From: a phage
Length of the DNA: 64,000 nt
Sequence record: PZ347661.1
Reading direction: 5' to 3' (one strand)
Part shown: positions 1-64,000 of the stretch, piece after piece
How the letters are laid out: each line of letters opens with the position of its first letter
Position numbering within the stretch: the first letter of the stretch is position 1
The notes under the pieces: generated by a model
Database searches by the model: none
What the model saw: the letters and a program-made list of their open reading frames with translations, nothing else
What the model was told of the DNA's origin: nothing
Translations under genes and position numbers: made by a program

Positions 1-34
1 GTGAGGGCTTTCTTGTATATATAGGAGAGTAAAA

Positions 35-349
35 ATGACCCAGAAATTACGTGTATGGCACATCCCCCAAGTGCCAATGAAGGCATTTCATGTAGAGACT
101 GATAGTCTTCAGGAAGCTGTTAAGATTAAGAATGCGCTAGCAGACTACGATCTATTCCAATATGAGAACAACGTCAAAGGCGATTATGCTAATGCTAACG
201 GTATTGAGATGTGGGATGAGTCCCTCACTGACCAAGACCTTATTGATATGGAATTGGATGACCGTTGGGTAGATTGGTATATTGAAACTGAAGAATATTT
301 CTTTGATGACCCAGAAGAGTATCTGAATTATCTAGCCAAGCAAGTATGA
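35..349 (+). CDS. hypothetical strongly acidic small protein
   Basis: 104-aa ORF; roughly 24 Asp/Glu against about 8 basic residues; terminator immediately downstream. Confidence 0.45.
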   Translation: MTQKLRVWHIPQVPMKAFHVETDSLQEAVKIKNALADYDLFQYENNVKGDYANANGIEMWDESLTDQDLIDMELDDRWVDWYIETEEYFFDDPEEYLNYLAKQV

Positions 350-395
350 TTGCTTTATTTGGGGCTATAAACCCTGAAATAAAACCCTCAAGTTT

Positions 396-425
396 GACCT
401 CCCTATTGAAGGGAGGTCTTTTTTT
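396..425 (+). terminator. rho-independent terminator
   Basis: GACCTCCC-tattgaa-GGGAGGTC stem-loop followed by a T7 run. Confidence 0.7.
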
Positions 426-450
426 GACTTAAACATCCTGGAGCCAGGAA

Positions 451-639
451 ATGTATAAAGAGATTGCATTTTTCTCATTCTTACTTGGTGGTTTAATAGG
501 TGCAGGAATTGTAGCTATTTCTAATACCTACTTTGGTTCTACTCCAAACTCTCTAACACAAACCCTCAAGCATGAATGTGAATTGAATATCCCTCGTAAT
601 CAAAACTGTGTAATGCAGTTCGTACCGGAGAAAAAATGA
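451..639 (+). CDS. small membrane protein (hypothetical)
   Basis: 62-aa ORF with one hydrophobic helix IAFFSFLLGGLIGAGIVAI. Confidence 0.35.
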   Translation: MYKEIAFFSFLLGGLIGAGIVAISNTYFGSTPNSLTQTLKHECELNIPRNQNCVMQFVPEKK

Positions 640-896
640 ATATTCATAACCTACGTTTGGTTGAAAAACTGTATGAAGAATACAACGACAACCGGCAGCA
701 ATTAGCTAGTTTGAAGAAGTCACCACATATGGTGAAAGTATCATTCAATGATACGGATTTAGGACTACAAGCCCGTACAAGAATACTTCCTGAACTACTG
801 TCCTTTTATCAAAAGAGGATTGCTGTTTTAGAAAAACGCTTTGAGCATTTAGGCGTAGATTTATCACCACTCCCAGATGAAGGAGAAGAAGAGTGA
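636..896 (+). CDS. hypothetical protein
   Basis: 86-aa ORF, start overlaps upstream stop, same-strand operon context. Confidence 0.4.
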   Translation: MNIHNLRLVEKLYEEYNDNRQQLASLKKSPHMVKVSFNDTDLGLQARTRILPELLSFYQKRIAVLEKRFEHLGVDLSPLPDEGEEE

Positions 897-1102
897 AAGT
901 AACAAATCGTTCTGAGAACAATGAGGTAACTTTCGGTGATGTAGAGCCTGCTAATGGTTTTATTTATAACCAGACAGTGTGTCTAAAGATTCACTTACCT
1001 GAAGGTAAACCTGCTGCTGTTGCTGTAGAAACTGGCAAATCATTCTATCTATCAGCAAATACATATGTAACACCAATAAACCTGGAAGGATATTACCTTT
1101 GA
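893..1102 (+). CDS. hypothetical protein
   Basis: 69-aa ORF, 4-nt overlap with upstream gene. Confidence 0.35.
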   Translation: MKVTNRSENNEVTFGDVEPANGFIYNQTVCLKIHLPEGKPAAVAVETGKSFYLSANTYVTPINLEGYYL

Positions 1103-1284
1103 AACTTACCCAGTCCCAAGCAATCTTCCTTCGTATGGTTCAAGGTGGTTCTGCCACCAGCAACCGTAATAACAAAACCGCACAGTCTCTTAAGAAGCTG
1201 GGCTTAGTACAGTTCAATACTGGTCTTGGGTGGTCATTAACCCCTATCGGTGTACTTCAACTTAACGAAATGAAAGGTAACTAA
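1099..1284 (+). CDS. hypothetical protein
   Basis: 61-aa ORF, 4-nt overlap with upstream gene. Confidence 0.35.
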   Translation: MKLTQSQAIFLRMVQGGSATSNRNNKTAQSLKKLGLVQFNTGLGWSLTPIGVLQLNEMKGN

Positions 1285-1614
1285 ATGAAAACTTTACTTA
1301 AAGGTATTGCAGTAGCCGCACTGATAGCTTTGGCCCCAAGTGCACAAGCAATTGAACCAGAACCAATTCTGGAAGGTGCTCAGGCTTATCTGGATGACAC
1401 CCGTGATGCGTTCGGGCAAGGATTCTTCATGGGCAGTATGATCTCTTATATCGAGAGTACAAATAATTGCGTTCCTGAAGGTGTTAAGTATTCAGTCATT
1501 CTGCCTAAGATTGTCAAAGTAGTTATTTATGACTCTGCAATTCTCAAATTGAAGAATACATCTCAAATTGTTGTGTACTCAGTACACAAGGCATATCCCT
1601 GCACTAAATCTTAA
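1285..1614 (+). CDS. secreted/periplasmic small protein (signal peptide)
   Basis: N-terminus MKTLLKGIAVAALIALAPSAQA has n/h/c regions and an AQA-I cleavage-like site; 109 aa. Confidence 0.45.
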   Translation: MKTLLKGIAVAALIALAPSAQAIEPEPILEGAQAYLDDTRDAFGQGFFMGSMISYIESTNNCVPEGVKYSVILPKIVKVVIYDSAILKLKNTSQIVVYSVHKAYPCTKS

Positions 1615-1648
1615 TCAGTAATTCCATTAGCTTTAGGAGAGTAAGTAA

Positions 1649-2701
1649 ATGGCAAGCATTGACTCCTTGACTGTATGTAATTCACGTCAAGCTCGTAACT
1701 TTATTATCCGTGCCCTGAAAGCAGGTAACGTACCATTCCTGACTTCATCACCGGGCATGGGTAAATCTGCAATCATTCGTTCTATTGCAGAAGAATTTGG
1801 TATGAAGCTGATAGACCATCGTCTGTCTACTTCTGCTCCAGAAGACCTTTCTGGCTTACCATTCCGCAATGGTGACCGTGCAGAGTTTATCCCATTCGCT
1901 GACTTATTTCCTATTGAAGGGGATGCTGTACCGAAGGGTTATAATGGCTGGCTCCTGTTCCTCGATGAGTTCAACTCAGCTAAGAAAGAAGTAGTAGCTG
2001 CTGCATACAAACTGATTCTCGACCGTATGACTGGTCAGAAAAAACTACATCCTAATGTGATGATTGTCTGTGCAGGTAACAAAGCTACTGACCGTGCCAT
2101 TGTTAACCCACTGGGTACTGCAATGCAGTCCCGTGTGGTTCACTTCGAAATGGAACTTAACTTCGACATCTTTGTTGAAGACGTAATGATTCCTCAGCAA
2201 TGGGATGAACGTCTGGTTGCATTCTTACATGCTAACCCCGGTTACCTGCATGACTTCGACCCGGCACATAAGAACAAAACATTCTGTTGTCCTCGTACCT
2301 GGGACTTTGTTAACAAAGACCTCAAGAACTTGCCAGAAGGTGCTCTGCCTGATGAAGATTCTATCTACTATGCAGGTCACGTTACTGCTGGTAAGGCTAC
2401 AGAATTTGTTCAGTTTACCCAGGTGTACAATCGTATCATTACGATTGAGAAGGTAGTCAAAGACCCACTGGGCTGTGCACTACCGGATGATAACAACCTG
2501 TGTTGGGCTACTGTTAACCATCTGGCTAACAAAACTACTGAAGAGAACTTTGTTGATGTTCTTCGGTATATTGAACGCTTTAAAACGTTCACCCATAGGA
2601 TTCTATACTTCCGTACAGTAGGCAATGCATTACCAGATCTTCAGGCTACCCCTGAATGGCGTAAGGCTGCTGCTAATATCTCTCGCTACATTCACGGATA
2701 A
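1649..2701 (+). CDS. MoxR-like AAA+ ATPase
   Basis: Walker A SPGMGKSAI, Walker B LLFLDEFN, MoxR/AAA_5-like length of 350 aa. Confidence 0.75.
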   Translation: MASIDSLTVCNSRQARNFIIRALKAGNVPFLTSSPGMGKSAIIRSIAEEFGMKLIDHRLSTSAPEDLSGLPFRNGDRAEFIPFADLFPIEGDAVPKGYNGWLLFLDEFNSAKKEVVAAAYKLILDRMTGQKKLHPNVMIVCAGNKATDRAIVNPLGTAMQSRVVHFEMELNFDIFVEDVMIPQQWDERLVAFLHANPGYLHDFDPAHKNKTFCCPRTWDFVNKDLKNLPEGALPDEDSIYYAGHVTAGKATEFVQFTQVYNRIITIEKVVKDPLGCALPDDNNLCWATVNHLANKTTEENFVDVLRYIERFKTFTHRILYFRTVGNALPDLQATPEWRKAAANISRYIHG

Positions 2702-2708
2702 TCACAAC

Positions 2709-3884
2709 ATGAACCAATTTCCTCAGCACACACTTAGTGATGAACAACTCATGCGTGAGTATGACCGTATTCAGGCCCAAGCCTTCCTGGGCAAGTCTGC
2801 TGCGTTCTTTGGTTCATTACTGTGTAGTCTTAAATTCTCATGGAAACGTGAGGATTGTCCCACTGCATGTACTGATGGGATAGAACTTCATTTCAACCCA
2901 GACTTCTTTATCTGGATGTGTCCAGATGTAAGAGAAACAGTATTAATGCACGAACTATGGCATGTAGCATATCTACATGACATCCGTCGTGGAAGCCGTG
3001 ACCCGGAAGTCTGGAACCAGGCATGTGACCACTTCATTAACCTTCAGTTAGAAGAGGATGGTTACAAGTTCACTGGTATCGACAAGGGCATTTGCAAAGA
3101 CCCTAAATATAAAGATTGGGTCGAAGAAGACATCTACGATGACCTGATGAAGAACCCTCAGAAAAGGCAGAAGCCGTCAGGGGGTGCTGGAGCAGGTCTT
3201 GCTGGCGACATGAAATCCCCTACTTCGGGGCAGTCCCAGGGTGCTGTCGTCAACAACGTAGTACGTGCAATGCAGAGCCAGAAGATGGCTGGTGGACAGA
3301 TGCCCGGTAAGGGTGCTGGTCGTATGGAAGAGGTTATTACCCAATTCCTTAAACCAGTAGTTCCCTGGCAGGAAGTTCTGATAAACTTCTTTACCGACAT
3401 TGATGACACCCATTATACGTGGGCCAGACCTAATCGTCGTTACACTGACATCTATCTACCTTCCATGGAAGATGATGAAGGACGCTTACGACACTTAGCC
3501 TACTTTGAGGATGTATCTGGTTCCATTAGTAGTGATGACTCTCTGCGTTTTAACTCAGAGGTTGCTTACGTTAAGAGCCAATTCAATCCTAAGAAGATGT
3601 CCTTAATTACCTTCGACGATGTTATCCAGGAAGAAATAGACATCACTGAAGAAGATACTTTCGAAGAGATTAAGATTACTGGTCGTGGTGGTACAAACCT
3701 GGAACCAGTACGCGAATGGATTATTAAGAATAAGCCAACCGCTGCAATCATATTCTCCGATATGTATGTTCGCCCAATGGAAGAATTACCATTTGATATC
3801 CCCATCATCTGGTGTGTTCTGAATAATCCCAATGCTACCGTACCTTTTGGGGAGGTAGTTCATATCCCTAAAGGAATGAAATAA
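2709..3884 (+). CDS. VWA-like protein with N-terminal HExxH (putative metallopeptidase-like) domain
   Basis: HELWH motif near N-terminus, Gly-rich linker, C-terminal VWA-like region; directly follows the MoxR ATPase; start moved to ATG 2709 to avoid overlap. Confidence 0.55.
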   Translation: MNQFPQHTLSDEQLMREYDRIQAQAFLGKSAAFFGSLLCSLKFSWKREDCPTACTDGIELHFNPDFFIWMCPDVRETVLMHELWHVAYLHDIRRGSRDPEVWNQACDHFINLQLEEDGYKFTGIDKGICKDPKYKDWVEEDIYDDLMKNPQKRQKPSGGAGAGLAGDMKSPTSGQSQGAVVNNVVRAMQSQKMAGGQMPGKGAGRMEEVITQFLKPVVPWQEVLINFFTDIDDTHYTWARPNRRYTDIYLPSMEDDEGRLRHLAYFEDVSGSISSDDSLRFNSEVAYVKSQFNPKKMSLITFDDVIQEEIDITEEDTFEEIKITGRGGTNLEPVREWIIKNKPTAAIIFSDMYVRPMEELPFDIPIIWCVLNNPNATVPFGEVVHIPKGMK

Positions 3885-4390
3885 TGGTTGTTAACGGTAA
3901 TTCTCTATATCGTTCCTCTCAGTTGCTGGATGTTCCAGACCATAAGGTATCTGAACACGGTGTAAGCTATGGATTAGGTGAAGCTGGTTATGATATTCGT
4001 ATCAAACAAGATATTACCTTCTATCGCTTATTTGGGTTGATTCCAATGGTGAAGGTCGTTGATGGAAATCAAGTATCACGCCATCTCGGTAAGTTCACAT
4101 TGGCTTCAGCAATTGAGAAGTTCAACATGTCCCCATCCTGTGTAGCTATCGTTCACGATAAGTCTACCTGGGCAAGACGTGCATTATCTGTGTTCAATAC
4201 CGTAATAGAACCAGGATGGAAAGGGTATCTTACCCTCGAACTGGTCTATCATGGTCGCAAGAAATTGCATATCCCAGCTGGTTCTGGGATAGCTCAAGTA
4301 TTATTTCATCTGGTTCAGGAACCTGCTAATTACAATGGCAAGTATATGAACCAGGAAAACAAACCAGTAGCTGCAAGAAGCAGCAAATAA
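3884..4390 (+). CDS. dCTP deaminase / dUTPase-superfamily protein
   Basis: Motifs NTVIEPGWKGYLTLEL and IAQVLFHLV...NYNGKYMNQ typical of the Dcd/dUTPase fold. Confidence 0.65.
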   Translation: MVVNGNSLYRSSQLLDVPDHKVSEHGVSYGLGEAGYDIRIKQDITFYRLFGLIPMVKVVDGNQVSRHLGKFTLASAIEKFNMSPSCVAIVHDKSTWARRALSVFNTVIEPGWKGYLTLELVYHGRKKLHIPAGSGIAQVLFHLVQEPANYNGKYMNQENKPVAARSSK

Positions 4391-4399
4391 GGAAACAAC

Positions 4400-4609
4400 A
4401 TGTCAGTATTTCAAGTAACTCATGCAACCTCAGATGTACGTTTAACCATTAATGCTGCAAATGTAATTGCAGTAGAACAGATTCCACAGTCTGACCATGC
4501 ACGCGTCATATTTGTAGATAATAACTATATAGAAACCAAAGAAACCTATCGTTCAGTACGCAATTACCTGAAGAAAGCTCTTGCTCCTGCAAGCAAAGAC
4601 GCTGAGTAA
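4400..4609 (+). CDS. hypothetical protein
   Basis: 69-aa ORF in operon context. Confidence 0.4.
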   Translation: MSVFQVTHATSDVRLTINAANVIAVEQIPQSDHARVIFVDNNYIETKETYRSVRNYLKKALAPASKDAE

Positions 4610-4682
4610 GTAGCTGCCTAAATAGCCCAACATAGTTGGGCTATTTGTGAAGAAACTAACTCAACCTCACATAGGAACCATC

Positions 4683-4925
4683 ATGGAATCTTTAGCAGCA
4701 ATCCTTGTTTTCTTATTCATATTGGCTGTATACCTTATCCCTACTATCATTGCTTTTTCACGAGGCCATGTCTCTAAGTGGGGCATTGGTGTACTCAATA
4801 TCGTATTAGGCTGGTCACTGGTATTCTGGGTAGTAGCACTGATTTGGTCACTGTCCAACAAAGGGCAGAACCAGGTTACAAATGTAACCGTTGTTCAAAC
4901 CAATGGTGGCAGTAAAACAGAGTAA
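4683..4925 (+). CDS. superinfection-immunity (Imm)-like two-TM membrane protein
   Basis: YLIPTIIAFSRGH...LNIVLGWSLVFWVVALIWSL resembles the Imm-family pattern; two TM helices; ATG 4683 chosen (GGA upstream). Confidence 0.5.
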   Translation: MESLAAILVFLFILAVYLIPTIIAFSRGHVSKWGIGVLNIVLGWSLVFWVVALIWSLSNKGQNQVTNVTVVQTNGGSKTE

Positions 4926-4997
4926 CTAATCGTAATAGTCTCATGAGGCTATTACTGGAAGTTACTTCCAGCTCATTGCTTATCCATCTCCTAATCC

Positions 4998-5026
4998 AAG
5001 CCCACCTAACCCGTGGGCTTTTTTAA
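4998..5026 (+). terminator. rho-independent terminator
   Basis: AAGCCCAC-ctaaccc-GTGGGCTT followed by TTTTTTAATT. Confidence 0.7.
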
Positions 5027-5040
5027 TTACAGGTACTCTT

Positions 5041-5421
5041 ATGTCAAACAGACGAAATGGTAAGTCTATCCTGCAAGGACTGGACTTCAGTAAGCTGGAA
5101 CAAACTGCAATGCTTGCTTTAGGTAAAACTATCCATGACCAAGTGGAGAGTAAAATTGAATTAGATCTTTATGCAACAATGCAGACTCTTATTCAGAAAA
5201 AATGGATTACTAGCAGACTTTTTCCTTCATACATTCCCCCAGAACCTCATCTGAAATCTAAGGTAGACCGAATCATAGATAAGTTCTGGCTTAACCCATA
5301 CGGGGATGATATGCAACTTTATCTGACTCAAATACAAAAGAATCCTCATACTAAGGATGTGTTCAAGGGTAAAAGTACTACCCATCACTACCCCTGGTAT
5401 AGAAGAGGTAGTAAATACTAA
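5041..5421 (+). CDS. hypothetical protein
   Basis: 126-aa ORF after terminator. Confidence 0.4.
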   Translation: MSNRRNGKSILQGLDFSKLEQTAMLALGKTIHDQVESKIELDLYATMQTLIQKKWITSRLFPSYIPPEPHLKSKVDRIIDKFWLNPYGDDMQLYLTQIQKNPHTKDVFKGKSTTHHYPWYRRGSKY

Positions 5422-5864
5422 TGCGTATCCCATTCCTAAGAAAAAGGGAACGAAATCCTGTTCTTTATAATAAAGGCATAGAGGATGAGTATGCACTCAA
5501 CAGTAAAGCTCGTTCCTACACAACAAAATTATTTATGGGGACTAAAAACCCTGATAGATTACTGGACTTTGTTTTTGAACAAGTCTTTATCATATACAGC
5601 TTAGCTATGACTGCTGGTTCACAAGAAGTAAGTGATAAGGCAAGAGATGCTCTCTGTATGCTCCGTAAAGAGTATGAAGCCCTCATGTATGAAGACTTGT
5701 ACTCCTTTAAAAAAGAAACCGCTGTAGCGTGTTCTGTGGCTCTTACTGAAGGTGTAGCAGTATTACAAGAACTACCTCGTAGTGAGTTTAAGCTGGTATA
5801 TGTTCAGGTTAAGAGAATCACAGAGACTAGAAGTGGTATCACCAACTATCTAAGGTCATTCTAA
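5421..5864 (+). CDS. hypothetical protein
   Basis: 147-aa ORF, start overlaps upstream stop. Confidence 0.4.
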   Translation: MRIPFLRKRERNPVLYNKGIEDEYALNSKARSYTTKLFMGTKNPDRLLDFVFEQVFIIYSLAMTAGSQEVSDKARDALCMLRKEYEALMYEDLYSFKKETAVACSVALTEGVAVLQELPRSEFKLVYVQVKRITETRSGITNYLRSF

Positions 5865-6808
5865 TGATTAAGGCATCAGTAATTGCAGATTCTGTTCATC
5901 CAGAAACAGGAACTCGTATAACAACCTTTGAATTGGTTTATCCCCGATTCATTCACAGTGAGTTTATGACTCACCGTGTATTCAACCGTAATGCTTCGAG
6001 CAGTCGTGCTATTCCTACCTCTAAGCTTATCGAACAGGTTCGTAATGAACCAGTGATGCCAAGTCACTGGGGCAAGAACCAGAAAGGTATGCAAGCAGAG
6101 GAAGAACTCACTCCTATGGAGATTGGGGATGCCAAGTTTATCTGGGATAACGCTGCATCTGCTGCTGCTGTGTACGCTGAACAACTACGCCGTGGTCAGG
6201 TACATAAGCAGATTGTTAACCGTATTCTGGAACCCTTCACGCATATTCGTGTAGTGGTAACTTCAACTAGCTGGGCTAATTTCTATGGACTGCGTGACCA
6301 CAAAGATGCACAACCAGAGATTCGTGAACTGGCTCAAGCAATGCGTAAGGCACATGAAGAAAGCACACCAAGAGCACTATCATATGGGCAATGGCATATG
6401 CCGTACATTACTCATATTGATCGTGTTGGGGCTTACAATTTCTGCAAACGCAATCGAGTTACACGCGATGAACCAAGTGATGCAGAAGTACATGGACTAC
6501 TTCTTAAAGTAAGTGCTGCACGCTGTGCTCGTGCTTCCTATAACAACTTTGAAGGGCGACCTTCTACTATCGAAGAAGACCTTGGCTTATTTGCTAAGTT
6601 AGTGGAAAACCAACCTATTCATGCTTCTCCAACGGAACATCAAGCTACGCCTATGAACCTTAGTGAGAAGTACGTGAATAACATGAACCCAGTTACATGG
6701 GAACAAGGTGTTACATCCATGGATAAAGAAGGGAATCTGTACTCAGGTAACCTGCTTCACTTTATCCAATTCCGTAAATTAATTCCTGGTGAGACTATTA
6801 CTGAATGA
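5864..6808 (+). CDS. thyX: flavin-dependent thymidylate synthase ThyX
   Basis: ThyX signature region THRVFNRNASSSR (RHR-x7-S-x-R-like); 314 aa. Confidence 0.7.
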   Translation: MIKASVIADSVHPETGTRITTFELVYPRFIHSEFMTHRVFNRNASSSRAIPTSKLIEQVRNEPVMPSHWGKNQKGMQAEEELTPMEIGDAKFIWDNAASAAAVYAEQLRRGQVHKQIVNRILEPFTHIRVVVTSTSWANFYGLRDHKDAQPEIRELAQAMRKAHEESTPRALSYGQWHMPYITHIDRVGAYNFCKRNRVTRDEPSDAEVHGLLLKVSAARCARASYNNFEGRPSTIEEDLGLFAKLVENQPIHASPTEHQATPMNLSEKYVNNMNPVTWEQGVTSMDKEGNLYSGNLLHFIQFRKLIPGETITE

Positions 6809-7044
6809 AAAAACTAGCTCTATACGCAATGCTAATTAGTACCTTACTTACACTAACCTACGCATACAAAGTTGCCTTTGTCGTAGAAACAGATATGCAG
6901 TTCATTCGAGCTAGTATTCTGTTCTTTGTAAGTGAAATTGGTTTATGGTGTGTCTACTACTTTGCTCGTGATTATGAAGCGATTCGTGAGCATGATGAAG
7001 CAAAGGAACGAATGAGACGCTTCATTGAAGAAAATAGTAAGTAA
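6805..7044 (+). CDS. small membrane protein (hypothetical)
   Basis: 79-aa ORF with two hydrophobic helices. Confidence 0.4.
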   Translation: MKKLALYAMLISTLLTLTYAYKVAFVVETDMQFIRASILFFVSEIGLWCVYYFARDYEAIREHDEAKERMRRFIEENSK

Positions 7045-7050
7045 ACTTAA

Positions 7051-7076
7051 GACCTCCTCCGGGAGGTCTTTTTTTT
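7051..7076 (+). terminator. rho-independent terminator
   Basis: GACCTCC-tccg-GGAGGTC followed by a T8 run. Confidence 0.75.
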
Positions 7077-7104
7077 GGTTTCAATAACTGTCCCAGGAGG
7101 ACTT

Positions 7105-7329
7105 ATGGCAAGTTGGTATGCAACTATGTTGGAGAAAGACTCCAATGGAATATACAGAGAATCCGCAGGCAGTTTTAAAAACATCTGTATAGATGGGCGT
7201 TTATGCAAAATTAATGCAATAGACACTGCGGAAGAAATCCTGTCTAAAGAATCAGGGTATGCAGGATTCAAGTTAGAAAAACTTAGTAAAGCCTGGGATT
7301 ACAGAAATCCCATTGTTATTAAAAAATAA
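7105..7329 (+). CDS. hypothetical protein
   Basis: ORF with AGGAGG RBS at 7094-7099 and ATG at 7105. Confidence 0.4.
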   Translation: MASWYATMLEKDSNGIYRESAGSFKNICIDGRLCKINAIDTAEEILSKESGYAGFKLEKLSKAWDYRNPIVIKK

Positions 7330-7338
7330 GGAAACAAT

Positions 7339-7551
7339 ATGCCTGCTAAATATCGTATTAAAGACACTCCCGTAATGTGTGAGGGAGAAAAGGGTGACAT
7401 TGTATATGCCTGTATCCAGGATGATTTCAATGCTGCTCTAATGTTAACCCAAATGACAAATACACTGCATGTATCAGTAACACTGGACCCTACCGGTGAC
7501 TATCCATGCTTCCCTATTCCTGCCCATAACCTGGAGCAAATTCATGATTAA
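7339..7551 (+). CDS. hypothetical protein
   Basis: 70-aa ORF. Confidence 0.35.
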   Translation: MPAKYRIKDTPVMCEGEKGDIVYACIQDDFNAALMLTQMTNTLHVSVTLDPTGDYPCFPIPAHNLEQIHD

Positions 7552-7858
7552 CCCTGAAGTAATTCATAGTAAAACCGGTAAGGCTGTCCCGCTTAGTGAG
7601 ATTGCAGTAACTGGTGATATTGCTGCTTGTCCAGCTAACATCGCTTCTCTATGTATGTGCATTGCTGCATTAGCAGAAGAACGTAAATTATGGCTGGAAC
7701 CAAGCAAGGAGATGGTACTGGCTGGTATGTCTGAACTGAATGCTCTTCTGAAAGAAATGTATGACGAGAATGGGCAATTAGTTGAACCTACTGATGACCA
7801 AATTTCAGACACTGTAGTATTTGTACTACAAGCAATGGCGGAGAAACGAAATGGCTAA
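7544..7858 (+). CDS. hypothetical protein
   Basis: ORF with ATG at 7544 overlapping upstream stop. Confidence 0.35.
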   Translation: MINPEVIHSKTGKAVPLSEIAVTGDIAACPANIASLCMCIAALAEERKLWLEPSKEMVLAGMSELNALLKEMYDENGQLVEPTDDQISDTVVFVLQAMAEKRNG

Positions 7859-8045
7859 CGCTACAGTAAAAAACAAAAAACAATTCTCCATCACTATTGA
7901 TGGTTTATCTGAAGAAGATTTACTAATTCTGGCTAGTTTTATGCAAAACAGTCCTTTTGGTTACAGTCCTCATGAGGAACCGGAAAAAGAACGGGAATTA
8001 CGTAAAGTAATCTTTGAAGCCTGTAAATCGGCATTAGATTCTTAA
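7851..8045 (+). CDS. hypothetical protein
   Basis: ATG at 7851 overlapping upstream stop; 64 aa. Confidence 0.3.
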   Translation: MANATVKNKKQFSITIDGLSEEDLLILASFMQNSPFGYSPHEEPEKERELRKVIFEACKSALDS

Positions 8046-8088
8046 TAGTCATAACCAAGAAGCAACATTTAATCTGGAGAGTAAATAA

Positions 8089-10653
8089 ATGTTAGTTGCA
8101 GATACTAATGAAGTAGCTACCTCAGCGACACTGGGTGGCAAAGAAACAATTGCCTTTGGCATCTCTGATGACCCGGCATTCTTCCATGTATTAAGTACTT
8201 CTCTGTATAACAATCCTACTCTGGCAGTAGTCCGTGAGACTATCTGTAACAGTTGGGATGCTCATATTGAAGCAGGTAAGACTAATACTCCTATTCGTAT
8301 CACCATTGATACAGACAACTTTATTACCTTCCGTGACTACGGTAACGGTATCCCAGATGAACTCATTGGTTCCATTTATGGTGTCTATGGTGCATCTACT
8401 AAGAAAGCCAACAGTAGTGTTACTGGTGGCTTTGGTCTGGGATGTAAATCCCCATTCGCTTATACGGATAGCTTCCAGGTTACTTCATGGAACCAGGGAA
8501 AGATGTCGGTATACAACGTAGCTAAGGCTGCGATTGAGAATGATGGTAAGCCAGGTATTGTTCCTATTGTTACTGGTATTCCTACTGAGGAATCTGGTCT
8601 GGAAGTTAAATTCCAGTTAGGCAAACATGATTTAAATACCTTTATTCATTACATCAAATCAATCGTGTTTAACGGTGAGATTAAAGCTGAGCTAAGTACC
8701 ACTAAACTCGTTAAAACAGAAGAGGGCATTAGTATTCAGCAAGGTGACTACACTCTACTGAATACATTGGGTATGTCATTTGAACCCGGTTCGTATGATA
8801 TGTCTGATAGCTGGTATCAGGGTTATATGGGTAACAGTAACATTTTCGTTCGTTACGGCAACGTAATGTACCCAATTGTATCCAGTCCTGCTAGTGAAGA
8901 AGCTGTAGGTCTTATTCTCAACTTTATGAATATCATTGGTGCTTCTAATTTAGTAGTTCAAGCTGCACCAGATACTCTGGCTATTGCTCCTAGTCGAGAA
9001 ACTCTGTCTAACCAGAAGTTAACCGACGATGGTATTACTACTCTATGTGTAGATTTAGTAGACCGTATGGAGAAAGAGATTAAGGCTAAAATTCCTGAAG
9101 CTATTAAGCAGGTTGAAGAATTCGCCTCTAAATCCTCTACTCGCTTTTGGGAATATCCTTCTTTCCTGTCTGCTGTTACAAACCCAATTGTTCAACGTTA
9201 TATGTCTTCTAGTTTGTGGGCTAAGCAACGTAAGCATCACATCAAGCACTGGCGTAACCTATCCAATAAAGCATTACTAGCTCGTCCTGAATATGCAGGT
9301 CTTAAGAAGCTGTATGGTAAAGCTATACGTGCTCTTAAGCATACGCGTACAGACAGCACCTATTTATTCCAGGATTTAGTATACCGTCACCTACACTTAC
9401 CCCAACTTGCTGCTCTAAAGGCTACTGGTATTAAGTGGTCTGGTTACATAGTGAACCAGGGTAGCTGTGTTGACTTAGTAAAAGGTAAGCTTACTGATTA
9501 CTTTAAGATGACTCATCTTAGTCATTTAGGTATCGGCATATTCACTACCAAGAACGTTGTAGTTACCCGACGTTTATCTGATTGTGCAGACTCTTTCTCA
9601 TACTTCCCTGAGTACAACCGAGGTGACTTGGAGCGTACAGCTTTTGTTCATGTCGTTGGTCCTAAGAAGGGTGCAGCAGAGGAAGCTGTAGCTAAGTTTA
9701 CTGTTATGGGTTATCGGGTAATTGACCTTACTCAATATAATGAGTGGGACAAACCAACTAACTTCCGTAGAGAACAAGCTAAGATGGCTGCTGAAAAACG
9801 GGCTAAGACAATAGCTGCCAATAAAACCAAAGCAGGAGGTAAAACCAATGCTCTGATTTCATTGAATGCAGTTCTTGATACTACCCGGGTACGGAATAAA
9901 AATGGTGATTGGGAACCCAAGCCCTATATCCAGAAGGAATTTGCTGACCCAAGTCGCCATGAGAAGTACGGTTTCGTTGAAGTGGAGCAACCTAAGTACT
10001 ACGTACTAGCCAATCAGGTTGGTTCAGGTAGCCCAGTAACAGCCAGTATTGGAACCATGTGGAAATGGTATGAGTTGTCCGATGAGATGAAAGCAGAGAC
10101 TGTTGTCTGCCGTAATCAAATCGAAGCTAACAAGGCCAAGCGACGTGGTGCTATCCACATTGATGATGTTCGCTTTATGGAACTGATGCCCGTAATTACT
10201 AGTAAAGGCTTCAAGAAGTATGTTACTGAACATCGCATCGGTATTCTGGAATACGTAGGACTGGATGACAGGGAATACTGGGAAATTCTAGACATACTGG
10301 GTCTAACCTTCAAACCATTACAGAATCTGATTTTTAAACCAGAGTATGAGTGGGCATATGACTTTCTACGGAATCGACCACATGACAACAAAGAAAAACT
10401 TGTTGAAATGGGTTGTATTAAGTCAGTGAGTGACTTAGAACCATATACAAAACTGGTTAATCCCCGTAATCATAAGTACTTTAAAATACTTAATGATTAC
10501 AAAGAATTATTCAGTTATAGCTGGGCTAAAAATGACATCCTACAGACGCTGGACTTAGGTAGTTTGGTCAAACACCTTAAGAAGAATCCAGAGGATATTC
10601 CTGGGTTTAAGTCCCTCTACCGTAATCGTCTAAATAAACTGAAAGGTAACTAA
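8089..10653 (+). CDS. rIIA: rIIA-like protein (GHKL-type ATPase N-domain)
   Basis: N-terminal Bergerat-fold motifs ETICNSWDA, RDYGNGIP and GGFGLGCKSPF; 854 aa; followed by rIIB-sized partner. Confidence 0.6.
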   Translation: MLVADTNEVATSATLGGKETIAFGISDDPAFFHVLSTSLYNNPTLAVVRETICNSWDAHIEAGKTNTPIRITIDTDNFITFRDYGNGIPDELIGSIYGVYGASTKKANSSVTGGFGLGCKSPFAYTDSFQVTSWNQGKMSVYNVAKAAIENDGKPGIVPIVTGIPTEESGLEVKFQLGKHDLNTFIHYIKSIVFNGEIKAELSTTKLVKTEEGISIQQGDYTLLNTLGMSFEPGSYDMSDSWYQGYMGNSNIFVRYGNVMYPIVSSPASEEAVGLILNFMNIIGASNLVVQAAPDTLAIAPSRETLSNQKLTDDGITTLCVDLVDRMEKEIKAKIPEAIKQVEEFASKSSTRFWEYPSFLSAVTNPIVQRYMSSSLWAKQRKHHIKHWRNLSNKALLARPEYAGLKKLYGKAIRALKHTRTDSTYLFQDLVYRHLHLPQLAALKATGIKWSGYIVNQGSCVDLVKGKLTDYFKMTHLSHLGIGIFTTKNVVVTRRLSDCADSFSYFPEYNRGDLERTAFVHVVGPKKGAAEEAVAKFTVMGYRVIDLTQYNEWDKPTNFRREQAKMAAEKRAKTIAANKTKAGGKTNALISLNAVLDTTRVRNKNGDWEPKPYIQKEFADPSRHEKYGFVEVEQPKYYVLANQVGSGSPVTASIGTMWKWYELSDEMKAETVVCRNQIEANKAKRRGAIHIDDVRFMELMPVITSKGFKKYVTEHRIGILEYVGLDDREYWEILDILGLTFKPLQNLIFKPEYEWAYDFLRNRPHDNKEKLVEMGCIKSVSDLEPYTKLVNPRNHKYFKILNDYKELFSYSWAKNDILQTLDLGSLVKHLKKNPEDIPGFKSLYRNRLNKLKGN

Positions 10654-10657
10654 TCTG

Positions 10658-12694
10658 ATGAAAATCGAACTGATTTCTATCATCGCACTGGCAGTTGACA
10701 GTCGTAACCTTACACTGTGGAAGCCCGATGGCTCCACGCTTATATATCCTCAGAGCGATCCACGGGTTGCTCGTATTGTATCTGAAGCACAAACCAAAGG
10801 TCTGGGAACTACCAAAGACCAAATAGAAGTGAATATTGCACCAGAAGTAAACCTGCGTACTGAATATCTGGAAGCAGAGAAGAACACTAATGGATTCGTC
10901 CGTTTCTTCAAGGTAGCTAAAGCTAAACTTATGGAGTTCTTTCAGGATGGTACAGGTGTTCCTCCTGCACGTATCGTCTCAGATATTAAGCTGGGTAACC
11001 CTACTAAGACGTTGGTATCTAAAGCCATGGATACCTTCCTGGCTGTACAAGCTAATGAACCAGAAGTAACTGTAACAGATGGTTTCTACGACAGACGAGA
11101 CAACCTGATGTGGGTTACTGGCTGGGATAAGGACCATAACCATCCTGCACTGGTTCGTTTTATCAATGACGTACTGCGTTGTGGTTATGACCATACCAAC
11201 CGTACTCTTGCACAGGAATGGCCTATTGCAATTCGTGCAGTATCCGATGATGAAATGGGTGAGTTTGCTAAACAAGCTCAGCACATCAAAGGAGTACACA
11301 TTGTATTTACCAGTCGTGATGTAACGCCATTTCCTTACGTAGAAGTAGTTAAAACTACGAACCAGGATAAGCTGGCTGCCGCTTCTGAGAAGCTGGCTGC
11401 ATTGGGGGCTATTAGTACTGATGATGCTAACTTCCACACTGATGTGAAGGAAGATGAAGTGGTTGTTGCTGTTACCAACAATGGGGTTATCCCTGGAGTT
11501 GAGAACCTGCATCGTCACTTGCGTCAATCTGCTCAGCTGAAAGACTACAAGGGCTTTACTAAGTTCCTTGAGCGTCTGGCTCCGGTTATTAAAGACCGTC
11601 TGCACTCAGTAGAAGACCTGATGAAGTTCATGGAGACTGCTGAACTGCCTATTGCCGATGATGGTTCAATCCTGTTCCTCAAACGCCTTAAGTCTAGTGG
11701 TATAGAAAACGGTAAACGTGTATTCGTTGACTGTCACTCAGGTAACATTCGTCAATGGGTAGGCTGTAAAGTGCAGGTACGTGAAGACCTGGTAGACCCT
11801 GACCGTCGTCAGGATTGTTCTAACGGTCTGCACGTAGCATCCATGAGCTATCTACGTGGCTTCGGTGGTAACGTAACTATCCTTGGTAAAGTAGCACCGG
11901 AAGATGTATTTGCTGTTCCTGAGTACAGCACTAATAAGATGCGTGTATCTGCATATCATATTATTGCTGAGCTACCCGAAGAGGAACGTAATAACGTTAA
12001 CAACGGTATCTATCTTTCTAAAACTGAAGTAGGTAAAAAGCTACTTAATGATGCCATCGTTGGGAACCATAGTTCACCTACCACACTTATTATGGTTGGT
12101 GGTCATTATGGTACTAACCTCAAATACACCAATCTATCTTCTGGTTCCGTAGAACAATTCCGTACAGTTGCTAGTAAAGAAGCACTGAATATGGAAGAGT
12201 CACTGAATGAAGCTGTAGCTGCTGAACCAGTGAAAGCTACTGACCTTAAACCTATTAGTAAGAAGGCTCCTACTGTGAAAGAACAAATCCAGGAACTGGT
12301 TAAAGAGTTCCTTAATGCAACAACCCCTGAAGATAAGTTAGCTGCTGCTGACCTTCTGGTAGAACTGCGTGGTAAAGCTCGTAAGCCCTGGGGTGCATTC
12401 GACGTAGGTAGTGATGTAGTAGACGCTATTGCTACTATCCGTAGTACTCGCATTCCTGCACCAAAAGCTAAACCGGTGAAGGTAAGCAAACCTATTAAAA
12501 CTGCCCCTAAACCAATTAATGGAACACACGCTGATAATCTGCGTAGCATCCTGAACGATACGACGTACTCCGACTATCAGAAAGGCCATGCTCTGCAAGA
12601 CTATAAGCGTCATGCTAAGAAGTCATTCACTGCAATGGGTTTGACTGAAGAAGAAGCTAAATTAGCTACCAAACTGGTCAAAGCTGTTAAGTAA
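10658..12694 (+). CDS. rIIB: rIIB-like protein (putative)
   Basis: 678-aa ORF immediately downstream of the rIIA-like gene; assignment by synteny only. Confidence 0.45.
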   Translation: MKIELISIIALAVDSRNLTLWKPDGSTLIYPQSDPRVARIVSEAQTKGLGTTKDQIEVNIAPEVNLRTEYLEAEKNTNGFVRFFKVAKAKLMEFFQDGTGVPPARIVSDIKLGNPTKTLVSKAMDTFLAVQANEPEVTVTDGFYDRRDNLMWVTGWDKDHNHPALVRFINDVLRCGYDHTNRTLAQEWPIAIRAVSDDEMGEFAKQAQHIKGVHIVFTSRDVTPFPYVEVVKTTNQDKLAAASEKLAALGAISTDDANFHTDVKEDEVVVAVTNNGVIPGVENLHRHLRQSAQLKDYKGFTKFLERLAPVIKDRLHSVEDLMKFMETAELPIADDGSILFLKRLKSSGIENGKRVFVDCHSGNIRQWVGCKVQVREDLVDPDRRQDCSNGLHVASMSYLRGFGGNVTILGKVAPEDVFAVPEYSTNKMRVSAYHIIAELPEEERNNVNNGIYLSKTEVGKKLLNDAIVGNHSSPTTLIMVGGHYGTNLKYTNLSSGSVEQFRTVASKEALNMEESLNEAVAAEPVKATDLKPISKKAPTVKEQIQELVKEFLNATTPEDKLAAADLLVELRGKARKPWGAFDVGSDVVDAIATIRSTRIPAPKAKPVKVSKPIKTAPKPINGTHADNLRSILNDTTYSDYQKGHALQDYKRHAKKSFTAMGLTEEEAKLATKLVKAVK

Positions 12695-12706
12695 TAGCCT
12701 GTTCAA

Positions 12707-12740
12707 ATAGCCTCACTTATAATAAAGTGAGGCTATCTTT
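12707..12740 (+). terminator. stem-loop terminator candidate
   Basis: 12-bp stem ATAGCCTCACTT / AAGTGAGGCTAT with 6-nt loop, then CTTT. Confidence 0.5.
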
Positions 12741-12756
12741 GAAGAGGAAATAAGCT

Positions 12757-13152
12757 ATGTCTAAAGTATTCAGAAGTAATCGCAAAGCAACTGATGAAGA
12801 CATCATTCGTATGAATGCTGTTGGTCTATCCCTCGCAACTATCGCTAAGACGTTGGGGGTTCACCCCACTACGGTTACTTTGCGATTGCGTTCTCTAAAC
12901 ATTGAACCAGCCGACACACGTCGGACGTTCATGGAAAACGTATTACGACCTTTACCAACCCATGTGGCTGATTGGCTATCGGAACAAGTTGGTCCTGCTT
13001 ATGAGATTCGCTCATATGTAAGAGACTTGATTCTGGAGGCATATAATAATCGCCACCTTAACCAAGAGAGTGAGCATGACAAGTTCATCCGTTTGTACGC
13101 TGGCAAATACGGAAGCCTGGTTCCGGAAAGCAGTACCAAATCCAACGAGTAA
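12757..13152 (+). CDS. helix-turn-helix DNA-binding protein
   Basis: HTH-like segment DEDIIRMNAVGLSLATIAKTLGVHPTTVTLRL. Confidence 0.45.
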   Translation: MSKVFRSNRKATDEDIIRMNAVGLSLATIAKTLGVHPTTVTLRLRSLNIEPADTRRTFMENVLRPLPTHVADWLSEQVGPAYEIRSYVRDLILEAYNNRHLNQESEHDKFIRLYAGKYGSLVPESSTKSNE

Positions 13153-13537
13153 GAACATTAGTACCCAGATTGGCTGCCATCTGGAAGAAGTATGTGAAAT
13201 GTTAGATGAGTTAACCCCATCCTGCGAGGATAGTATGCAAGTGTTAGCCGATGCACAGGCTGCTTTGGGTAAATTATCTCTGCTAATGAAATCAAACCAC
13301 ATGGCTATCTTCCCAGCGAATAGCAATCGCTTAGCTTTGCTGGATTCACTGGCAGACCAGATTGTTACAGCAACTGGCGTCGGTACTTTCCTTGGGATGA
13401 ATGTCTCTGGAGCATTGGCTGAAGTCAATCGCTCAAACTATTCTAAGTTTGAAGATGGAGAACCTGTCTTCAATGAGAACATGAAAGTTATGAAAGGGAA
13501 AGACTACACTCCCCCAGATTTAACGCCATATATCTGA
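13070..13537 (+). CDS. MazG-like nucleotide pyrophosphohydrolase (putative)
   Basis: Acidic EExxE-type motif HLEEVCEMLDEL and later LAEVNRSNYSKF; start uncertain, overlaps upstream gene in another frame. Confidence 0.35.
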   Translation: MSMTSSSVCTLANTEAWFRKAVPNPTSKNISTQIGCHLEEVCEMLDELTPSCEDSMQVLADAQAALGKLSLLMKSNHMAIFPANSNRLALLDSLADQIVTATGVGTFLGMNVSGALAEVNRSNYSKFEDGEPVFNENMKVMKGKDYTPPDLTPYI

Positions 13538-13544
13538 GGTACAT

Positions 13545-13679
13545 ATGACTGAAGATTTTCTGACATGGTTTGAAAAGACTTTTCCCGTGCATCTTTGGCC
13601 CTCTGAAGAGGAACGGGAGGAACTAAAAACCTACACCTGGCTTGCTTGGCGTGATGCCAAAAGAGTAACTACTTAAAAA
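13545..13679 (+). CDS. small hypothetical protein (44 aa)
   Basis: ATG 13545 preceded by GAGGT; ORF ends just before terminator 13681-13701; below the ORF-track size cutoff. Confidence 0.3.
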
Positions 13680-13680
13680 C

Positions 13681-13701
13681 AACCCTCTACGGAGGGTTTT
13701 T
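13681..13701 (+). terminator. rho-independent terminator
   Basis: AACCCTC-tacg-GAGGGTT followed by TTTTT. Confidence 0.7.
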
Positions 13702-13714
13702 ACTGGAGATTTTA

Positions 13715-15025
13715 ATGTTTTCCAAACCTACCAAAGCCCCGCTGAACAAGGGGCAAGAAGCGGTTGCGAAGGAGTTCTTCGACTTCCTGCTCAACCCTAA
13801 TGCTACCGAATTCAATATTAGTGGCCCAGGGGGAACTGGCAAGACATTCCTGATGTCGCACCTCATTGATGACACAATGCCTGCATATATGGAAACTTGC
13901 TCCCTTATGGGAACCAAGTCTCTGTATAACGAAGTTGTTATGACTGCGACCACGAACAAAGCTGCTGAAGTTCTGGCTCAGGCTACTGGACGTCCTACAT
14001 CTACTTATCATTCCTTCCAGGGATTGATTGTTAAGAATGACTTTAAGACTGGTGAGGCTAATGTCGTACCATCTAAATCATTCAATATTAAGAAGAACAA
14101 AATCATCTTCGTAGATGAAGCATCCATGATTGACCGTCAGTTACTTAAGTATGCCCGTGAAGGTACTCACCAGTGCAAACTGGTATTTGTAGGAGATGCT
14201 TCCCAGCTTCTGCCTGTTAAAGAGAATAAGTCTCCAGTGTATGCAGGTAATATCCCAACACACTATCTGACTGAACAGATGCGTACCGATGTACCGGAAC
14301 TCAAAGCATTGAACCAGCAATTGCGTGATACGGTAGAAGGTAAGACAGGCTTCCTGCCTATTAAGTGTATTCCAGGCATCATTGATTGGGTACAGGGGGA
14401 AGAGATGGAGAAACTGGTTCTCAGTCACTTCACTCAACCTACTAATAGCCGTATTGTTGCTTACACAAATGACCAGGTTATTAATTACAATAACTACATT
14501 CGTGAAGCTAATGGCTACGTGGGTGAGTACTCCATTGGTGAACAGCTAGTCTCTAACTCTGCTATTCGCTTAGGTGTGGATAATCGTCTGTCTATCGAAC
14601 AAGACGTAAAACTCATCGACCAGGATAGCAGTACTCGCATGATTAAGGTTACAGGTGACCTGGAACTGGAAGTTCGTGATAGTACTCTGGACCTTGGTTA
14701 TGGTGGTATTGTAAGTGAAGTTCCTGTTCCTACTGACCCAGACTACTTCAACCGTTTGGTTAAGTGGTTAGGTAAAGAGAAGAACTGGGAACCTTACTTC
14801 CGTCTTAAAGAAACCATTCCAGACCTGCGTGCTACTCATGCATGTACTGTCCATAAATCACAAGGCTCTACTTACGACACAATCTTCATTGATGCAGATG
14901 ACCTCTCAAGCTGTCGCCAACCTGATATGGTTGCTCGTCTGCTTTACGTCGCTGTGTCCCGTGCGCGTAAGCGAGTAGTGTTCTATGGCAATCTTGCCAG
15001 TAAGTATGGTGGTCTAACTTTCTAA
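13715..15025 (+). CDS. SF1 DNA helicase (Dda/RecD-like)
   Basis: Walker A GPGGTGKTF, Walker B IIFVDEASMI, C-terminal motif ATHACTVHKSQGSTYD. Confidence 0.75.
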   Translation: MFSKPTKAPLNKGQEAVAKEFFDFLLNPNATEFNISGPGGTGKTFLMSHLIDDTMPAYMETCSLMGTKSLYNEVVMTATTNKAAEVLAQATGRPTSTYHSFQGLIVKNDFKTGEANVVPSKSFNIKKNKIIFVDEASMIDRQLLKYAREGTHQCKLVFVGDASQLLPVKENKSPVYAGNIPTHYLTEQMRTDVPELKALNQQLRDTVEGKTGFLPIKCIPGIIDWVQGEEMEKLVLSHFTQPTNSRIVAYTNDQVINYNNYIREANGYVGEYSIGEQLVSNSAIRLGVDNRLSIEQDVKLIDQDSSTRMIKVTGDLELEVRDSTLDLGYGGIVSEVPVPTDPDYFNRLVKWLGKEKNWEPYFRLKETIPDLRATHACTVHKSQGSTYDTIFIDADDLSSCRQPDMVARLLYVAVSRARKRVVFYGNLASKYGGLTF

Positions 15026-15035
15026 GGGAGGGTAT

Positions 15036-15566
15036 ATGCCTCAGATTGGTTCAGCGACTATTGGTCAAGTTGCCAATAGCAGTGATATAGTCAAACACCT
15101 GTTCTTAGCAGAACTGGTTCGTCTTGATAGTGTGTTAAACGGTATCATTGATAAGAACGACCGTATCAATGGTATTGATGTATCGGCTGGATTCCTTTAT
15201 CAAGGGGAATTCTATCAGCGTTCTAATGCTGCCAGACCCCCAACCTACGGTGAGCGATTAACACTTAATCCAGAACTATGGCCTGCAATGGACAAGTATC
15301 TGAAAGCCTCCAGTCGCTTGATTATGGAAGTACACCTTGTGAACCAGACAGTATATCGTCTGGTTCGTGGTTGTATGTCTTATCAGGATGTACGTGATGC
15401 TTTACCTGAGTGCCTGGTAGCCCAGGACCAGACTGGTAAGTACAAGGAACTGCCACGTACTCGTGAAGCAGCCTGGACACTTGCTGGTGATCCTATGGCA
15501 ATAAAACAGTATGAGAAGATTCTTCCCTCTATTGAGTATTATGCAGCTTCCCATCTGATTTTCTAA
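15036..15566 (+). CDS. hypothetical protein
   Basis: 176-aa ORF between helicase and DNA polymerase. Confidence 0.45.
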   Translation: MPQIGSATIGQVANSSDIVKHLFLAELVRLDSVLNGIIDKNDRINGIDVSAGFLYQGEFYQRSNAARPPTYGERLTLNPELWPAMDKYLKASSRLIMEVHLVNQTVYRLVRGCMSYQDVRDALPECLVAQDQTGKYKELPRTREAAWTLAGDPMAIKQYEKILPSIEYYAASHLIF

Positions 15567-15575
15567 GGTAAAGCT

Positions 15576-18155
15576 ATGCGTTACATCACCTCTCAAGATA
15601 CGGGTAAGTATCCCATTGCTATCCTCGGTCATCAAATCCGAAGGGAGGAGATGATTAAAACCTACCTGCTGCCTAATGACTTAAGCATGGAAGATTTCAT
15701 CTTCATTGAGCTTCATTCTGCCCCAGGCAAGAAGAAGACTCCTGCAAGGGAAATTAAAGAGTTCATACAGCAGGAACTTCAACAAGTACTGGATGATGCA
15801 GAAACTCAATACATAATCTGTACCGATTCTGATTACTTCAAAATACTGACTAAAGAAGCTAAAGCAGAGGCTAACCTCGGCTATGTTTGTGACTCAATAT
15901 GGGGTAAGCAGAAGGTTATCTATGCACCTAGCTACAGGCAGGTCTTTTATGATCCTCCTGTAGTGAAATCCAAGATTGCTCAGGGTATGGATGCATTACT
16001 TAACCACATCCGTGGGCAGTATGCCGAACCAGGTCAGGGAATCATTGAGTTTGAAGCCTATCCAGATACACCAGAGAAGATTAAAGCCTGGTTAGACCAG
16101 TTGCTTGAGATGAATAAGCCACTGGCTATAGACATTGAAACATTCGGTTTAAAGCACTATAACGCCGAGGTAGGAACAATTACATTCTGTTGGAGTAAGA
16201 CACAAGGCATAGCCTTTAATGTGGACTACGAGCCGATTCCTGGGGCTACTGAAGCACCTTACGGGCGTATCAACAGAAATGATATTGTTCGAAATCTTCT
16301 CCGTGAGTTCTTCATTAAGTACACCCAACGGCAGATGTATCACAACATTAGCTATGACGTGTATGTGCTTATCTATCAGTTATTCATGGATAACCTGATT
16401 GATACAGAAGGCTTACTACATGGCATGGAAATCATGCTACGTAACTGGGATTGCACTAAGTTAATTACCTACCTGGCTACTAACAGTTGTGCCGGTAATC
16501 ACCTTAGTCTGAAAGATCAGGCTCAGGAGTATGCTGGTAACTATGCTCAGGATGATATTAAAGACATCTGTCTTATTCCTAATGAGCAGCTGTTACGCTA
16601 CAACCTCATTGACGGTTTGTGTACGTGGTACACCTATGAGAAGCACTGGGATACTCTCATTGCTGATAACCAATTGGATGTTTACAACAACATCTTTAAG
16701 CCAGCTTGTGAAGATATTATCCAGATGCAGTTAACCGGTATGCCCATGAATATGGATACCGTTAACCAAGTAGCTAAGGAGATGGAAACTGACAGGAACC
16801 AGGCTCTGAAAACTATTCGTGAGTCTAAGCTCATGAAGAACTTCACACTGATGCTTCGTCAGGAATGGGTAGACGATAAGAATGCTAAGCTGAAGAAGAA
16901 GCAAGTAACACTTGCTGACTGTGACATCGAGTTTAATCCAAACTCCGGTCCACAGCTACAGAAGCTGTTATTTGACTATATTGGCTTACCGGTTCTTGGT
17001 CTTACTAAGAGCAAGCAACCTGCTACTGATGGTGACACTATTAAAGCACTGCGTACCCATACGCAGAGTGAAGATGTTAAGGAACTGCTCAATGCACTTA
17101 TCGACTATAAGCTCGTGGATAAGATTATCACTAGCTTTATACCAGCTTTCAGGAATGCCCAACCGGGACCGGATGGCTGGCACTACCTATTCGGTAACCT
17201 CAATCTGGGAGGCACAGTCTCCGGTAGGCTATCGGCTTCAGAGCCAAATCTACAAACAATTCCATCCGGCTCTAAATATGCCAAGAAGATTAAGAAATGC
17301 TTCGAAGCTCCTCCAGGCTGGATATTTTGCGGCTTGGATTTCGCCTCGCTGGAAGACAGAATCTCTGCACTGACTACTAAAGACCCACAAAAGCTCAAGG
17401 TATATACCGACGGCTATGATGGTCACAGTCTACGTGCATATGCTTACTTCGGCGAGCAGATGCCAGACATAGAAGACACAGTAGAATCCATTAACTCCAT
17501 TCAGCATAAGTACAAATCATTACGTAGTGATTCGAAGGCTCCAACCTTCCTGCTTACCTATGGTGGTACTTATATGGGCTTAATGAAAAACTGTGGCTTC
17601 TCTGAAGAGAAGGCTAAAACTACAGAGAAACGTTATCACGATCTCTATGTAGTTAGTGACAGGTGGGTTCAGGCTAAGCTGGACGAAGCTGCCAAAACTG
17701 GCTATGTTACTGCCGCATTCGGTTTGAGAGTGCGTACTCCTTTACTGGCTCAGGTTTTACGTGGGACATGTAAGACTCCGTATGAAGCAGAAGCAGAAGG
17801 CAGAACTGCTGGTAATGCTTTAGGGCAAAGCTGGTGTCTACTGAATAACCGTGCTGGTTCAGAATTTATGCGTAAAGTCAGAGCCAGTGAGTTCAGATTA
17901 GATATTCGTCCTAGTATTCATATTCATGATGCTCAGTACTTCATGATTCGTGACAACATGGATACCTTGCAGTTTACGAACAAGCACTTGGTTGAAGCTG
18001 TTAACTGGCAAGACCATCCTGATATTGCTCATCCAGAAGTTGGCTTGGGTGGGGAACTATCCTTGTTTTACCCAACGTGGGCTAACGAGATTGAAATTCC
18101 AAATCACGCTACCCCAGAAGAAGTTCATCAAATAATTCAAAAGGCATTCGCATGA
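15576..18155 (+). CDS. family A DNA polymerase with 3'-5' exonuclease domain
   Basis: Exo motif LAIDIETFGL; polymerase motifs GLDFASLEDRISA, RSDSKAPTFLLTYGGTYMGL and IHIHDAQYF; 859 aa. Confidence 0.85.
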   Translation: MRYITSQDTGKYPIAILGHQIRREEMIKTYLLPNDLSMEDFIFIELHSAPGKKKTPAREIKEFIQQELQQVLDDAETQYIICTDSDYFKILTKEAKAEANLGYVCDSIWGKQKVIYAPSYRQVFYDPPVVKSKIAQGMDALLNHIRGQYAEPGQGIIEFEAYPDTPEKIKAWLDQLLEMNKPLAIDIETFGLKHYNAEVGTITFCWSKTQGIAFNVDYEPIPGATEAPYGRINRNDIVRNLLREFFIKYTQRQMYHNISYDVYVLIYQLFMDNLIDTEGLLHGMEIMLRNWDCTKLITYLATNSCAGNHLSLKDQAQEYAGNYAQDDIKDICLIPNEQLLRYNLIDGLCTWYTYEKHWDTLIADNQLDVYNNIFKPACEDIIQMQLTGMPMNMDTVNQVAKEMETDRNQALKTIRESKLMKNFTLMLRQEWVDDKNAKLKKKQVTLADCDIEFNPNSGPQLQKLLFDYIGLPVLGLTKSKQPATDGDTIKALRTHTQSEDVKELLNALIDYKLVDKIITSFIPAFRNAQPGPDGWHYLFGNLNLGGTVSGRLSASEPNLQTIPSGSKYAKKIKKCFEAPPGWIFCGLDFASLEDRISALTTKDPQKLKVYTDGYDGHSLRAYAYFGEQMPDIEDTVESINSIQHKYKSLRSDSKAPTFLLTYGGTYMGLMKNCGFSEEKAKTTEKRYHDLYVVSDRWVQAKLDEAAKTGYVTAAFGLRVRTPLLAQVLRGTCKTPYEAEAEGRTAGNALGQSWCLLNNRAGSEFMRKVRASEFRLDIRPSIHIHDAQYFMIRDNMDTLQFTNKHLVEAVNWQDHPDIAHPEVGLGGELSLFYPTWANEIEIPNHATPEEVHQIIQKAFA

Positions 18156-18457
18156 CCAAAAGTACTAAAGAAACTGTAGTCAGAAAATATCATTGGATGG
18201 TGGCAGCACAAGTAGTCTTCCAGCTTCCTAAAGTGGATGATGGTTCCCTGCTTACCATGAACACAATGTTGCTCACTGATGAACCTTATGTGACCTATAA
18301 AGATTTGGCCCGTGCCAATCATTCCCTGAAGATTAGTCTGGACCAGCGTTTCGACACTTCGGTTGACCTGAAAGACATTGTTTATCTGTCTCTTAGTAAC
18401 CTGGGTCTGATGTCTGAACCAGAGTTCCAGGCAAACATGATTCCAAAGGATAAATAA
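18152..18457 (+). CDS. hypothetical protein
   Basis: 101-aa ORF with ATGA overlap to polymerase stop. Confidence 0.4.
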   Translation: MTKSTKETVVRKYHWMVAAQVVFQLPKVDDGSLLTMNTMLLTDEPYVTYKDLARANHSLKISLDQRFDTSVDLKDIVYLSLSNLGLMSEPEFQANMIPKDK

Positions 18458-18741
18458 TGACTAAGCTCTCCGGTGGATTGAATAACTGGTATGTAGTACC
18501 AGTTAAGCACCCTCAACGGAAAGAGCAAGAGCCATACCAAGCAGAGTGTGAGGATATTATCCAAGCACTGGGCATGACCTTCGATGAAGGTTGTGCCTTT
18601 AAAGCTCTGTGGCGAAATGCTGCTGCCCGTATGGGTAATGGTAAACCTGGAAACTCTTCAGTGTACGACTCAGAGAAGATTGTGCACTATGCCAACCGTA
18701 TATTAAAAAAGGCTTACAATGAAGATAACCAACAATCATGA
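18457..18741 (+). CDS. hypothetical protein
   Basis: 94-aa ORF. Confidence 0.4.
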   Translation: MTKLSGGLNNWYVVPVKHPQRKEQEPYQAECEDIIQALGMTFDEGCAFKALWRNAAARMGNGKPGNSSVYDSEKIVHYANRILKKAYNEDNQQS

Positions 18742-19699
18742 TGTCTCACTGGCTCTGGCTGTATGGCTACTACATGATGAGTATGATTACGTAGACAATC
18801 CTAAGTATCTGTCTGTTACTACATTGCTTAAGCCTATTAAGCAAATCGTCATGAAACATCGTGTAGATCTCAGTGACCAGTCAATTGATGTTATGGATTT
18901 TGTCTCCACATCAATGGGTACTGGCTTACATGACTCTATCGAGAAAGCCTGGAAGCTGGGTCATAAGACTGCATTGAAGAAGCTAGGTTATCCTCAGCGC
19001 GTAATTGATGCAGTAGTCATTAATCCAACCGAAGCAGACTTTGATGCTAACCCTGACCTTATCCCAATCTACATTGAACAACGTGGAACCAGGGTAGTTA
19101 AGGGTTGGACTATCGGTGGTAAGTTCGACATCGTAACAGAAGGTCTGTTGCAGGACTTTAAGTCCACTTCAACCTATTCCTGGGTTGCTGGTTCCCGTGA
19201 TGATGAACACAAGATGCAAGGTAGCTTATATCGTTGGATTCACAACGACATCATTACCGAGGATGTAATCCGTATTAACTACATCTTCACTGACTTCATG
19301 AAGCATATGGCCAATAGCAATCCGAACTATCCTGCTAATCGTATTATGCACAAGGATATTCCGTTGCTATCTGTCGATAAGACTGAACGTTGGGTAGAAG
19401 AGAAGATTCACCTCATTGAGAAGTACTGGAATGCACCTGAAGAGGAAATTCCTGAATGTACTGACGAGGAGTTGTGGCGAACAGAGCCACAGTTCAAATA
19501 CTTCTCTGATGCTTCTAAGGTAGATGTACCTGGAGCCAGAAGTACCAAAAACTTTGACGATATGGCATCTGCTCGTATCTTCATGGCTGAAAAAGGTGGC
19601 AAGGGTGCTATCAAGGTCGTGGAGGGGCAGGTTAAGCGTTGTCTATACTGCCCTGTCGCGTCCATTTGCAAACAAAGAGAGAGATATTTTCCATCATGA
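18719..19699 (+). CDS. PD-(D/E)xK-type nuclease with C-terminal Cys cluster (putative)
   Basis: GKFDIVTEG...LQDFKST resembles the PD-(D/E)xK core; four Cys near C-terminus (PECT, RCLYCPVASIC). Confidence 0.4.
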   Translation: MKITNNHDVSLALAVWLLHDEYDYVDNPKYLSVTTLLKPIKQIVMKHRVDLSDQSIDVMDFVSTSMGTGLHDSIEKAWKLGHKTALKKLGYPQRVIDAVVINPTEADFDANPDLIPIYIEQRGTRVVKGWTIGGKFDIVTEGLLQDFKSTSTYSWVAGSRDDEHKMQGSLYRWIHNDIITEDVIRINYIFTDFMKHMANSNPNYPANRIMHKDIPLLSVDKTERWVEEKIHLIEKYWNAPEEEIPECTDEELWRTEPQFKYFSDASKVDVPGARSTKNFDDMASARIFMAEKGGKGAIKVVEGQVKRCLYCPVASICKQRERYFPS

Positions 19700-20211
19700 G
19701 TAAGCTGACCCAGCAACGTCTGAAAGAATTACTGCATTATGATGCTCAAACTGGCATCTTCACTCGTCGTATATCTCTCAGTAATCGCACACCAGTAGGT
19801 AGCATTGCTGGGTCAGTTAACAAGAGTGACGGCTATATCTATATAACTGTTGATGCCAAACGGGAAGCTGCTCACAGATTAGCTTGGTTCTATGTATATG
19901 GGGTATGGCCAGAAGGTCTTTTAGACCATAAGGACACTATTAAAACCCATAACTGGATAGACAATCTGAGAGAAGCCGATAAAAGTACTAACGGAGCTAA
20001 CCGTGGACTGAATAAAAACAACACTACAGGTTTTATGGGTGTTACAAAATTCAGGAGTGGATACCGAGCAGCAATTAAGGTAAACCACAAATCACATTTT
20101 CTAGGTGTATTCCCAGATGTAGTAGAGGCAGCTAAGGTATACGACAAAGCTGCATTAGAACATTTTGGGGAATTTGCCGTTACTAACATGAGCTTAGGAT
20201 TATTTAAATGA
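19696..20211 (+). CDS. HNH-AP2 homing endonuclease
   Basis: HNH_3-like AHRLAWFYVYG...DHKD...NWIDNLR plus AP2-like GVTKFRSGYRAAIKVNHKSHFLGVFPDVVEAAKVYDKAALEHFG; ATGA overlaps at both ends. Confidence 0.7.
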   Translation: MSKLTQQRLKELLHYDAQTGIFTRRISLSNRTPVGSIAGSVNKSDGYIYITVDAKREAAHRLAWFYVYGVWPEGLLDHKDTIKTHNWIDNLREADKSTNGANRGLNKNNTTGFMGVTKFRSGYRAAIKVNHKSHFLGVFPDVVEAAKVYDKAALEHFGEFAVTNMSLGLFK

Positions 20212-22361
20212 GTATTGACCTTACTGGCATAAGTCACCACCCTGCAATTGAAGAAATTGTAGACGTGCTGTGTAACAAGACACAAAACAACGACAGAGGA
20301 TTCTTCCGTGTCGAAGTAGCCTACTTCCTGGCTAAAATGGCATCCTGTATGGGTGCAACCATTGTCACTAAAGACCGTGGTGACTTACCAGTCAACATTT
20401 ACGCTATGGCATTAGCAACGTCTGGCTTCGGTAAAGGTCACTCGGTAAATATTATTGAAGACGGATTTATGACTGGCTTCCGTAAACGCTTTATGGAAGA
20501 CACCATGCCCGTCATTGCAAATGACCGTTTATGGAAGATTGCTAACGAACGTGCTGCTCGTCAGGGTACAGACCAGAATGATGAGTTTGATAAAGTTGAG
20601 GCAGAGTATAAGCGTGCTGGAGCATATCCGTTTACGTTTGACTCAGGTACTCCACCAGCAGTTAAACAATTACGTCACAAGCTGTTAATGGCTGGGTGTG
20701 GTTCAATCAACCTTCAGATTGATGAGATTGGTTCAAACCTGTTAGCTAACACAGATGTATTAACCCTGTTCCTGGAGCTATATGACCAGGGTAAGGTTAA
20801 GCAGAAGCTAACCAAAAACACTGCTGAAAGTGTTCGTGGAGAAGAACTGGATGGTAAGACTCCAGCTAACCTGTTGTTGTTTGGTACACCAAGTAAGCTA
20901 CTGGATGGTGGTCAGACCGAAGATCAGTTCTATGACTTCCTCGATACAGGGTATGCACGTCGCTGTCTGTTTGCCATTGGGCATTTAGACAAACGAGCAC
21001 ATGCAACAATGTCTCCGGAAGAAATCTACCGTAACCTGATTAAACAGGATAACGTGCAGTCTCTTGGCAAGTGGGCTAATCATTTCCATAGTCTGGCTGA
21101 CCCAAACCTGTTTGGTTTTAAAATGGTTGTGGAAGATGCTGTGGGGATTGCTCTGATTACTTACAAGATTGATTGTGAGAAACAGGCAGAGGCTATGGCT
21201 GACCACGAAGAGATTCGTAAGGCTGAAATTTCACACCGTTACTTCAAAGCTCTTAAGCTGGCAGGAGCACTGGCATTTGTTGACCAGAGTTCATTCATTG
21301 AGATGTCCCATCTTAAACAAGCAATCCTGCTTGTAGAGGAATCTGGAGCAGCATTCCAGGGTATTCTCAATCGTGAGAAAGCCTATGTGAAGCTGGCTAA
21401 GTACATTGCCTCTGTAGGTAAAGAAGTAACTCATGCTGACTTGCTGGAGTCATTGCCTTTCTATAAGAGCGGTAATGCAGCTCGTAATGAGATGATGACT
21501 CTTGCTACAGCATGGGGTTACAAACAGCACATCATCATTAAGAAAACCTTCAATGAAGGTATTGAGTTCTTCCGTGGTGAGACTCTGAAAGAAACTGACA
21601 TCAATGAGATGATAGTGGCATATAGTGATAGCTTTGCTTATGACTACATTGGTGAACGTGTACCGTTCGACCAGTTGCATGTATTAACCCAAGCTCCCGG
21701 TATGCACTGGGTAAACCATCATATGAAGAATGGGCATCGTTCTGAAGAGAACGTTATTCCAGGATTTAACATGATTGTTATTGACTGTGATGGTGGAGTA
21801 CCACTGCATATGTGCCATGAACTGATGAAGGAATATAAGTTCATGACCTATACCACTAAACGTCATTCTGATGAAGAGAACCGATTCCGACTGATTATTC
21901 CAATGAACTATGAGTTACACCTCGACACTGAGGAATACAAAGAGTTCATGAATAACGTTATGTCTTGGCTACCGTTCGAAACGGATGAGTCTGCTAATCA
22001 GCGAGCCAAGAAGTGGATGTCCTGCGAGATTGGTTCCTATCATTACAATCTTGAAGCAAATCTGTTGGATGTGCGTGACTTTATTCCTCGTACTAGTAAG
22101 AACGAGCAGTTCCGGAACCAGATGAAGGAAGTACAGTCGTTGGATAATCTGGAGCGTTGGTTCGCTAGTCGTATTGCTACCGGTAATCGTAATAATCAAA
22201 TGATTAAGTACGCACTGGCATTGGTTGACAGTGGTTGGGATTTTGCCCAAGTACAGCAAGCCGTCCACTCATTCAATAAGAAACTGGTTAATCCATTGCC
22301 AGATGATGAATTGAATGCAACCGTAATGGTCACCGTGGCTAAACGCTTCGCTGGCAAGTAA
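20208..22361 (+). CDS. primase-like replication protein (putative)
   Basis: 717 aa; IVIDCDGG acidic motif and C-terminal helical region; position between nuclease and recombination genes. Confidence 0.4.
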   Translation: MSIDLTGISHHPAIEEIVDVLCNKTQNNDRGFFRVEVAYFLAKMASCMGATIVTKDRGDLPVNIYAMALATSGFGKGHSVNIIEDGFMTGFRKRFMEDTMPVIANDRLWKIANERAARQGTDQNDEFDKVEAEYKRAGAYPFTFDSGTPPAVKQLRHKLLMAGCGSINLQIDEIGSNLLANTDVLTLFLELYDQGKVKQKLTKNTAESVRGEELDGKTPANLLLFGTPSKLLDGGQTEDQFYDFLDTGYARRCLFAIGHLDKRAHATMSPEEIYRNLIKQDNVQSLGKWANHFHSLADPNLFGFKMVVEDAVGIALITYKIDCEKQAEAMADHEEIRKAEISHRYFKALKLAGALAFVDQSSFIEMSHLKQAILLVEESGAAFQGILNREKAYVKLAKYIASVGKEVTHADLLESLPFYKSGNAARNEMMTLATAWGYKQHIIIKKTFNEGIEFFRGETLKETDINEMIVAYSDSFAYDYIGERVPFDQLHVLTQAPGMHWVNHHMKNGHRSEENVIPGFNMIVIDCDGGVPLHMCHELMKEYKFMTYTTKRHSDEENRFRLIIPMNYELHLDTEEYKEFMNNVMSWLPFETDESANQRAKKWMSCEIGSYHYNLEANLLDVRDFIPRTSKNEQFRNQMKEVQSLDNLERWFASRIATGNRNNQMIKYALALVDSGWDFAQVQQAVHSFNKKLVNPLPDDELNATVMVTVAKRFAGK

Positions 22362-22417
22362 GCAAACAGGAGTCTTTCTTTGGTTTGAAGGACTCCTAAA
22401 TTAAATGAGGAAAAATA

Positions 22418-23170
22418 ATGTCCGAAGTAATTCCCAATGATATGAACACTCAGCTAATCCTGATTGCAGGATTCTCAGCGAGCGGTAAATCAGCATCACT
22501 GCGTAACATCCGGAACCAGGAACGCTGGCTCTATCTGAACACTGAAGCAGGTAAACGTCTGCCTTTCCGTAACAAATTCAATACCTACAACATCGAAGAC
22601 CCATATCAGATTTGGGAAGCATTTGATGTTGCATCTCCTGGTGGAGAAATGGCAGATGATGTTGATGGTATCATCATTGACTCAGCAACCTTTATGATGG
22701 ATATGCTGGAATCCCAGTATGTATTGCCCTCTGCAAACACACAAAAGGCATGGGGTGATTTTGCACAGTTCTTTAAGATACTGCTGCAACAGAAAGTTGT
22801 TAAGTTTGGTAAGCCAGTAATCATTACTGCTCATGCTAAAGACGAACTGGATGAAGCTGCTGGTGTGATGAAAACATTCATCCCAGTGAAAGGTTCTCTT
22901 AAGAATAACGGGCTTGAAGCCTACTTCTCTACAGTGGTTTACGCAGAACGTGTAGACATTAAAGAACTGGAGAAGTATGGGAACAAGATGCTTGAAATTA
23001 CGGAAGAAGAACGTGACTTAGGGTATAAGCACGTATTCCAGACCCGTCCAACCAAGAAGTCAGTAGGTAAACGACTTCGTTCCCCAATGGGTATGTTTGA
23101 TAAGTCCGAGACTTATATCGACAATGATGCCCAGAAACTCTTAGACCACCTGGCTGAATACTACGCTTAA
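22418..23170 (+). CDS. AAA_24-type (Sak4-like) ATPase
   Basis: N-terminal P-loop LILIAGFSASGKSAS followed by NTEAG; 250 aa. Confidence 0.5.
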   Translation: MSEVIPNDMNTQLILIAGFSASGKSASLRNIRNQERWLYLNTEAGKRLPFRNKFNTYNIEDPYQIWEAFDVASPGGEMADDVDGIIIDSATFMMDMLESQYVLPSANTQKAWGDFAQFFKILLQQKVVKFGKPVIITAHAKDELDEAAGVMKTFIPVKGSLKNNGLEAYFSTVVYAERVDIKELEKYGNKMLEITEEERDLGYKHVFQTRPTKKSVGKRLRSPMGMFDKSETYIDNDAQKLLDHLAEYYA

Positions 23171-23209
23171 GCGTTTGTCTGGTTGTTAATCACTTATTAG
23201 GAAAATCAT

Positions 23210-24013
23210 ATGTCATTGTTCAGTAATCTGAAAGAAAAAACCAAAAACGTTGAAGCTGCTAAAGACTCCCTGGGTGGGGGTGGCTTCGGTGCAAAAGAAA
23301 CCGATATCTACACCGGTACTGTAAAAGTAGCTTACGTAGGCAAAGCTGACTCTGGTGCAGACTGGATGCAGTTAATCATTGAAGACCTGAAGAACTCTGA
23401 TGGCGTACCTGCTGGTGAGTTCCGTGCTCAGGTGTACTTCACTTCTGGTAATGCTAAAGGTAACAAGCCAACTTACGAGAAGAATGGCAAAGAATACTTC
23501 TTGCCTGGCTACACTGTCATTAACGACATGATGCTGATGGCTACCGGTACTGAACTGCCTGAAGCAGACTTCGAAGAGAAGATTGTTAAGGTCTATGACT
23601 TCGATGCTAAAGCAGAGGTTAATAAATCCGTCATGGTTCCAGTTGACCTGGTTGGTCAGACTGTTACCTTCGCTCTGGAAAAAGTTCTGGAATCTAAGCA
23701 GGTTAAAGGTGACAACGGCTACGTTGACTCCGGTGAAACTCGTGAAGTAAACGAGATCCAGAAAGTGTTTCATCCGGAACTGCTGGTCACAGTCGTCGAG
23801 GCTCAGGAAGCAGAGAAGGCTGAGAAAGAACTGACCCCAGAACTGGCTGTATTCTATGCAGCATGGCTGGAAAAGAACAAAGGCAAGACTCGTGATAAGA
23901 CCAAGGGTTCTGCTGGTGGTAATGGTAAAGGTGGCTTGCCTCCTAAACCAGGTGCAGGTGCTGGCACGGGTACTACTCCTGCTGGTGGTAAATCACTGTT
24001 CGGTAAACGTTAA
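23210..24013 (+). CDS. single-stranded DNA-binding protein (N4 SSB-like, by synteny and size)
   Basis: 267 aa with Gly-rich C-terminal tail; located between ATPase and resolvase. Confidence 0.45.
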   Translation: MSLFSNLKEKTKNVEAAKDSLGGGGFGAKETDIYTGTVKVAYVGKADSGADWMQLIIEDLKNSDGVPAGEFRAQVYFTSGNAKGNKPTYEKNGKEYFLPGYTVINDMMLMATGTELPEADFEEKIVKVYDFDAKAEVNKSVMVPVDLVGQTVTFALEKVLESKQVKGDNGYVDSGETREVNEIQKVFHPELLVTVVEAQEAEKAEKELTPELAVFYAAWLEKNKGKTRDKTKGSAGGNGKGGLPPKPGAGAGTGTTPAGGKSLFGKR

Positions 24014-24567
24014 TGAAAATCCCAATTGTTGGTGCAGACATTAGTCTCCGCAATTGGGGTTTAGCTCGTGGGATGCTGGACATTGAGTCCGGCGTCTTCG
24101 AGCAGGTCGAACTTAAACTGGTTCAAACTGAAGTTGACCACAACAAACAAGTTCGAACCAACTCCAAAGATATACAAGCCGCTCACGATTTGTTTCTTGG
24201 TTGTGAGGAATGGTTACGGTCTGCTAAAGCAGTATTCGTAGAAGTACCAGTAGGCTCTCAGTCTGCTAACGGTATGAAATCCTATGGAGTATGCGTAGGA
24301 TTAATCGGTGCATTTCGTGCATTGGGTTGTCCAATCTTTGAAGTATCCCCAATTGAAAACAAACTTGCACTGGTCGGTGATAAAACTGCATCTAAGGACA
24401 CGATGATTCGTGCTGCTCATGCCATTTATCCTGAAGCCAACTGGCTCACAGATAAGAAGGGCAAACTTCTGAATAAGAATGAGCACTTAGCAGATGCAAT
24501 CGGTGCAATCCATGCTGGTGTAAATCTCCCAGCTTTCCAGAACCTCATTAAGTTATTAAAGGCGTAA
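24013..24567 (+). CDS. RuvC-like Holliday junction resolvase
   Basis: N-terminal IVGADIS, EVPVGSQSANG and C-terminal HLADAIGAIHAG resemble RuvC catalytic motifs. Confidence 0.55.
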   Translation: MKIPIVGADISLRNWGLARGMLDIESGVFEQVELKLVQTEVDHNKQVRTNSKDIQAAHDLFLGCEEWLRSAKAVFVEVPVGSQSANGMKSYGVCVGLIGAFRALGCPIFEVSPIENKLALVGDKTASKDTMIRAAHAIYPEANWLTDKKGKLLNKNEHLADAIGAIHAGVNLPAFQNLIKLLKA

Positions 24568-24568
24568 T

Positions 24569-25021
24569 ATGCAAATCATTTTGAACCAGTCCGAAGTAGA
24601 AGCTGCTGTACAGGCTTATGTTGATGATCAAATCAATCTTGCTGGTGACATTAATATTGTCATCAATGCAGATGGTACAGCCTCCGTTGGTATCAACGAA
24701 GAGGTTCACGAAGATACTCCACCCGTGGGAGTAGAGAAGAAAACTCGTCGTTCTCGCAAAAATCCACAGGAAGCTAAACATCGTCCGGTAGAACCAGAGC
24801 CGGAAGAAGCTGTTGAAGAGGTAAAGGTAGAAGAAACCCAGACCTCTACTGGTGGTCCGAACGGGAATTCTACGCCGGAACCTGAAGAAGAAGCAGTAAC
24901 TGAACCAGTAGCACAAGAAGAAGTTGTGCAGGAAGAGGCCAAGAAAGAAGATCGTGAGCTTCCTCCGGAAGAACGACCGGTAACGAAGCCTTCACTGTTC
25001 GCTGGCCTTAAACGTAGTTAA
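24569..25021 (+). CDS. acidic Pro/Glu-rich hypothetical protein
   Basis: 150-aa low-complexity ORF. Confidence 0.35.
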   Translation: MQIILNQSEVEAAVQAYVDDQINLAGDINIVINADGTASVGINEEVHEDTPPVGVEKKTRRSRKNPQEAKHRPVEPEPEEAVEEVKVEETQTSTGGPNGNSTPEPEEEAVTEPVAQEEVVQEEAKKEDRELPPEERPVTKPSLFAGLKRS

Positions 25022-25845
25022 TCTGGTAGGTGGCTCAGAAGCTGCTGCTATTTGTGGTAGTGTTCATAATTCTGATGCTATTGCTTATCAGGATTCTGGA
25101 CGTGTCGGCTCCATACATAGCATTTATCATCACTGTGCTTATACTTTGGAAACTCAGTGATAAAAACGGTGGTGACAAGCCGCCAGACTAACAACAACCG
25201 AACCAGTGTGCAGGAATACTCTCCCCTGTGCATTGGTTCAACTGAGACTAATATGAACAAATTTACTATTCACTGGCTCAATGGAAAGGTTAGTTCTTTC
25301 ATGGGTGGAGAACCTGTTGAAGGAAAGAAAGCATTTCACATTGAATCAGAAGGCTGCAAAATCTTAATACCATACGCTTGGTATAAAGATGGTGAAGTAG
25401 AAGCATTAAAAAAGAGTAGTTAATATCGTGAAGGGTTCTGTTAGAATCCTTTGAGATAGGAACTCCTATCATAACCTTTCTTAACTTAATCTTTGCCGTA
25501 TGGCACTGACGCTAGGGGTGGCCCCCCATCCGTCAGGTAGACTATTTTAAGAATGGGTTATCACAGCAAATGTAAAGCAACATTCGGGTTAATCAATGGC
25601 CTCTCCCTATAGGGGCCATTTCTGAATCTTAGGCTATATCCCAAAGGTTAATATCTTTGGGATAAGGCTTCAGATCCCTTATCAACTAACCGCTCAATGT
25701 TGAGCATTTTAATCACATAAGCCCCTATATGGGCTGGGTTAAATGTCGGATAGCATAGCTACCTACAGCATCGAATTGTTAGGTCTTACATGCAAACTAA
25801 ATCATAGGGTAAAGAGGGACTCGTCCTCCCTCCCCTATTATAATG

Positions 25846-25915
25846 GTCGGGGTAGCGCGTAGGCATGTGCAGAAGGTCGCTACTTCTCTCGCTGGTTCGA
25901 ATCCAGCCCCCGACC
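25846..25915 (+). tRNA. tRNA-like gene, 70 nt, isotype uncertain
   Basis: Acceptor GTCGGGG/CCCCGAC 7 bp; T-arm GCTGG-TTCGAAT-CCAGC; D-stem GCGC/GTGC; anticodon stem AGAAG/CTTCT with loop GTCGCTA (possible CGC); short variable loop. Confidence 0.4.
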
Positions 25916-26466
25916 TACTGACATCCTATCAATGAGTACATTAGGCTAACGTGCGGAGGTTTACACTGTAGCCGGTGTAGGTGGAGAAGACGGCAGGATA
26001 GCTACCTGTGCTTAGTGTACTCTTTGATAGTTTTCGTAAGCGATTATGCGGTTTTTTAGAAACGAACCAATAACATAAATGCAAACGATGATGTTGTTCT
26101 GATGGCGGCGTAATAGCCTATAAGTCAGCAAGGTCTTCCGATTCCTTGTAAACAAATTCGGCGCAGTGGCCCGCTGTGATTAATAATGGGCACACAACAG
26201 GTAAGAGCATTTAGGCTACTGAGAAATCATCCGAGGCAATCAGACCTATCTTCTGTTAAGTGCTCTTTCCGTTGTGGTGAATGTGCAGGCTGATGCGCAG
26301 TGGGACGTGGCTGACTCACGAGGATGGCTCAAGCGAATAAGCAAGCTCGACGCCGCCGAATAAGCGCCTTATGCCGGAGATCAGTACCGGCCACCACAAC
26401 AAGTCCAGACGATATCTGAGTGACTATAAAAACAGATGGAGCCAGGTGGAATCCCTGGCAACTAAT

Positions 26467-26532
26467 TCCGGTGTAGGTACTAGTGTCGTGCACGGCATGA
26501 GTGTTCTGGTTCGAGTCCAGACGCCGGAACCA
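26467..26532 (+). ncRNA. tRNA-like minihelix element with encoded CCA
   Basis: TCCGGTG pairs with CGCCGGA; T-arm TCTGG-TTCGAGT-CCAGA; discriminator A then CCA; body only about 63 nt, too short for a full cloverleaf. Confidence 0.3.
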
Positions 26533-26534
26533 AT

Positions 26535-26658
26535 TACCAGTTGCACGAGATGGCTTGATATGTTCAAGTTTGGACTAAGTGTGACACCGCTAGATTGGAG
26601 AGCTGCTGCGGTAAGCTATAGACTCCAACCGGGGGTTCGAATCCCTCACTGGTAACCA
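26535..26658 (+). ncRNA. tRNA-like element with oversized body and encoded CCA
   Basis: TACCAGT pairs perfectly with ACTGGTA; T-arm GGGGG-TTCGAAT-CCCTC; discriminator A then CCA; about 121 nt between acceptor strands with internal hairpins. Confidence 0.3.
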
Positions 26659-27102
26659 ATTCAAAGTAGCATTGCACTAATCCATCCCGGAGTTCAAAGG
26701 CCAAACATGGAGCAGTGCTACTTTGAATTAGAAAGATTATGGGGGTAAGTCGTAACCATACGACGGCGTAAGTACCAGATGAGACTTCTGGACGCCCCTA
26801 CCAGATTTGGGGTGTAACAGTTAGATCCAGTTGCCGGAAGTGCTATTCTAGATACGCTGCCAATGTGTGAACGGTAAGGCTGTACAGGACTCGGACTCCC
26901 ACCTCAAACCAAAGTCGCCAGGTACTTATGGCAAACGGGTAGTAACGAACTAGTCATTCGTCAAACGCCCAACCTATTATGAGTCAGCAAGAACGCCTTC
27001 ACTTAAACTTAAACAAAAAAGCTTAACGCAATAATTATGTAGGGGTATGTAAGGATTGCGAAGAAGGAGCCAGTTAAAGTCTGGCATGGCTCAACCTATT
27101 AT

Positions 27103-27176
27103 GCCCACTTAGCTTAGACAGGGAAAGCAACCGACTAATAATCGGAAGGTCACTGGTTCAAATCCAGTAGTGGGTA
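27103..27176 (+). tRNA. tRNA gene, canonical cloverleaf, anticodon loop CTAATAA
   Basis: Acceptor GCCCACT/AGTGGGT; T8 A9; D-stem GCTT/AAGC with 9-nt loop containing GGG; anticodon stem CCGA/TCGG; 5-nt variable loop; T-arm ACTGG-TTCAAAT-CCAGT; 74 nt. Confidence 0.55.
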
Positions 27177-27491
27177 CTTATTTGCTGCAATATTCCCATA
27201 GGGAATGGTGCCGTATACGCCACCTAGTTTCTGGTGAAACTCCAGATGCAGCAATCCATTCAGCAGTAACATAGTCCTGATTGCATTGCACTCTAAAGAC
27301 AACACTGGTAAGACAGTCCAGTGACTGCTAATGTACTGTTATTCCCCTCGACGGGAATTTCGCTAGTGAAGGTAACACTTAAAAATCCAAACCTACGTCT
27401 TACTACTATCGGGCTATCAACCCACAGTCGCTTAACACACTAGTGGTAGTAGTTTGACGGCCTAGCCTCGTTAGCTGCGTTAAAGCTACTA

Positions 27492-27517
27492 AGTCCCTCT
27501 TCGGAGGGACTTTTTTA
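27492..27517 (+). terminator. rho-independent terminator
   Basis: AGTCCCTC-ttcg-GAGGGACT followed by TTTTTT. Confidence 0.75.
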
Positions 27518-27687
27518 TTTGAGTATTAATAAATGGATATTCAGGATGATTGACCTAATTTCTACTCCGTATGCCTATGAGGTAACGGATAACCGAGGAC
27601 ATAAGTACTTGGTATTTGCAGGTAGCGTAGCCTATAACAACGCAGTAATGTTTAAGTACAAACTCAAACCACTCTATGAGGCTAATA

Positions 27688-28068
27688 ATGGCAACAGTAA
27701 GTAAAGAAGCAATCGAAGCTAAGATTAAGAGCATTTACTTTTTCAATGGTGCTGACGCAGTGAAGTCTGCATTCGTTGATCCATCTGCACTTCCAGCAGA
27801 TGATTTGGCTAACCTGGGTCTGACAACTCATTGCATTATCATCCTGGAAAATGGATTCAAAGTTGAAGGCGTATCCGCCTGCGTAGACCCGGCTATCTAT
27901 GATGAGCAAAAAGGTCGTCAGTATGCATATGAAAATGCATTCAATAAGATTTGGGAATTAGAAGGTTATCTGCTACGTCAGGCACTGCATGAGAAAGAAG
28001 AGACTGCTAAAGCTCTGGCTTCCTTTGCAGAAAACAATACCTGTGATGGTGGTGGTTGTACAATCTGA
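27688..28068 (+). CDS. hypothetical protein
   Basis: ORF with start at MATVSKE (27688); 126 aa. Confidence 0.4.
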   Translation: MATVSKEAIEAKIKSIYFFNGADAVKSAFVDPSALPADDLANLGLTTHCIIILENGFKVEGVSACVDPAIYDEQKGRQYAYENAFNKIWELEGYLLRQALHEKEETAKALASFAENNTCDGGGCTI

Positions 28069-28187
28069 TTCAAAGGTGTATGGTAGTTTTTACCGAAAGG
28101 TACTGAACTACCCGACAAAGTAGTAAGGCTCAAGAAGCCAAAACAAAACAAGCCCTCCTAGCGAGGGCTTTATCATTTGAGGTAGTT

Positions 28188-28679
28188 ATGTCAGAAGAAA
28201 TTAAAGTCCATTTCACCAATTATATCGGAACCAAGTGTGTAAATGGTTTCCCGATGAACAAAGAAACATACTGCAAACTTCGTGGCTGGAATGTACCTGC
28301 TAAAGAAGACCCACTAGAAGAAGGTTATTTAGTCGAGTACCCAGACTCTAAGTCCAACCATCCTCAGTTCCGTGGCTATATTAGCTGGTCACCTAAAGCT
28401 GCATTCGAAGCTGCATACCATGACGTAGAAAAAGGTTGTACCTTTGGTCATACAGTAGAGCTTCTCAAATCAGGCTTCAGAATGACCCGTAAAGGTTGGA
28501 ACGGAAAAGGAATGTATATCACCTTAGTATCTGGTGAAAATTGGGCCATGGATAAACATGAAAATACCGTTTGTGAGAAACGGGATTGGCTGGGTATTAA
28601 AACCGTTGATAACCAGTTTATGCCATGGGTTCCATCTCAATCAGATGTATTAGCAGAAGATTGGGTGTTAGCTCAGTAA
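28188..28679 (+). CDS. two-domain protein with C-terminal DUF2829 (Tad2-like) domain (putative)
   Basis: C-terminal TFGHTVELLKSGFRMTRKGWNGKGMYITLV ... PWVPSQSDVLAEDWVLAQ matches the DUF2829 pattern as recalled; N-terminal ~80 aa has no recognised motif. Confidence 0.45.
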   Translation: MSEEIKVHFTNYIGTKCVNGFPMNKETYCKLRGWNVPAKEDPLEEGYLVEYPDSKSNHPQFRGYISWSPKAAFEAAYHDVEKGCTFGHTVELLKSGFRMTRKGWNGKGMYITLVSGENWAMDKHENTVCEKRDWLGIKTVDNQFMPWVPSQSDVLAEDWVLAQ

Positions 28680-28685
28680 AAAGAT

Positions 28686-28710
28686 AAGCCCCTCATTAGA
28701 GGGGCTTTTT
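28686..28710. terminator. bidirectional rho-independent terminator between convergent genes
   Basis: AAGCCCCTC-atta-GAGGGGCTT with T-run on + strand and A-run upstream, so a U-run on - strand; lies between + gene end 28679 and - gene end 28714. Confidence 0.7.
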
Positions 28711-28713
28711 CAT

Positions 28714-31700
28714 TTAGTTAGTGAGGTTGAGCCAAGGGTTCAGGTTATGAGCACGTAAGCCTTGACCGAAACCGAAGGAGTAACCAAGGTTGCCTTGTGC
28801 AGCAATGCTAAAGATGTTGTCCTGAATAGGCAGGCCAACGTTACCAAACATAGTAGGAGTTGGAGCCAGCATAGCCATAGCAGCATGTACAGGGTTGTTA
28901 CGAATCATGGACACTGCAACTTTTGCGGAACGAATCTTAAAGTTGTAGAACCACATAAGACCAACGCTTTCCATATAACCACGGAAGCGTCCTGGCAAAC
29001 GGTCATAGTTAATGAACTCTTCCGTCACACGTCCAAGTGCTTCTTCACGGGTTTTACCTTTACGCTTAGTCAGTTCATCATAGATGATCGCTTTAGCAAT
29101 AAAGTCAGAGTACTCAACCGTCTTCTGGATACCCTGGAAGAGAGCAGTATCCTTAGTGATAAGTGCATAACGACCTGCATTGCGTACAGACTTAGGCAGC
29201 TTATCAGCCAGCTTATCCATGTATTCGTGGAGTTTGCCCTCAGTAATCAGGATGTCATCACGTCCAATACCAGCATCTGCAATTGAGGAGAACTCACCTG
29301 CTTCTAGCAGAGGCCAGATACTCAAACGCTTATGACTATCCGTGATGGACTGAATCTCAGCTTTCAACTTACGAATCTGGTTCGGGTTAGTAGCTGCACG
29401 TAATTCTGCTTCTGCATCTACCTGACGTAAACGAGATTTCAGATACTGGTTAATCTCAGCAGTCTTCTGTGGAATGCTCTTAGCAATGTTCTTAACGGGT
29501 ACACCACGAGCAACCATCTGATAAAGGTTAGCCAGGAAGTTAACAGCAGGTACGACTACTGACTTAACTACAATCAGAGTCTTAGCTTCTTTAACTAAGT
29601 TTTGAACCAGGTTCTCACCACCCATTACATACTTGTAGGCACGGTTGCCGAATACACCCAACATAGCCTTCTTGAAGGTATCCAGCGTTTCTGGGGACCA
29701 ACGAGAATTACCAGACCAGGCATCACCAACGGAAGCTGCACGATAACCAAGAGCATCATTAAGCATGTCACGACGTACCCACAGCTCACCTGGGCCAAAC
29801 AGACTTTCTGCTTTCTGACGTGTTTCACTGTTCATCAGTTTAAGAGCATCGGCAGTTACTGGGTCCAGTTTAGAACCAAGAAGGTTAACGTACTGAGACT
29901 TATTAGAAGCAGACATCTTAATGTCGTTCTCATACATGCTATACAGATTCTCAATTAGCATATCGTTGAAACGCTGGGCCTTGGCCTCTTCTACCTGACG
30001 ACCACGCCATACACCAATTGCACGAGCAAGATGGTTCTCACCCTCAATGTGCTTCAGCATGTTAGGGTCAATGGATTGCTCATAAGCAACCACATTACCA
30101 TTGGCATCATATACAGGCAGAAGTGGTTCATTACCTCGTTCACCACGAGCCAGTGCTTTGGTGATACGGTCCACGGAAGGCTTGTCAGTAATACGACCTG
30201 CTACCATGGTTCCCATCGTAAAGCCTGTACCAAGGTCTACACCACCAGCAGTATTACGAACGTTCTGTAAGATACCCTGTGAGAATGGAGCCTGTGACTG
30301 TACTGGTGCAAAGTAGTAGCTACGTGCTGGACCACGATTAGCAGAGCTACCCTGATAAGTACCCAGACGTACATAAGACTTCTCAATCAAATCAGCAAAT
30401 TGATTATCTTCAGCAACAATCAGGTTAACACCTTGTTTGTTCTCACCAGGGATATACCCTTTGTACTGGTTCAAGGTTGCACGCGAATCAGACTTGGCTT
30501 TAGCCATTTCATCCTTACGTTGACCAACCAGGTAAGAAGTAGCAAAGTCCATACCTTCAATTTCTGTCTGAGCCAGTAAAGATAACATCTCACGGTCAGA
30601 TTTATTCATTGCTTCCAGTGCATACAGGGTAATGAGTTTATCCAGTTGAGCTACATCAACAACAGAGCGTGTAGTCTTACGCTCACCCAGCAAGCGTGAA
30701 ATTGCAGTAGCATTACGCAACAAGTTATTTCCGACTGTACCATTAATCATGTACTGAGCCAGTTGCTTAGATTTACGGCTAATCAGATGCCAGTTACGTC
30801 CTGCTTGTTTCTGCAAATCTGCTTCCAGTTTATTAACCTCACGGTCAACAATCTTCTGGTCAGACAACAGGTCACGAATTTCAGCCAGAGACATAGTGTC
30901 ACGCAGGACAGCTAAGTCAGTTTTACCCATACCGGTATGCATTGCTTTCCACTCAACATTAGTCAGCTTACGGCTGAACTTAGATGCGATAGTGGTAGGC
31001 AGGTGTTCACGGAACTGTTGACGGTCAGCCTGTACCTGTGCACGTACTGCTTTAATCAAATCATATACAGAAGCATTACTCTTAGTACGACCGATTATGT
31101 CATTAACCAGGTCATGGAACGGTTGCCATACTTTACCCTGGTTCATTGCAGCCATAACACCTTCAGCTACGATTGAACCATTCTTCTCTGTAGCAATAGC
31201 AGCTACCAGTTGTGCAGCATGAGCAGCACCTTTAACCAATGGGTTCTTGGTATTAGCTGCAACTTCACGAGCACCTTCCAAAGCACGGGTAGACAGTACA
31301 TCAATAGAATCCACCAGATACTGGTTAGCACGGTCAATAGCATTACCGGTAGGAGTAGCAACGGAATCATAGAAGGACTCTGCATTAAGACTGGTCTGCA
31401 TAATTGTCTGAGCTAGTGCATCCATACCTTCTTGTACGTTAGTGGCTTTAGTATCGCCTGCTACACGGGCATTCAGACTAGCCATTGCAGCAGTACCGAT
31501 GTTAGTCAGCATTGCATCAACAGTATTGCCTGACTTCTTATCTGCTTTCATAACAGGAATATCAGCCAGTACTTTACGTACCTCTTCACTTACCATTGCC
31601 AGACCAACAAAGGTAGGCAGCAAGGAAGAACGACCCTGTGCATCAAACTCAATGTTGTTAGCACCCATGATGGTATCGAACTTCTGCTGTGCATAGTAAC

Positions 31701-34700
31701 GGTCAGCAGGGTTAGTACTATCTGGGTCAGCCATGAACGATTCAACAGTTAGGTTCTTAGTAACGTGTGTGTAGTATTCCTGTGCACGAGCCATGGCAGC
31801 TGGGTTAATAGCAGCCTCGGTAGCCAGTGCAGCAACAATGTTAGTGAAGAGACGCTGTTCCTGCATATTCATGGTGAAGCCATGAGCCTGAACATCACGA
31901 GTTACTTTAGTTGCATTCACTACTGCATCAGAGAACTTACCTTTACGAATTACTTGCTGTACTGGTTCTGAACCAATGTAGTCAGTAATCAGTTTATCGA
32001 AGGTTTTTCCTAACTCTTCCAGACGAGTATTGTTACCGTATGCTTTGTTATGGAACAGGGTAGTGTCCTTAGCTACAGCAGCAGTAGGAGCCTGTCCACG
32101 CATAACTACAGCAGAGTTAAACAGTAAGCCAGAGAACATATCATCTGCATTAGACGGAGCTTTCTTACGTCCAAATACCAGGCGTTTGATTGCTTCATAT
32201 ACAGCCTGAGCCATAGCTTTAAGTGCAGTGGTTTTCTTCTGCTTACCAATCAGTTCACGGTTAGTTAAGCCCCAAGCCATGTACTCATTCAATGCAGCAG
32301 CTTTAGCCATTGCTGGTTCAATGAAGCCATTGGACAAGTGACCATTAATGGTATTCAGTGCATCAGCATATGCTTCACGTACTACCGGAGATTCATCCTT
32401 AACATCCAGAGTACGGAATTGGTTCATCAGGTCTTCAATATTCTGGACAGCTTCATTAGGAGTACCCTCATAGTGAGCCAGTACAGATTCAAAAGTAGAG
32501 GCATGTACTAATTCATGAACCAGAGTCTCTAAGGAAGGGGTAACTAAGTAGATGGTCTTATCTTCAAAGTTAGTCCAGCCATATGCATTACCAGCTTCAG
32601 CAGCTTCAATATCTTCCGGTGCAGGGCGAGTAATATTCTTCTCAATAGCGTAGGCATCCAGTTGAGAAGGTGTACCGTAAACAACCTTATAGTCTTTAGC
32701 AGCAAGAGATTTCTGTATTTCTTTCAATACTGCTTGCTGTTCAGGAGACATCTCTTTAGCCAGCTTAGTGATAGCAGTATTAGACAGCAGACGTACACCA
32801 GACTTCAGTACACGACCTACCTTCTCCATAGCTGGTACAACTTTCACCGGCACTTCCTTCACTGGTTCTGCCTTCGTTGGTTCCGCTTTAGCAGCACGTA
32901 CTGCTTCACGACGCTTGTTTAGTTCAGCATCAAACAGCTCGTTCAGCTTAGCTACTTGCTGGTCTACAGTCAGACCTTCCAGAGAGATTTTACCGTTGTT
33001 CACATAAGGAGCACCTACAGCAGCCATCTGGTCAACAGTGACCTGTACCTGGTCCATTACCTTGTGACGAATATCTACACCCAAAGCAATGTTACGCAGG
33101 TTACGCTCAATCAGTGCAATACCAGAATCTCTAATCATAGAAATTTTATAATCTCTATCACCATCTACTCTGGCAATATGAGCACGTTGCTCAAAGTCTA
33201 AAGCAGACTTTGCAATAGCATCTATTGCTGAATCGGACAGCTTATTTAAATCAACATTCTTAACAAACTTAGAGAAAGACTCATATACATTCTTGATAGG
33301 GTTACCCTGCCAGGAAGTATATACAGCCTCATTAGCTTTACGGCTTGCATCAGTAATGTCATTAATACCAATGTTCATACCATCAAAGATTTTCAGGGTA
33401 TTCTTCGGAGCACCTTTCATAGTAGAAAGAGTCTGCATCATCATGCCATCACCAGTACCGATGGTCATAAATGGAATACCTGCAACACCTGCTTGCGAAG
33501 GAGCATAGATGCTCATTGGCACACGCATACGGTCATCTAAGTTGGTGGCCAGTACTTGGTTAGCAACATCAGTGTTTTCACTACCAGCAATGTAGAAAGT
33601 CTGTGAGCCAGTCTTAATCATTGGAGCCAGTGGTGCTAAGCTATTCTGGATTTCATTCAGTTCTTTCTGTGTTAAGAAATCGCCTTTTTTCCATGTTGGG
33701 TCTTTTTCTTTTTCTGCCAGCTTAGCCTGTACTGCCTGTTGGAACATATCCTGCAATACCAGAGATTGTATCTGAGTAGCCTTCTGCAAGTTCTCAGTAG
33801 AGTGCATCAACCCTTCACCAACAGTAAATCGGATACCTTGTCTCATTGGCTCAACAAAGAAATGCAGCATATTCTCTTGTAAGTTCTTCAGAGCATCCCC
33901 GGATACGGTAAACTCCTGAGGATTTAACTCACCAGTCAGAACACCATCTACTTCCTTAATAAATAACCTACCTTTGCGTTTGGCTGGAATCTTGCCAGTC
34001 AATGCTTCCATAGAAGTAAGGAAGGTATCCAGCATAGCCTGAGCATCAGCTTCAGAAGCAGCCTCCTTACCAAACATCGCCATAGCTGGGGAAATGCTAG
34101 GGTCAGCAGCACGGGCTTTTAGAACGTCGCTTAAGCGTTCATAGATGGCGTCAGTAATTGCACTTACCATCTTGCCTGCAATACCGCGAGCACCAGAACC
34201 ATAAATGGTAATAGTCAGTGGGTTTTTAGCGATACCACGCTTCAGGTCCAGAGTACCATCTTCATTAAGATTGAAGTCTTTGATGAACAGGTCCATTAAC
34301 TTCTGGAGATGGTCCATCTGATTTATAATAGGAATATTTTTGCTGTAAGTATTGCGTAGTTCATTCAGATGGAATTGCAGACTATTGGTAGATGCTTCAT
34401 ACAGGTCAACATTATCATCCTGAGTATGATGCTCATTCATAGTCTTACCGGCTTTACCGAAGAACAAACCACCTTTAGCAGTATTCTTAATCCAGTTTGG
34501 GGTGAACTTACCACCAGTCATTAATACCATTGCGTTGATTGGCCCGTTGGTTACACCATCGGCTTCAACGTACAGTGGGGTATTAAAGTTGGCTCGGTCA
34601 TCACTGTTAAGGTAACGGGCATATTCCATAAGAGCCATGAGAGCTACAAATGATTTATCATTACCCAGAGATGTTCTCAGGATATCCACTGCGTCAGCAG

Positions 34701-37700
34701 GCAAGTATCCAGACTTATCAAACTCAACCATCATATCTACAGCAGGCTTCAGTTTACCTTCCAGAGCCTTGGTAAGTTCTTCTGACATAGTTTCACGAGT
34801 CATTTTATGAACTTTGATACCCAATGCCTGAGCCAGACCTAACTGGAAGCCAGAGAAGTCTTCATTGTTTTGGTTCGATAAATCCAGAGTAGCTTTAGTA
34901 GGTAAGATAGCCTCACGAACCAGCTTAGCTGATTGAGGATTGTATTTGCCCAACATCTGCATACGACCAACACGGGTCATATTGTAAGCATAGTGAATAG
35001 GTACAGAAGAAATGTCTTCACTCTGTGCTCTCACCTGTTCAATAACAGAGAACAGTTGGTTGTAAGAATCTTCTACAGAACGATTCTTACCTTCCAGAGA
35101 TTTAGCATGGTTCTTATTAAGTAAATCCTTATCCAGAGTACCTGCACCCATCAGTTCAAGGATACGGTCTTTACCTAATGCTTCATAGAACTGAACCATT
35201 GGAGTATGTACAAAGAACTCAGTAGCCTGTTCTGCTTTAAGAGCAGCTTTCTGTTCTGGAGTATTACGGACAGCAGGGTTACGTAACTGAGTAGGAGCCA
35301 CTGAAGGAATATCATCACCCAGGTACAATTTCTCTTCTGGTTCTACGAGGACAGCTTCCTCGATAGCAGTAGGGAATTTGTTAATGGCATCGTTATCATC
35401 CAGTTTCTCAATGGTATACAGACCAATAGTCTTATTAGATTCTGGGTCAATTTCAGACACATCAAGCATAGACTCTTTAACTTCACCCATCTCAATGAGA
35501 GAAGACAGAATCTCTGTAGCCATTGCCATTGGAATACCTTTGGTATAACCCAATGGTGCATCAGCATTACGATTAAGTCCCCAATAAGATTCAATCTTTT
35601 GAGCCAGTGAGTTAGTAGCTTCTACTAAGGTTTGTGCATTCTCAAATTCTGCGAGGATGCCCTCTGGTAACAAGGAAGCATTTACACCAGTAATTGCAGC
35701 CACATCCTGCATGTCTTTAATAGCAGCATTCTGTGTAGCAGTAAGTCGCCATTGCAGACCAGCAAGTACAGCAGTCTCTAATAACTGGTCATTGAACTTA
35801 AAGGTATCACCATCTTTCTCTACGATGTTAAGCAGTTTGCCACCTACCCAACGGTTAGCCTCAGTACCCTCTGCAAAACGTTTACCAACATTCTTGTTAG
35901 CAAGGAACTTAGCCAGACGATCAGACAGAGTAGTCTTCAGAGTTTCACCAAAATCAAATAAGTCCTGGTAACGCTTAATCACATCACTTGTGAGAGCGTT
36001 ATTTTCTCTTTGAGTGAATGCTTCAAAACGAGCAGCAGAAGACAATGCTTTCTTAACATCAGTCAAAGGAGATTCAGAACCAATGGTACGAGACTTAGGT
36101 TCTTCTGGAAGAGAAAATGCTTTAAGGAACTGGTTCGGTGTCTTGTCGTTGTTATAGACAGGGAACACTGTTTCTATTCCCGATAGAGGTTTACCGCCAA
36201 CGGTATAGTCTGCTTTCAGTTGAGCCAGTGATACTTCTTCCTTCTCGACGTTATTGGTATTAAGCCCAGATGTATCTACACCAATCTGAATCAGTGCATT
36301 GTTTGCTTCTACGAATGATTGAACAGTATTAAATTGTTCCGGGGTCAGCTTCTGGTTATCAAACAGTTGCAAAGATACAAATGGTTGTTCACTACCTTTG
36401 TAGAAGGTAGAGCGAATAGCACCAGTATCTAAAGACATATCACGATAACCATCATGACCAAATACATCAGACAGACTGATATGGTCACCATTAGAACCAA
36501 CAACAGTACCATCAGCAAAGAGCCATGGACTTTCCCTACGGTCACCATACTTATTAAGAGTATCTTGTGAAATAGTATTCTCTTTCACATAAGAATCTCT
36601 TTCAGATTCAGTAGGCTGTTCAACGGTATCCTGTTTTTCAGACTGGTTCTCAGGTTCTTTTACAGTCTGTGGTTTAGACTCTTTATTAGTAGGTTCTGTT
36701 TTAACAGCTTCACTAACAGAGGGTTTAGTCTGTACAGTAGGGGTAACTGGTTCCTGTTTCGTAACAGGAGTTTCATCAACCTGATTCACTGGTTCATTGG
36801 TCTGTTGGGATTGAGCAGCATCAAGATTGCCCTGACGGAACTCTTTAACTACCTGGGCAGCAGGCTTGTCCAGACGTGAATCCAATGGGGTAACTTTCAC
36901 ATGAGAAACATTAAGCTCCGGGTAAGCCGTAGCAAGTGCGTTAGCAATATCAGCTACGGTCTTGGCTTCCAGTCCTACTTGCTGGGCAAACTTAACAGAC
37001 TTGGTATCATACGGATTGACACCGAGGCCAGTACGACTACGTACCCATTCACGCGAGGGAGTAAGAGCCTGATAATGGACAGACTTATTCTTATCCGCAT
37101 TCCCAGAAATCAGATGCTCATTCAACGCTCCGACCTTATTCTGCATGTGCTGGGCGAACTTCATAAAGTCGTCGAGATAAGCGGAAGCCAAATCGAAGTT
37201 ACCAGAGTTGTACGCAGAACGAATGCGTTTAGCATGTTGCAACGCAGAGTACTGGCCTTCATTAGAACGAGATTCGTCGGTTTTAATTTGTTTACTAACA
37301 ATGTCTTGAGGACGTAAGCCTAGTTCTTCTGCTTTAGCGTCAAATTCTCGTGCTCCTTGCAATAGAGCAGCAGCAGATTGCAGGGCAGCACGCTGACGAT
37401 TCCCCAGTGTAATCTTACCTTCACTCGCATGTTTCAGAACCATGTTCACTGAATCTGCATCCAGTACTTCTGGAGACACATCAGCAGCCATAGCAATATT
37501 GTTTGCCTGGGCTTGGTTAGCTTCTTCAGTAGCTTTCAGTTTACCTGCTTCAGCCTGTTCCTGAATCATGGAATGAATGGCACGGAATGCACGGAGTACT
37601 TTCGGTGTATTCTGAACATTAGCCATCAGGCCGGAGAACTGGTCAACGATATTAGCAGCAGGAGAACCCTGTTCCAGATTAGCTAATGCACCTGGGTCAC

Positions 37701-39531
37701 GGTTAATGAAGCTATCCATAGACATGATGTTGTCATACATCTGGATTGCAGCTTCCATTTGAACGTTAGGGTCTTCAGCAGTATTAACCAGGTCAGCCAT
37801 CTTCTGAATAGCTTCAACACGGTTAGTGGAACCAGAAACAGCTTCACGGATTGCAGGACTAGCTTGTTCCAGTTCTACTGGGTCAAACTTCATTGCCTGA
37901 GTTAAGTCAGCAGCATACTGAGTAGCAGCAGCTTTCTCTTCAGGAGAAATATCCATTGCATCTACTGCTTCCTGAACAGTTGCTTGTGCTTGTTCTGCCT
38001 GAGCAGTAGCTTCCTGTGCAGCAGCGTTAACTGTAGCATCTGATACAGGGGATGCTTGTTCATTACGCTTAGCAACTTCTTCTCCACGTTGAACCAGAAT
38101 GTTAGTAATAGGTGAAGCTACTTTTGCTAATGCCTTACCAGCCAGAGAAGCACCAGCCAAGGTAGTACGTACAGCAGGACCAACGGCAGCACCAGCAGCC
38201 TTAACAGTTGCACCAGGAGCTTGAGCAACTCCAGCAGAACCGAAGCCGTACAGTGCACCCAGACCTGCTTGCTCACCAACACCTTTGAGGATGTCACGAG
38301 ATGCATCAACATTACCTTGGATTGCCTTGTTCTGTGCAAACTGACTTGTACCAGACTGGATACCTTCTTCTACAGTCTCACGCAGCATGTTGGAACCAGC
38401 ACCAGCCAGTGAACCTACCTTAAGTGGATTAAGTTCAAACTTGGATACCAATGGAGCAGTAAGAGCAGCAACTGGAGCAGTTAAACCAGCAGCAGTGATA
38501 CCTGTTTCAGATGCAGTCTGACGTCGTGCCTCTTCAGGAGTTAAGCCGTCTTTAATGTGTTGTTGGTATACAGGAGATTTAGCAGCCAGTTCACTGAATG
38601 GCATTTCCATAATTTCATTGGCAGTCTGTTGATATGCACCACCAGCTTCCATACCACCAATTGCTATAGCAGGTGCAGCAATACGACCAGCAGTCTGTGC
38701 AATCCGTGCAGGACGTGAACCTAACTCAGCAGCTAAGGTAATACCCTTAACAGCTTTGTCCCCACCTACCATTACTTTACCAAGTGCGGATACACCACGG
38801 ATAAGTGGACCACCAGTGAAGAGAGAACCAACGCCTTCAGCCAGACCATCTGTAGCAGCCATGCCATTGGACAAGGTATTAGCAACAGAATCATAAGCAT
38901 CCCGACCAATTCGAGACAGAGAAGCAACGAGTTCACTTTCTCCTTTAGCAATATCCTGCTTATAGAGTTTCTCATTTTCCTGTGCAGATATTACGTTCTG
39001 GTTCTGTACTACATTACGACGAGCATTCAGTGCATCAGACTGTAGGTTGTGTACACCTTTATTCAACCAGTCAAGACCGGAAGCAATGGATGCCCCGGCA
39101 TTATCATTGACCAAGCCTGTGCCAAGAGCAGCAATGCCCCCAAGGGTATTAGCAACACCAAGACCAACACCAGAAAGGGTATCACCAAGTGCTTCACCAT
39201 ATGTGCGACTCTTAGTTAAATCACGACGAACAGCATTAGCTGCATTGACACGAGCATTGAGAATGTCCATTCCTTGCTCATTGCCATACTTGTTTACGAT
39301 TTCAAGAGGGGAGGCATTAGTAAAATCTGCCTGAATAGAACCTGGGTCAAATGCACCAGCACCTAAGTCACCGGCACGTCCTGCCTGTAATTGGTAAGCG
39401 TTCTGAGAAGTTAATTGGAAAGGGTTTTGCCCTTGTTCAGCTTGTTTCCGAGAGGTTGCAGTAGAGACATCGACTTGCTTAGCAGTAGTGATGCTGTCTG
39501 CGAAACCTGCCAGACGGTCAAATGTTGACAT
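28714..39531 (-). CDS. virion-encapsidated RNA polymerase (N4 vRNAP-like giant protein)
   Basis: About 3600-aa ORF at the head of the late block; central region has single-subunit RNAP-like motifs (VEADGVTNG, KNPLTITIYGSGARG, KIFDGMN); ATG at 39531 with AGGA RBS, alternative TTG at 39549. Confidence 0.85.
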   Translation of the reverse strand: MSTFDRLAGFADSITTAKQVDVSTATSRKQAEQGQNPFQLTSQNAYQLQAGRAGDLGAGAFDPGSIQADFTNASPLEIVNKYGNEQGMDILNARVNAANAVRRDLTKSRTYGEALGDTLSGVGLGVANTLGGIAALGTGLVNDNAGASIASGLDWLNKGVHNLQSDALNARRNVVQNQNVISAQENEKLYKQDIAKGESELVASLSRIGRDAYDSVANTLSNGMAATDGLAEGVGSLFTGGPLIRGVSALGKVMVGGDKAVKGITLAAELGSRPARIAQTAGRIAAPAIAIGGMEAGGAYQQTANEIMEMPFSELAAKSPVYQQHIKDGLTPEEARRQTASETGITAAGLTAPVAALTAPLVSKFELNPLKVGSLAGAGSNMLRETVEEGIQSGTSQFAQNKAIQGNVDASRDILKGVGEQAGLGALYGFGSAGVAQAPGATVKAAGAAVGPAVRTTLAGASLAGKALAKVASPITNILVQRGEEVAKRNEQASPVSDATVNAAAQEATAQAEQAQATVQEAVDAMDISPEEKAAATQYAADLTQAMKFDPVELEQASPAIREAVSGSTNRVEAIQKMADLVNTAEDPNVQMEAAIQMYDNIMSMDSFINRDPGALANLEQGSPAANIVDQFSGLMANVQNTPKVLRAFRAIHSMIQEQAEAGKLKATEEANQAQANNIAMAADVSPEVLDADSVNMVLKHASEGKITLGNRQRAALQSAAALLQGAREFDAKAEELGLRPQDIVSKQIKTDESRSNEGQYSALQHAKRIRSAYNSGNFDLASAYLDDFMKFAQHMQNKVGALNEHLISGNADKNKSVHYQALTPSREWVRSRTGLGVNPYDTKSVKFAQQVGLEAKTVADIANALATAYPELNVSHVKVTPLDSRLDKPAAQVVKEFRQGNLDAAQSQQTNEPVNQVDETPVTKQEPVTPTVQTKPSVSEAVKTEPTNKESKPQTVKEPENQSEKQDTVEQPTESERDSYVKENTISQDTLNKYGDRRESPWLFADGTVVGSNGDHISLSDVFGHDGYRDMSLDTGAIRSTFYKGSEQPFVSLQLFDNQKLTPEQFNTVQSFVEANNALIQIGVDTSGLNTNNVEKEEVSLAQLKADYTVGGKPLSGIETVFPVYNNDKTPNQFLKAFSLPEEPKSRTIGSESPLTDVKKALSSAARFEAFTQRENNALTSDVIKRYQDLFDFGETLKTTLSDRLAKFLANKNVGKRFAEGTEANRWVGGKLLNIVEKDGDTFKFNDQLLETAVLAGLQWRLTATQNAAIKDMQDVAAITGVNASLLPEGILAEFENAQTLVEATNSLAQKIESYWGLNRNADAPLGYTKGIPMAMATEILSSLIEMGEVKESMLDVSEIDPESNKTIGLYTIEKLDDNDAINKFPTAIEEAVLVEPEEKLYLGDDIPSVAPTQLRNPAVRNTPEQKAALKAEQATEFFVHTPMVQFYEALGKDRILELMGAGTLDKDLLNKNHAKSLEGKNRSVEDSYNQLFSVIEQVRAQSEDISSVPIHYAYNMTRVGRMQMLGKYNPQSAKLVREAILPTKATLDLSNQNNEDFSGFQLGLAQALGIKVHKMTRETMSEELTKALEGKLKPAVDMMVEFDKSGYLPADAVDILRTSLGNDKSFVALMALMEYARYLNSDDRANFNTPLYVEADGVTNGPINAMVLMTGGKFTPNWIKNTAKGGLFFGKAGKTMNEHHTQDDNVDLYEASTNSLQFHLNELRNTYSKNIPIINQMDHLQKLMDLFIKDFNLNEDGTLDLKRGIAKNPLTITIYGSGARGIAGKMVSAITDAIYERLSDVLKARAADPSISPAMAMFGKEAASEADAQAMLDTFLTSMEALTGKIPAKRKGRLFIKEVDGVLTGELNPQEFTVSGDALKNLQENMLHFFVEPMRQGIRFTVGEGLMHSTENLQKATQIQSLVLQDMFQQAVQAKLAEKEKDPTWKKGDFLTQKELNEIQNSLAPLAPMIKTGSQTFYIAGSENTDVANQVLATNLDDRMRVPMSIYAPSQAGVAGIPFMTIGTGDGMMMQTLSTMKGAPKNTLKIFDGMNIGINDITDASRKANEAVYTSWQGNPIKNVYESFSKFVKNVDLNKLSDSAIDAIAKSALDFEQRAHIARVDGDRDYKISMIRDSGIALIERNLRNIALGVDIRHKVMDQVQVTVDQMAAVGAPYVNNGKISLEGLTVDQQVAKLNELFDAELNKRREAVRAAKAEPTKAEPVKEVPVKVVPAMEKVGRVLKSGVRLLSNTAITKLAKEMSPEQQAVLKEIQKSLAAKDYKVVYGTPSQLDAYAIEKNITRPAPEDIEAAEAGNAYGWTNFEDKTIYLVTPSLETLVHELVHASTFESVLAHYEGTPNEAVQNIEDLMNQFRTLDVKDESPVVREAYADALNTINGHLSNGFIEPAMAKAAALNEYMAWGLTNRELIGKQKKTTALKAMAQAVYEAIKRLVFGRKKAPSNADDMFSGLLFNSAVVMRGQAPTAAVAKDTTLFHNKAYGNNTRLEELGKTFDKLITDYIGSEPVQQVIRKGKFSDAVVNATKVTRDVQAHGFTMNMQEQRLFTNIVAALATEAAINPAAMARAQEYYTHVTKNLTVESFMADPDSTNPADRYYAQQKFDTIMGANNIEFDAQGRSSLLPTFVGLAMVSEEVRKVLADIPVMKADKKSGNTVDAMLTNIGTAAMASLNARVAGDTKATNVQEGMDALAQTIMQTSLNAESFYDSVATPTGNAIDRANQYLVDSIDVLSTRALEGAREVAANTKNPLVKGAAHAAQLVAAIATEKNGSIVAEGVMAAMNQGKVWQPFHDLVNDIIGRTKSNASVYDLIKAVRAQVQADRQQFREHLPTTIASKFSRKLTNVEWKAMHTGMGKTDLAVLRDTMSLAEIRDLLSDQKIVDREVNKLEADLQKQAGRNWHLISRKSKQLAQYMINGTVGNNLLRNATAISRLLGERKTTRSVVDVAQLDKLITLYALEAMNKSDREMLSLLAQTEIEGMDFATSYLVGQRKDEMAKAKSDSRATLNQYKGYIPGENKQGVNLIVAEDNQFADLIEKSYVRLGTYQGSSANRGPARSYYFAPVQSQAPFSQGILQNVRNTAGGVDLGTGFTMGTMVAGRITDKPSVDRITKALARGERGNEPLLPVYDANGNVVAYEQSIDPNMLKHIEGENHLARAIGVWRGRQVEEAKAQRFNDMLIENLYSMYENDIKMSASNKSQYVNLLGSKLDPVTADALKLMNSETRQKAESLFGPGELWVRRDMLNDALGYRAASVGDAWSGNSRWSPETLDTFKKAMLGVFGNRAYKYVMGGENLVQNLVKEAKTLIVVKSVVVPAVNFLANLYQMVARGVPVKNIAKSIPQKTAEINQYLKSRLRQVDAEAELRAATNPNQIRKLKAEIQSITDSHKRLSIWPLLEAGEFSSIADAGIGRDDILITEGKLHEYMDKLADKLPKSVRNAGRYALITKDTALFQGIQKTVEYSDFIAKAIIYDELTKRKGKTREEALGRVTEEFINYDRLPGRFRGYMESVGLMWFYNFKIRSAKVAVSMIRNNPVHAAMAMLAPTPTMFGNVGLPIQDNIFSIAAQGNLGYSFGFGQGLRAHNLNPWLNLTN

Positions 39532-39597
39532 AGCATGATTCCTGTTCAAACTTATATCGTATAAGAAGATTCACTGTACAGTAAGTGAATGTAAGAG

Positions 39598-39617
39598 AAA
39601 AGCCCCGGATGGGGCTT
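39598..39617 (-). terminator. intra-operon stem-loop (attenuator/terminator candidate)
   Basis: AAAGCCCC-ggat-GGGGCTTT palindrome between the 648-aa gene and the vRNAP gene; T-rich on the - strand downstream. Confidence 0.45.
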
Positions 39618-39634
39618 TATTAGTATGTAAGATT

Positions 39635-41581
39635 TTATCGAGGTTGCATATAGGGAGGTAAACCCTCTGCTAATTTTAGGTAACGTTTAGCACGTTCTTC
39701 ATCTTCACGACTACGTTCACGCTCTACTGAAGCATTAGAACGGAAGTTCTGTGGAACCAGGTTTCCTTGGTCAGCCACTACAGTATTGACAGCAGCATCT
39801 AGTGCAGCCCGTGCTCTTGCTAACTCAGCTTCACGAGCAGGGATAGTAGCAGCAAGCCCACTTTGCCCAGCAGCTACACGACGACGAGTATCAGCAAGTA
39901 AGGCTTCTGCTTGTGTTACCTGGTTCTGGGCATTAGCAATATTACCCTGTACCTGGGTAAGAACATTATCACGAGCAGTAGCTTCAATACCTTCCCCACG
40001 TCGTACCGAACGTGCCAGTTCTCTGGCAACGGTATCGTCAATACGAATTCCATTACCACCTTCCGGTGATTTCCCTGGTGTAAGCGCATCCCAGGTACGA
40101 CCGAGGATACCTTCCGGTACGTTGGTAATAGACTGCTTAAGAATCTCAGCAGCTACAGCAGGAGACTGTCCGGATTCCTGCATAACTTTATTCAGTCGAG
40201 CTATCATCCATCCTTTCTCAGAACCTTTGAAAGCATCCTTAAGAAGACGGTCTGCCACTTCACCAATGGTAGAATTATCACGCAATGCACGAGCATAGTT
40301 AGCAGTAATGGTTCCAGTATTATCTTCCGACTGACGTGCAGCAACTGTATTGCCTGCCATGTTTGAAACTACTTGCTGGGTCTGTAGCTGGTCAATAGGT
40401 GCACCTACTTCTGCCTGTGCAATTAACTGACGTGCTTCACTCCATGGCATGTCCTTATAACCACCCACACCCAAGTCAGGCAATGCTGCCCAAGTCTTGG
40501 AAAGGTTACCATTCTTACGGTCATTGAAGATTGCTTCAGCTATTTTGTCCTGTACTTCAGGAGTCATTTGCTGATTACGCCAACCTGAACCAAGTACTTT
40601 GGGGGCATAGTCTTCCAGAGTAGCTTTATTAATCTGGAATGCACCTACAGGAGAATGACCTTGTGATGGGTTATTAATCATAGTTTGCTGATGATTAGTA
40701 ACCTCTCCCAGTGTCATCTCGGTAATAGGCTTATCAGTAGCAGCAAAGGTATATGTTGCATCATAAGGGGAACCAGAACGAGTACCAGCAGTTCCTGGAG
40801 CAGAGCCAGAAGAAGACGTAGCATAAGTACCAGGGAATCTCTGGTTCACACCTCGCATGATTGCAGCACGTACACCAGGAGAAGCATTCTGCATAGCAGA
40901 CTCTGCCAGTGTAAGAGCATCCATAGGTGTGGAAGCACTACGGAAAATATCAGTCAGTATACCGGATGCAGCTTGCGAATCAGCATCATTACGCTGAGCC
41001 ACACCCAAATCAAAGCGGTTCTGTGCTTGGTTAATAGCCTGACCACCCTGACCTTGAAGACGACTCAGCATATCCAGTTGTTGGTCAGCAGGAAGTGCAG
41101 ACAGTGCCTCACGAGTCTGATTCAATGCAGCATTAACACGGTTCTGGTCACCAGACTGATAAGCCTCAGATAATAAACGGATAGCTGGGGATGCATTATC
41201 TAATGCAGAATCAGTATTCTGTAAACGATCAAAACGATATGCATTGTAATCATTAATTCCCTGCTGACCTTGTTGAGTCAGAAGAGTACCTGCTCGCTCA
41301 TCCAGATTCTGGAGGGTATGTTGGTTTACCAGTGATGGGTCAACTCCCTGGAACAATGCACCAGATGCCAAAGCATTGCGATACTCAGTAGGGTCTTGAT
41401 ACTGCATAGCATTCATCATGACGGCATTGCCAGCCTCCTGCTTGGCAGCGTTCTGGAAGTTACCCAGTGCATCACTTAAGCCGGAGGTGGCGTTACCAAT
41501 CATGCTTCCAAATGTGCGAATGCTGTCACCAACTCCAGAAAAGTTAGGTGCATCAACATTACGCCATGTAATCTGAGCCAT
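39635..41581 (-). CDS. virion internal protein (gp51-like position)
   Basis: 648-aa Q/N/A-rich ORF immediately upstream of vRNAP in the late operon. Confidence 0.45.
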   Translation of the reverse strand: MAQITWRNVDAPNFSGVGDSIRTFGSMIGNATSGLSDALGNFQNAAKQEAGNAVMMNAMQYQDPTEYRNALASGALFQGVDPSLVNQHTLQNLDERAGTLLTQQGQQGINDYNAYRFDRLQNTDSALDNASPAIRLLSEAYQSGDQNRVNAALNQTREALSALPADQQLDMLSRLQGQGGQAINQAQNRFDLGVAQRNDADSQAASGILTDIFRSASTPMDALTLAESAMQNASPGVRAAIMRGVNQRFPGTYATSSSGSAPGTAGTRSGSPYDATYTFAATDKPITEMTLGEVTNHQQTMINNPSQGHSPVGAFQINKATLEDYAPKVLGSGWRNQQMTPEVQDKIAEAIFNDRKNGNLSKTWAALPDLGVGGYKDMPWSEARQLIAQAEVGAPIDQLQTQQVVSNMAGNTVAARQSEDNTGTITANYARALRDNSTIGEVADRLLKDAFKGSEKGWMIARLNKVMQESGQSPAVAAEILKQSITNVPEGILGRTWDALTPGKSPEGGNGIRIDDTVARELARSVRRGEGIEATARDNVLTQVQGNIANAQNQVTQAEALLADTRRRVAAGQSGLAATIPAREAELARARAALDAAVNTVVADQGNLVPQNFRSNASVERERSREDEERAKRYLKLAEGLPPYMQPR

Positions 41582-41593
41582 GATGGTTTCCTA

Positions 41594-42037
41594 TTAACGG
41601 GTTAATTTATTAGCTGCAATATAAGCATCAGCAGTAGACTGGTCACGGTTCTCTGCAACAGCACGACTACGAGCACGGTCTTCCAGTGCAGTGTTATAAG
41701 ACTTAATCTGGTTATTCAGGTTAGTGTTAGTAACACTCTTAGCAAAGTTCAACTGGTCTTTGGCTAACTTATTGGCCTGGAAACCACTATAGATATTAGC
41801 TAATGAACCAAGTGCACCCAGTCCTAACTGAAATGTGGGTACGTTCATACCCAACTGATTGGCCGAACCAGACATGAACGAAGTAGGGGCAGATGCACCC
41901 AAATTCGTACCCATACCAATAGCTGCACCTGGGTTATAGTTCATAGCCGGGGTATTAAAGTTCTGATTGTTATTAGACATCCAAGACATAGCTGCTGGCT
42001 GTGGGGTTTGGTTGCCTGTTAAGAATGACAAATCCAT
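41594..42037 (-). CDS. virion protein (gp52-like position)
   Basis: 147-aa ORF, synteny. Confidence 0.4.
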   Translation of the reverse strand: MDLSFLTGNQTPQPAAMSWMSNNNQNFNTPAMNYNPGAAIGMGTNLGASAPTSFMSGSANQLGMNVPTFQLGLGALGSLANIYSGFQANKLAKDQLNFAKSVTNTNLNNQIKSYNTALEDRARSRAVAENRDQSTADAYIAANKLTR

Positions 42038-42050
42038 GGGGATTCTCCTG

Positions 42051-44693
42051 TTAAACTAAGTCAGTATTAAGGGTCATGTCAGAGTAGTTACCTATCATGT
42101 CTAAAGACAGGTCGGCTATATCTGAACCAGTCATGAGAGTACGTGATAAGAATGAATCCAGTGACTCCATTGACACGAATTGCATTGGGTCAATTACACC
42201 CTGTCCAGCAGTACCAAACATTTCTTCATACTGCTTATTGATTTCCATCATATCAGTATTGTACTGCTGCATTACTTTCTCTGCTTTCTGAATAGTAGCA
42301 GCCGTAGATGCATTAATATACTGGCTAATACCATTACCTACTGAACTGGTAAGCTGCATGATGTTTTGGGCATTCATCATTTCACTTGCCAGAGCAGACA
42401 GAGATGTACCAGTAGACATAGCAGTACCAACATTCATAGCTACCATCGAAGCAACGGCTGCAATGATAAAGCCCAGTTTGTCTCCGAACAGTGCAGCAGA
42501 TACTTTAGTGATAATGGATACCAGAATCATTCCAGCAATAGCGTTTGCTACAGCACCGACTATCACAGCAGCTAATCCAACAAAACCCAGAGATGCACCA
42601 ACTGCACCATATGCACCAAGTATACCTGCACCACCAGCACCAGCTGTAAATACAGAGATAACCACAGCGACCACTACAACAACAATCTTAAATGCCCCAG
42701 TCTGATACCACTTCTGCTTAACCTTCTTATATGAGTTCATCACTAAGTAGGAGCAGGCAGTAGATAACTGAGTACTTCGAACTAGTGACATGGAACGATA
42801 GATGTTGGTGTGCAGTGGGATAATGAACCCACTCTCTTCTGCATCACCCATTGCTTCGGCTACATCAATGTGCACTGACTTATTTTTGTATACCCTGTTA
42901 TTGTGGTTTAGGCCCAGTACCCTGAGTTTACGGTAAGTGTCATTACCATCCTGCCAGAGTAACTCATACTCCTGCATAGAGTAGAATGTAGTGGTAACTT
43001 CCAGTTTGTTGTTAGTACCAGTGCGTATGTTCTTACGAGTAAGAGTTATATCCCCTGCATATCTGGATCGAAGTTGCCCTTGCTTAGCACCAGACCATGC
43101 TTGCCCCGAATGAGTAGTTTCAGATACATAGTTCCAGCCAATAGTCATGTCGTACTTGTACTGCTTATTGCTATGTACCCTAAACTCTCGCTTAGGTATA
43201 ACTGGGTATTCCGGCAGTGGAGGAGGTGTTCCAACAATCTGACCTTCCTGCCTGTTCCACCATTCTACATATGCATCAACTGCATCATTAGCTGCCTGAT
43301 AACCTGCAATTACTGCTTCCAAAGTCGGGTAGGTTGGGTCAGGTGGGAATGCTTCAGTAGCCATCTGAAAGAAACGATAGATATATTCCTTAGCAGTGTC
43401 TTCTGGAGTATTAAGAGATACACCGAATGTGCCGTAAATGTACTGAATATCTCCTATGTCATCATTCTTCTTAAGCTCTGTCACCACCTTATCAATTTTC
43501 CCACCAGTAGCTTTATAAAGAGCTTTCTTACAGTGTGGGTAGATTGAGTCATTCTCTACCCATTGCTTGTCATTCCTGATTGGAATGAATGGATAGAATC
43601 GGTTATCAGTAGCTTCGGTATTAAACAGTGAATCTAGTGCAACATTACCAGAGTTTTGCTTATAGATAAGCAATTTAGGTGTACCAACAGCAGTCATCTC
43701 AGTATCTGTACGGGTAGTCTGGGATGAGTACTTACGAACCAGTGTCTCTGTGGTTGTAGTAATTGTGTCAGTACGTGTAACACCACCACCTATATCAACT
43801 ACATTGGTAGTTACAGTAGTACTGGATTGAACCTCACCAAACTTTTTGTGGGTCATTACTCTGTCAGATACAACTACAGTCACATCATCAGGTTTCTCTG
43901 TAAATCCTCTACGATAAACCTTAACGTAAGAATTCCAGTTATCCACACTTGGTTCAGTGACAGTACTATCTTCATCCGGTCTGCCATCAGAGTAGACAGA
44001 ATGAGTATGTGTAGTCTTAGTAAGATTAGTTGTATTAGCTGTTGTATCACTTGATACAGTAGTCCATAACAAAGTGGAGGGTAAGTCACCCTCATTGTCA
44101 TAGACAGTAGTCGGCCCTACTACCGGAGGATTAGTATTAGGGGACTTGTAAAATGAGTAATAAGCATAGAGATATAAAGCACCTGGTTCAAAGTTAGTAG
44201 GTGTGAATTTAATAGTGGAACCTCCATCTAAGGAGGTCATAGTAATTTCATTGGTATCTTCATCAATATCTATGTCGAATCGTTCCATGATTCGACTTGG
44301 AGCATTCTCATAAAGATACTGGTCACACCATTGTTCAAAGTCAGCAAAGCCAATCTCTGCTGCCTGAACATAGACAGACTCTCCAGTAGGAGGTGTAATT
44401 TGACCCTCTATAACAGTAGGGTCAATCTTAGCCAACACACCTAATGAAGAACCAGCCATACCAACTTTTGAATCATAGTGATTCTTACTCCAGCTGGAGA
44501 ACAGTCGCATACGAATACCCGGCCCATTCAGATAACTATCAGAGATAGTGTCTGCCATAGTGAATCCTGTATTGGAAACAATGTTACCAATGACCACAGT
44601 TTTCATATAGTTAGGACGTTTATGTATATCCCCTGCCATGTTATAGACAGAGGATGCTACGTATACTTTGGTCTTCCCACTGAATAAGCCCAT
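42051..44693 (-). CDS. large virion protein with Gly/Ala-rich multi-helix hydrophobic segment (gp53-like position)
   Basis: 880 aa; C-terminal about 120 residues of GxxxG/AxxxA-rich hydrophobic sequence. Confidence 0.45.
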   Translation of the reverse strand: MGLFSGKTKVYVASSVYNMAGDIHKRPNYMKTVVIGNIVSNTGFTMADTISDSYLNGPGIRMRLFSSWSKNHYDSKVGMAGSSLGVLAKIDPTVIEGQITPPTGESVYVQAAEIGFADFEQWCDQYLYENAPSRIMERFDIDIDEDTNEITMTSLDGGSTIKFTPTNFEPGALYLYAYYSFYKSPNTNPPVVGPTTVYDNEGDLPSTLLWTTVSSDTTANTTNLTKTTHTHSVYSDGRPDEDSTVTEPSVDNWNSYVKVYRRGFTEKPDDVTVVVSDRVMTHKKFGEVQSSTTVTTNVVDIGGGVTRTDTITTTTETLVRKYSSQTTRTDTEMTAVGTPKLLIYKQNSGNVALDSLFNTEATDNRFYPFIPIRNDKQWVENDSIYPHCKKALYKATGGKIDKVVTELKKNDDIGDIQYIYGTFGVSLNTPEDTAKEYIYRFFQMATEAFPPDPTYPTLEAVIAGYQAANDAVDAYVEWWNRQEGQIVGTPPPLPEYPVIPKREFRVHSNKQYKYDMTIGWNYVSETTHSGQAWSGAKQGQLRSRYAGDITLTRKNIRTGTNNKLEVTTTFYSMQEYELLWQDGNDTYRKLRVLGLNHNNRVYKNKSVHIDVAEAMGDAEESGFIIPLHTNIYRSMSLVRSTQLSTACSYLVMNSYKKVKQKWYQTGAFKIVVVVVAVVISVFTAGAGGAGILGAYGAVGASLGFVGLAAVIVGAVANAIAGMILVSIITKVSAALFGDKLGFIIAAVASMVAMNVGTAMSTGTSLSALASEMMNAQNIMQLTSSVGNGISQYINASTAATIQKAEKVMQQYNTDMMEINKQYEEMFGTAGQGVIDPMQFVSMESLDSFLSRTLMTGSDIADLSLDMIGNYSDMTLNTDLV

Positions 44694-44694
44694 A

Positions 44695-45537
44695 TTAGTT
44701 CAGCCCGTTGTTAGACTTCAGCTTGGTCAGAATGGTGTCAATACTTGCGTTAGTGAAGCCATTCGGTGGGTTCAAGCCTTCATCAATAGTCTTCTGTGTA
44801 ATCCATGCATCAGTAAACAGCTTAGATGCTTTAACTTCTGCATCACGTTGATAAGAAGTAATCTGTTGGGAGTACAACTCTTTCTGTTTACCTACAGAAC
44901 CAGTAACAGTAGCACCATCACTACGGGTATCCAGTGTCTGTGCACGTTGTGCTTCGGTCTGCTCAGTAACCAGCTTAAGCTGTTGAGGTAACATCTGACT
45001 AGCATTAAACAATGCAGCACAGTATGTCTCAGACTCAGTAGCAATTTTCATCTTAGTAAGAGCATATTCACTCTTAGCAGATATTGCCTGAATCTTAGCC
45101 AGTACAAACTGAGCTTTAGAAGTAGCTAATGTAACGCGTGCAGTAACTGCCTGAATCTGTGCCAGTGCAGCAGCCCAGTATGCCTGGTCACGACCAAGTA
45201 AGAACTGAACAGCATTACTCATGCATGATTCCATCATAGCAATGTATGCTTTGGTATATTCACCACCTGTAATACGGTTAGCCTTAAACTCAGCTTTAAG
45301 GTGATTATGTGCAGACTCCATTAATGCATCAAACGTACCACTACCACCTACTTCACGGGTAGTAAGGGATTCATTGGTTACTTTAGAAATAGCACCAAAG
45401 ATTGGAGAACCATCTCCACCTGGGATATCCCATTCAGGGCCGGACATATCAATATCAGGAAGGGTAAAGTCATCACCCTTAGTTAACTCTTCTAGAAGTC
45501 GGTTAGCTTCTACCTCAGCAGAACAAGACATAATCAT
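44695..45537 (-). CDS. virion protein (gp54-like position)
   Basis: 280-aa ORF, synteny. Confidence 0.4.
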
Positions 45538-45607
45538 TCCTCTTGGTTCAAAAAGAAACGGCCCACGGAGTTACCCCAGTGAGCCGTGTTGAACTGTAGC
45601 TTATACG

Positions 45608-46246
45608 TTAATCGTTAAGGCTACCAGCAGCAATCTGTGCTTGAGCCAGTTGAGCTAATTCAGCTTCAGTCAACGGAGGCAGTACTTCAATGGAGAACTC
45701 ACGTGCTTCTGTTGCACGGATGTCCGGTAAGCCATTCTTACCTTTACGAGTAGTAATGTTAATGAACTTACGTTCTTTAAGAAACTCGTAGATACAGTAC
45801 GGAATATGATAACCATTGTCGGTCACTTCACCGAATGGAACAAACTTACGTACAGTACCCATATATTCGTTAGCTACGGTGATAATCTCACCTGGCAGGT
45901 CTTTCTTCTTCGGATCAAGGTTCTGGATACGTACACGAATCAGTCGAGTCTGTTCTGCACGAATCTTCTGACCCAGGGTCATCTTCTTAACACCAGATTC
46001 TTGGTTAGCACCCAGTGGGTTAACAGCAGCTTCTACTACTGGTTCATCTTTTACTTGTGCAGCTTCAATCTTCTCGCGAAGCTTCTCAACGGAAATGTTG
46101 TTAGAGAACTTGATATTCATCAACGTTGCACGTTGCTTAAGAACTTCAAGTTCGCTAGGCATTGCAATATCGTTAACGGTATCTTCGTTGCCCTGTACGT
46201 TCACTTCTACGTCAGTGGTCGGTTTATCGTTAATGCTCATGTTCAT
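45608..46246 (-). CDS. hypothetical structural-module protein
   Basis: 212-aa ORF downstream of the capsid gene. Confidence 0.4.
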   Translation of the reverse strand: MNMSINDKPTTDVEVNVQGNEDTVNDIAMPSELEVLKQRATLMNIKFSNNISVEKLREKIEAAQVKDEPVVEAAVNPLGANQESGVKKMTLGQKIRAEQTRLIRVRIQNLDPKKKDLPGEIITVANEYMGTVRKFVPFGEVTDNGYHIPYCIYEFLKERKFINITTRKGKNGLPDIRATEAREFSIEVLPPLTEAELAQLAQAQIAAGSLND

Positions 46247-46276
46247 ATTTCCTGTGGTTCATTTAGTTTTATTAAG

Positions 46277-46296
46277 AGGGGGACTTATGTCCCCCT
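46277..46296 (-). terminator. stem-loop downstream of capsid gene (attenuator candidate)
   Basis: AGGGGGAC-ttat-GTCCCCCT GC-rich hairpin in the 67-nt gap after the major capsid gene. Confidence 0.4.
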
Positions 46297-46313
46297 TGTT
46301 TTATTTCGGACTA

Positions 46314-47516
46314 TTACAGAGGAGCAACAGTCTTAATCAGAGCCAGACGTTCTGGGCGTTTAACCAGGATACCATAGTACCACTTGATAGAACTGAAGCC
46401 AGTTTCACCATACGGGTCATTACGGTCAGCAGTTTCTTTACCAGGCATCTTAGTCATGATGGTGAACTTAACAGACTTACCATCAGTCTGGAAGCCAATG
46501 GTAGAGAAGGAGTCATCACCAACTACCAGCATTGGGAATACGTCGTAGTGCTCCTGACCAGATACCATAGAAGTACGGTAACCCGGGTTAGTAGTAACCT
46601 GAGCACCAGCACCTGCCCAATGCAGCATCTCAGGAACCTGAATGATACGGAACTTATCAATACAACCGATTTCACCATTCATCAGAGTACCAGCATCAGC
46701 ATAGTGCTGAACTTCGATGAATGCTTTATTACCGAACAGGTCTTTCATCGCTTTCAGTTCTGGAACCAGTTCAGAACCAACGTACATTACACGAGTACCA
46801 CCAAGTACTTTGGTATCTGTCAGTTTAGAACCAGTGATGATAGTAGTCTGGGTCGGAGTACGGTTCTCAGTAAGAATCTGGTCAAGACGCATCAGGTTCT
46901 TATAAGAAACTACAGACGGGGTAGCACCTTCACCTGTGATGGTAGCATCAGAGACAGCAGCACCTGCATACAGTACAGTACCAGCAGCAGCCAGCAGGTC
47001 TTTCTGGAGAACAGCTTCAGTCAACTGCACAGCACCGTTCATCAGTTCACGAGACAGGTGTTCTTTCAGTTGGTCATCAGAATCAAAGTCCAGAGACTCT
47101 TGGGTAAATTCATAGAAGAAACCGAACTTATGAATAGAGCCTTCACGAGCAATACGAGTAAAGCCTACACGGTTAACACGACCACCGTTCTCTGACAGCA
47201 GAGGCAGTTTAGAAGTGATGTTACCTACGTCTTTGGAAGAACCGTACAGGTTACCATTAACGATGGTAGCACCATTAGCATCAATACCCTGGTCGTTAAT
47301 GTTCTTATCGTCGAGCAGAGGAACGTACTCATACACCTTAACAGTCTTACCGTAGTTCTTCGGCATGTTAACGGTGTTAGCCAGAGGCATAAAATACTGG
47401 TCTTTACGGGACTGAATAATAGCCTTCTTCAGCCAGTAATAGGTATTCATCTGGTCGGAACCAGCACCATCAATGCTAGATTTCTGACCGTCAATTGGAG
47501 CGTTATAGTTTAACAT
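46314..47516 (-). CDS. major capsid protein
   Basis: 400 aa, matching N4 gp56 in size and position relative to portal and scaffold-like genes. Confidence 0.65.
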
Positions 47517-47532
47517 ATCATCTCATTCCTGT

Positions 47533-48753
47533 TTAAAGACTACCCGGTACTGGGAGTTTAGCGAAATCTTCATCACTCATAGCGAGTGGGTTTACAATAG
47601 GCGTTGCTTTACGTGTAGCAGCCCGATTAAGGGAAGCTGCTTTAGCTTGCTCACTGTTAGCCAGAGTCTGCTTAGGTCGTGCTACACGCACTACCGGCTG
47701 AACTGCTGGTTTAACTGCTTGTACCGGTTCAGGCTTAGCCACTTGGTTAAATGCACCCTGCTGTGCAAGGAGATTACCAACGTAGTTATAAGCCTGAATG
47801 AACGGAGTACCTACCGGAATCTGACCTAACACCTGAAGACGATTCACTTCGTTAGCAATGGTGTCATAAATACCATTCTCACGCTGTTCGTGAATGGTGT
47901 GGAGTAAGCCACGATTCTGATAAAGAGCATCTTTACTGGCAGCATCCCATGTCGAGCTAATAACACCTAATGTAGCTTGTCCTTCTTGAGTAGACTTTAA
48001 GTCGTCAATTTCGGTTGCAAAATCTGCTTCGGTGTCTGTAACACGGTGTTTGCCACCCTGGTAGTTAATTTCCTCATCAGGATTAAAGTCCAGAGGATCT
48101 GTACCAGAGTCTTTTAACAACTTTTTAATGGCTTCAGGATTCTTTTTATCCAGGTCAATCAGGAAAGAAAGTTTTTCCTCATCCATTAAACCGTTGTTCT
48201 GTAGCATCAGCATTACCTTACGGTACGGCTGAAGTTCTTGCATCTTACGAGTATAGTTAGCACCCATCTGCATCAGGCTAATGGCCTCCTCCGGTGAACG
48301 GGGAGTAATCATTTTGCCGTTAGCTTTAAAAGGAGCCATCAACTTCTCGTAACCTTCCTTATAGTTGAAGTCAGCAGGCAGACCTTCAGACTGTTTGCCT
48401 TCTTCTTTCTGTTCCTGGCCTGGTTCAGTAGTAGAAGGTTCAGCTTTAGTAATCGGCTCACCGTTACTATCAACTTCTGTGTCAACAACTTTATCATCAA
48501 CTTTATCAGAAGTTAAAGAATTTGCTGAATCATCTTCAACTGGCTCAGTTTCAGGGGAGGTTTCTTCGGTTGGTAGGTCTTCAACAGCAGAGGGGTCAAC
48601 TTCTTCATCAGGAGTCTGTACGCCGTTGGTTTCTGGGTTGTTCTGAGTGGAAGTATCTTCCTCAGCAATAATTGCTGGGGCTTCCATATTCAGAATCTCA
48701 TCATCCGACATTGCGAGAATGTCGGAAGCTGTGGTTGCAGCTTCCGTAGTCAT
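47533..48753 (-). CDS. head assembly / scaffolding-like protein (putative)
   Basis: 406 aa with strongly acidic low-complexity N-terminal third; immediately upstream of the capsid gene. Confidence 0.4.
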   Translation of the reverse strand: MTTEAATTASDILAMSDDEILNMEAPAIIAEEDTSTQNNPETNGVQTPDEEVDPSAVEDLPTEETSPETEPVEDDSANSLTSDKVDDKVVDTEVDSNGEPITKAEPSTTEPGQEQKEEGKQSEGLPADFNYKEGYEKLMAPFKANGKMITPRSPEEAISLMQMGANYTRKMQELQPYRKVMLMLQNNGLMDEEKLSFLIDLDKKNPEAIKKLLKDSGTDPLDFNPDEEINYQGGKHRVTDTEADFATEIDDLKSTQEGQATLGVISSTWDAASKDALYQNRGLLHTIHEQRENGIYDTIANEVNRLQVLGQIPVGTPFIQAYNYVGNLLAQQGAFNQVAKPEPVQAVKPAVQPVVRVARPKQTLANSEQAKAASLNRAATRKATPIVNPLAMSDEDFAKLPVPGSL

Positions 48754-48772
48754 AGGAAATATCTCCGGTTAA

Positions 48773-49117
48773 TTATTCGTCTTCAGGTTCAGCACGAACT
48801 GCATCGAGTTCTTCTTCTACCTGAAGAATAACGTCAGCTTCATTTTCACCCATACGAATGGCGAGGTCGAGCCAACGACGTAAGTGACCAGCAGCTTGAG
48901 CCATGTTGAGTGCATCTGCACGGTTATTCGGTTCAAGCAGTGGATCACCAGACTCTTGTACGTAACGTGCACAATCTTCCACACAGAACTGACGAAGGAT
49001 TACTTTACGGAACAGTGGATTCTCCAGAAGTTTACGTACATCTTCTGCATGTGCAACTGCACCTTTAGCAGCTTCCAGTCGATGTTCCAGTCCTGCGATT
49101 GTTGATTCTTTACTCAT
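48773..49117 (-). CDS. hypothetical protein
   Basis: 114-aa ORF between portal and scaffold-like genes. Confidence 0.4.
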   Translation of the reverse strand: MSKESTIAGLEHRLEAAKGAVAHAEDVRKLLENPLFRKVILRQFCVEDCARYVQESGDPLLEPNNRADALNMAQAAGHLRRWLDLAIRMGENEADVILQVEEELDAVRAEPEDE

Positions 49118-49130
49118 GTGAAGGTCTGCC

Positions 49131-51401
49131 TTATAAGTTCATACCAAGAGCCGATGCTGGGTCTTGGCTAGGGTCATAAAACTGGGAACTAAGTGAATAA
49201 GTCGGATCTTGCTGTGCAGCTAAGTCACGTTCCTGTAAAGAGTTCCCGTTAGTCAAAGCGTTATATCCGACAGCAGCAGATATGTTGGGGGTAGTTTCAC
49301 CTTCTTTAGTAGGTGTTGTCAACGCCTTAGTTATTTGAAGGTTCTGGTTTCCTTGAGATTGTGCTTTTTGTTTTTCCATATCACGGGCATGTTTAGTACC
49401 AGATTCTTGTTCCAGATAATCCAGGTCTTTAAGGTCACCGCTAGAAATAGCTTCTTTAGCCTTAGCATTATTGAGTGCAATCTTACTTTTCAACTCCTCA
49501 TTCTCAAGCTGTGCTTTCTGAATTGCTAATTGCTTAAGCTGTTCTTCCATAGGGTCTGGTTGTGGTTTCCAGGTACGTAACTCATGTGCAAGGTCTGGCA
49601 TACGTTTAAGTTCTGCAATCTTAGCTACAAGAGATAACGTAATAGTCTGGTCAACTGTATTACCTAATGTTTGAACCATGAAGCTCAAATCCTGGGACTT
49701 CTGGTTATCAATTTCAGCAGTATTAATATCAACCTCAATGTCGAAGTTACCTTTAAGGTCTTCACGGTTAATTTCTACATACTGCTCATTAGTAATACGT
49801 ACCACTTCCTTTTCAGATAAGAACACAGCATTCATTGCACAAATCTTAGTACCAATGTCTGCCATACCCTTAGCTAATCGACGAAGGATTGCCATCTCAC
49901 GTTTGGATGCTGCATCGAGTGCACCACGAATACCAGCAGCTACATCCCCATAAGCTGCACCAGTTACACCACCAGAAAATGCTTTAACACCAGTTAGTGC
50001 TTCTGCTTCCTGGTTCTGCATCTGAGTCATTACTATTGCCGACTGAGGTAATTCCGGGAACTTATGTTCCATAATGGCCTGACTAGGATTACCCTGCATT
50101 GGGTTATATTCATAGTCTTGCCCATCATCATATCGACGACGGTTAAGGGTATCTAACATCCCCTTGGGATATCCACGCTGCCCATTTGCACTTCGGCCTA
50201 ACAGGTCAATCATCCCACGCATAGTTGCACCAAGAATTGCTTGGTTATCCCCTAACAGTTCAGCATCAGCCTCACCATAGAGTTCACGTTTACGTGGCAT
50301 ATAAGGAACAACTACCAAAGGTAGCTTACCATCCGGGAATGGGTTCTTTTCCATACGGATAAGAGTAGAACCAATCCAGGTAGCAACAATTGGTTCCAGT
50401 GAACCATCGTCGTTAATGTCGTAGAATCCCCAGTATTCATAGGCAATGACTTTCTTACGAAGTGCATCCTTAAACTGGAAATCGCCAGGGGTTTTACTTT
50501 CATGGTCTGGGTCAGTCATAGGACTGGAACTTTCCCAGTCAATCTTATCCAGATTGTGGTAACGGTCCTTGTTCTTCATAAGGTCTGCTTTGCAAGTCTC
50601 AAATGAGATAACTGCATACAGAGCCTTATCCAAATCACCATTACAGCTTGGGTCAATAACTACGTTATTGGGGTTAAGCATTTCAACAGTAGGCCTGTTA
50701 ACCAGTGCCTTCTCTACCTCTACCTCAGTAACACCAGTCTGGATTGCATAGGTAGCTTCCCCAGTTTCATTGAAGTAGTTAACAGCTTCCTTAATATCTT
50801 CTGGCATTGTTTCGTCATATTCACGAGGATTTTCTGCCTGAAGCTGCAAAGCCTGCTGAAGAATATCTGCTTGCTCTTGGTTCTCAATTGGATACAACTG
50901 GAAGACTGGTGTTTCTGTTTTAATCTTAACAGTCTTACGTTCCCAACCAATACGAGCAATACCAGTACCGTCATCTACGACACTGTGTACGTAATCATCT
51001 ACCAGTTTTACTTTATTAAGCTGGGTACGGAATTGGTAGTTAAGAACTAATTCATTCTGACGTGCAGCTAACTCATCTTCAAAAGTAACAGGGGTTACTT
51101 TAAAGAGTTTGTTAGACGAGAGGAATGGTTCTGACAATGGTGCATAACGCCACTCTGCCTGACGGCGAACCAGTCTAGGTTGGACTTGTGATCGTCCCTT
51201 AACCTTTGGGGGTTTAGCCTTACCCTTAACTTCCATTAAGTCATTCCACTCACGAATCTGAGCCATGATTGCATCGTGAGCAGGCTTAGCTGATTCCAAA
51301 TCACCCTTGAGTAATTGGATACTTGGTTCCTTCTTCCAGTCCGTTAACTTCTCTGATTGAGTCGGGTCTGGTAAAGGCTTAAAAGTGTCTTGGTGTTCCA
51401 T
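49131..51401 (-). CDS. portal protein
   Basis: 756 aa, size and position match N4 gp59-like portal. Confidence 0.65.
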
Positions 51402-51403
51402 AG

Positions 51404-51910
51404 TTATTCCTGTTCAAAAAGTTTACGGTCAGCCTGAATCTGTTTACCCAACTCAATTAGTTGGCTGTCACGGAGTCTAACAGTTGCCCTGAGTTCTTCA
51501 ACCAAACGTCTGCCTTCTTCAAGACTGTTGTCGAGTCTGGCTGCATGGCTTGCAAGACTTCTGCACTCAAAGGTTCCGGCTTCGGCTTTACGTTTATATA
51601 CCGATGCTCGTCTTTCAGACTGTTGCATCCGGCTGTCGTAATCACTGCTAACGCGAGCAAGCTCGCTTGCGTAATTACTCTCAGCCGTCTGCAACCGGGA
51701 AGTGAGTAACCCGACTTCATAACTATGGTTTCTTTGGAGAGCATTGTATTTGTCCTGTAATTTTTGTGTTGCCTTTTGATCTTCAATCTTTTGGTCATCC
51801 CACTTCTTTTGAACAGTAGACTGTCCATTGGAATTACCCCAAAAGTAAATGGTGGCCCCTAGGACCACCACCAGAAGATAAGGCCAACCTTTAGAGATTA
51901 GCATCTTCAT
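51404..51910 (-). CDS. i-spanin (Rz-like)
   Basis: N-terminal TM helix [16 protein letters not shown] then long coiled-coil periplasmic domain; downstream of endolysin; contains embedded +1-frame lipoprotein ORF. Confidence 0.5.
51457..51720 (-). CDS. o-spanin (Rz1-like lipoprotein) embedded in i-spanin gene
   Basis: Signal peptide with lipobox-like ...[12 protein letters not shown], short Pro-rich mature region; wholly inside the Rz-like ORF in another frame. Confidence 0.45.
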   Translation of the reverse strand: MKSGYSLPGCRRLRVITQASLLALAVITTAGCNSLKDEHRYINVKPKPEPLSAEVLQAMQPDSTTVLKKADVWLKNSGQLLDSVTAN

Positions 51911-52526
51911 TACATGCCTCCAGTGGCACATTGCCTATTCGGTTAGCTACCCAACCATACGTAAAGTCTGGCATGTTTAATGAGGTGTAGTGGTTCAGTT
52001 GTTTGGCATCAAGTAACTTAATCATTACCTGACATGCTGCAACTTTGCCTCGTTTTTTCTGCAATGCTTTATATGCATTAACAGTACTTGTACCGACTTT
52101 ACCATCAACCTGTATTTTAGGGTAGTCTTTGCCATTGCGAGACATTTCATTAAGAGATAACTGCAACCATTTAGCAGGACGAGTTACACCAGTGTTAACA
52201 CCAGCATCTACCAGCTTGTGTGTTACAGCAGGAGATATATCAGCGAAGGCTACGAAGTTAGGCTTAAGTACGTAGTCATCAATGTATATCTCAGCAGCCA
52301 TCTCTTTAGATAAACCTTTCATAGAACCATCCCAACCATACTCAGTAGCCAGAACTTCTTTATGAGATTTAGCTACAGATTGGGTAATACCATAATTAGT
52401 TTCCCCACCTGGGTCACGAGGATTGTTTACATATCCCCCTTCCATATAGAACACTGCCCCCAGGATAGCAGCGACAACTCCTCCCACTGCACCACCTTTC
52501 GCAGCAAGTTTCTGTTTAGCTTTCAT
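51891..52526 (-). CDS. GH108-family N-acetylmuramidase endolysin with N-terminal SAR-like segment
   Basis: EGGYVNNPRDPGGETNYGIT motif of the GH108 family; Gly/Ala-rich N-terminal hydrophobic stretch GGAVGGVVAAILGAVFYM. Confidence 0.75.
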   Translation of the reverse strand: MKAKQKLAAKGGAVGGVVAAILGAVFYMEGGYVNNPRDPGGETNYGITQSVAKSHKEVLATEYGWDGSMKGLSKEMAAEIYIDDYVLKPNFVAFADISPAVTHKLVDAGVNTGVTRPAKWLQLSLNEMSRNGKDYPKIQVDGKVGTSTVNAYKALQKKRGKVAACQVMIKLLDAKQLNHYTSLNMPDFTYGWVANRIGNVPLEACNEDANL

Positions 52527-52776
52527 GTGAATCTTCCTTTGGTCGGAATCGTATTAATCTGCCTACGATGTTTAAGGCAAACAGTGCAATTGCAATATTG
52601 GAACCATGGGGAATATCTTCCAGGATGTGACGAGGTAATCCTGTCAGCATTGGTTGAATGATATCTATGGCAGAAAACATAATTAACCCAAAAGTACTAA
52701 TCTGAATGGATGCCCACTTCCAGCATCTTTTCCAATTAGGTACTAACTCAATCTTTCTTCTTAACCTGCGAACCAT
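52516..52776 (-). CDS. holin-like two-TM membrane protein
   Basis: Two hydrophobic helices (ISTFGLIMFSAIDII, IAIALFALNIVGRLI), immediately upstream of endolysin. Confidence 0.45.
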   Translation of the reverse strand: MVRRLRRKIELVPNWKRCWKWASIQISTFGLIMFSAIDIIQPMLTGLPRHILEDIPHGSNIAIALFALNIVGRLIRFRPKEDSHES

Positions 52777-53090
52777 GCGAATATCTCCCGTCTTGCAGCA
52801 GCCAATACACCAATGATTGCACCTGCCCCAGCCCACACCCACTTACCAAAAATCCCAGCACCAACAACTTTATGTTTAATGGTAATGAACTCTTCAATAG
52901 TAGGTTCATTCTTAGCTAAACTATCCTCCACGTTTTTCAGTCTATTACCTATGTCATTGATTGAATCCCGTAGCTCCACCAGAGTTTCCTCCAGTTTCTC
53001 ACGATCCTGTCTTTCTCTTGTCTGGTTCTCAAACAGAGTCTTCAATCGTTCCTCCAGCCTGACTAGGAGTAGTTCACCCGATTCATTCAT
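52761..53090 (-). CDS. membrane-anchored coiled-coil protein (holin/antiholin candidate)
   Basis: Charged helical N-terminus, C-terminal TM VVGAGIFGKWVWAGAGAIIGVLAAA; first gene of the lysis cluster. Confidence 0.4.
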   Translation of the reverse strand: MNESGELLLVRLEERLKTLFENQTRERQDREKLEETLVELRDSINDIGNRLKNVEDSLAKNEPTIEEFITIKHKVVGAGIFGKWVWAGAGAIIGVLAAARREIFAWFAG

Positions 53091-53324
53091 AATATTACCG
53101 TAGTTGTGTAGTTAGAATCCCCAATAGGGTCATATCATAAGATGACTCATAGATAATACTTAGTATGATGAGGTACATCCAGACATAGTGTCTGGTATCA
53201 ACACATGGTAGATAGCGTTCAGTTGGGTATGTTTAATATCTCAAGGCAAGTAATTACCTTAACAGCAGTATCAGTTAGGGTAATGCAAACAGTGAACTCT
53301 ATATAAAAAGTATCATTAGTAGGT

Positions 53325-53354
53325 AAAACTAACCCCGCCGAAGCGGGGTTTTTG
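53325..53354. terminator. rho-independent terminator
   Basis: AACCCCGC-cgaa-GCGGGGTT with T-runs on both sides; directly after the 699-aa tailspike gene. Confidence 0.65.
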
Positions 53355-55454
53355 TTATGGCATTCTTATGATTCCAGTTATGTTATTAGGGGTTGCTGGC
53401 AAGGCTGTACCGCTGAATGTCAACTTCAAGAGTCCACCATTATTTGACGGTGTTATAGTTAAATTAGGTGCCGTCCCGTCTAAGTAAACAGCATCGTTAT
53501 ATACGCGACCCCGCACCCGAATACCTTCAACCGTCAAGTTGATTAGAACAATCATATGCGGTCTAAAAGTAATGGCGGTATAGATAGCCCGGGTCGCAAC
53601 ACCCTCATTAATCTGAGAGCAGAACGGTATAGTTGTGGAAGCATCACCTTGGTCACCACTAAACGGCAAATCTACTTTACCGCCGGTGAAGTTCTGACGT
53701 GCAATGAAATTACCAGACCCATCAAGCGCCACAGCAGGAAATACTATTTTCTCGAAACCAGAGAATGTCCACCCAGACGGAACCCCCGGCAGAGTGTTAA
53801 CCGATACCGCAGCAGGAGGAATGTTGACCGTTAAGCCATTCAGGTTTCCAGCATCAGTATTGAATTTGGTGGTGCAGTTCAGGAAGTACGTATTCTCACC
53901 GAATACACCAGAGCTTAACTGGTTGCCGTAGAAACAAGTATTTACGTTGTTAAAGAATCCACCAATTTTAACGGCTCTATGCGCTTGCGCCGCACCCATG
54001 TCAATGGCTACATCGGTGATATCTTCGTAGTAACCGTAAATTTCCAACGGCATTACTTCCCCGGTGAATACTAGCCCTTTATCACAGCTTTCAGCGTTCA
54101 CGAATTCAAGGCGCTGCCCGTTTATAGCGCCGTCAAAACGATACGCAAGTTTGCGCTGTGTAACGTTAATGTTATGGATGTTCTGCGAGTTGATATAGGT
54201 ATCAAACAAGAACGCCGGTTGTGTATGCGTTTTTGGTGCCGTCAGGTTTCGGGAAGTCATAGTATGGAACGCACCATACCAGCTTGACTTAGCAATTAGG
54301 TTTTGAGCACAATCCACGAACGTAATAGAGTGTAATTCGCTTGCCTCTGCAAAGTTCCGTACGCTAAAACCAATCCCTGCATTTCTTACGATGAAATTTC
54401 TAATCTTGGTTCCAGTTACGCGATAAGTATTATCTGCGAGGGCCACATTGCTCTCTAACACCCCTGTTGATGGGTTAAACCCACCAGTAACAAACATAGT
54501 ATTTGTACCATTTCCGACTAGTTCAGCGCCGTTCAGGTCGATGTCTACCATGGCAGGAATGATGATGGGGGAGCTGCCGATTACGTTAAATCGACCACCC
54601 CTTGATGATACTTTGCGGATGCCTTGTTTCATAGCATCAGCGTAGACATCGCCACTTATTCCATTACCAGCAGCTTTAACTGCATCAGCAATAGCTTGTG
54701 TATTATCCGTTGCCGTTGTATATGCGCCAAAATCCTCTATATACAGGATACTGCATTCTCGAATCCAACGACCAGGACCGGATATGGCGGTTGGTTTGAT
54801 GACCACACCATTGTCATCATCCCTGGTATTCGCTGAATCCCATACAAAAATACCACCACCGCCGGATACGCCAGTGCGGTAAGCTTTAACCTGAATTCGC
54901 TGATTAGAAACACTACCGGTAACTCCGCGAAGCGCAACAATCGAATCTACGGCACCTACTAACTTAAGACCATCCTGCGCGGATAAATCAGTTCGTAATG
55001 TTGGGTCAGTCTGCGGCTTCCAGTCAGCGTTACCAACTGGGTTAGTTCCTGAGGGAATAGTTACAGGTAAAGAACCTAAGTAGGTGTAACCCATGCCATT
55101 GTGAAATAATAATTCATTTCTGGTATTTACAACTAAACCAGTAACAAACGAGTCGGACAGGCTTACGAATTCTCTACGTGTAGCAGCCAGTTCACCTAAA
55201 TCAATAGTACCAGCTGAATGAACCAGGACTGCTTGCTCACTGAGACTTACAGCAGTGGTTCCTACTGGGAGTACGGGTAATGAGTAAGCACGTTGAGTAG
55301 TCTTATCATAAATAACTTTGTAACCACCTAAGTCTACACCTACAGAAAAGTAGACTACTTCATTCTGCTTAACACCAAACTTACGGGCAATGGCCTGCTT
55401 ATTGGTAAGAATACCAGTAGAACCTCTACCACCTTGTGAGAACATCTCGTTCAT
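53355..55454 (-). CDS. tailspike / tail fiber with beta-helix (pectate-lyase-like) domain
   Basis: 699 aa; IEDFGAYTTATDNTQAIADAV resembles the N-terminal cap motif of right-handed beta-helix depolymerases. Confidence 0.55.
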   Translation of the reverse strand: MNEMFSQGGRGSTGILTNKQAIARKFGVKQNEVVYFSVGVDLGGYKVIYDKTTQRAYSLPVLPVGTTAVSLSEQAVLVHSAGTIDLGELAATRREFVSLSDSFVTGLVVNTRNELLFHNGMGYTYLGSLPVTIPSGTNPVGNADWKPQTDPTLRTDLSAQDGLKLVGAVDSIVALRGVTGSVSNQRIQVKAYRTGVSGGGGIFVWDSANTRDDDNGVVIKPTAISGPGRWIRECSILYIEDFGAYTTATDNTQAIADAVKAAGNGISGDVYADAMKQGIRKVSSRGGRFNVIGSSPIIIPAMVDIDLNGAELVGNGTNTMFVTGGFNPSTGVLESNVALADNTYRVTGTKIRNFIVRNAGIGFSVRNFAEASELHSITFVDCAQNLIAKSSWYGAFHTMTSRNLTAPKTHTQPAFLFDTYINSQNIHNINVTQRKLAYRFDGAINGQRLEFVNAESCDKGLVFTGEVMPLEIYGYYEDITDVAIDMGAAQAHRAVKIGGFFNNVNTCFYGNQLSSGVFGENTYFLNCTTKFNTDAGNLNGLTVNIPPAAVSVNTLPGVPSGWTFSGFEKIVFPAVALDGSGNFIARQNFTGGKVDLPFSGDQGDASTTIPFCSQINEGVATRAIYTAITFRPHMIVLINLTVEGIRVRGRVYNDAVYLDGTAPNLTITPSNNGGLLKLTFSGTALPATPNNITGIIRMP

Positions 55455-55476
55455 AAGTACCTCTTTGTTTTTCTGG

Positions 55477-55500
55477 AAAACCCCTCCGAAGAGGGGATAT
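55477..55500 (-). terminator. stem-loop terminator between tailspike genes
   Basis: CCCCTC-cgaa-GAGGGG with U-run on the - strand. Confidence 0.5.
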
Positions 55501-55511
55501 GTTAATTATTA

Positions 55512-58253
55512 CTACATACGCTGAATACGCCATCTACGCGTAGTGCTGGATATACCAGATTCTACATATACACCAGTGAGGGTATATAGGGTATTACCTA
55601 ATCGTGTAGCATCAGCAACTGCATGAGAGATGGTATATGCAACACTATCAGTAGCAGCATCATACCCATTGACTGTAACTGTAAATGCAGGAGTTGCCAG
55701 TAAAGTTGCACCACTACTAGCTTCGCCAATGACTTTAGTTACTAGTACGCCAGTACCCGCTGTACTAGCCTCTGGTAGCGTAATACCTATTAAATATTGT
55801 TCATTACCTTGTATATAGTTTTCAGATACTGCTTTCGTTAAAGCATTAATCTGTAGGTGCATCATACGGGGGTTGCCACTACCTGCCGGGATATAAACCT
55901 TAAATACAGCAACAGGAGAAGTAGATGCATGGTTCTTAAAGTTTACCATTGCGGGGATAATAGAGTTCCAATCCCTAACATCCATTGGGCGTGCTTCTAC
56001 ATACATAGATGCTGTGTGCATTGCACTCCCATCGTAATCCCCAGTTCTTCCATAATCTGGTGCATCCGAGAATGTACCTAAGTATCTGTATTTAGATAAG
56101 ACTATCTTAGTGCCATTACCTTGTAGTGAAACGTTGGGTGAGTTAGACCATCCGCCATTAATATAAATAGTAATATTCTTACCTAGTGAGCTGACTGTGT
56201 TTCCTAAACGGAACATGCAATCGTTACAGGTTATTACCTGGTTTACAGTCTGCCCTTCTACCAAATATGGATAAGACGAGGATTCTACATCCCCCTCGAT
56301 ATAGCAAGAATTGAGGGTAAACGTGTTTACCGATGCCATAGTAGCAAAATAAATACGAGACTGTCCTTTGGTTTCAAAAGAACACTCGTTCCACGTTAAC
56401 ACCTGAGTTGGGCAGTGCACTGATACCGCATGGGTCTGTTGCTCTGCCATCCATATATTTGAGAAGTTAACGTTGTTAACTTCCTCTGTTGGTTGATTGT
56501 AGCCAATTCGGATATGTGATCCTGTTAGCACCACAGATGAACTACTACGACGGAAACGGATATTTTGGTACACGGAATACCAACATTTATCAATATCAAT
56601 GCCGTAGTGGAAGTCTTCAAGTATTGCGTCTACAACCCCACCATTATCCGTGTTATACGTACTAGAAATGCCCCTAAGGTTGGCATTACTCGCATTCCCT
56701 TTTAAGCGTAGTGTTTCTAGACGTGCTCCAAATCCTACCAGGGTTACTAAATATCCTGAATTGGTATTATTCGAGGCGTCGATTATTGTGAATAAATCTT
56801 CCCCGCAAATAGTGGTCCCACTCGGCAGAGTGATACCCGCCCCATTGTAGATATATGTACCATGCGGTAAGTACAGTCTACGGAAGTTAGTGACTAAACT
56901 GGTTCCTGTTAATGCTGCACACGCGGCGTCGATGGCATTGGTGTCATCTGTTACACCGTCCCCTTTTGCACCCCAATCCTTAACACTTATATAATCTGCG
57001 TTGAAATCATGTTGTGTACGCATTACAGCAGTAATGTGATTAACCTTGGTGCCAATATGCCCACTACCACTTTCACTTCCTAATCGGTTTTCTAAGTCAG
57101 AAACCTGGGCACTGGGAACGGGAACCAATGCTACGGTAATATTGCCTGGATTATAAGTTAGCTGCCCATTGTTTACAGAGTCGATGTAAACGTTGGTTGG
57201 TAACGTAGGTAACCCATATGCCTTCTGTTCACTAACAGAATAAATAATCTTCTTACCATTAAGTACTTGGGAATTATCCGTACTAAGGATTACCTCAGAA
57301 TCTTTTACATTAGCAGCACGGGCAACTTCCTGAAGAGTATGGTCTGATGTTTCCAGTACCTGTGTCTCTCCGCCAATCTGAACAATCAGACGATCATTAG
57401 TTGCCAGTGGCTCAGTAAGAAGGATACGCTGGTTATCTGGGTCAGCAGTATATGACTCAGTAGTTAGTCCTTTATACAAACGAAGACCATTCTTATACAC
57501 AGCAGGAACAGACTGGAAGGTATAAGGAATAGCAATAACCTGCTCACCACCCACAGCAGCACCATTGTTGTATAACCAGTTAATCTGAACCCAGTCATTA
57601 ACGTTAGGGTTGTCTGGTACAGCAGGAACACCAGTCAGCAAGAATACAACTTCATCACCTTCTTCCAGAGGCTGAGCCAGAGTCACGGACAGATTCTCTA
57701 CGTTAAACTCAAAGCCACGACCTACATACTGCATGTCACCATTAATAATGATAAATGGTACACCTACTGTACCATCCGGTACGTTGATTGTGGTTTCCCC
57801 ACCAGTAGCAGAACCATTGCTATATACCCAAGGAATGTATGCACCCTCACCAGAGGAAGTACCACCTCCATTGGAACCGGTAGTAGCAACAGTAATCCAC
57901 GAACCAGTTGATTCTGGGTCATCTGGGATAATACCGGTACGATCACCTTCTACGTATAAGTAGTCAGTTACCTGACGGTCACCTGCACGGGAGAAGCCAT
58001 AAATACGTGCATACTTAGCTTTGGTTGTTAGAGCCTTAAGTTCTGCCTCAGACTGTACGCCAAGTACCATCCCATACTGATTCAAGAAGTCATAAATCAG
58101 TTTAAGGTTACCCAGGTTGCAGTACACAGTACGAACCACGTGGTAAGCATTACCAAGTAGTGCATCTACCATTGGGTCATTGGAACTGTTCTGGCAGTAA
58201 GGATTAGTCCAATCCTGATTTGCATCAAAGGGGGTATGTGCGTTCATCGCCAT
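55512..58253 (-). CDS. tailspike with pectate-lyase-superfamily beta-helix domain
   Basis: 913 aa; SVKDWGAKGDGVTDDTNAIDAACAAL is the classic beta-helix tailspike/depolymerase motif. Confidence 0.65.
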   Translation of the reverse strand: MAMNAHTPFDANQDWTNPYCQNSSNDPMVDALLGNAYHVVRTVYCNLGNLKLIYDFLNQYGMVLGVQSEAELKALTTKAKYARIYGFSRAGDRQVTDYLYVEGDRTGIIPDDPESTGSWITVATTGSNGGGTSSGEGAYIPWVYSNGSATGGETTINVPDGTVGVPFIIINGDMQYVGRGFEFNVENLSVTLAQPLEEGDEVVFLLTGVPAVPDNPNVNDWVQINWLYNNGAAVGGEQVIAIPYTFQSVPAVYKNGLRLYKGLTTESYTADPDNQRILLTEPLATNDRLIVQIGGETQVLETSDHTLQEVARAANVKDSEVILSTDNSQVLNGKKIIYSVSEQKAYGLPTLPTNVYIDSVNNGQLTYNPGNITVALVPVPSAQVSDLENRLGSESGSGHIGTKVNHITAVMRTQHDFNADYISVKDWGAKGDGVTDDTNAIDAACAALTGTSLVTNFRRLYLPHGTYIYNGAGITLPSGTTICGEDLFTIIDASNNTNSGYLVTLVGFGARLETLRLKGNASNANLRGISSTYNTDNGGVVDAILEDFHYGIDIDKCWYSVYQNIRFRRSSSSVVLTGSHIRIGYNQPTEEVNNVNFSNIWMAEQQTHAVSVHCPTQVLTWNECSFETKGQSRIYFATMASVNTFTLNSCYIEGDVESSSYPYLVEGQTVNQVITCNDCMFRLGNTVSSLGKNITIYINGGWSNSPNVSLQGNGTKIVLSKYRYLGTFSDAPDYGRTGDYDGSAMHTASMYVEARPMDVRDWNSIIPAMVNFKNHASTSPVAVFKVYIPAGSGNPRMMHLQINALTKAVSENYIQGNEQYLIGITLPEASTAGTGVLVTKVIGEASSGATLLATPAFTVTVNGYDAATDSVAYTISHAVADATRLGNTLYTLTGVYVESGISSTTRRWRIQRM

Positions 58254-58954
58254 CCTCGTTGTTCAAATTTAGTTTCGGTAATTGAAATACTTCCATTAGC
58301 CAGGTCGTAATCAACAACCTCACCACAGATGCTTTCATACGTTTGCAGATACTCTGCTGCTTTAGCATTAGCTTCAGGAGTATTCAAACCGGTGTGGTAA
58401 CGATAGCCCACCCAGTTATGAAGTGCCGTCATTAGCGTATCAGCTAAATCAACTTCCTGTTCTTCATCACCCGTAAGTACAGGGTGCTTAGCTTGATAAG
58501 TTACGTTAAGTGCCTCGAAGTGTCGAGGTCGCATACACTGAATAGTATCAGGCCGAGGAGTAAAAATTGCATGAGGGTCTGAATCGTCGTTAAGTCTACG
58601 TCGATTCCCTGAGTTATCAAACACATTTAGGATTTTAATAACATCATCCTGGAAAGGCTTCATGAACCCATCCATGATATATGGATATTGAATCTCAAGA
58701 GTAGGCTTAGTAAATCTGGAATAGGCATATTTGGATTGAAGGGGATAATCAGTACGACCTTCCTTCATTTCCACAATACAGCTGTTAGTCCTAAGAGGGA
58801 AACGACTATGTAGTCGTACCAGTCCCTCATTAATAGCAGCTAATATCTCAGGCTTACTCTCTGGTTCAATATCTAATCTGTCATCAGTGATTGCACCAGT
58901 ACCCTTCAGAGTACTTAGTGCCAAGCCACGATATACTTCCGATAATTTCTGCAT
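58244..58954 (-). CDS. virion / tail-associated protein (gp67-like position)
   Basis: 236-aa ORF between terminase and tailspike genes. Confidence 0.4.
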   Translation of the reverse strand: MQKLSEVYRGLALSTLKGTGAITDDRLDIEPESKPEILAAINEGLVRLHSRFPLRTNSCIVEMKEGRTDYPLQSKYAYSRFTKPTLEIQYPYIMDGFMKPFQDDVIKILNVFDNSGNRRRLNDDSDPHAIFTPRPDTIQCMRPRHFEALNVTYQAKHPVLTGDEEQEVDLADTLMTALHNWVGYRYHTGLNTPEANAKAAEYLQTYESICGEVVDYDLANGSISITETKFEQRGWR

Positions 58955-58960
58955 GGTTCC

Positions 58961-60550
58961 TCACACAATATATGAACGTAGTGGGTTAACACTATCTTCT
59001 TCTTCGTCATCCCACATTGGGTCGCCTTTGTTATCCACCATAGTCATACCTGCTTGTGGTTTCCAAGGATTGAGATAACCCAGCATGGAGATAGTATCAA
59101 TACAGTCATCCTTGCCTTTAATTCCATTAATGGTAGCTAGTTTAATCTGGCCCATGAACAGACCCATAATAGTTGAATCTCTCAACTCTTCCGGGAAGTA
59201 CATTTTACCAGCCTTGAACCATGGAACTACCAGGTTAAAGCGTGACAGCTTAGAGGTTACAGGACGTATGCCTGGCTTACCACCCTCAGAGGATGCAAAG
59301 TTAAAGAAGACATTACGGTTAATCATTTCTTTCTGAAGGAGTGAGATGAATCCATTCTGCTGTCCTGTGATTTCGACCCCAACGTTTTGCGGTTGGTATT
59401 CCTGAACCAGACGGAACAGGTCGTCAAAGTTTTTATCCATAAGCTGACGATTAGCCACACCATCAACCCAGAACCAATCTCCATTAGAACTATAAGCCCA
59501 AACTGATATGACACTGTAGTCACTGGTCTGTTTCTCCGATGTAGCAAAGTCGGTTGTAATATAATAGTTGTAGCAAGACTTCATCCTTAACAGCTGCTGT
59601 CTGCTATACCATCTTATTTCACTATCCTGAACCAGTCTCTCATCCTCAGAACTAATACGAAGCATTAGTTCCTGGTAGAAGCCAGCCAACTTACCAGTCT
59701 TAACTGCCATGTCATATTGGGCTTTGATGTAGTCATAAGAGAAACGGTCATCCCATGCACCCTGAAATTCTTCTCTGCTACAAGGGAACTTCTCACACAC
59801 AGGCCATACGTTGACATCCCATGCACCAGACTCAACAGCTTCAATGATAATGTCTTCCTTATTAAAGGGAGTACCATTGAAGATTACTTTACGACGAGTA
59901 GGGTCAAGAGCATGGTTCACACCTTTATAGACAGTATCTTTAATAGCTTCCATACTCGTCTTGGAGTTAGCATCACCATCACTAATCAAGTCATCCAGTA
60001 CACAGAGTGTTGGACGTTTACCATATATCTTTGTACCACGAAGACCTGTCTTAGCACCAAACAGCTTAACACCAAGTCGATGTCCTTCTACATTACGAAA
60101 CTCTAATAGGTTATCCGTAAAGGTAGCTTCAGGTATCCATTGCTGGAGGAACTCACTATTCTTGTAACGGAACTCAATGTTCTTACGTGCAGACTTAGCA
60201 CCGTTATCCATTGAGTCAGATACGTAAATCATTCCTTCTACTTTACCCAGGCTAGGTAAGTGACCAAACACTGCCAGGAACAAAGTAAAGTATTCCATGA
60301 ACACAGCAGTCTTGCCTGCACCACGGAAGCACAGGTTAACCACATACTGGTTCGGGCTAATCATCTTATCCAGCATCTTCAAGTGAACTGGAGGTGTTTT
60401 GTTGGATTCACCCTCTTTGCCATTAACCAACTTAATAAAGTTGGCAAAGGTAAGAGCAAACTGACTAGGAACATAGTTAGAAGAATTAAGGTGGGAGTAA
60501 TCCACCTGGTCTAGCCATTCATCCAGTTCCTGTTTAATTAACTCAGACAT
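58961..60550 (-). CDS. terminase large subunit
   Basis: Walker A CFRGAGKT, Walker B LCVLDD, nuclease-domain motifs ITTDFATS and DDCIDT; ATG 60550 overlaps upstream stop. Confidence 0.8.
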   Translation of the reverse strand: MSELIKQELDEWLDQVDYSHLNSSNYVPSQFALTFANFIKLVNGKEGESNKTPPVHLKMLDKMISPNQYVVNLCFRGAGKTAVFMEYFTLFLAVFGHLPSLGKVEGMIYVSDSMDNGAKSARKNIEFRYKNSEFLQQWIPEATFTDNLLEFRNVEGHRLGVKLFGAKTGLRGTKIYGKRPTLCVLDDLISDGDANSKTSMEAIKDTVYKGVNHALDPTRRKVIFNGTPFNKEDIIIEAVESGAWDVNVWPVCEKFPCSREEFQGAWDDRFSYDYIKAQYDMAVKTGKLAGFYQELMLRISSEDERLVQDSEIRWYSRQQLLRMKSCYNYYITTDFATSEKQTSDYSVISVWAYSSNGDWFWVDGVANRQLMDKNFDDLFRLVQEYQPQNVGVEITGQQNGFISLLQKEMINRNVFFNFASSEGGKPGIRPVTSKLSRFNLVVPWFKAGKMYFPEELRDSTIMGLFMGQIKLATINGIKGKDDCIDTISMLGYLNPWKPQAGMTMVDNKGDPMWDDEEEDSVNPLRSYIV

Positions 60551-61232
60551 CTGTAATGTCCTCATCTGCACGTACTAGTTTAGAACCAGCAACCTCTTTG
60601 GTAGGTACACCACTATTGATTGCATTAATTTGCTGCTCAGCCAATGCAGCGAGTGTTGCCTTGAGGTCGGTTAATCCAGAGTTCTCTCTCAAGTCCAGAT
60701 TGATATTTGTTACCTGGTCCTTTGGTTTAGCTAAGTGAGTAAGGATAGAGTTAGCTGCATCACATCTTACCTTCTCGCTTGCTGCCGAAGTCATCAGTTC
60801 AACCTGAACATTGATTGCCTTCTGATAGTTGTCCTGGTTCACAATCCACACTGGAACCAAACTTTGTTCCATGATGAGGTTAACTAACTTACCTCTGTGG
60901 TAAGCAGATACATAAGCACTAATATCTTTCTCACTGGTTCCTCGTGCAACAAGTTCTGCTTGTCGGTTAGGGAATGTTTTAAAGTAGGCTTCCTTATTTG
61001 AGTAACCCATATGTTTGTAAGTCACATACTGAACTGCATTCATGTAGTCCTGTGTCTTAAACTTACCTTCCTTCATTACACCAGAGTAGGAGATAAAGTT
61101 TTCACGAAAGGACTCAGCAACCAGTTGGTCTTGGGTTATGTTGTTAATCGTGTCTACCAATTCCTGGGTAACACTGTTTTTGAAGTTAGCAGGTAAGGCA
61201 TTAATAATCTGCTGCTTAGTTAGTTCACTCAT
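60543..61232 (-). CDS. terminase small subunit-like protein (putative)
   Basis: 229-aa ORF immediately upstream of and overlapping the large terminase; first gene of the late strand block. Confidence 0.4.
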   Translation of the reverse strand: MSELTKQQIINALPANFKNSVTQELVDTINNITQDQLVAESFRENFISYSGVMKEGKFKTQDYMNAVQYVTYKHMGYSNKEAYFKTFPNRQAELVARGTSEKDISAYVSAYHRGKLVNLIMEQSLVPVWIVNQDNYQKAINVQVELMTSAASEKVRCDAANSILTHLAKPKDQVTNINLDLRENSGLTDLKATLAALAEQQINAINSGVPTKEVAGSKLVRADEDITDV

Positions 61233-61403
61233 ACTTATCTCGCTACAAAGTTATTTCTATTAAAGAAGATTTTTTTCTTGGGGTGAGTTACCCCTTGAAG
61301 AAACGATACCATACAGTTACACTTTAGTCATGATATAGAAAAAGTTCATGATACTAAATAGTATGTAATGTTCCGATGACCCTATTCCCAAAAGGAGTAA
61401 CCT

Positions 61404-61694
61404 TTGAGAATCTATATGAAAGTCTCAGACTCTAAAGATGAATACAAGGAGCTAGACCACACTAAGGCTGGTTTTCTTTCAGGTGATGTCATTATTACCC
61501 ATAATGAAGATACCTACCATGAATTAGCTGGGATGATGCTTTTAGAGAATCGTCCGGGCATTAAAATCTTAGAACCAAGAGAAACTTACTCTTTAGAAAA
61601 ACGCCCTTCAGCTCTTGTGTTCTTCACAAAATTACCTCATAGTGTCTCCGTCAGGCGAAGCAAAGACAGTGTTCGGATGACGGTGACGATGTGA
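61404..61694 (+). CDS. small protein, paralog family member A
   Basis: TTG start after AAGGAG; motif VIITHNEDTYHELAGMMLLENRPGIKILEP shared with neighbours. Confidence 0.4.
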   Translation: MRIYMKVSDSKDEYKELDHTKAGFLSGDVIITHNEDTYHELAGMMLLENRPGIKILEPRETYSLEKRPSALVFFTKLPHSVSVRRSKDSVRMTVTM

Positions 61695-61894
61695 TTAGTC
61701 ATGCCGCCTAGTAGACAGTGGCGGTACTCGTAAAGAGTTAATAACTTCTACAGTCAGGGTTGCCCGGCTCCTTTCCTACCTAGTAGGCTAACGATACACA
61801 TGTATCTAGGGTGATGAACTGACCCGTGATTGAAAACGGTAAGGGGTAGAGTCGAGAGGCTCTACCCCATTTCTTTTTCAGGAGGTATGCAACT

Positions 61895-62290
61895 ATGAGC
61901 ATCTACGCTTTTGATATTGATATTACCGGTGTACTTCGTAAGCAGGAACCCTACTACCTTGGGGAACCAGAGATGGTTAGTAAGTTCTTGTCTAAACATG
62001 TAGTCTTCCTACCAGACTGTGAAGAATCTCATGAGATAGTTGGTTCATTTTTCCTAAGTAACCTACAAATAAATACACGTATACTTACTGAACCAGTTGT
62101 GTATGACCTTACTGAGTATGCAGACTTCGAAACATTCTTCCCAGGAGTCAGATTCTATAAAGTACCCGGCTGGGAAATGATAGCTGACCATAACGTCTTT
62201 AATAAAACACTTTCCATTTACTTCAGACCTATTCCTAAAGGAAGGAAAATCCATCATGAAATTCATAATGACCATCCCCAGTTTTGCTGA
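61895..62290 (+). CDS. small protein, paralog family member B
   Basis: Motif VVFLPDCEESHEIVGSFFLSN...RILTEP. Confidence 0.4.
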   Translation: MSIYAFDIDITGVLRKQEPYYLGEPEMVSKFLSKHVVFLPDCEESHEIVGSFFLSNLQINTRILTEPVVYDLTEYADFETFFPGVRFYKVPGWEMIADHNVFNKTLSIYFRPIPKGRKIHHEIHNDHPQFC

Positions 62291-62570
62291 AAGGGAATCT
62301 ATGTATACAACTGACTTCACTTTAGAAGAAGTCATGAACAGCAACCCCCAGCAAGTAATCCTGGTTCCTACTTTAGAGGACTACCATGAGGTAAGGGGTC
62401 AACTCTTCTTAGCAGGTAATGACCGTAAGGTTGTATGTATTGTTCCTCCATCTGTCTATACCAACTTTAACTCCGGGGAACCTATCCCATACATGATGGT
62501 GTCTGATGATTACCAATGGGATTGTCGCTATGAGGATGGTGAATCCCGTTACTACTATGTAAGGAAGTAA
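62256..62570 (+). CDS. small protein, paralog family member C
   Basis: Motif VILVPTLEDYHEVRGQLFLAGNDRKVVCIVPP; start overlaps upstream gene. Confidence 0.4.
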   Translation: MKFIMTIPSFAERESMYTTDFTLEEVMNSNPQQVILVPTLEDYHEVRGQLFLAGNDRKVVCIVPPSVYTNFNSGEPIPYMMVSDDYQWDCRYEDGESRYYYVRK

Positions 62571-62573
62571 GGT

Positions 62574-62891
62574 ATGCGCTTCTATGGTTTGAGTTATCGT
62601 AGTACCAGTCCCCTTAATCTGGGGGTAGGTAAATCTCACTGGATTAGAATAAGCACGCCTATGACCATGTACTACGAACAATGCGAAAAAGCAGATGAGT
62701 TCATCGGAACTTGTCTCTTGTTGGGTGTACCCATTACCTTTATTAAAATAGACACTTCCATTGAAGTTCCAGAGAATGTAGTTGTGTATATCTATTCCTC
62801 CAGTGAACCTATGGTAGTTACTACCCTTACAGGTAGACTTATTACCCTCTATCCTTCTACCTCATATTTATCTAGCGACGAGAGCTATTAA
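62574..62891 (+). CDS. small protein, possible divergent paralog D
   Basis: Weaker resemblance (EFIGTCLLLG...IEVPE); 105 aa. Confidence 0.35.
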   Translation: MRFYGLSYRSTSPLNLGVGKSHWIRISTPMTMYYEQCEKADEFIGTCLLLGVPITFIKIDTSIEVPENVVVYIYSSSEPMVVTTLTGRLITLYPSTSYLSSDESY

Positions 62892-63175
62892 TGGTTATCA
62901 GTAAAATTTATTCAGAGCTACCATGGGATGAATACACCCACCATAAAAAAGTAGCTAACCTAGATGCTGATGTACTTATCCTGGTTCCAGACGAGCAGTC
63001 CTTGCATGAACTACAGGGATTGCTTTTCTTATACAATAAGAAAGCAGAAGTACATCTACTTGAACCAGGAACACCTATGTCCTGGCAGGGTAGCTTTAGT
63101 CCTTGGCATCTTAATACAGACAAGTACATTCTATCCTTCGAGGACAACACCCCAATCTATAAGGAAAGGTACTGA
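62891..63175 (+). CDS. small protein, paralog family member E
   Basis: Motif VLILVPDEQSLHELQGLLFLYNKKAEVHLLEP. Confidence 0.4.
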   Translation: MVISKIYSELPWDEYTHHKKVANLDADVLILVPDEQSLHELQGLLFLYNKKAEVHLLEPGTPMSWQGSFSPWHLNTDKYILSFEDNTPIYKERY

Positions 63176-63178
63176 AGT

Positions 63179-63583
63179 ATGAACGTTAAACTCTTAGGGA
63201 TGAAAGGTACAGACTTACTGCACTATTCCTCTGAACCAGAGAAAGCCATCATCCATGCTATGTCCTATGGGGATTCTACGCTAATAATGGAACCAGGGGA
63301 GTTAGCAGATTTTGCACAGGGGCATAGACTTCTCACTAACAGCAAAGCAAAGATAGTTACCCTCAATGAAGGAGATACTTACCTTGCACCAGAAGGGGAT
63401 TACTTCCATATCTTCCTACCGGTAACAGTAAAAACCAGTATGGTAAGAGAAGGTAACTCTTTCAGGTCTATAAGAATACTTGAGTCTAGAAAGATATTTC
63501 CTTGGGATATTAATTTGTCACAACCTTGGGACGTAAACACAGGTGATTATAGTATGCCCTTTGGTATCACAGATAGCTACTAA
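63179..63583 (+). CDS. small protein, possible divergent paralog F
   Basis: 134 aa; weak similarity (LIMEPGELADFAQGHRLL...KIVTLNEG). Confidence 0.35.
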   Translation: MNVKLLGMKGTDLLHYSSEPEKAIIHAMSYGDSTLIMEPGELADFAQGHRLLTNSKAKIVTLNEGDTYLAPEGDYFHIFLPVTVKTSMVREGNSFRSIRILESRKIFPWDINLSQPWDVNTGDYSMPFGITDSY

Positions 63584-64000
63584 CCACTTCCTCCTATTTA
63601 ACTGCTTATAAGGATTAATATGTGGTATATAACAGTAAAAGGCTTACTTGAACCAGTGATAGTACATAGCCTAGCTTTCGTAGAAGTAGGTGGACCATTG
63701 CTTGTAAAGGGTAAGCTATACGAGGTTTTAGGTATTAAACGCTACGATGAGTAGGGGATAGATAGTTATCCCCTATAGTATTTATAAATAAGGTAGAACC
63801 AGTGACAAGATTACAATACCTATGAATCCTACAATGCAAGCACAGGCAATGAAGTGAAGCCAATTCTCAGGGTCTGTAGGATTGTAGTTACCCCATCCAT
63901 CTTTCATGTTAGTACCTCAAAGTTATCTGCTTATAGAGATAGTGCCTATAATATTTTTGCATGTCAAAATTGTGATAGCTATGTACAGCCATAGTGGTGT

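Follow-up and report, generated by a model that had tools for sequence, protein, structure and literature searches.

In the phage DNA analyzed here (sequence record PZ347661.1; "the window" is the whole stretch of 64,000 nucleotides), two small ORFs on the + strand share part of their bases. In the ORF list, the upstream ORF covers 12757-13152 (131 aa) and the downstream ORF covers 13070-13537 (155 aa). The first-pass annotation had ended an HTH gene at 13152, begun a MazG-like gene at 13070 and placed the two in different frames, and these coordinates were right. With 12757 at 1 mod 3 and 13076 at 2 mod 3, the downstream ORF is shifted by +1 from the frame of the upstream ORF. The bases common to both amount to 83 nt when counted from the GTG at 13070 and to 77 nt when counted from the ATG at 13076. 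The two genes correspond to gp35 and gp36 of phage N4 and are named so below. The TAA stop codon of gp35 (13150) is built across the gp36 codons Ser25 and Lys26 (AGT AAG), and in Klebsiella phages the gp35 stop is built across the His-Lys codons (CAT AAA) of gp36.

Table 1. Features at the gp35-gp36 junction of the window.
Feature	Position	Strand	Basis or remark
gp35 homologue, N4 gp35-like small helical protein, putative HTH, 131 aa	12757..13152	+	PHROG 6377, N4 identity
gp36 homologue, N4 gp36-like MazG-type nucleotide pyrophosphohydrolase, 153 aa from the conserved ATG	13076..13537	+	
Dual-coding stretch, 77 nt: gp35 codons 107-131 and stop / gp36 codons 1-26 in the +1 frame	13076..13152	+	
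Purine-rich Shine-Dalgarno-like tract AAGAGAGTGAG, putative, for gp36; within gp35 loop codons (residues ~103-106)	13064..13074	+	
Codons of the last conserved helix of gp35 (residues 106-118, EHDKFIRLYAGKY)	13072..13110	+	AlphaFold, motif conservation
gp35 C-terminal tail (residues 119-131, GSLVPESSTKSNE) and TAA stop	13111..13152	+	-1 frame of the first conserved helix of gp36
Hairpin GCCTCACTT-ATAATA-AAGTGAGGC, between rIIB and gp35; upstream border of the small gp35-gp36 gene block	12710..12733	+	

The region is that of an N4-like coliphage and belongs to Gamaleyavirus (G7C-like, N4-like Schitoviridae). A megablast search with it matched 75 phage records, and the identity to phages PW8, nithesis and IME11 was 95-97%. 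The flanking genes are rIIB upstream (10658-12694) and a Dda/RecD-like helicase downstream (13715-15025), in the same order as in N4. An additional 43-aa ORF follows gp36 in the window. At the position equivalent to the hairpin listed in Table 1, the G7C annotation has a stem_loop. This hairpin was not called by our terminator scan, and the only terminator-like site called in 12500-13800 was at 13681-13698 on the minus strand. No sigma-70 promoter was found in the same interval. The middle genes of N4 are transcribed by a phage RNA polymerase, so the sigma-70 scan is uninformative here.

The upstream product matched PHROG 6377 over residues 1-131 of the 131-position profile (E = 2.3e-74) and was 77% identical to N4 gp35. 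Its position between rIIB and gp36 also fits this family. The assignment to the HTH type is putative, and DNA binding is a prediction only. The Pfam matches were below the curated cut-offs (HTH_38, 21 bits with a cut-off of 27; HTH_23, 19.9 with a cut-off of 24.6). Foldseek matched the model with the HTH domains of NarL, AsnC and Mos1 at probabilities of 0.85-0.94, with E-values >0.4 and 38-56 residues covered. In the AlphaFold model, residues 11-100 had pLDDT values of 80-92. The helix at residues 106-118 was of low confidence (mean pLDDT of 59 for block 101-110 and 50 for block 111-120), and residues 116-131 were below 50. Most gp35 homologues in the databases are about 100-110 aa long and their core corresponds to query residues 1-98 (best 120 of 419 matches). 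Among relatives, the length varied from 118 to 195 aa, and thus the tail has no fixed length.

The last helix carries a motif, ER[FH]L[KA][KR]Y, that is kept in N4, Klebsiella phages, Achromobacter phages and the relative L068. The start codon of gp36 is situated at the beginning of this motif. L068 has the motif as AERFLKRY, entirely upstream of gp36 and outside any overlap, which indicates that it is conserved for the sake of gp35 itself. We considered whether the likeness between the gp35 tails of Achromobacter phages and N4 was an alignment artefact; this was ruled out by a comparison at the DNA level and by the L068 motif.

The downstream product matched PHROG 671, "nucleotide pyrophosphohydrolase" (E = 1.1e-31, residues 6-155), and weakly matched the MazG-like PHROGs 12019 (3.5e-4) and 2144 (3.4e-3). 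No Pfam or NCBIfam family was found at E <= 0.1. A profile search of PDB sequences gave nothing significant, the best match being DR2231 (E ~0.6). The predicted fold is an all-alpha helical bundle like those of solved NTP pyrophosphohydrolases. Acidic residues are invariant in the alignments at E-E-x-x-E (37, 38 and 41) and at D90...D94-Q95, and the second acidic motif differs from the canonical ExxD. From what is known of the family, we take these residues to be metal ligands and the protein to be presumably active as a pyrophosphohydrolase. The model has a helix at residues 4-19 and then a helix at 25-43 with the invariant H-L-E-E-x-x-E, and residues 1-6 have pLDDT values <50.

It had been noticed from the sequence that the conserved part of the MazG-like domain already begins inside the overlap, and the homologues bore this out. 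In an alignment of 13 diverse gp36 homologues, W17, F18 and P23 (GTG numbering; W15, F16 and P21 from the ATG) were invariant and T14, A21 and P25 (GTG numbering) were nearly invariant. The codons of all six residues are upstream of 13152. This alignment takes in a Vibrio phage and the Pseudomonas phage ZC08, both of which are without gp35. When gp36 was searched with tblastn against 50,697 phage records, 337 records matched, and most of the alignments started at query residue 8-9.

We located gp35 and gp36 by tblastn in 68 sequences and followed each frame to its stop. Among them were 26 loci of the Enquatrovirinae type (Gamaleyavirus, Enquatrovirus and Klebsiella Kaypoctavirus). The overlap was 77 nt in 21 of these loci and 86 nt in three, with the +1 phase in all 24. 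In the remaining two (L021 and L022), an HNH gene is inserted between gp35 and gp36. The reference genome of N4 (NC_008720) already has the overlap annotated at 77 nt (gp35 20143..20538, gp36 20462..20914). It is likewise annotated in G7C, 24-32N and Jura, and PGAP also calls it. Of the causes that the first-pass annotation had proposed, the genuine long overlap is thus the one that the relatives confirm, and each frame also carries sequence conserved for its own sake.

Another of the proposed causes was a sequencing frameshift. In this reading the overlap is an artefact, one gene having been split or shifted by an indel introduced in sequencing or assembly. In large surveys, most of the co-directional overlaps >60 bp annotated in bacterial genomes turned out to be errors (PMC2478687). 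However, independent genomes at 95-97% identity aligned with the window ungapped across the region. Genomes from three genera (N4, G7C-like phages and Klebsiella Kaypoctavirus), sequenced independently, also had these frames and an overlap of the same 77 nt. The DNA alignment of the window, N4, G7C and a Klebsiella phage was ungapped across the overlap, which excludes a sequencing frameshift for practical purposes. We consider the chance of an artefact to be negligible.

We also compared the lengths of orthologs, a criterion of Palleja et al. 2008. Inside the Enquatrovirinae the lengths agreed, gp35 being 131 aa and gp36 being 150-153 aa across three genera. They disagreed when gp35 was compared with that of distant Schitoviridae (~100-110 aa). 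Therefore, the overlap appears to be a lineage-specific 3' extension of gp35.

The length of the overlap depends on the start codon of gp36. The in-frame GTG at 13070, two codons before the ATG at 13076, is not conserved; N4 has CTG there. We therefore take the ATG at 13076 as the start of gp36 and 77 nt as the length of the overlap. The start codon at this position is ATG in N4, G7C, Klebsiella phages, L069 and L071, and GTG in L074. In each case, a purine tract of the (A)GGA type (AAGGAA, CAGGAA, TAGGAA or GAAGGAAG) lies 6-10 nt upstream of the gp36 start. The corresponding tract of the window (AAGAGAG) is weaker than those of its relatives. Judging from its sequence and position, the tract at 13064..13074 probably serves as the ribosome-binding site of gp36.

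If gp36 truly began at the next ATG, 13199, the part upstream of it would be untranslated and there would be no real overlap. Short forms of gp36 (100-112 aa) do exist in GenBank, those of PW8, UE-S5a and ECBP1_0042 among them, and the weak SD-like tract before 13076 in the window could be cited in the same direction. However, residues 8-41 of gp36 form the N-terminal block that the family conserves best, also in phages that have no overlap there, and the variation in this block obeys the codon phase of gp36. A start at 13199 would remove the invariant H35-L-E-E-x-x-E41 up to M42 and, in the predicted fold, helices 1 and 2. No further start codon is present between 13076 and 13199. A start at 13199 is therefore very unlikely.

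To see which frame is constrained where, diversity at each codon position was calculated from 19 distinct Enquatrovirinae sequences. In the non-overlapping part of gp35, diversity at positions 1, 2 and 3 of the gp35 frame was 0.13, 0.07 and 0.43, the typical pattern of purifying selection in that frame. Over the whole overlap, the corresponding values in the gp35 frame were 0.37, 0.19 and 0.23. The most variable class inside the overlap was thus position 1 of gp35, which is position 3 of gp36, and the periodicity switches to the phase of gp36. Read in the gp36 frame, codons 9-25 of gp36 gave 0.18, 0.19 and 0.40. Codons 2-8 showed no clear periodicity, with a sample of seven codons only. In this early part of the overlap, the residues of gp35 change conservatively (HDKFIRLY, HERFLKRY, YERHLAKY, HEQLLKRY), and the N-terminal residues of gp36 change non-conservatively (MTSSSVCT, MNDSSKDT).

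The switch of phase, the conservation of the motifs and the pLDDT of both protein ends together indicate that the constraint on the 77 bases is partitioned between the two genes. The last conserved helix of gp35 would lie over the variable and disordered N-terminus of gp36 in the first ~35 nt. The codons of this helix also encode the gp36 start codon and unconserved N-terminal residues of gp36. In the remaining ~42 nt, the first conserved helix of gp36 (TL..T..WF.KAVPNPT) would lie over a disordered acidic or polar tail of gp35. The sequence of this tail would be largely dictated by gp36, its length has apparently remained unfixed in evolution, and the SD-like tract of gp36 would be placed over loop codons of gp35.

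We also considered programmed frameshifting, which the first-pass annotation had offered as a source of a fusion protein. Here, a programmed +1 (or -2) shift or transcriptional slippage within 13031-13150 would produce a gp35-gp36 fusion, either in addition to the separate proteins or instead of them. The frames themselves permit it. The open stretch of the gp36 frame begins at 13031, which is 45 nt before the ATG, so that a shift anywhere within ~120 nt would fuse the two products, and the +1 phase is constant in all of the long overlaps. However, a -1 shift leads to the third frame and not to that of gp36; a fusion needs +1 or -2. A search for slippery heptamers had been suggested, and in 13020-13160 no X XXY YYZ was present in any register and homopolymer runs were all shorter than 4 bases. 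Neither an in-frame stop nor any other +1 signal that is known occurs in the gp35 frame before 13150.

RNA structure gave no support to a shift either. The fold of 13030-13160 had an energy of -24.8 kcal/mol, compared with -24.2 for shuffled sequences (z = -0.18). Being no better than the shuffles, the fold of this segment indicates neither a frameshift stimulator nor a mask over the gp36 start. Homologues of gp35 were at most 195 aa (best 120 of 419) and those of gp36 at most 159 aa (best 120 of 611), and none was fused. The longest gp35 homologues (up to 195 aa) are read-through ORFs of Achromobacter phages in the gp35 frame, not fusions. Moreover, gp36 has its own start codon and SD-like tract, both kept in relatives. 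In lineages that have an endonuclease gene or a short junction, any shift site in this stretch would be unusable. With neither a slippery site, a structure nor a fused homologue to point to, we regard programmed frameshifting at this junction as highly improbable.

The distance between the gp35 stop and the gp36 start was quite variable across Schitoviridae, the extremes being a gap of 42 nt and an overlap of 269 nt, and all overlaps >4 nt had the +1 phase. The overlap was 4 nt in Pseudomonas phage Zuri, 8 nt in Erwinia phage Rexella and at least 56 nt in Stenotrophomonas phage C121. In the GC-rich Achromobacter phages, the gp35 frame extends 185-269 nt into gp36. Five relatives had a gp35 65-84% identical to that of the window, with overlaps of 8 nt (L068), 14 nt (L072, in which the next gene is an endonuclease), 41 nt (L069), 53 nt (L071) and 74 nt (L074). 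As read from the sequences, the earlier stops of L069 and L071 are each made where a gp36 codon ending in T meets a following codon that begins with GA or AA. In L021, L022 and L070, a gene for an HNH_3 (plus AP2) endonuclease lies between gp35 and gp36, and gp35 is 118-123 aa with a different end. The first-pass annotation had looked to gene structure in relatives, on the view that separate, non-overlapping genes in homologues would count against the overlap. Distant homologues with nearly separate genes were indeed found, but what they reflect is the lability of the junction, not a sequence error.

The junctions of Zuri, Rexella (8 nt) and L068 (8 nt) are of the termination-reinitiation type. 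A coupling junction of this type (ATGA / TAATG) is absent from the window, where the gp35 stop at 13150 is 74 nt downstream of the gp36 start at 13076. In a DNA alignment, L068 has 27 extra nt compared with the 77-nt type, flanked by AACGTTAC and AACGATAC. This segment contains the SD (GAAGGAAG), the ATG of gp36 and the TAA of gp35. As the 27-nt indel lies between short repeats, one deletion or insertion can interconvert the 8-nt and 77-nt layouts.

Taken together, it is highly probable that gp35 and gp36 are two separate cistrons on one mRNA that overlap out of frame, with no recoding. Ribosomes on gp35 would read through to the TAA at 13150. Other ribosomes would initiate independently at the ATG at 13076, by means of the SD-like tract inside the gp35 coding sequence. 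Independent initiation at 13076 and the presence of the tail in mature gp35 are what the sequence leads us to expect. The long overlap itself would be a tolerated, lineage-specific extension by which the 3' end of gp35 runs on into gp36 at its 5' end.

Selection on the overlap would be a refinement of the two-cistron explanation and not an exclusive rival of it. In this reading, either the acidic tail of gp35 is functional or the ribosomes translating gp35 over the gp36 initiation site tune the gp36:gp35 ratio. The signature of a selected overlap would be avoidance of stop-creating T-ending codons at each of the "risk" positions among the first 24 codons of gp36. When the first 26 codons of gp36 were resampled synonymously with the codon usage of the window, the gp35 frame stayed open for at least 25 codons with a probability of 0.013-0.18, depending on the clade. 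T-ending codons occupied none of the 25 distinct "risk" states in the overlap, compared with 20 of the 54 downstream of the gp35 stop. At the non-risk positions of the overlap, they occupied 13 of 40. Codon choice also tracked the context: TTC was used before AAx and TTT before CTG or CGG, and ACG or ACC was used before GAA and ACT before CAG. In addition, the position of the gp35 stop is identical in three genera, and every lineage has an acidic or polar gp35 tail.

However, these stop-avoidance statistics are conditioned on open frames and use related sequences with the phylogeny ignored, and the Fisher tests for individual genomes reached P values of only 0.03-0.3. On account of this conditioning and of the relatives with earlier stops (L069 and L071), stop avoidance was downgraded and no longer counts as good evidence for selection on the tail. 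The amino acids of the tail change at a rate close to the synonymous background of gp36 (pi = 0.40 at position 1 of gp35), and the tail is predicted to be disordered. In natural relatives the tail is shortened (overlaps of 41 and 53 nt), replaced (a 123-aa gp35 with an HNH insertion) or absent (8 nt). Selection on the tail or on the overlap is therefore possible but unproven. We think it unlikely that the long overlap is selected through a functional tail or through tuning of the ratio, and slightly less likely still that selection of either kind has kept it in the N4, G7C and Kaypoctavirus lineages. Any function of the distal tail of gp35 is probably minor at most.

In viruses, long overlaps are a familiar feature. 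The present one is already known from the annotated N4 and G7C reference genomes, and it is nothing new in kind; our literature searches for N4 gp35/gp36 or for the overlap found no paper discussing it. The gp35 and gp36 proteins of N4 and G7C are orthologous to those of the window (77% and 66-72% identity). They have the same synteny (rIIB, gp35, gp36, Dda-like helicase) and the same 77-nt overlap in the +1 phase, with the stop on the same Ser-Lys pair of gp36. The window departs from them in the extra in-frame GTG, the weaker SD-like tract and the 43-aa ORF after gp36, none of which is a difference in kind.

In a survey of 338 prokaryotic genomes, no co-directional overlap >60 bp proved genuine, and the longest real one was that of holD/rimI, at 32-56 bp (PMC2478687). 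The holD/rimI pair of Enterobacteria is similarly a conserved, out-of-frame, head-to-tail overlap of unrelated proteins, with a length specific to the genus or lineage (PMC2478687). The gp35/gp36 overlap exceeds it in length, with 77 nt here and as much as 269 nt in Achromobacter phage ORFs, and occurs in phages. It also differs from the errors catalogued in that survey (PMC2478687) in being fixed in three phage genera. In the model of Fonseca, Harris and Posada 2013, overlaps are made by elongation of the upstream gene through loss of its stop codon, and one phase class accounts for long same-strand overlaps without selection being invoked (PMC3887535). The case of gp35 resembles this model in the 3' elongation into its neighbour, in the single phase class and in a length set by the chance position of the next stop. 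It departs from the model in that the change was apparently not a point mutation in the stop codon but a 27-nt indel that took out stop, SD and ATG at once. Gene pairs of tailed phages with a programmed frameshift, such as the tail assembly chaperones G/GT, are likewise two same-strand ORFs overlapping in different frames. Unlike such pairs, gp35/gp36 has no slippery site or fusion homologues, would need a shift of +1, has its own conserved downstream start and is non-structural.

The pair provides a well-sampled example in which the disordered, unconstrained end of each gene lies over the constrained helix of the other. The junction changes readily in evolution by indels, by new stops and by insertion of homing endonucleases. 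The practical value of the result lies in the correct annotation of the gp36 start, and no new biological question is opened by it. As the overlap is real, annotators should not shorten gp36 to 100-112 aa to avoid it. Nor should gp36 be omitted in favour of a long ORF in the gp35 frame, as in some records of Achromobacter phages. With the start at 13076, the N-terminal tryptic peptide of gp36 would be (M)TSSSVCTLANTEAWFR.

The layout in which gp35 and gp36, the genes for the putative HTH protein and the MazG-type pyrophosphohydrolase, overlap by only 8 nt was seen in the relative L068, and it differed from the 77-nt layout of the window by a 27-nt indel (L068 1484-1650 compared with window 13040-13175). 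The indel contains an SD sequence, the ATG of gp36 and the stop codon of gp35, and it is bordered by an imperfect direct repeat, AACGTTAC/AACGATAC. Therefore, it is suggested that the long gp35/gp36 overlap originated, or was resolved, in one step, in either direction.

In some close relatives, a homing-endonuclease gene was found exactly at this junction. The insert in L021 starts past codon ~13 of gp36, and thus its ORF is in frame with the original ATG of gp36. On the 3′ side of the insert lies a replacement 5′ end of gp36 (MSDIITQTKKWF...). In the insert-bearing relatives, gp35 has a new end and is shortened to 118-123 aa.

The pyrophosphohydrolase gene was inconsistently annotated across GenBank records. 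Several of them cut gp36 to 100-112 aa, which avoids the overlap with gp35, and the record of Achromobacter phage Axy13 lacks the full gp36 gene, with a 195-aa ORF in the gp35 frame and a 49-aa fragment annotated. In the metagenomic relative L074 (1120-1193), gp36 starts with GTG where others have ATG, and Ser replaces His in gp35 at the site of this start codon. The gene caller missed this start and gave the product as 109 aa.

Features around gp35 and gp36 in the window and its relatives
Feature	Locus or record	Position	Remark
Perfect 9-bp hairpin, 6-nt loop (GCCTCACTT ATAATA AAGTGAGGC)	window	12710-12733	just 3′ of rIIB
43-aa ORF, phrog_9481 (unknown function)	window	13545-13676	between gp36 and helicase
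GC-rich hairpin, then T-run	window	13681-13698	directly 3′ of the 43-aa ORF
HNH_3 (plus AP2) endonuclease gene	L021	1856-2338	also in L022
HNH_3 (plus AP2) endonuclease gene	L070	1575-2054	
Endonuclease gene at gp35/gp36 junction	L072	from 1559	
Inconsistent gp36 annotation	PQ362703 (L002)	2136-2438	
Inconsistent gp36 annotation	PP175015 (L004)	2100-2438	
Inconsistent gp36 annotation	ECBP1_0042 (P0142)		
Inconsistent gp36 annotation	MK962632 (L006)	873-1460 and 1501-1650	

The hairpin that follows rIIB lies 24 nt upstream of gp35, and a stem_loop is annotated at the equivalent position in phage G7C. This structure may act as a terminator or as a regulatory hairpin of the N4 type. Among the 40 records listed, PW8 and F22 were the only ones with DNA that matched the short ORF preceding the helicase gene; most Gamaleyavirus alignments among the matches listed end at query base 936.

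A 2.76-Mb Enterococcus faecium chromosome assembly (L073; CP043865.1, 2725095-2731550), which is probably chimeric or contaminated, also contained N4/G7C-like coliphage genes in one block (rIIB, gp35, gp36, helicase and DNA polymerase). The block is located ~30 kb from the contig end.

Follow-up and report, generated by a model that had tools for sequence, protein, structure and literature searches.

The open reading frame between the exonuclease and primase genes of phage sequence PZ347661.1 is probably a free-standing homing endonuclease gene (HEG) of the HNH_3 plus AP2 family that is active now or was until recently, with cleavage activity predicted from its sequence (Table 1). The DNA analysed, a stretch of 64,000 nucleotides referred to here as the window, belongs to a Gamaleyavirus, one of the G7C-like, N4-like coliphages of the Schitoviridae, according to megablast, and the flanks of the gene are 90–96% identical to many isolates; an earlier note, made from the letters of the sequence, had already taken the genome to be N4-like. 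The evolutionary history of the HEG is decoupled from that of its flanks. Homing best accounts together for its dispensability, the purifying selection acting on it, the discordance in dS and the complete linkage of the gene to a small patch of substitutions in the primase gene, and none of three rival explanations does so as well. The target of the enzyme is predicted, with slightly better than even confidence, to be the ~30 nt at the start of the primase gene.

Table 1. Features at the exonuclease/primase junction, with positions in the window
Feature	Position	Strand	Basis or description
PD-(D/E)XK exonuclease (N4 gp42-like, 326 aa)	18719..19699	+	ORF; upstream flank of HEG
HNH-AP2 HEG ('type A')	19696..20211	+	171 aa, free-standing ORF
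N-terminal region, aa 1-57	19696..19866	+	One helix and beta-strands; matches I-HmuI N-terminal DNA-contacting sheet
HNH_3 / beta-beta-alpha-metal nuclease core, aa 58-103	19867..20004	+	Pfam, conservation, I-HmuI alignment
AP2/ERF-fold DNA-binding domain, aa ~110-162	20023..20181	+	Three beta-strands followed by one long helix
AGGA Shine-Dalgarno-like motif	20196..20199	+	Sequence; within last HEG codons
DNA primase (N4 gp43-like, 717 aa)	20208..22361	+	ORF; downstream flank of HEG
HEG-linked substitution patch, primase codons 5-9	20222..20233	+	Carrier versus empty comparison

The protein consists of an I-HmuI-like HNH_3 nuclease core and a C-terminal DNA-binding domain of the AP2 fold. Residues 58-100 match Pfam HNH_3 (PF13392) with 38.9 bits against a gathering cut-off of 24.8, and the protein as a whole matches PHROG 99 (HNH endonuclease) at an E-value of 9e-64. 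Across a family alignment of 56 sequences (A1), D77 and H78 are invariant, while N86, N90, N99 and N102 are each present in at least 90% of the homologues. These conserved residues align with the I-HmuI motif DH...N...NL...N, and the profile made from the same alignment matches I-HmuI over positions 33-117 (E 3.7e-6). The catalytic histidine and the Asp/Asn metal ligands expected of a beta-beta-alpha-metal fold are in place. Further, an AlphaFold2 model built from the 56-sequence alignment, with a mean pLDDT of 94, displays an N-terminal helix and sheet, then a beta-beta-alpha unit (strands 75-78 and 91-94; helix 96-101), and at the C-terminus three strands with a long helix (116-160).

The Pfam AP2 model (PF00847) failed to detect the C-terminal domain, giving no match to the whole protein at E<=0.1 or to the isolated C-terminal 66 aa at E<=10, and the assignment rests instead on profile and structure comparisons. 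The single HEG sequence matches the AP2 domains of WRI1 in the PDB (E 4.6e-6), and positions 107-164 of the 56-sequence profile match WRI1 (5e-12) and TEM1 (1e-7) as well as ERF096 and AtERF1. The three-stranded antiparallel sheet and helix superpose on solved AP2 domains, the homology being at the level of profiles. Many full-length homologues with 45-50% identity match both PF00847 and HNH_3. The earlier note had described an HNH_3 domain at the N-terminus followed by an AP2 domain; the architecture is upheld by Pfam HNH_3, profile and structure, and the N-terminal placement is not, as the HNH motif is central and has an I-HmuI-like beta-sheet in front of it.

Both neighbours of the HEG are replication genes, as that note had also proposed. 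The upstream protein belongs to PHROG 2139 (exonuclease, E 9e-152) and has a weak Pfam match to PDDEXK_1; its counterpart in G7C is annotated as gp42. The downstream protein belongs to PHROG 2135 (DNA primase, E 0) and contains a Pfam PriCT_1 match, and a Sak4-like AAA_24 protein is encoded immediately after it. The cluster around the HEG also encodes the exonuclease, the Sak4-like annealase and an SSB. The stop codon of the exonuclease gene (TGA) and the ATG of the HEG overlap as ATGA within CATCATGAGT, and the HEG stop codon (TGA) and the primase ATG do so within AAATGAGT. These overlaps at both ends of the ORF had been remarked upon before and are indeed present, yet they are not specific to the insert: an ATGA overlap exists already in the empty site, and the insert recreates one on each side.

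The insert looks adapted to the operon, in that it uses the coupled ATGA start that the primase has in empty genomes. It gives the primase a new AGGA-N8-ATG start and an ATGA overlap, by which the operon is kept working. The AGGA motif lies in the final Leu-Gly-Leu of the HEG, leaves 8 nt to the primase ATG and is a putative ribosome-binding site; TAGGA is kept in all three of the type-A sublineages described below. No terminator-like sites lie between exonuclease, HEG and primase, and promoter-like sites in and around the insert do not exceed expectation. An intron- or intein-encoded endonuclease was rejected, since the 512-bp insert is almost wholly the 516-nt ORF, the genes on either side are complete, and positions 19000-21000 contain no Rfam match to a structured RNA or group I intron at E<=1. 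A longer, TTG-initiated ORF at 19639 was likewise rejected because the ATG is the start in all homologues and the added codons run over the 3' end of the exonuclease gene. Two antisense ORFs were taken as spurious, one at 19890..20285, which is interrupted by stop codons in all relatives, and the other at 19408..19716. The 64-kb window holds no second copy of the HEG family.

The gene is sporadic among close relatives. GenBank contains six phages with a type-A HEG at the exonuclease/primase junction (PBM-2, PBM-3, UE-M6, ZQ2, PhAPEC5 and Moo19), and four SRA/ENA contigs carry one too. Against these six stand approximately 34 distinct Gamaleyavirus phages in GenBank in which the junction is uninterrupted; all 12 metagenome contigs that were found with a haplotype-neutral pattern are also empty. 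The presence/absence comparison with N4-like genomes suggested in the earlier note has thus been carried out, and its suspicion of a mobile insertion absent from close relatives is borne out: the site is polymorphic, and only some relatives carry the gene. The boundaries are precise, occupied and empty alleles differing by an exact 512-bp indel. The empty site has the sequence CCATC-ATGA-GTATTGACC, in which the exonuclease TGA overlaps the primase ATG; the empty junction reads ...TTTTCCATCATGAGTATTGACC..., and in empty phages of the PD205, ECBP1 or G7C type ...CCATCATGAGTATTGACCTGACCGGAGTCACTCACC.... The 7-nt ATGAGTA seen at both ends of the insert in the window was considered as a target-site duplication and rejected, because the PBM-2 group repeats ATGA only; a further argument against it is that distant relatives with their own short intergenic spacers start with ATGAGTAA.

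By its sequence, the window HEG can be classed as a new allele of an already annotated kind of gene. The six GenBank carriers encode proteins with 79-84% amino acid identity to that of the window (nucleotide identity 77-81%), and existing annotations of the orthologues in PhAPEC5, ZQ2, PBM-2, UE-M6 and Moo19 name them as (putative) HNH homing endonucleases. The nearest copies, 99% identical, are unannotated SRA contigs from several samples, and the exact protein is not on record in a collection of 15 billion sequences.

Type-A HEGs fall into three sublineages: the window with SRA contigs L099 and L100, a group formed by PBM-2, UE-M6, PhAPEC5 and ZQ2, and Moo19 with contig L103. Between them dS is 0.9-1.3 and dN/dS is 0.10-0.14, a combination which indicates that the protein has been maintained by selection. 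The same comparisons expose the separate history of the gene. Between the window and ZQ2, dS is 0.11 for the exonuclease, 1.28 for the HEG and 0.45 for the primase; between the window and Moo19, which belongs to another genus, the corresponding values are 2.2, 0.92 and 1.3. In 100-nt bins, identity to ZQ2/ECBP1 is 100% up to the HEG start, inside the HEG the identity of carriers to the window is 73-82%, and the drop falls exactly at the gene edges; PD205 and ECBP1 are back to 99% identity within 100 nt downstream.

It is improbable that the HEG is a decaying or inactive remnant that is no longer mobile and is passed on by vertical inheritance or, when phages co-infect, by general recombination alone. 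Degeneration is common in HEGs that have reached fixation, and of a second HEG at this junction, type B, the U1G copy is truncated and the PGN829.1 copy lacks an annotation. Every type-A copy is nonetheless full length, dN/dS is ~0.1, the catalytic and structural residues (D77, H78, N86, N90 and N99) are all kept, and copies of 99% identity occur in several SRA samples. General recombination, moreover, fails to account for the absence of the primase patch from empty alleles. The copy in the window could still be inactive despite its conserved residues.

Even less probable is domestication of the HNH-AP2 protein for a phage function, either as an accessory nuclease of replication or recombination, working with the exonuclease, primase and Sak4-like annealase, or as a repressor of the AP2 type that acts on primase expression or on a competitor. 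Precedents exist in HNH proteins co-opted for packaging in HK97-like phages and in AP2 domains acting as phage repressors (CasPRs) (PMC10448857; bioRxiv 10.64898/2026.02.23.707548), and translational coupling of the HEG within a replication operon would suit such a role. However, most Gamaleyaviruses do without the HEG, which makes it dispensable, and unrelated HNH-AP2 lineages take its place at the junction. The HEG has diverged in the manner of a mobile cassette, and the nuclease residues are intact, unlike those of pure DNA-binding derivatives.

The HEG is linked to a patch at the very start of the primase gene. Carriers read GG[C/T] AT[A/C] AG[T/C], i.e. Gly-Ile-Ser, whereas empty or type-B alleles read GGA GT[C/A] [A/G][C/T][T/G], i.e. 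Gly-Val-Thr or Gly-Val-Val; in the primase start, GGAGTCACT of the empty type is replaced by GGCATAAGT of the carrier type. The Ile-Ser patch is present in all of the approximately 10 type-A carriers and in none of about 45 empty alleles, a linkage that is complete, silent positions included, and that rests on few independent events, the carriers representing three HEG sublineages only. Compared with PD205, the window has six differences between primase nt +15 and +26, with a patch of 4-6 nt in a linked tract of ~12 nt. Beyond primase nt +27, ~74 nt of the window are identical to the HEG-less PD205 and ECBP1, and the upstream flank of the window contains no HEG-linked change.

Recombinant haplotypes of HEG and patch were found neither among GenBank phages nor among metagenome contigs. 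A synthetic 'empty site plus patch' query against GenBank returned no uninterrupted record above 94% identity, the value expected for Val-Thr alleles, and the borderline records Jgk1 and HK2, when read, were both Val-Thr. In IMG/VR, exact-pattern scans for 'empty plus patch' and for 'HEG plus Val-Thr' haplotypes returned none of either kind. Frequent simple deletion of the HEG would leave empty alleles that keep the patch, and the failure to see any argues against frequent loss by deletion. The patch at primase codons 7-9 is best described as a candidate determinant of self-immunity or of the target site, the evidence being a correlation.

A cleavage site elsewhere, whether deeper in the primase gene, in the exonuclease gene or spanning the ATGA junction, is unlikely but not negligible; the patch at codons 7-9 would then be a hitch-hiking marker of co-conversion or a compensatory change in the primase. 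The Seg and Mob enzymes of T4 cut far from their own genes, often by hundreds of bp (PMC2988022), and a patch near the gene could accordingly be a co-converted passenger. A site spanning the junction would be disrupted by the insertion alone, and the type-B HEG, which has linked changes on both flanks, indicates that co-converted tracts do occur at this junction. The tract that sets the window apart from PD205, though, ends at primase nt +26 and has no counterpart upstream, and a distant cut would need a repair that left no other donor markers. Further, the three sublineages, at dS ~1 from one another, have kept the Ile-Ser codons constant while silent positions drifted, and occupied alleles of distant phages deviate in primase codons 4-8 as well.

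A target in the primase start is the preferred reading, and homing could proceed as follows. In a mixed infection, the enzyme would recognise the 5' end of a HEG-less primase gene, at about nt +10 to +30 (Asp-Leu-Thr-Gly-Val-Thr), by means of its AP2 domain and N-terminal sheet. The single HNH site would then nick or cut within the primase 5' end; I-HmuI, the closest solved relative of the HEG nuclease, is a nicking enzyme. The recombination machinery of the phage would repair the damage using the HEG-bearing co-infecting genome as template, copying in the HEG together with the adjacent patch, which would amount to intronless homing in which very little flanking DNA is co-converted. The Ile-Ser patch would shield carriers from self-cleavage.

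The same junction appears to be occupied repeatedly across N4-like phages. With the exonuclease as query, 84 loci were recovered, of which almost all have an exonuclease-primase spacing between -14 and +27 nt; the main exceptions are HNH-family inserts of ~475-520 bp in several unrelated lineages (L004, L012-14, L021, L056, L064, L072). Relatives of the HEG at 67%, 65%, 62% and 50% identity (P0006, P0005, P0011 and P0017, respectively) occupy this junction elsewhere among N4-like phages, and homologues at ~47% identity have other positions, such as that of G7C gp41.1, whose gene immediately precedes the exonuclease gene. With unrelated HNH-AP2 lineages found in the position of type A, there is evidence from the sequences that several HEG lineages compete for the junction.

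Conservation of the primase N-terminus, M(S)IDLTGVxHHPAIEEIVDVL, is striking and persists in phages whose exonucleases share only ~50% identity. Such extreme conservation suits a HEG target, as sequences of this sort are typical of HEG targets. The consensus DLTGV (primase codons 4-8) is absent from all seven independent alleles that hold a HEG of this clade, whereas 38 of the 60 empty alleles have it (Fisher p 0.0018, with phylogeny ignored); the seven occupied alleles each deviate differently in codons 4-8 (GI, NV, F..T, M, STT). A wider reading, possible though held with somewhat less than even confidence, is that one HNH-AP2 clade has tracked the opening ~30 nt of the primase coding sequence through much of the Schitoviridae radiation, that each carrier lineage escapes by its own recoding of codons 4-9, and that at least two to three unrelated lineages compete for the 4-nt overlap.

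The HNH-AP2 homing endonuclease family itself has been recognised (Magnani et al. 2004, as cited in PMC10448857), and AP2-associated HNH HEGs adjoining replication genes were described by Barth et al. (PMC10448857). The family, including the 'IPA-HNH' HEGs of ICP1, resembles the window HEG in its N-terminal HNH and C-terminal AP2 domains, its place next to essential replication genes and its sporadic occurrence (PMC10448857). The IPA-HNH domains are, however, too divergent for Pfam HNH_3, whereas the window protein matches HNH_3 and it is its AP2 domain that falls below Pfam detection. I-HmuI of Bacillus phage SPO1 (PDB 1U3E) is intron-encoded and has a helical/HTH C-terminal region, in contrast to the free-standing window gene with its AP2 C-terminus. 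The T4 Seg and Mob enzymes (e.g. MobE, SegG), whose genes spread by the intronless homing proposed above for the window HEG, are likewise free-standing between conserved genes, with carriers that are resistant through target differences and with co-conversion of flanks (PMC2988022, PMC2790892). Mob proteins combine HNH with zinc-finger-like C-termini and often cut far away, whereas the target proposed for the window HEG lies within ~30 nt of the insertion point and the linked tract, at ~12 nt, is unusually short. Plant AP2/ERF domains (TEM1 7ET4, WRI1 7WQ5, AtERF1 1GCC) have the same fold of three strands plus helix, with 30-38% identity over ~55 residues; the plant proteins are transcription factors without a nuclease, whereas in the window HEG the AP2 domain is presumed to be the targeting module of a nuclease.

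Closest of all are the HNH homing endonuclease genes annotated at this junction in PhAPEC5, ZQ2 (gp52), PBM-2 (gp47), UE-M6 (UE-M6_036) and Moo19 (gp58), which share with the window HEG the length of 171 aa, the ATGA overlaps and the Ile-Ser patch, and from which it differs by a dS of 0.9-1.3, making the window a third sublineage. A comparison of the G7C group ascribed many indels to HEG-related genes (bioRxiv 10.1101/542787), and UE-M6, which carries the HEG, was isolated on one UPEC host together with UE-M3, UE-S5a and UE-S5b, which lack it (PMC11927229). Little or no cleavage-site biochemistry for HNH-AP2 homing endonucleases was found in the literature. What is new from this analysis is the prediction of target and immunity and the several HEG lineages contesting the site, not a new kind of element.

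Collectively, the window supplies a clean natural example of an HNH-AP2 homing endonuclease with a specific target-site prediction. The HEG accounts for some of the mosaic structure of the replication module in G7C-like phages, which are used in phage-therapy collections. If the wider reading, in which one clade tracks the primase start across the Schitoviridae, is true, the enzyme would cut most HEG-less N4-like genomes and would be a broad weapon of inter-phage exclusion, and an HNH-AP2 enzyme of this kind would be usable as a site-specific tool to engineer N4-like phages.

The exonuclease/primase junction occupied by the HNH-AP2 gene of the window (type A) houses a second, different HNH-AP2 gene in other phages. 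This type B gene, represented by EC1-UPM gp47, is 31% identical to the window's HEG; the U1G copy is truncated to 145 aa and the copy in the PGN829.1 record is unannotated. The flank changes linked to type B lie on both sides of the gene, with an exonuclease ending in ...ICEQRKRYYP* and a primase that lacks Ser2 and carries K24R. The first ~20 primase residues, M(S)IDLTGVxHHPAIEEIVDVL, are near-invariant among the primase starts of N4-like phages (L001-L103), and this start is kept even where the exonucleases share just ~50% identity. Among HEG carriers, UE-M6 (L087) alone has Gly7Asp (GGC -> GAC) at primase codon 7, directly adjoining the HEG-linked Ile-Ser patch.

Coordinates of HEGs and associated features
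Feature	Record or locus	Coordinates
Type B gene	L004	3045-3533
Type B gene	L088	2480-2917
Type B gene	L089	2484-2960
Type B gene	L012-L014	
gp41.1 paralogue	L003	1007-1504
gp41-like ORF	window	18457..18741
Exonuclease start	window	18719
Primase start	window	20208..20270
DNA polymerase A gene	window	15576..18155
Position matching PD205 polymerase insert	window	~17405
Polymerase insert ORF	PD205 (L105)	13474-14115(-)
Regions differing from PD205	window	636-1102, 7075-7329, 13545-13676, 53309-57132

G7C, ECBP1, PW8, Bp4 and others have a third paralogue, gp41.1 of G7C (47% identical), lying between their gp41 and exonuclease genes. The window lacks this paralogue; there, a gp41-like ORF of just 94 aa (156 aa in both G7C and PBM-2) extends 23 nt past the exonuclease start.

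Shigella phage pSb-1 (L011) has a 1-nt insertion (ATGGACTGAAAA vs ATGGCTGAAAA) ~110 nt ahead of the exonuclease stop, which frameshifts the 3' end of the gene; the probable explanation is either a sequencing error or a pseudogene. In OY979416.1, Klebsiella phage vB_Kpl_K57alpha1.2 (H23 / H124), the exonuclease/primase match is labelled 'endolysin, spanin, portal, holin'; the annotation coordinates thus appear to be shifted in the record.

Relative to PD205, which has no HEG at the junction, the window carries extra small ORFs (86 aa and 69 aa; 84 aa; 43 aa), and one strongly diverged block, presumably the tailspike region, also separates the two. In PD205, a ~700-bp insert with a 213-aa NUMOD4/HNH_3-like ORF interrupts the DNA polymerase A gene after ...QKLKVY, while that of the window is unbroken (859 aa). 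Further, in L099, an SRA contig that also has the window's HEG allele, an HNH_3 ORF precedes a 276-aa polymerase fragment. Different HEGs thus assort independently among near-identical phages.

Follow-up and report, generated by a model that had tools for sequence, protein, structure and literature searches.

Two tRNA-like elements in a phage RNA array

The window, by which we mean the whole 64-kb stretch of DNA that was analysed (PZ347661.1), belongs to a G7C-like, N4-type coliphage (Gamaleyavirus). It carries a 2-kb non-coding array of tRNA and small RNA genes, whose position in N4-like phages is between a gp47-like gene and gp48/gp49-like genes. A protein with a Tad2-like anti-defence domain is among the products of the adjacent genes. 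Two elements inside the array resemble tRNAs only in part. Element 1 (E1, 26467..26532) is a 66-nt tRNA mimic with no D stem and no anticodon, and element 2 (E2, 26535..26658) is a 124-nt RNA that looks tRNA-derived and is predicted to fold around a four-way junction. Both have the orientation of the tRNAs in the cluster, and all features described here are on the plus strand. Each element has a U at position −1 and an encoded ACCA end, and each was defined by its anatomy, a chance test and a set of sequence variants (10 for E1 and 8 for E2).

E1 is preceded by a conserved module (26402..26466) with the hairpin GCCAGG-UGGAAUC-CCUGGC, which accompanies E1 in N4-like phages. Module and E1 together are 96.3% identical to phage N4, and the module is missing ahead of E1 in phages cp20 and 05F01, where E1 is flanked by tRNA-Tyr and the next tRNA and separated from them by CCA-AAU spacers of the usual kind. 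Directly 3′ of E2 is a long, near-perfect hairpin (26659..26735) with a 17-bp outer stem, which is likely a processing spacer; equivalent hairpins in other phages come after whichever element is last. An intrinsic terminator (27491..27520), composed of a 9-bp stem and a U tract, closes the array. The array is a mosaic that includes such odd genes as a tRNA-Ala(CGC) with U3-A70 and a tRNA-Ile(AAU), and '???' calls are found in relatives.

Structure and conservation of E1

The 5′ acceptor strand of E1, UCCGGUG (26467..26473), pairs with CGCCGGA (26522-26528) at seven of seven positions. The original prediction described this pairing as perfect, which holds in that all seven positions are paired, although one of the pairs is a U6.G67 wobble. 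This pair becomes C.A in cp20 and 05F01, while five of the seven never vary, these two phages included. The acceptor strand is followed by U8-A9 and a 7-nt loop, GGUACUA, which replaces the D arm and keeps its GG (26474..26482; invariant in nine of the 10 variants). Neither folding nor RNAalifold revealed a strand complementary to the GGUACUA segment that could form a D stem.

A central hairpin (26483..26498) consists of a 5-bp stem, GUGUC/GGCAU, with compensatory changes at three of its five pairs, and the loop GUGCAC (26488-26493). This loop is an invariant palindrome that spans 6 nt in the window and in N4; it is extended to 7 nt (GUGCACA) in KP8, IME11, cp20 and 05F01, where it reads G32-U33-GCA-C37-A38. 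The T arm, UCUGG-UUCGAGU-CCAGA (26505..26521), shows two compensatory pairs and is paired in 100% of cells, and the discriminator A73 and encoded CCA (26529..26532) are invariant in all 10 variants. Our reading agrees with the earlier description of a canonical T arm, an A-CCA end and 29 nt between A9 and the T stem. The accompanying claim that E1 is too short for both a D arm and an anticodon arm is likewise borne out by the missing D-stem partner and the 6-nt central loop.

Across the 10 variants, 98.2% of cells are paired, compared with 23-47% in slid controls, and there are five compensatory pairs in total. RNAalifold found the same three helices independently when applied to these variants. 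E1 differs in length by 1-2 nt among relatives, and in E1 as in E2 the variable positions fall outside loops and cores. E1 is identical in phage N4, although the flanking genes are only 68-86% identical.

Structure and conservation of E2

E2 begins at 26535 with the acceptor strand UACCAGU (26535..26541), which pairs with ACUGGUA (26648-26654) at seven of seven positions and could gain an eighth pair, U-A, from 26534/26655. At three of the seven pairs both bases differ among relatives, giving UAUCAGU/ACUGAUA and UACUGGU/ACCAGUA. Acceptor complementarity, whose loss in relatives had been named as grounds for abandoning the original prediction, is thus kept in E2 by three compensatory changes. 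The T arm, GGGGG-UUCGAAU-CCCUC (26631..26647), has one compensatory pair (G-C to A-U) and one mismatch in KP8. The discriminator A73 and encoded CCA (26655..26658) are present in 16 of 18 copies. Because the two metagenomic copies that remain carry UCA in place of CCA, an encoded CCA is not absolutely required. As for E1, the sequence confirms the fully paired acceptor, canonical T arm and A-CCA first noted for this element.

Two arms and a linker are predicted between acceptor and T arm. Arm 1 (26542..26583; pair probabilities 0.5-0.97) comprises an outer helix UGCAC/GUGUG, the pairs AG/CU and an apical hairpin (26552-26570), GGCUUGA-UAUGU-UCAAGUU, where one change is compensatory and two are one-sided; the outer helices do not vary among the eight variants and hence yield no covariation signal. 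The linker ACACCGCUAGA (26584..26594), predicted to be single-stranded, is the same in 17 of 18 copies, the copy L121 having a single A-to-T change, and its complement is not enriched in the window. The stretch ACACCGCUAGA-UUGGAGAGCU is similar to part of a phage tRNA-Tyr, namely its acceptor end and D arm. Arm 2 (26595..26628) is formed by the helices UUGGAG/CUCCAA and AGCU/AGCU on thermodynamic grounds, with pair probabilities of 0.78-0.98. Both the CUUGA-UAUGU-UCAAG hairpin and the UUGGAG...CUCCAA helix had been picked out in the original prediction, and both are present. The predicted fold with arm 2 has an energy of -36.8 kcal/mol, versus -30.5 kcal/mol for the alternative fold with a 3-bp GCU/AGC D-like arm, which is 6.3 kcal/mol worse and has a pair probability of 0.0.

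Overall, 99.7% of cells are paired in the eight E2 variants, with five compensatory pairs, of which three belong to the acceptor and one each to the T stem and hairpin 1. Arm 2 has one variable column (A/G, with A-U or G.U kept), which places it beyond the reach of covariation. Because the inner helices and the core otherwise never vary, the predicted four-way fold draws only on thermodynamics. A 60-nt core is nearly invariant across the copies compared, and our search for divergent copies in IMG/VR and metagenome scans yielded only near-identical cores.

Detection and exclusion from known RNA families

A search of both strands of the 64-kb window required full pairing of the acceptor (7/7) and the T stem (5/5), a TTCRANT loop and N-CCA, all within 60-135 nt. 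Exactly two matches were obtained, E1 and E2, whereas 100 dinucleotide-shuffled versions gave none. Taken by themselves, the folding energies are unremarkable, with MFE z-scores of -2.2 for E1 and -1.0 for E2; support for the reality of the elements comes from the comparative data. Covariance models built from E1 (R1) and E2 (R2) separate them clearly from tRNAs: true E1 copies score 85-96 bits with R1 and ordinary tRNAs at most 32 bits, and the corresponding values for R2 are 150-157 bits and at most 30 bits.

Judged against a canonical tRNA, both elements possess the acceptor end (7 bp, discriminator and CCA), with pairing conserved or compensated in relatives, and the T arm (5-bp stem and 7-nt UUCRANY loop), with compensatory changes in each. 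A D arm of 3-4 bp with a GG loop is absent, only 7 nt separating A9 from the central stem in E1, as is an anticodon arm of 5 bp with a 7-nt loop and Y32, U33 and R37. Direct reading of the E2 interior indicates that no 5-bp/7-nt anticodon arm can form there. Neither E1 nor E2 can decode. ARAGORN does not call either element, and the tRNAscan-SE labels given to E1 in relatives are only 'tRNA-Undet' or 'tRNA-OTHER', E2 being unlabelled.

The covariance-model search that had been suggested for tRNA, tmRNA and group I introns returned nothing on E1 or E2. No Rfam match to them was obtained at the gathering threshold or at E≤10 on progressively smaller slices, down to 381 nt (26380-26760), the families considered being tRNA (RF00005), tRNA-Sec, tmRNA, mt-tmRNA, introns and Y RNA. 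A tmRNA identity was rejected on the acceptor as well: the G3:U70 pair is absent, both elements having C3-G70. Pair 3:70 is invariant in the E1 variants, changes only to U3-A70 in E2 and is never G.U. A tmRNA reduced to its tRNA-like domain (TLD) was also rejected, given that no tmRNA family matches 26380-26760 at E≤10 and that the TLD-only gene of mycobacteriophage DS6A, used as a positive control, scores 43.2 bits. No tag-like reading frame is present within E1 or E2. A Y RNA of the YrlA type was discarded too, since the ends of E1 and E2 make an acceptor stem followed by ACCA and no Rfam match was found.

Distribution in phages

The 10 E1 variants span Enquatrovirus, Gamaleyavirus, Kaypoctavirus, Efbeekayvirus and one 147-kb Stephanstirmvirinae phage, and E1 is kept in phages of different families. 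Matches to E1 or E2 occur in 72 phage records, all of them N4-like except 05F01. The elements behave as separate modules: N4 and IME11 have E1 without E2, PhAPEC7 and E20 have E2 without E1, and KP8 has both in swapped order. Many copies are nearly identical, which could in part be due to recent horizontal spread and not to constraint.

Both elements are phage-specific, and a host origin was rejected: 5,426 E. coli genomes contain nothing similar to E1 or E2, and when 185,579 species genomes were searched by pattern, the single match was due to chance and was rejected by R1. To look for a wider E1 family that lacks the GUGCAC loop, we searched IMG/VR with the pattern GTAGGTAC...GGTTCGANTCC; of the 94 loci recovered, all but the known E1 copies are ordinary tRNAs that carry the string in the D loop. 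Unrelated large-phage contigs contain several further tRNA-shaped genes that standard tRNA finders miss. We did not find E1 or E2 described in the literature on tRNA-like RNAs of N4-like phages or on tRNA-like decoys and tmRNA-like RNAs in phages.

A tmRNA-like tag RNA in the same array

An unannotated but widespread tmRNA-like 'tag RNA' is located 380 nt upstream. Its reading frame (26081-26113) encodes the tag ANDDVVLMAA* and shows synonymous codon changes between phages; a tRNA-like domain is not recognisable. Comparison with E. coli ssrA gave no similarity except GCAAACGA. The tag RNA is a separate module that occurs independently of E1 and E2, with matches in 385 phage records that include P1, HK620 and members of the Ackermannviridae. 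E1 is present without the tag RNA in N4, cp20 and 05F01. Among the loci examined, all N4-like phages with the tag RNA also have E1 or E2, and in KP8 and E20 E2 begins 2-3 nt past the N-CCA end of the tag RNA. Inspection by eye for pairing between E1 or E2 and the tag RNA gave short, non-conserved matches, none of them convincing.

Alternative explanations

The original prediction offered three interpretations, a tRNA with an insertion or intron, a permuted or split tRNA, and a tRNA mimic, and these are partly supported as a set. The first gains from the tRNA-derived appearance of E2 and loses from the lack of any intron family match and of an anticodon arm inside it. Group I introns in tRNAs measure at least about 200 nt, have a P1-P9 core and usually interrupt the anticodon loop; the extra ~48 nt of E2 are too short for one and are split between two arms. 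Permutation or splitting is contradicted by the order of the parts, in that the 5′ acceptor strand comes first and the T arm adjoins the 3′ strand in each element, and the elements occur singly in other phages. It is accordingly highly improbable that E2, or E1 and E2 together, become a decoding tRNA by intron removal or trans-joining, even though E2 exceeds tRNA length and the two elements are adjacent in the window phage: each closes its own acceptor, they occur separately and in either order, and to our knowledge E. coli has no tRNA-splicing endonuclease pathway. A protein-coding reading has next to no chance of being correct. The 94-codon ORF 26371-26655 that spans E1 and E2 is open in the window, and hypothetical proteins are annotated there in a few GenBank relatives (nithesis and UE-S5a), but the substitution pattern refutes it, with 12 of the 17 variable positions of E2 in the first or second position of a codon. 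In the KP8 variant the frame is broken by a stop codon, the length of E1 shifts by 1-2 nt, and among relatives the elements may be missing or in another order. Decaying tRNA pseudogenes, having lost their D or anticodon arms and persisting by chance in a recombination-prone array, would suit the mosaic with its odd tRNAs and '???' calls and the tRNA-Tyr D-arm likeness of the E2 interior. We nonetheless regard decay as improbable, and covariation largely refutes it: every testable helix is kept by compensatory substitutions, variation avoids loops and cores, and E1 is better conserved than the neighbouring protein genes and is kept across phage families.

Two further possibilities assign the elements a role within the array itself. 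One is that E1, E2 or both are charged and hand over their amino acid with no codon being read, for example by serving in trans as the tRNA-like domain of the tag RNA. The tag RNA encoded by the same array, its co-occurrence with E1 or E2 in N4-like phages, and an E1 acceptor that is nearly invariant as expected of identity determinants all accord with such adaptors. However, G3:U70, which defines the alanine identity of tmRNA, is absent from E1, E2 and the whole array on direct reading, and the Rfam tmRNA models that score the DS6A gene at 43 bits miss both elements. Furthermore, the tag module is far more widely recorded (385 phage records versus 72), three phages carry E1 with no tag RNA, and no convincing base-pairing links the RNAs. 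We judge this idea about as improbable as decay. Still less probable is its extension, in which the elements and a TLD-less tag RNA would constitute a split phage trans-translation or tagging system independent of the G3:U70/AlaRS rule; in a weaker version, they may simply be competitors of host tmRNA or tRNAs, whether for EF-Tu, for SmpB or for entry to the ribosomal A site. The other possibility is punctuation, an established principle for tRNAs in organelles, by which the shapes of E1 and E2 would serve only to direct cutting by RNase P and 3′ exonucleases and so to free neighbouring tag RNA, tRNAs and small RNAs. The tight spacing of E2 behind the tag RNA in KP8 and E20 and the tRNA-like CCA-AU spacers and long hairpins around the elements are consistent with this. 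Nevertheless, punctuation needs only an acceptor/T-arm minihelix and leaves unexplained the invariance of GUGCAC and GGUACUA in E1 across four genera, the nearly invariant 60-nt core of E2, and the identity of E1 between N4 and the window while flanking genes differ by 14-32%. Although it is the strongest of these alternatives, we consider it unlikely.

A proposed role as tRNA mimics

The third interpretation, a tRNA mimic that would engage RNase P, the CCA-adding enzyme or aminoacyl-tRNA synthetases, fits the conserved acceptor/T-arm minihelix, the U at −1, the ACCA end, the array spacing and the absence of a decoding arm. With their anatomy, conservation, covariation and modularity established and known families excluded, E1 and E2 are very probably real, selected, non-decoding tRNA-like RNA genes. 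Their processing, stability and function we infer as follows, with the known rules of tRNA maturation as the model for processing and function. The elements would be two independent phage-borne, tRNA-derived small RNA genes in a polycistronic array. They appear to have retained a 12-bp acceptor/T-arm stack, a canonical T loop, a GG elbow partner, U at −1 and ACCA, the parts read by the tRNA maturation machinery, and to have lost a usable anticodon arm. RNase P would cut the array transcript at 26467 and 26535, and the 3′ ends would be trimmed to the encoded CCA, possibly aided by cleavage in the flanking long hairpins. The products would be stable RNAs of ~66 nt and ~124 nt that are unable to read codons. 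That E1 and E2 are processed like tRNAs is probable.

The mature RNAs may then act as molecular mimics in which a tRNA-like acceptor end and elbow are joined to a specialised module of invariant sequence, which is the GUGCAC loop for E1 and the 60-nt core for E2. Their partner would be a tRNA-binding protein, and in the version we favour they would be decoys or competitors for a host enzyme that acts on tRNAs, for example a defence nuclease, a toxin, or a tRNA-processing or charging enzyme. A decoy or mimic function is a tentative proposal, and a connection to anti-defence is suggested only by the neighbourhood and by the mosaic, accessory-like distribution. On balance, and with modest confidence, we favour the explanation as a whole, namely independent tRNA-derived RNA genes with tRNA-like processing and a mimic role.

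Phage tRNA arrays are a recognised front in the arms race with hosts, where they replace cleaved tRNAs and neutralise PARIS and retron effectors. Should E1 and E2 be decoys for tRNA-directed enzymes, they would represent a new class of counter-defence based on RNA; should they be no more than processing signals, they still show that a recurrent class of tRNA-shaped phage genes escapes standard tRNA finders. Non-decoding tRNA look-alikes have been known in phage arrays since the 1970s, as exemplified by the species 1 and 2 RNAs of T4. E1 and E2 offer a cleaner case for study, being short, sharply defined, strongly conserved, modular and present in tractable coliphages, with obvious mutational targets in the GUGCAC loop and the 60-nt core.

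Comparison with known systems

Several known RNAs share part of this design. Mitochondrial tRNAs that lack a D arm, such as metazoan mt-tRNA-Ser, have the outline of E1, in which the acceptor and T arm are kept, a short loop replaces the D arm and a stem-loop with a 5-bp stem occupies the centre. However, mt-tRNA-Ser decodes with a 7-nt anticodon loop and dedicated elongation factors, whereas E1 has a 6-nt loop in the window and N4 and a bacterial host, and its 7-nt loops carry G32 and C37, unlike those of the decoding tRNA. The vertebrate mascRNA and MEN-beta RNAs are ~60-nt, CCA-ended molecules excised by RNase P and RNase Z, with a poorly conserved anticodon loop, and we know of no evidence that they are aminoacylated. 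They are tRNA-like as E1 and E2 are, yet unrelated in sequence, and their CCA is added post-transcriptionally instead of being encoded. The bacterial Y RNA-like YrlA RNAs, found also in phages, are non-coding and include a tRNA-mimicking module with a T arm, a D arm and an acceptor-like stem (PMC4201824). In YrlA this module is internal and the ends form a Ro-binding helix, in contrast to E1 and E2, whose ends form the acceptor with CCA.

The TLD-only mini-tmRNA of DS6A is also phage-encoded, is similar to E1 in size (83 nt versus 66 nt) and, like E1, combines an acceptor and T arm with a short hairpin in place of the anticodon arm and has no coding part. tmRNA is strongly inhibited by a TLD-like molecule similar to the DS6A sequence, perhaps through titration of SmpB (PMC4131195, PMC11915505). 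DS6A differs from E1 in having G3:U70 and the tmRNA D-loop motif where E1 has C3-G70 and a tRNA-type U8-A9-GG; R1 does not match the DS6A gene.

The closest analogues of E1 and E2 are RNAC and RNAD of T4, two products of the T4 tRNA region that still lack a known role (PMC3014915, PMC9697503). These species 1 and 2 RNAs (RNAC, 139 nt; RNAD, 119 nt) are similar in size to E2 and, like both elements, are non-decoding and encoded in a phage tRNA cluster, co-oriented with the tRNAs; in T4 they lie at its end. Close to the 3′ end of RNAC is a canonical T arm (CCGGG-UUCGAAU-CCCGG), and RNAD runs into ...GCGCACCA. There is no homology in sequence or structure between the T4 genes and E1 or E2, R1 and R2 matching nothing in the T4 locus but T4 tRNAs and the T arm of RNAC (11.9 bits, E=3.6). 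E1 and E2 are further distinguished by clean 7-bp acceptors followed by ACCA, compared with the weak terminal pairing of RNAC in its MFE fold.

Genomic context of the tRNA-like elements

The window is from an E. coli N4-type podophage of the G7C/ECBP1/Bp4 group (Schitoviridae, Gamaleyavirus). A query with 3.5 kb around the two tRNA-like elements gave 90-95% identity to phages of this group, and a 3,611-codon ORF (28714-39549, minus strand) occupies the position equivalent to that of the N4 virion RNA polymerase gene. The elements lie in an array of approximately 2 kb without credible genes (about 25470-27520, plus strand), which is bounded on its 5′ side by a gp47-like ORF and on its 3′ side by a strong intrinsic terminator (27491-27512, plus strand). 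Just 3′ of the array is a Phage_gp49_66 family gene (27676-28068), followed by a gene with a Tad2-like (Thoeris anti-defence 2) domain (28188-28679). In some relatives anti-CRISPR proteins are annotated within this region.

ARAGORN calls only two tRNAs in the array, tRNA-Ala(CGC) at 25845-25916 and tRNA-Ile(AAU) at 27103-27177, and only tRNA-Ile reaches the Rfam gathering threshold. The equivalent interval of N4 carries tRNA-Asn, tRNA-Ser, tRNA-Thr, an ‘undetermined’ tRNA call and tRNA-Pro. Both of the called tRNAs are odd. The putative tRNA-Ala has U3-A70 rather than G3:U70, a variable loop of 3 nt and U37; it scores under the Rfam tRNA threshold, and GenBank relatives label it Cys, Thr or Ala. 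The tRNA-Ile has the anticodon AAU (A34). Unlike the two tRNA-like elements, neither gene encodes CCA.

Anatomy of E1 and E2

The original prediction described two neighboring plus-strand elements, E1 (66 nt, 26467-26532) and E2 (124 nt, 26535-26658), as having perfect acceptor pairing, a canonical T arm and an encoded CCA around bodies of non-canonical length, and re-reading the sequence bears this out. E1 reads UCCGGUG-UA-GGUACUA-GUGUC-GUGCAC-GGCAU-GAGUGU-UCUGG-UUCGAGU-CCAGA-CGCCGGA-A-CCA. E2 combines the acceptor UACCAGU/ACUGGUA with the T arm GGGGG-UUCGAAU-CCCUC, A73 and CCA, and both stems predicted within its 90 internal nucleotides are present. A search of both strands of the whole window for N-CCA combined with a fully paired acceptor (7/7), a fully paired T stem (5/5) and a TTCRANT loop gave E1 and E2 as the sole sites, and 100 dinucleotide shuffles gave none. 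Folding energy by itself is unremarkable (z = −2.2 for E1 and −1.0 for E2).

An Rfam search of a 381-nt slice, even at E ≤ 10, gave no match over E1 or E2. The proposed covariance-model search finds no tRNA, tmRNA or intron match on either element, contrary to the suggestion of a tRNA with an intron. Because ARAGORN and Rfam report nothing there, E1 and E2 are not recognizable as tRNA, tRNA-Sec, tmRNA, mt-tmRNA, intron or Y RNA.

Conservation and structure

BLAST matches to E1 occur in N4 itself and in other Enquatrovirus, Gamaleyavirus and Kaypoctavirus phages, and at 75-77% identity in Klebsiella phage cp20 (Efbeekayvirus) and the 147-kb Stephanstirmvirinae phage 05F01, where E1 follows tRNA-Tyr and precedes a further tRNA, set apart by CCA-AAU spacers of the usual kind. 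E1 was not found in E. coli genomes or in one genome per bacterial species, and a relaxed pattern search of IMG/VR gave no relatives with other loops. The N4 copy is identical to that of the window, amid flanking genes that are just 68-86% identical. A few GenBank records label E1 automatically as ‘tRNA-Undet’ or ‘tRNA-OTHER’.

Ten distinct E1 variants share a single structure comprising a 7-bp acceptor, U8-A9, a connector of 6-7 nt, the T arm, A73 and CCA. An almost invariant 7-nt GGUACUA takes the place of the D arm, and the loop of the central 5-bp stem is the palindrome GUGCAC, which is invariant among the variants; the loop is 6 nt in N4-type copies and GUGCACA in KP8, IME11, cp20 and 05F01. 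Pairing is kept in 98.2% of cells, versus 23-47% when partners are slid, and compensatory changes affect five pairs, of which three belong to the central stem and two to the T stem. RNAalifold independently recovers these helices. The acceptor is nearly fixed, its sole departure being U6.G67 to C6.A67.

E2 is found in Gamaleyavirus and KP8-like phages and in 10 metagenomic contigs, and among the matches listed every GenBank record leaves it unannotated or under a spurious CDS. Across eight aligned variants, pairing is kept in 99.7% of cells, versus 25-49% in slid controls. The expectation that acceptor pairing would persist in related phages holds, as the E2 acceptor is altered on both sides at three pairs (UACCAGU, UAUCAGU and UACUGGU, each with a matching 3′ strand). 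One further compensatory pair lies in the T stem and another in the apical hairpin of arm 1. Two metagenomic copies have UCA in place of CCA. The 60-nt core (26572-26631) is invariant save for one pair-keeping A/G column and an A-to-T change in a single metagenomic copy, and the inner helices therefore show no covariation. Thermodynamics predicts a four-way junction of acceptor, arm 1 (26542-26583), the 11-nt linker ACACCGCUAGA, arm 2 (26595-26628; UUGGAG/CUCCAA plus AGCU/AGCU) and T arm, at −36.8 kcal/mol versus −30.5 kcal/mol for a fold with a D-like arm. E2 does not accommodate a 5-bp/7-nt anticodon arm. Its similarity to a phage tRNA-Tyr, ACACCGCUAGA(G)UUGGAGAGCU, runs from the linker into the beginning of arm 2 and corresponds to the acceptor end and D arm of that tRNA, which marks E2 as tRNA-derived. 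The anatomy of E1 and E2 and the selection on it are established.

E1 occurs without E2 in N4, IME11 and others, and E2 without E1 in PhAPEC7, F22, Mimir124 and E20. In KP8 E2 precedes E1, and in VTCCBPA_322 a distinct 129-nt tRNA-like element occupies the E1 position. The two are separate modules of a mosaic array, and the idea that they are halves of one split tRNA gene fails, since each occurs alone and their order is swapped in KP8. A 94-codon ORF (26371-26655) that spans both was also rejected as coding: 12 of the 17 variable E2 positions fall at codon positions 1-2, and one E2 variant carries a stop. Some GenBank relatives annotate this ORF as a hypothetical protein, which is spurious by its substitution pattern.

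Other structured RNAs and motifs

A third closed structured RNA of approximately 105 nt (26806-26911) has the terminal stem UUGGGGUG/CACCUCAA followed by ACCA. Its body is 96.8% identical to that of N4, where the stem is GUGGGAUG/CAUCCCAC, with two compensatory changes, and CUCC replaces ACCA. Directly 3′ of tRNA-Ile is a 77-nt cloverleaf-like element (27182-27258) with the stem UUGCUGC/GCAGCAA, three hairpins, one of which is UCUGG-UGAAACU-CCAGA, and a U-CCA end; a covariance model built from E1 matches it weakly (15.9 bits).

Three copies of the motif (CAA)CCTATTAT lie in the array (25834-25841, 26973-26980 and 27095-27102, plus strand), and the rest of the 64 kb has only one. Each copy ends 0-3 nt 5′ of a G with which an RNA begins, namely tRNA-Ile without a gap, the tRNA-Ala-like element with an extra AAT between, and the tag RNA in PBM-3. 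The motif may act as a phage promoter of the N4 RNAPII type or as a signal for processing. Long near-perfect hairpins, with stems of 17 to more than 30 bp, lie between RNA genes (26659-26735 in the window; 2594-2700 and 2790-2880 in the N4 locus) and come after whichever tRNA-like element is last. One such stem in N4 is topped by the T arm UUAGG-UUCGAAU-CCUAA. These hairpins look like RNase III-type processing sites.

Oversized tRNA-like elements, 117-138 nt long, that have a 7-8-bp acceptor and a canonical T arm, in many cases together with N-CCA or N-CAA, also lie in the tRNA arrays of VTCCBPA_322 and of unrelated contigs from large phages (minus strand: L032 4113-4230, L039 12029-12145 and 12520-12645, L079 7749-7886 and 8788-8915; plus strand: L095 608-735, L021 1436-1564; coordinates of each comparison locus). 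ARAGORN makes no call on any of them. Phage tRNA clusters may generally contain expanded or anticodon-less genes of tRNA shape that have been overlooked.

A tag-encoding RNA in the same array

The array also carries a tmRNA-like tag RNA (about 25917-26392) whose frame (26081-26113) encodes the 10-codon tag ANDDVVLMAA* and is preceded by the resume-codon context AUAAAU-GCA. It has no recognizable tRNA-like domain and no ARAGORN call, and in Rfam gives sub-threshold tmRNA_permuted and beta_tmRNA matches only, including a PK2-like pseudoknot. The tag is kept through synonymous changes (GCG GCG, GCT GCT or GCA GCC; GTT or GTA; stop TAA or TGA), and alternative alleles encode ANEEAYLMVA, ANDDLMMVAA (P1), ANEEMYLAVA (HK620, pYD38-A) and ANDNVFLAVA (Moogle).

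This module occurs in 385 phage records, spanning Schitoviridae, Ackermannviridae, ∼47-kb siphoviruses, Mooglevirus, P1-like phages and HK620, and in 697 E. coli RefSeq records; nearly all of the E. coli matches listed have no annotation beneath them. The copies in Bas80, pYD38-A and Moogle adjoin tRNA genes and each have a sigma-70-type promoter of their own (TTGACA-17-TAGATT-type). Further copies lie at 1744-2013 in the KP8 locus (L004) and in L111 (1490-1650), L112 (1500-1870), L126 (700-1075) and L129 (700-1060). The 3′ end of the KP8 copy (1979-2013) is a 7-bp hairpin, UCCCCGU...ACGGGGA-A-CCA, whose stem is identical in sequence to the acceptor stem of the adjoining upstream tRNA-like gene (1668-1743); the E20 counterpart, CUCCCGU...ACGGGGG-G-CCA, is compensated. 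The phage ssrA gene list of PMC4131195 does not include the tag RNA, which may be more important than E1 and E2.

Possible maturation and function

How E1 and E2 may be processed and used is inferred from what is established about tRNA maturation in bacteria. Both present RNase P with every feature that it recognizes: the acceptor and T arm stack into 12 bp, the T loop is canonical, a GG could form the elbow, position −1 is U and ACCA lies at the 3′ end. Because of these features, and of the tRNA-type spacers and long hairpins of the array, we expect both to be released as stable RNAs, ∼66 and ∼124 nt long, with CCA ends. One rival reading grants them a role as punctuation only.

Neither element can decode. 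Another rival reading casts them as adaptors; a third regards them as pseudogenes. Selection acts on three targets, namely the acceptor sequence, GGUACUA and the GUGCAC loop of E1, and the E2 core, and this points to sequence-specific protein recognition. We tentatively prefer a role as decoy or competitor against a tRNA-directed host enzyme because of the accessory, mosaic distribution of the elements, their transfer between phage families and their anti-defence neighborhood, while regarding such a role as possible rather than probable.

Comparison with known RNAs

No description of E1 or E2 was found in the literature searched. Because the nearest published idea is the TLD-only mini-tmRNA of phage DS6A (PMC4131195, PMC11915505), this RNA was compared directly. 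As a positive control, the Rfam tmRNA model detects the DS6A gene (43 bits, G3:U70). E1 was rejected as a TLD-only tmRNA, as it has no Rfam tmRNA match and carries C3-G70, and its covariance model misses the DS6A gene. The nearest analogues of E1 and E2 in context and size are RNAC and RNAD of phage T4, although there is no homology past a T arm. E1 and E2 belong to a known kind, the non-decoding tRNA-like small RNAs of phage tRNA clusters, and what is new is their architectures.

Follow-up and report, generated by a model that had tools for sequence, protein, structure and literature searches.

A conserved tRNA-Ile with a gene-encoded wobble adenosine in Gamaleyavirus coliphages, a candidate reader of AUU

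Introduction

To our knowledge, bacteria hardly ever decode with adenosine at the wobble position (A34), tRNA-Arg(ACG) apart. In split codon boxes, A34 is thought to be avoided for its poor or ambiguous pairing. What, then, does a tRNA gene with the anticodon AAU do in the genome of a coliphage? We address this question for a gene in sequence record PZ347661.1, of which a stretch of 64,000 nucleotides (hereafter the window) was analysed on one strand. The source is a Gamaleyavirus, an N4-like coliphage of the G7C/Bp4/ECBP1/IME11 kind in the Schitoviridae. An earlier note, made from the sequence letters, had folded the gene by hand, rightly taken its source for a phage and offered three options: an isoleucine tRNA relying on A-to-I editing, altered decoding, or a mimic that does not decode. 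Here, we examine the fold, conservation, rarity and lineage of the gene, its likely charging and decoding, and its RNA neighbourhood.

Results

A well-formed tRNA with the anticodon AAU

Automated prediction placed the anticodon where the hand fold had put it. ARAGORN called a tRNA-Ile(aat) at 27103-27177, and the Rfam tRNA model RF00005 covered 27103-27176 end to end (63.7 bits, with a gathering score of 29; E = 1.7e-11; model positions 1-71 of 71), both with the anticodon at 27137-27139. The minimum free energy (MFE) structure of 27103-27176 is the same cloverleaf (-20.9 kcal/mol, z = -2.2). All three thus agree with the well-formed AAU tRNA that the earlier note had described, and no shifted anticodon emerged (Table 1).

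Table 1. Coordinates of the tRNA-Ile(AAU) gene and of other features of its RNA island in the window
Feature	Position	Strand	Basis or remark
tRNA-Ile(AAU) gene, tRNA positions 1-73	27103..27176	+	ARAGORN, Rfam, MFE cloverleaf, covariation in 13 variants
Anticodon loop C32-U33-A34-A35-U36-A37-A38	27135..27141	+	same in every homologue examined
Anticodon AAT, wobble A34	27137..27139	+	
5' leader motif CCTATTAT	27095..27102	+	abuts tRNA position 1; possible processing/initiation context; weak
Intrinsic-terminator-like hairpin, 9-bp stem then T run	27491..27512	+	consensus scan only
TL-A tRNA-like unit	26466-26531		ends in encoded ACCA; covaries in relatives
TL-B tRNA-like unit	26534-26659		ends in encoded ACCA; covaries in relatives

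The gene is 74 nt long, with one extra D-loop base. Its core bases U8, A14, G18G19, U33, G53-T54-T55-C56, A58 and C61 are present and invariant in the alignment, and it has a G15-C48 Levitt pair, a 5-nt variable loop and a G53-TTCAAAT-C61 T-arm. The statement that every arm is canonical held for T8, A14, G18G19, the variable loop and the T-arm, but needs three small corrections. First, the top pair of the anticodon stem is an A27.A43 mismatch, which Rfam flags and the relatives all share; four standard pairs remain there. Second, pair 1-72 is a G.U wobble in the window (G-C in 8 of 13 variants). Third, CCA is not encoded: A73 is followed by ctt in the window, and by ctt, cat, ccc or ctc across variants.

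The flanks gave fainter signals. The leader 8-mer CCTATTAT also stands before a tRNA-like element at 25845 and recurs at 26973; three of its four copies in the window lie on the + strand inside a 1.3-kb RNA island, and its total count is not above chance. Relatives retain ATTAT followed directly by G across the 5' boundary. The terminator-like hairpin, ~315 nt downstream, is a candidate end for the transcription unit containing tRNA-Ile(AAU).

The gene, A34 included, is under purifying selection

The anticodon loop reads CTAATAA, and it is identical in all 15 related loci, from Gamaleyavirus or metagenomes, which make up 13 distinct sequence variants. A 3'-half pattern that left the anticodon free recovered the gene from four IMG/VR and three metagenome contigs, again all with CTAATAA. 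A 35-nt query centred on the anticodon was identical in 21 GenBank phage records and had one to three mismatches in ~18 others; representatives fetched from every mismatch class all carried AAT.

Substitutions among the 13 variants are confined to paired stem positions, the variable loop and D-loop position 17a, where all four bases are found; the T-arm, like the anticodon loop, is unchanged. The stems vary at 1-72 (G.U/G-C), 2-71 (C-G/U-A/U.G), 5-68 (A-U/G.U), 30-40 (G-C/A-U) and 29-41, which is C-G, U-A (in KKP 3715) or U.G (in CU10EC). All 260 stem cells over 13 homologues are paired, and three pairs have changed on both sides in a compensatory way. The observed covariation score was not reached in any of 500 shuffles, which places the fold far beyond chance. 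Meanwhile, the island around the gene is mosaic, with neighbouring elements gained and lost between relatives. An invariant anticodon loop and T-arm and compensated stems, kept while the flanks are mosaic, show that the gene is under purifying selection, A34 included.

A clean phage tRNA-Ile(AAU) is rare

We ran ARAGORN on all loci fetched and obtained 1,481 viral tRNAs outside the genus, a broad, non-random sample. Anticodon-free stem plus T-arm pattern scans of IMG/VR, which matched hundreds of unrelated tRNAs, served as the background. A34 occurs in 48 of the 1,481 tRNAs, 29 of them Arg-ACG. The isoleucine tRNAs comprise 45 with GAT, 27 with TAT and 4 with AAT, and two of the AAT calls come from contigs or tRNA sets of giant-virus type, alongside further A34 tRNAs in the eukaryotic manner. 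The other two AAT calls, L125 and L155, were discarded as dubious 91-nt folds. Within the bounds of this sample, a clean bacteriophage tRNA-Ile(AAU) is rare and limited to the genus.

A second A34 tRNA, a "tRNA-Cys(ACA)" reported in PMC11927229 and called in Bp4 and ECBP1, hinted at a systematic A34 habit. We rejected it: it has no Rfam tRNA match, its sole Rfam match being 17 nt that resemble a tmRNA 3' end, its fold is poor and it is not in the window.

GenBank labels for the gene vary between tRNA-Ile, "tRNA-Xle" with the note "tRNA-lle(aat)", and none. A published statement on phage PW8 reports that no tRNA was detected, and we found a copy there that is 98.6% identical. The gene is already known as "tRNA-Ile-AAT"; its A34 oddity and its conservation are undescribed so far, and our literature search found no discussion of the A34 peculiarity. 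Where GenBank has "tRNA-Xle" or nothing, the correct label is tRNA-Ile(AAU).

A phage lineage with lysidine-type relatives

tRNA-Ile(AAU) lies on the + strand in a gene-poor stretch of ~2.2 kb. This stretch is bounded by gp46/47-like genes on one side and gp48/gp49 homologues on the other, and shortly after it comes the convergent gene for the virion RNA polymerase. In other Schitoviridae the same locus is a tRNA island with varying cargo: Asn-GUU, Ser-UGA, Thr-UGU and Pro-UGG in N4; Asn, Glu, Asp, Ile-GAU and Tyr in Erwinia phage phiEaP8. The Gamaleyavirus locus holds a single canonical tRNA, Ile-AAU.

A bacterial donor was sought and rejected. There is no close copy in 5,426 complete E. coli genomes (best match 78-81% identical), and an exact 27-nt 3'-half pattern had a single match, to an unrelated tRNA, in 185,579 species-representative (GTDB) genomes. 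On these searches, the tRNA is not borrowed from the host. Its closest relatives beyond the genus are phage isoleucine tRNAs, especially those of the tRNA-Ile2 type (CAU, modified to lysidine; ileX/ileZ), as in Aeromonas phage Assk and in ileX of Stx phage 933W. Over the anticodon stem-loop stretch AACCGACTCATAATCGG, the Assk tRNA(CAU) differs from the phage tRNA only at position 34, and its T-arm is nearly identical. GAU-type phage tRNAs are also similar in the anticodon arm and T-arm, and the ancestor could be of either type. tRNA-Ile2 has C34, depends on TilS, reads AUA and encodes CCA, whereas the phage tRNA has A34 and would read AUU. Despite a tRNA-Ile2-like body, it lacks C34, the TilS substrate, and by established chemistry TilS cannot turn A34 into lysidine.

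Another reading is that the gene does not decode at all. It could be a tRNA-shaped RNA kept as bait for host factors that bind tRNAs, as a signal for processing or as a building block of the island, or else a disabled relic of an ileX-type tRNA in which C34 became A. It sits among several non-canonical tRNA-like RNAs, its body is nearest tRNA-Ile2(CAU), with an anticodon stem-loop that differs only at positions 34 and 43, it encodes no CCA, and its charging with A34 is uncertain. A relic, however, would not keep the anticodon loop, the tertiary-interaction bases and the isoleucine identity pairs over 13 variants with compensated stems, and the full canonical tRNA score of 63.7 bits contrasts with less than 32 bits for the neighbouring tRNA-like elements. 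We consider a non-decoding role very unlikely; the mimic proposed earlier is disfavoured by the isoleucine identity elements, the perfect tRNA core and the invariant anticodon loop.

Isoleucine identity is kept except at position 34

We compared the tRNA with the identity list for E. coli IleRS in PMC9976931, which prints the D-stem pair as U12-G23; E. coli ileV carries U12-A23. The determinants A73, C4-G69, U12-A23 and C29-G41 are all in the window tRNA, and those of the anticodon loop (A35, U36, A37 and A38) are present and invariant. The determinant G34/lysidine-34 is absent: all copies have A34. These elements point to a real isoleucine-type tRNA.

E. coli tRNA-Ile1 (GAU; ileT/ileU/ileV) shares A35, U36, A37, A38, A73, C4-G69, U12-A23 and C29-G41 and the loop C32-U33-N-A-U-A-A with the phage tRNA, and both would read AUU. 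In contrast to the phage tRNA, it has G34, which reads AUC by Watson-Crick pairing and AUU by wobble, it encodes CCA, it has no 27-43 mismatch, and its body sequence is clearly different. As for charging, the yeast enzyme handles A34 16-fold worse than I34 (PMC11685878). Bacterial IleRS1 contacts G34 through the backbone and stacking and is reported to be less stringent at the anticodon, in a tested set that did not include A34 (bioRxiv 10.64898/2026.02.03.703510).

A34 should stay unmodified and read AUU

Would A34 be edited to inosine? The TadA-dependent editing sites of E. coli lie in the motif UACG, set in a stem-loop like that of tRNA-Arg2 (PMC13170351). Schmitt et al. placed 15 different ANN anticodons on a single tRNA body and expressed these tRNAs in E. 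coli (PMC11066159); the loop was otherwise that of tRNA-Arg2, C32-U33-ANN-A37-A38, the same context as in the phage tRNA. Inosine appeared only with the anticodons ACG, AUG and AAG, and the eight tested anticodons that are unlike ACG at both 35 and 36, AAU included, had none at a detection limit of ~5%. The AAU tRNA read AUU at 4.5%, AUC at 0.43%, AUG at 0.27% and AUA below detection, so that AUU decoding was ~10-fold above AUC. This engineered M. jannaschii tRNA(AAU) provides the only direct data on AAU behaviour. It has the anticodon, loop context and host translation system of the phage tRNA, but its body is artificial, orthogonal and Tyr-charged, and it is neither a natural gene nor an IleRS substrate.

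The phage might bring its own deaminase. We rejected this after a motif scan: there is no H/C-A-E...P-C-x-x-C (CDA-type zinc) motif in window ORFs of at least 50 aa, with ~8 kb of the phage genome lying outside the window, and a search of the Bp4 annotation (35000-72583) for a tRNA deaminase found only a dCTP deaminase. Because TadA sites lie in UACG, AAU carried no inosine and the window has no deaminase motif, A34 should stay unmodified and read AUU almost exclusively.

If A34 did become inosine, the resulting IAU anticodon would let one phage tRNA serve AUU, AUC and AUA, as in eukaryotes. The phage loop matches that of the TadA substrate tRNA-Arg2 at five of seven positions (loop comparison from PMC11066159), and some bacteria have extra I34 tRNAs, such as tRNA-Leu(AAG) (PMC13249217 and PMC8266599). 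I34 would also be a better IleRS determinant (PMC11685878), AUA is used by the phage (11%), and A34 is gene-encoded, as an I34 tRNA requires. The UACG restriction (PMC13170351), the lack of inosine in AAU in the same loop context (PMC11066159) and the missing deaminase motif weigh against it, and we regard editing as very unlikely. Of the options in the earlier note, the edited isoleucine tRNA is accordingly unlikely, and altered decoding fits best, in the form of an AUU-restricted isoleucine decoder with unmodified A34.

Known A34 tRNAs differ in kind. The eukaryotic and giant-virus tRNA-Ile(AAU, modified to IAU) likewise has a gene-encoded A34, but it depends on ADAT2/3, whereas the phage host is E. 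coli, with a TadA that does not accept AAU, and the sequences are not closely related. The rare natural A34 tRNAs of bacteria, namely tRNA-Arg(ACG), the tRNA-Leu(AAG) of Lactobacillales/Oenococcus and the A34 tRNAs of Mollicutes, also have a gene-encoded A34; they serve four-codon boxes and are mostly I34-modified, and an A34 in the split AUN (Ile/Met) box is not among them.

Codon usage is compatible but does not discriminate

Among isoleucine codons, the long ORFs of the window use AUU at 60%, AUC at 29% and AUA at 11%; late-strand genes use AUU at 64%, and AUU is the fourth most used codon overall (34 per 1000). E. coli K-12 ribosomal and elongation-factor genes, by contrast, have 71% AUC. 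N4, however, has no isoleucine tRNA, and AUU makes up 71% of the isoleucine codons in its orthologous replication genes and 67% of those in its late genes. The major head protein of the window phage has an AUU/AUC ratio of 13/11; an ORF with AUU at 18 of 18 positions, considered as the major head protein, is actually a gp57 homologue. The codon comparison suggested in the earlier note hence gave a divided answer: AUU dominates relative to the AUC-rich E. coli genes, but N4 has the same bias without the tRNA. Since that bias is equal or stronger in N4, codon supply is compatible with the gene and non-discriminating, and it leaves the genus-specific presence of the tRNA unexplained.

Host defence offers another source of selection. 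The tRNA could maintain isoleucine decoding when host tRNA-Ile(GAU) is cut or depleted, with A34 and an altered body making it a poor nuclease substrate. Lineage-specific cargo turnover at the Schitoviridae locus, and a codon bias that does not track the tRNA, speak for such pressure from particular hosts more than for simple codon supply. Escape of phage tRNAs from anticodon nucleases through changes in the anticodon loop has been both proposed and demonstrated (PMC10264068; also PMC11555353 and PMC11464382), and phage tRNAs can stand in for host tRNAs that such nucleases have cut. Among enterobacterial nucleases, tRNA-Ile(GAU) is a secondary target of HepS (PMC13043305) and is also cut by CdiA-CT EC536 (PMC11724271). 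On the other hand, no known tRNA-Ile nuclease is triggered by N4-like phages in their natural hosts, C32, U33, A37 and A38 of the phage tRNA are those of host tRNA-Ile, and CdiA-CT EC536 cleaves between positions 32 and 33, both unchanged in the phage tRNA. Evasion can coexist with AUU decoding, the difference being what is selected; as the main role under selection we hold it to be unlikely, though it is a serious competitor or complement.

A tmRNA-like tag module in the same island

The island of non-canonical structured RNAs around tRNA-Ile(AAU) also holds an unannotated tmRNA-like message module at ~26014-26160. This module is more surprising than tRNA-Ile(AAU) and merits separate follow-up. 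Its nearly invariant leader, ...GTTTTCGT..AGCGATTATGCGG..TTTAGAAACGAACCAATAACATAAAT, is followed by GCA AAC GAT GAT GTT GTT CTG ATG GCG GCG TAA, that is, ANDDVVLMAA and a stop; the SsrA tag of E. coli is ANDENYALAA. No start codon is in frame, and a TAG in the same frame stands eight codons upstream. The frame is conserved at the peptide level in relatives, and also in very different phages: in P1, Det7, Kevin and Bue1 (Ackermannviridae), Sa179lw, Sf13 and 7-11, in the lambdoid HK633 and in Vibrio phage pYD38-A. Tags elsewhere read ANDDLMMVAA, ANDNTFLAVA, ANDNVFLAVA, ANDNAFRVAA, ANEEMYLAVA, ANDNAFLMAA, ANDNEFKVAA, ANEEAYLMVA and ANNETYLMVA, with the terminal Ala and the Asn preserved through synonymous codons.

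The structure is tmRNA-like as well, with the stop codon in a hairpin and then an H-type pseudoknot at fixed positions; under a hand segmentation that is somewhat biased, pairing holds in 166 of 169 stem cells, and at least two pair types occur at 12 of 13 stem positions. Rfam gave sub-threshold matches only, to the tag region of tmRNA models, and ARAGORN detects the module only under relaxed thresholds. A second ARAGORN "tag", AGTNYQLHEMA and a stop, was rejected, being explained by stem covariation. Matches to the block occur in 385 phage records and in 145 of 5,426 E. coli genomes; those listed are mostly unannotated. In most copies with annotated surroundings examined it lies within or beside a cluster of tRNAs; the P1 copy comes after the "dicF-like region" in the leader of the ban operon.

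We found no canonical tRNA-like domain with the module (in Sf13 it occupies 248 nt between two tRNAs, with no T-arm), and G3.U70, sought in the acceptor stems near it, is absent from all. TL-A is common to N4 at 98.7% identity; neither TL-A nor an "Ala(cgc)" tRNA-like element holds as a general partner. Phage tmRNAs listed in the tmRNA-website survey (PMC4131195) are those of some mycobacteriophages and Bacillus phage G, with a tRNA-like-domain-only element in DS6A. Our literature search found nothing on the module. It may supply the coding part of a system made of two pieces, or it may divert the rescue machinery of the host as a decoy.

Discussion

We propose that tRNA-Ile(AAU) is a functional, phage-lineage-specific elongator tRNA-Ile, dedicated to AUU through an unmodified A34, and we see the chances of this as evenly balanced. 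Its expression, processing, charging and unmodified state, and any fitness benefit, we infer. Transcription would run on the + (early/middle) strand, out of the tRNA island that separates the gp46/47-like genes from gp48. The 5' end would be cut by RNase P, and host enzymes would trim the 3' end and add CCA, since none is encoded. A37 would be modified to t6A, and E. coli IleRS would charge the tRNA via A35, U36, A37, A38, A73, C4-G69, U12-A23 and C29-G41 despite the missing G34. Unmodified A34 would then pair with AUU in Watson-Crick fashion, read AUC weakly and AUA not at all. Such a reader would join the host's only AUU/AUC reader, tRNA-Ile(GAU), which takes AUU by G:U wobble, and would relieve the reliance on that wobble.

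Besides the codon usage of N4, three points count against AUU-dedicated reading. First, position 34 is an IleRS determinant, and yeast IleRS charges A34 16-fold worse than I34 (PMC11685878). Second, the published AAU decoding comes from a foreign tRNA body charged with Tyr and not from the phage tRNA. Third, the conserved A27.A43 mismatch and the missing CCA are unusual for an E. coli-adapted tRNA. A further idea, to which we assign a low probability, is that A34 is itself the selected trait, in a natural tRNA-Ile that works with an unmodified wobble adenosine in a split codon box of a bacterial system. The tRNA would still decode the main isoleucine codon of the phage, yet escape host factors, for example anticodon nucleases, for which G34 or a modified position 34 marks tRNA-Ile. 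On this reading it may act together with the island of tRNA-like RNAs and the tmRNA-like module, as one set of phage tools to seize or shield translation.

Should the tRNA prove to be no more than a routine supplement, what remains is a minor point of annotation. As a conserved and selected gene in well-studied coliphages, tRNA-Ile(AAU) would be a natural test case for decoding by unmodified A34 in E. coli, and for the tolerance of IleRS at position 34. Gamaleyavirus phages are lytic, grow on E. coli and have only one canonical tRNA, which makes the system easy to test. The gene may also tell us why phages carry the tRNAs they do, as codon supply or for the evasion of defence.

A tmRNA-like tag module with a conserved reading frame

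Within the RNA island, the gene-poor ~2.2-kb stretch of the + strand around tRNA-Ile(AAU), we found a message module resembling that of tmRNA (hereafter the tag module). Its tag frame has 10 codons and no start codon, and would yield ANDDVVLMAA*. The leader is conserved; the stop codon of the frame is part of a hairpin, downstream of which lies an H-type pseudoknot whose stems covary. Conservation of the frame is seen in the encoded peptide across 13 phages from at least eight unrelated groups, the tag peptides including ANDDLMMVAA in P1, ANDNTFLAVA in Det7, ANDNVFLAVA in Sf13 and ANEEMYLAVA in HK633, among others. The tag-module block has matches in 385 phage records and in 145 of 5,426 E. 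coli genomes; most copies whose annotated surroundings were read adjoin tRNA genes, and most of the matches listed carry no annotation. At default settings, both Rfam and ARAGORN missed the module. We looked for a canonical tRNA-like domain and for a G3.U70 acceptor belonging to it, and found neither.

Features in and beyond the RNA island (window coordinates)
Feature	Position	Strand	Remarks
tRNA-like element, 'tRNA-Ala(cgc)'	25845-25916	+	ARAGORN
tmRNA-like message module	26014-26160	+	unannotated; tag ORF 26082-26114
TL-A, tRNA-like unit	26466-26531	+	~66 nt; ends in encoded A-CCA
TL-B, tRNA-like unit	26534-26659	+	126 nt; ends in encoded A-CCA
Long near-perfect hairpin, TTCAAAGTAGCATTGCAC ... 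GTGCTACTTTGAA	26654-26736	+	directly after TL-B
8-mer CCTATTAT	25834-25841, 26973-26980, 27095-27102	+	3 copies within RNA island
N4 gp57 homologue	47533-48753	-	PHROGs label 'tail length tape measure protein'

The stretch that follows the tag module is swapped between relatives (window 26115-26402 versus 5100-5272 in the Bp4 locus). At this site Bp4, ECBP1 and the UE phages have a degenerate 'tRNA-Cys(ACA)', in place of which the window and IME11 carry an unrelated 287-nt segment. We considered 'tRNA-Cys(ACA)' as a second apparent A34 tRNA and set it aside; Rfam did not support its status as a tRNA.

Tandem tRNA-like units and the N4 tRNA locus

Two tRNA-like units, TL-A and TL-B, are arranged in tandem, and the stems of both covary among relatives. 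In TL-A, which lacks an anticodon arm, a small hairpin accompanies the acceptor stem and T-arm. TL-B has an 87-nt insert in addition to its acceptor stem and T-arm. Some records label TL-A as tRNA-Undet. A mechanically called ORF of 94 aa (26371-26655, +) overlaps both units and is probably not a gene; the Bp4 annotation places no CDS over the RNA island.

TL-A is confined to Enquatrovirinae and is 98.7% identical to the copy in phage N4, which lies in the 1.5-kb gp47-gp48 gap (NC_008720.1, 32112-33632). This gap, for which the copy of the N4 RefSeq record used here lists no features, also contains four canonical tRNAs (Asn-GUU, Ser-UGA, Thr-UGU and Pro-UGG).

Other elements of the island

The 'tRNA-Ala(cgc)' element has an 8-bp acceptor stem, one linker base and U at position 37, and lacks G3.U70; its only Rfam match is a sub-threshold one to tRNA-Sec (31 bits). 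Bp4, ECBP1 and a further locus (L243) have the element, which is missing from another locus (L051) and from PhAPEC5. Names given to tRNA genes of the island vary among GenBank records (Thr, Ala, Cys or OTHER).

Two of the three island copies of CCTATTAT are next to a tRNA or tRNA-like element, either at its 5' end or 4 nt upstream of it; the total of four in the window does not exceed chance. The only Rfam match for the long hairpin, to a miRNA family, is at chance level. STnc100, an enterobacterial sRNA family, gave sub-threshold Rfam matches at 25533-25628 and 27483-27520 (+), scoring 29.6 and 22 bits against a gathering score of 47. A similar sub-threshold STnc100 match is found in P1 close to its tag-module copy, which lies immediately 3' of an annotated 'dicF-like region'.

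Isoleucine codons in the gp57 homologue

All 18 isoleucine codons of the window's gp57 homologue are AUU. Ile codon usage is 16/6/1 in gp57 of N4 itself, and AUU/AUC stands at 13/11 in the major head protein gene that adjoins the homologue.
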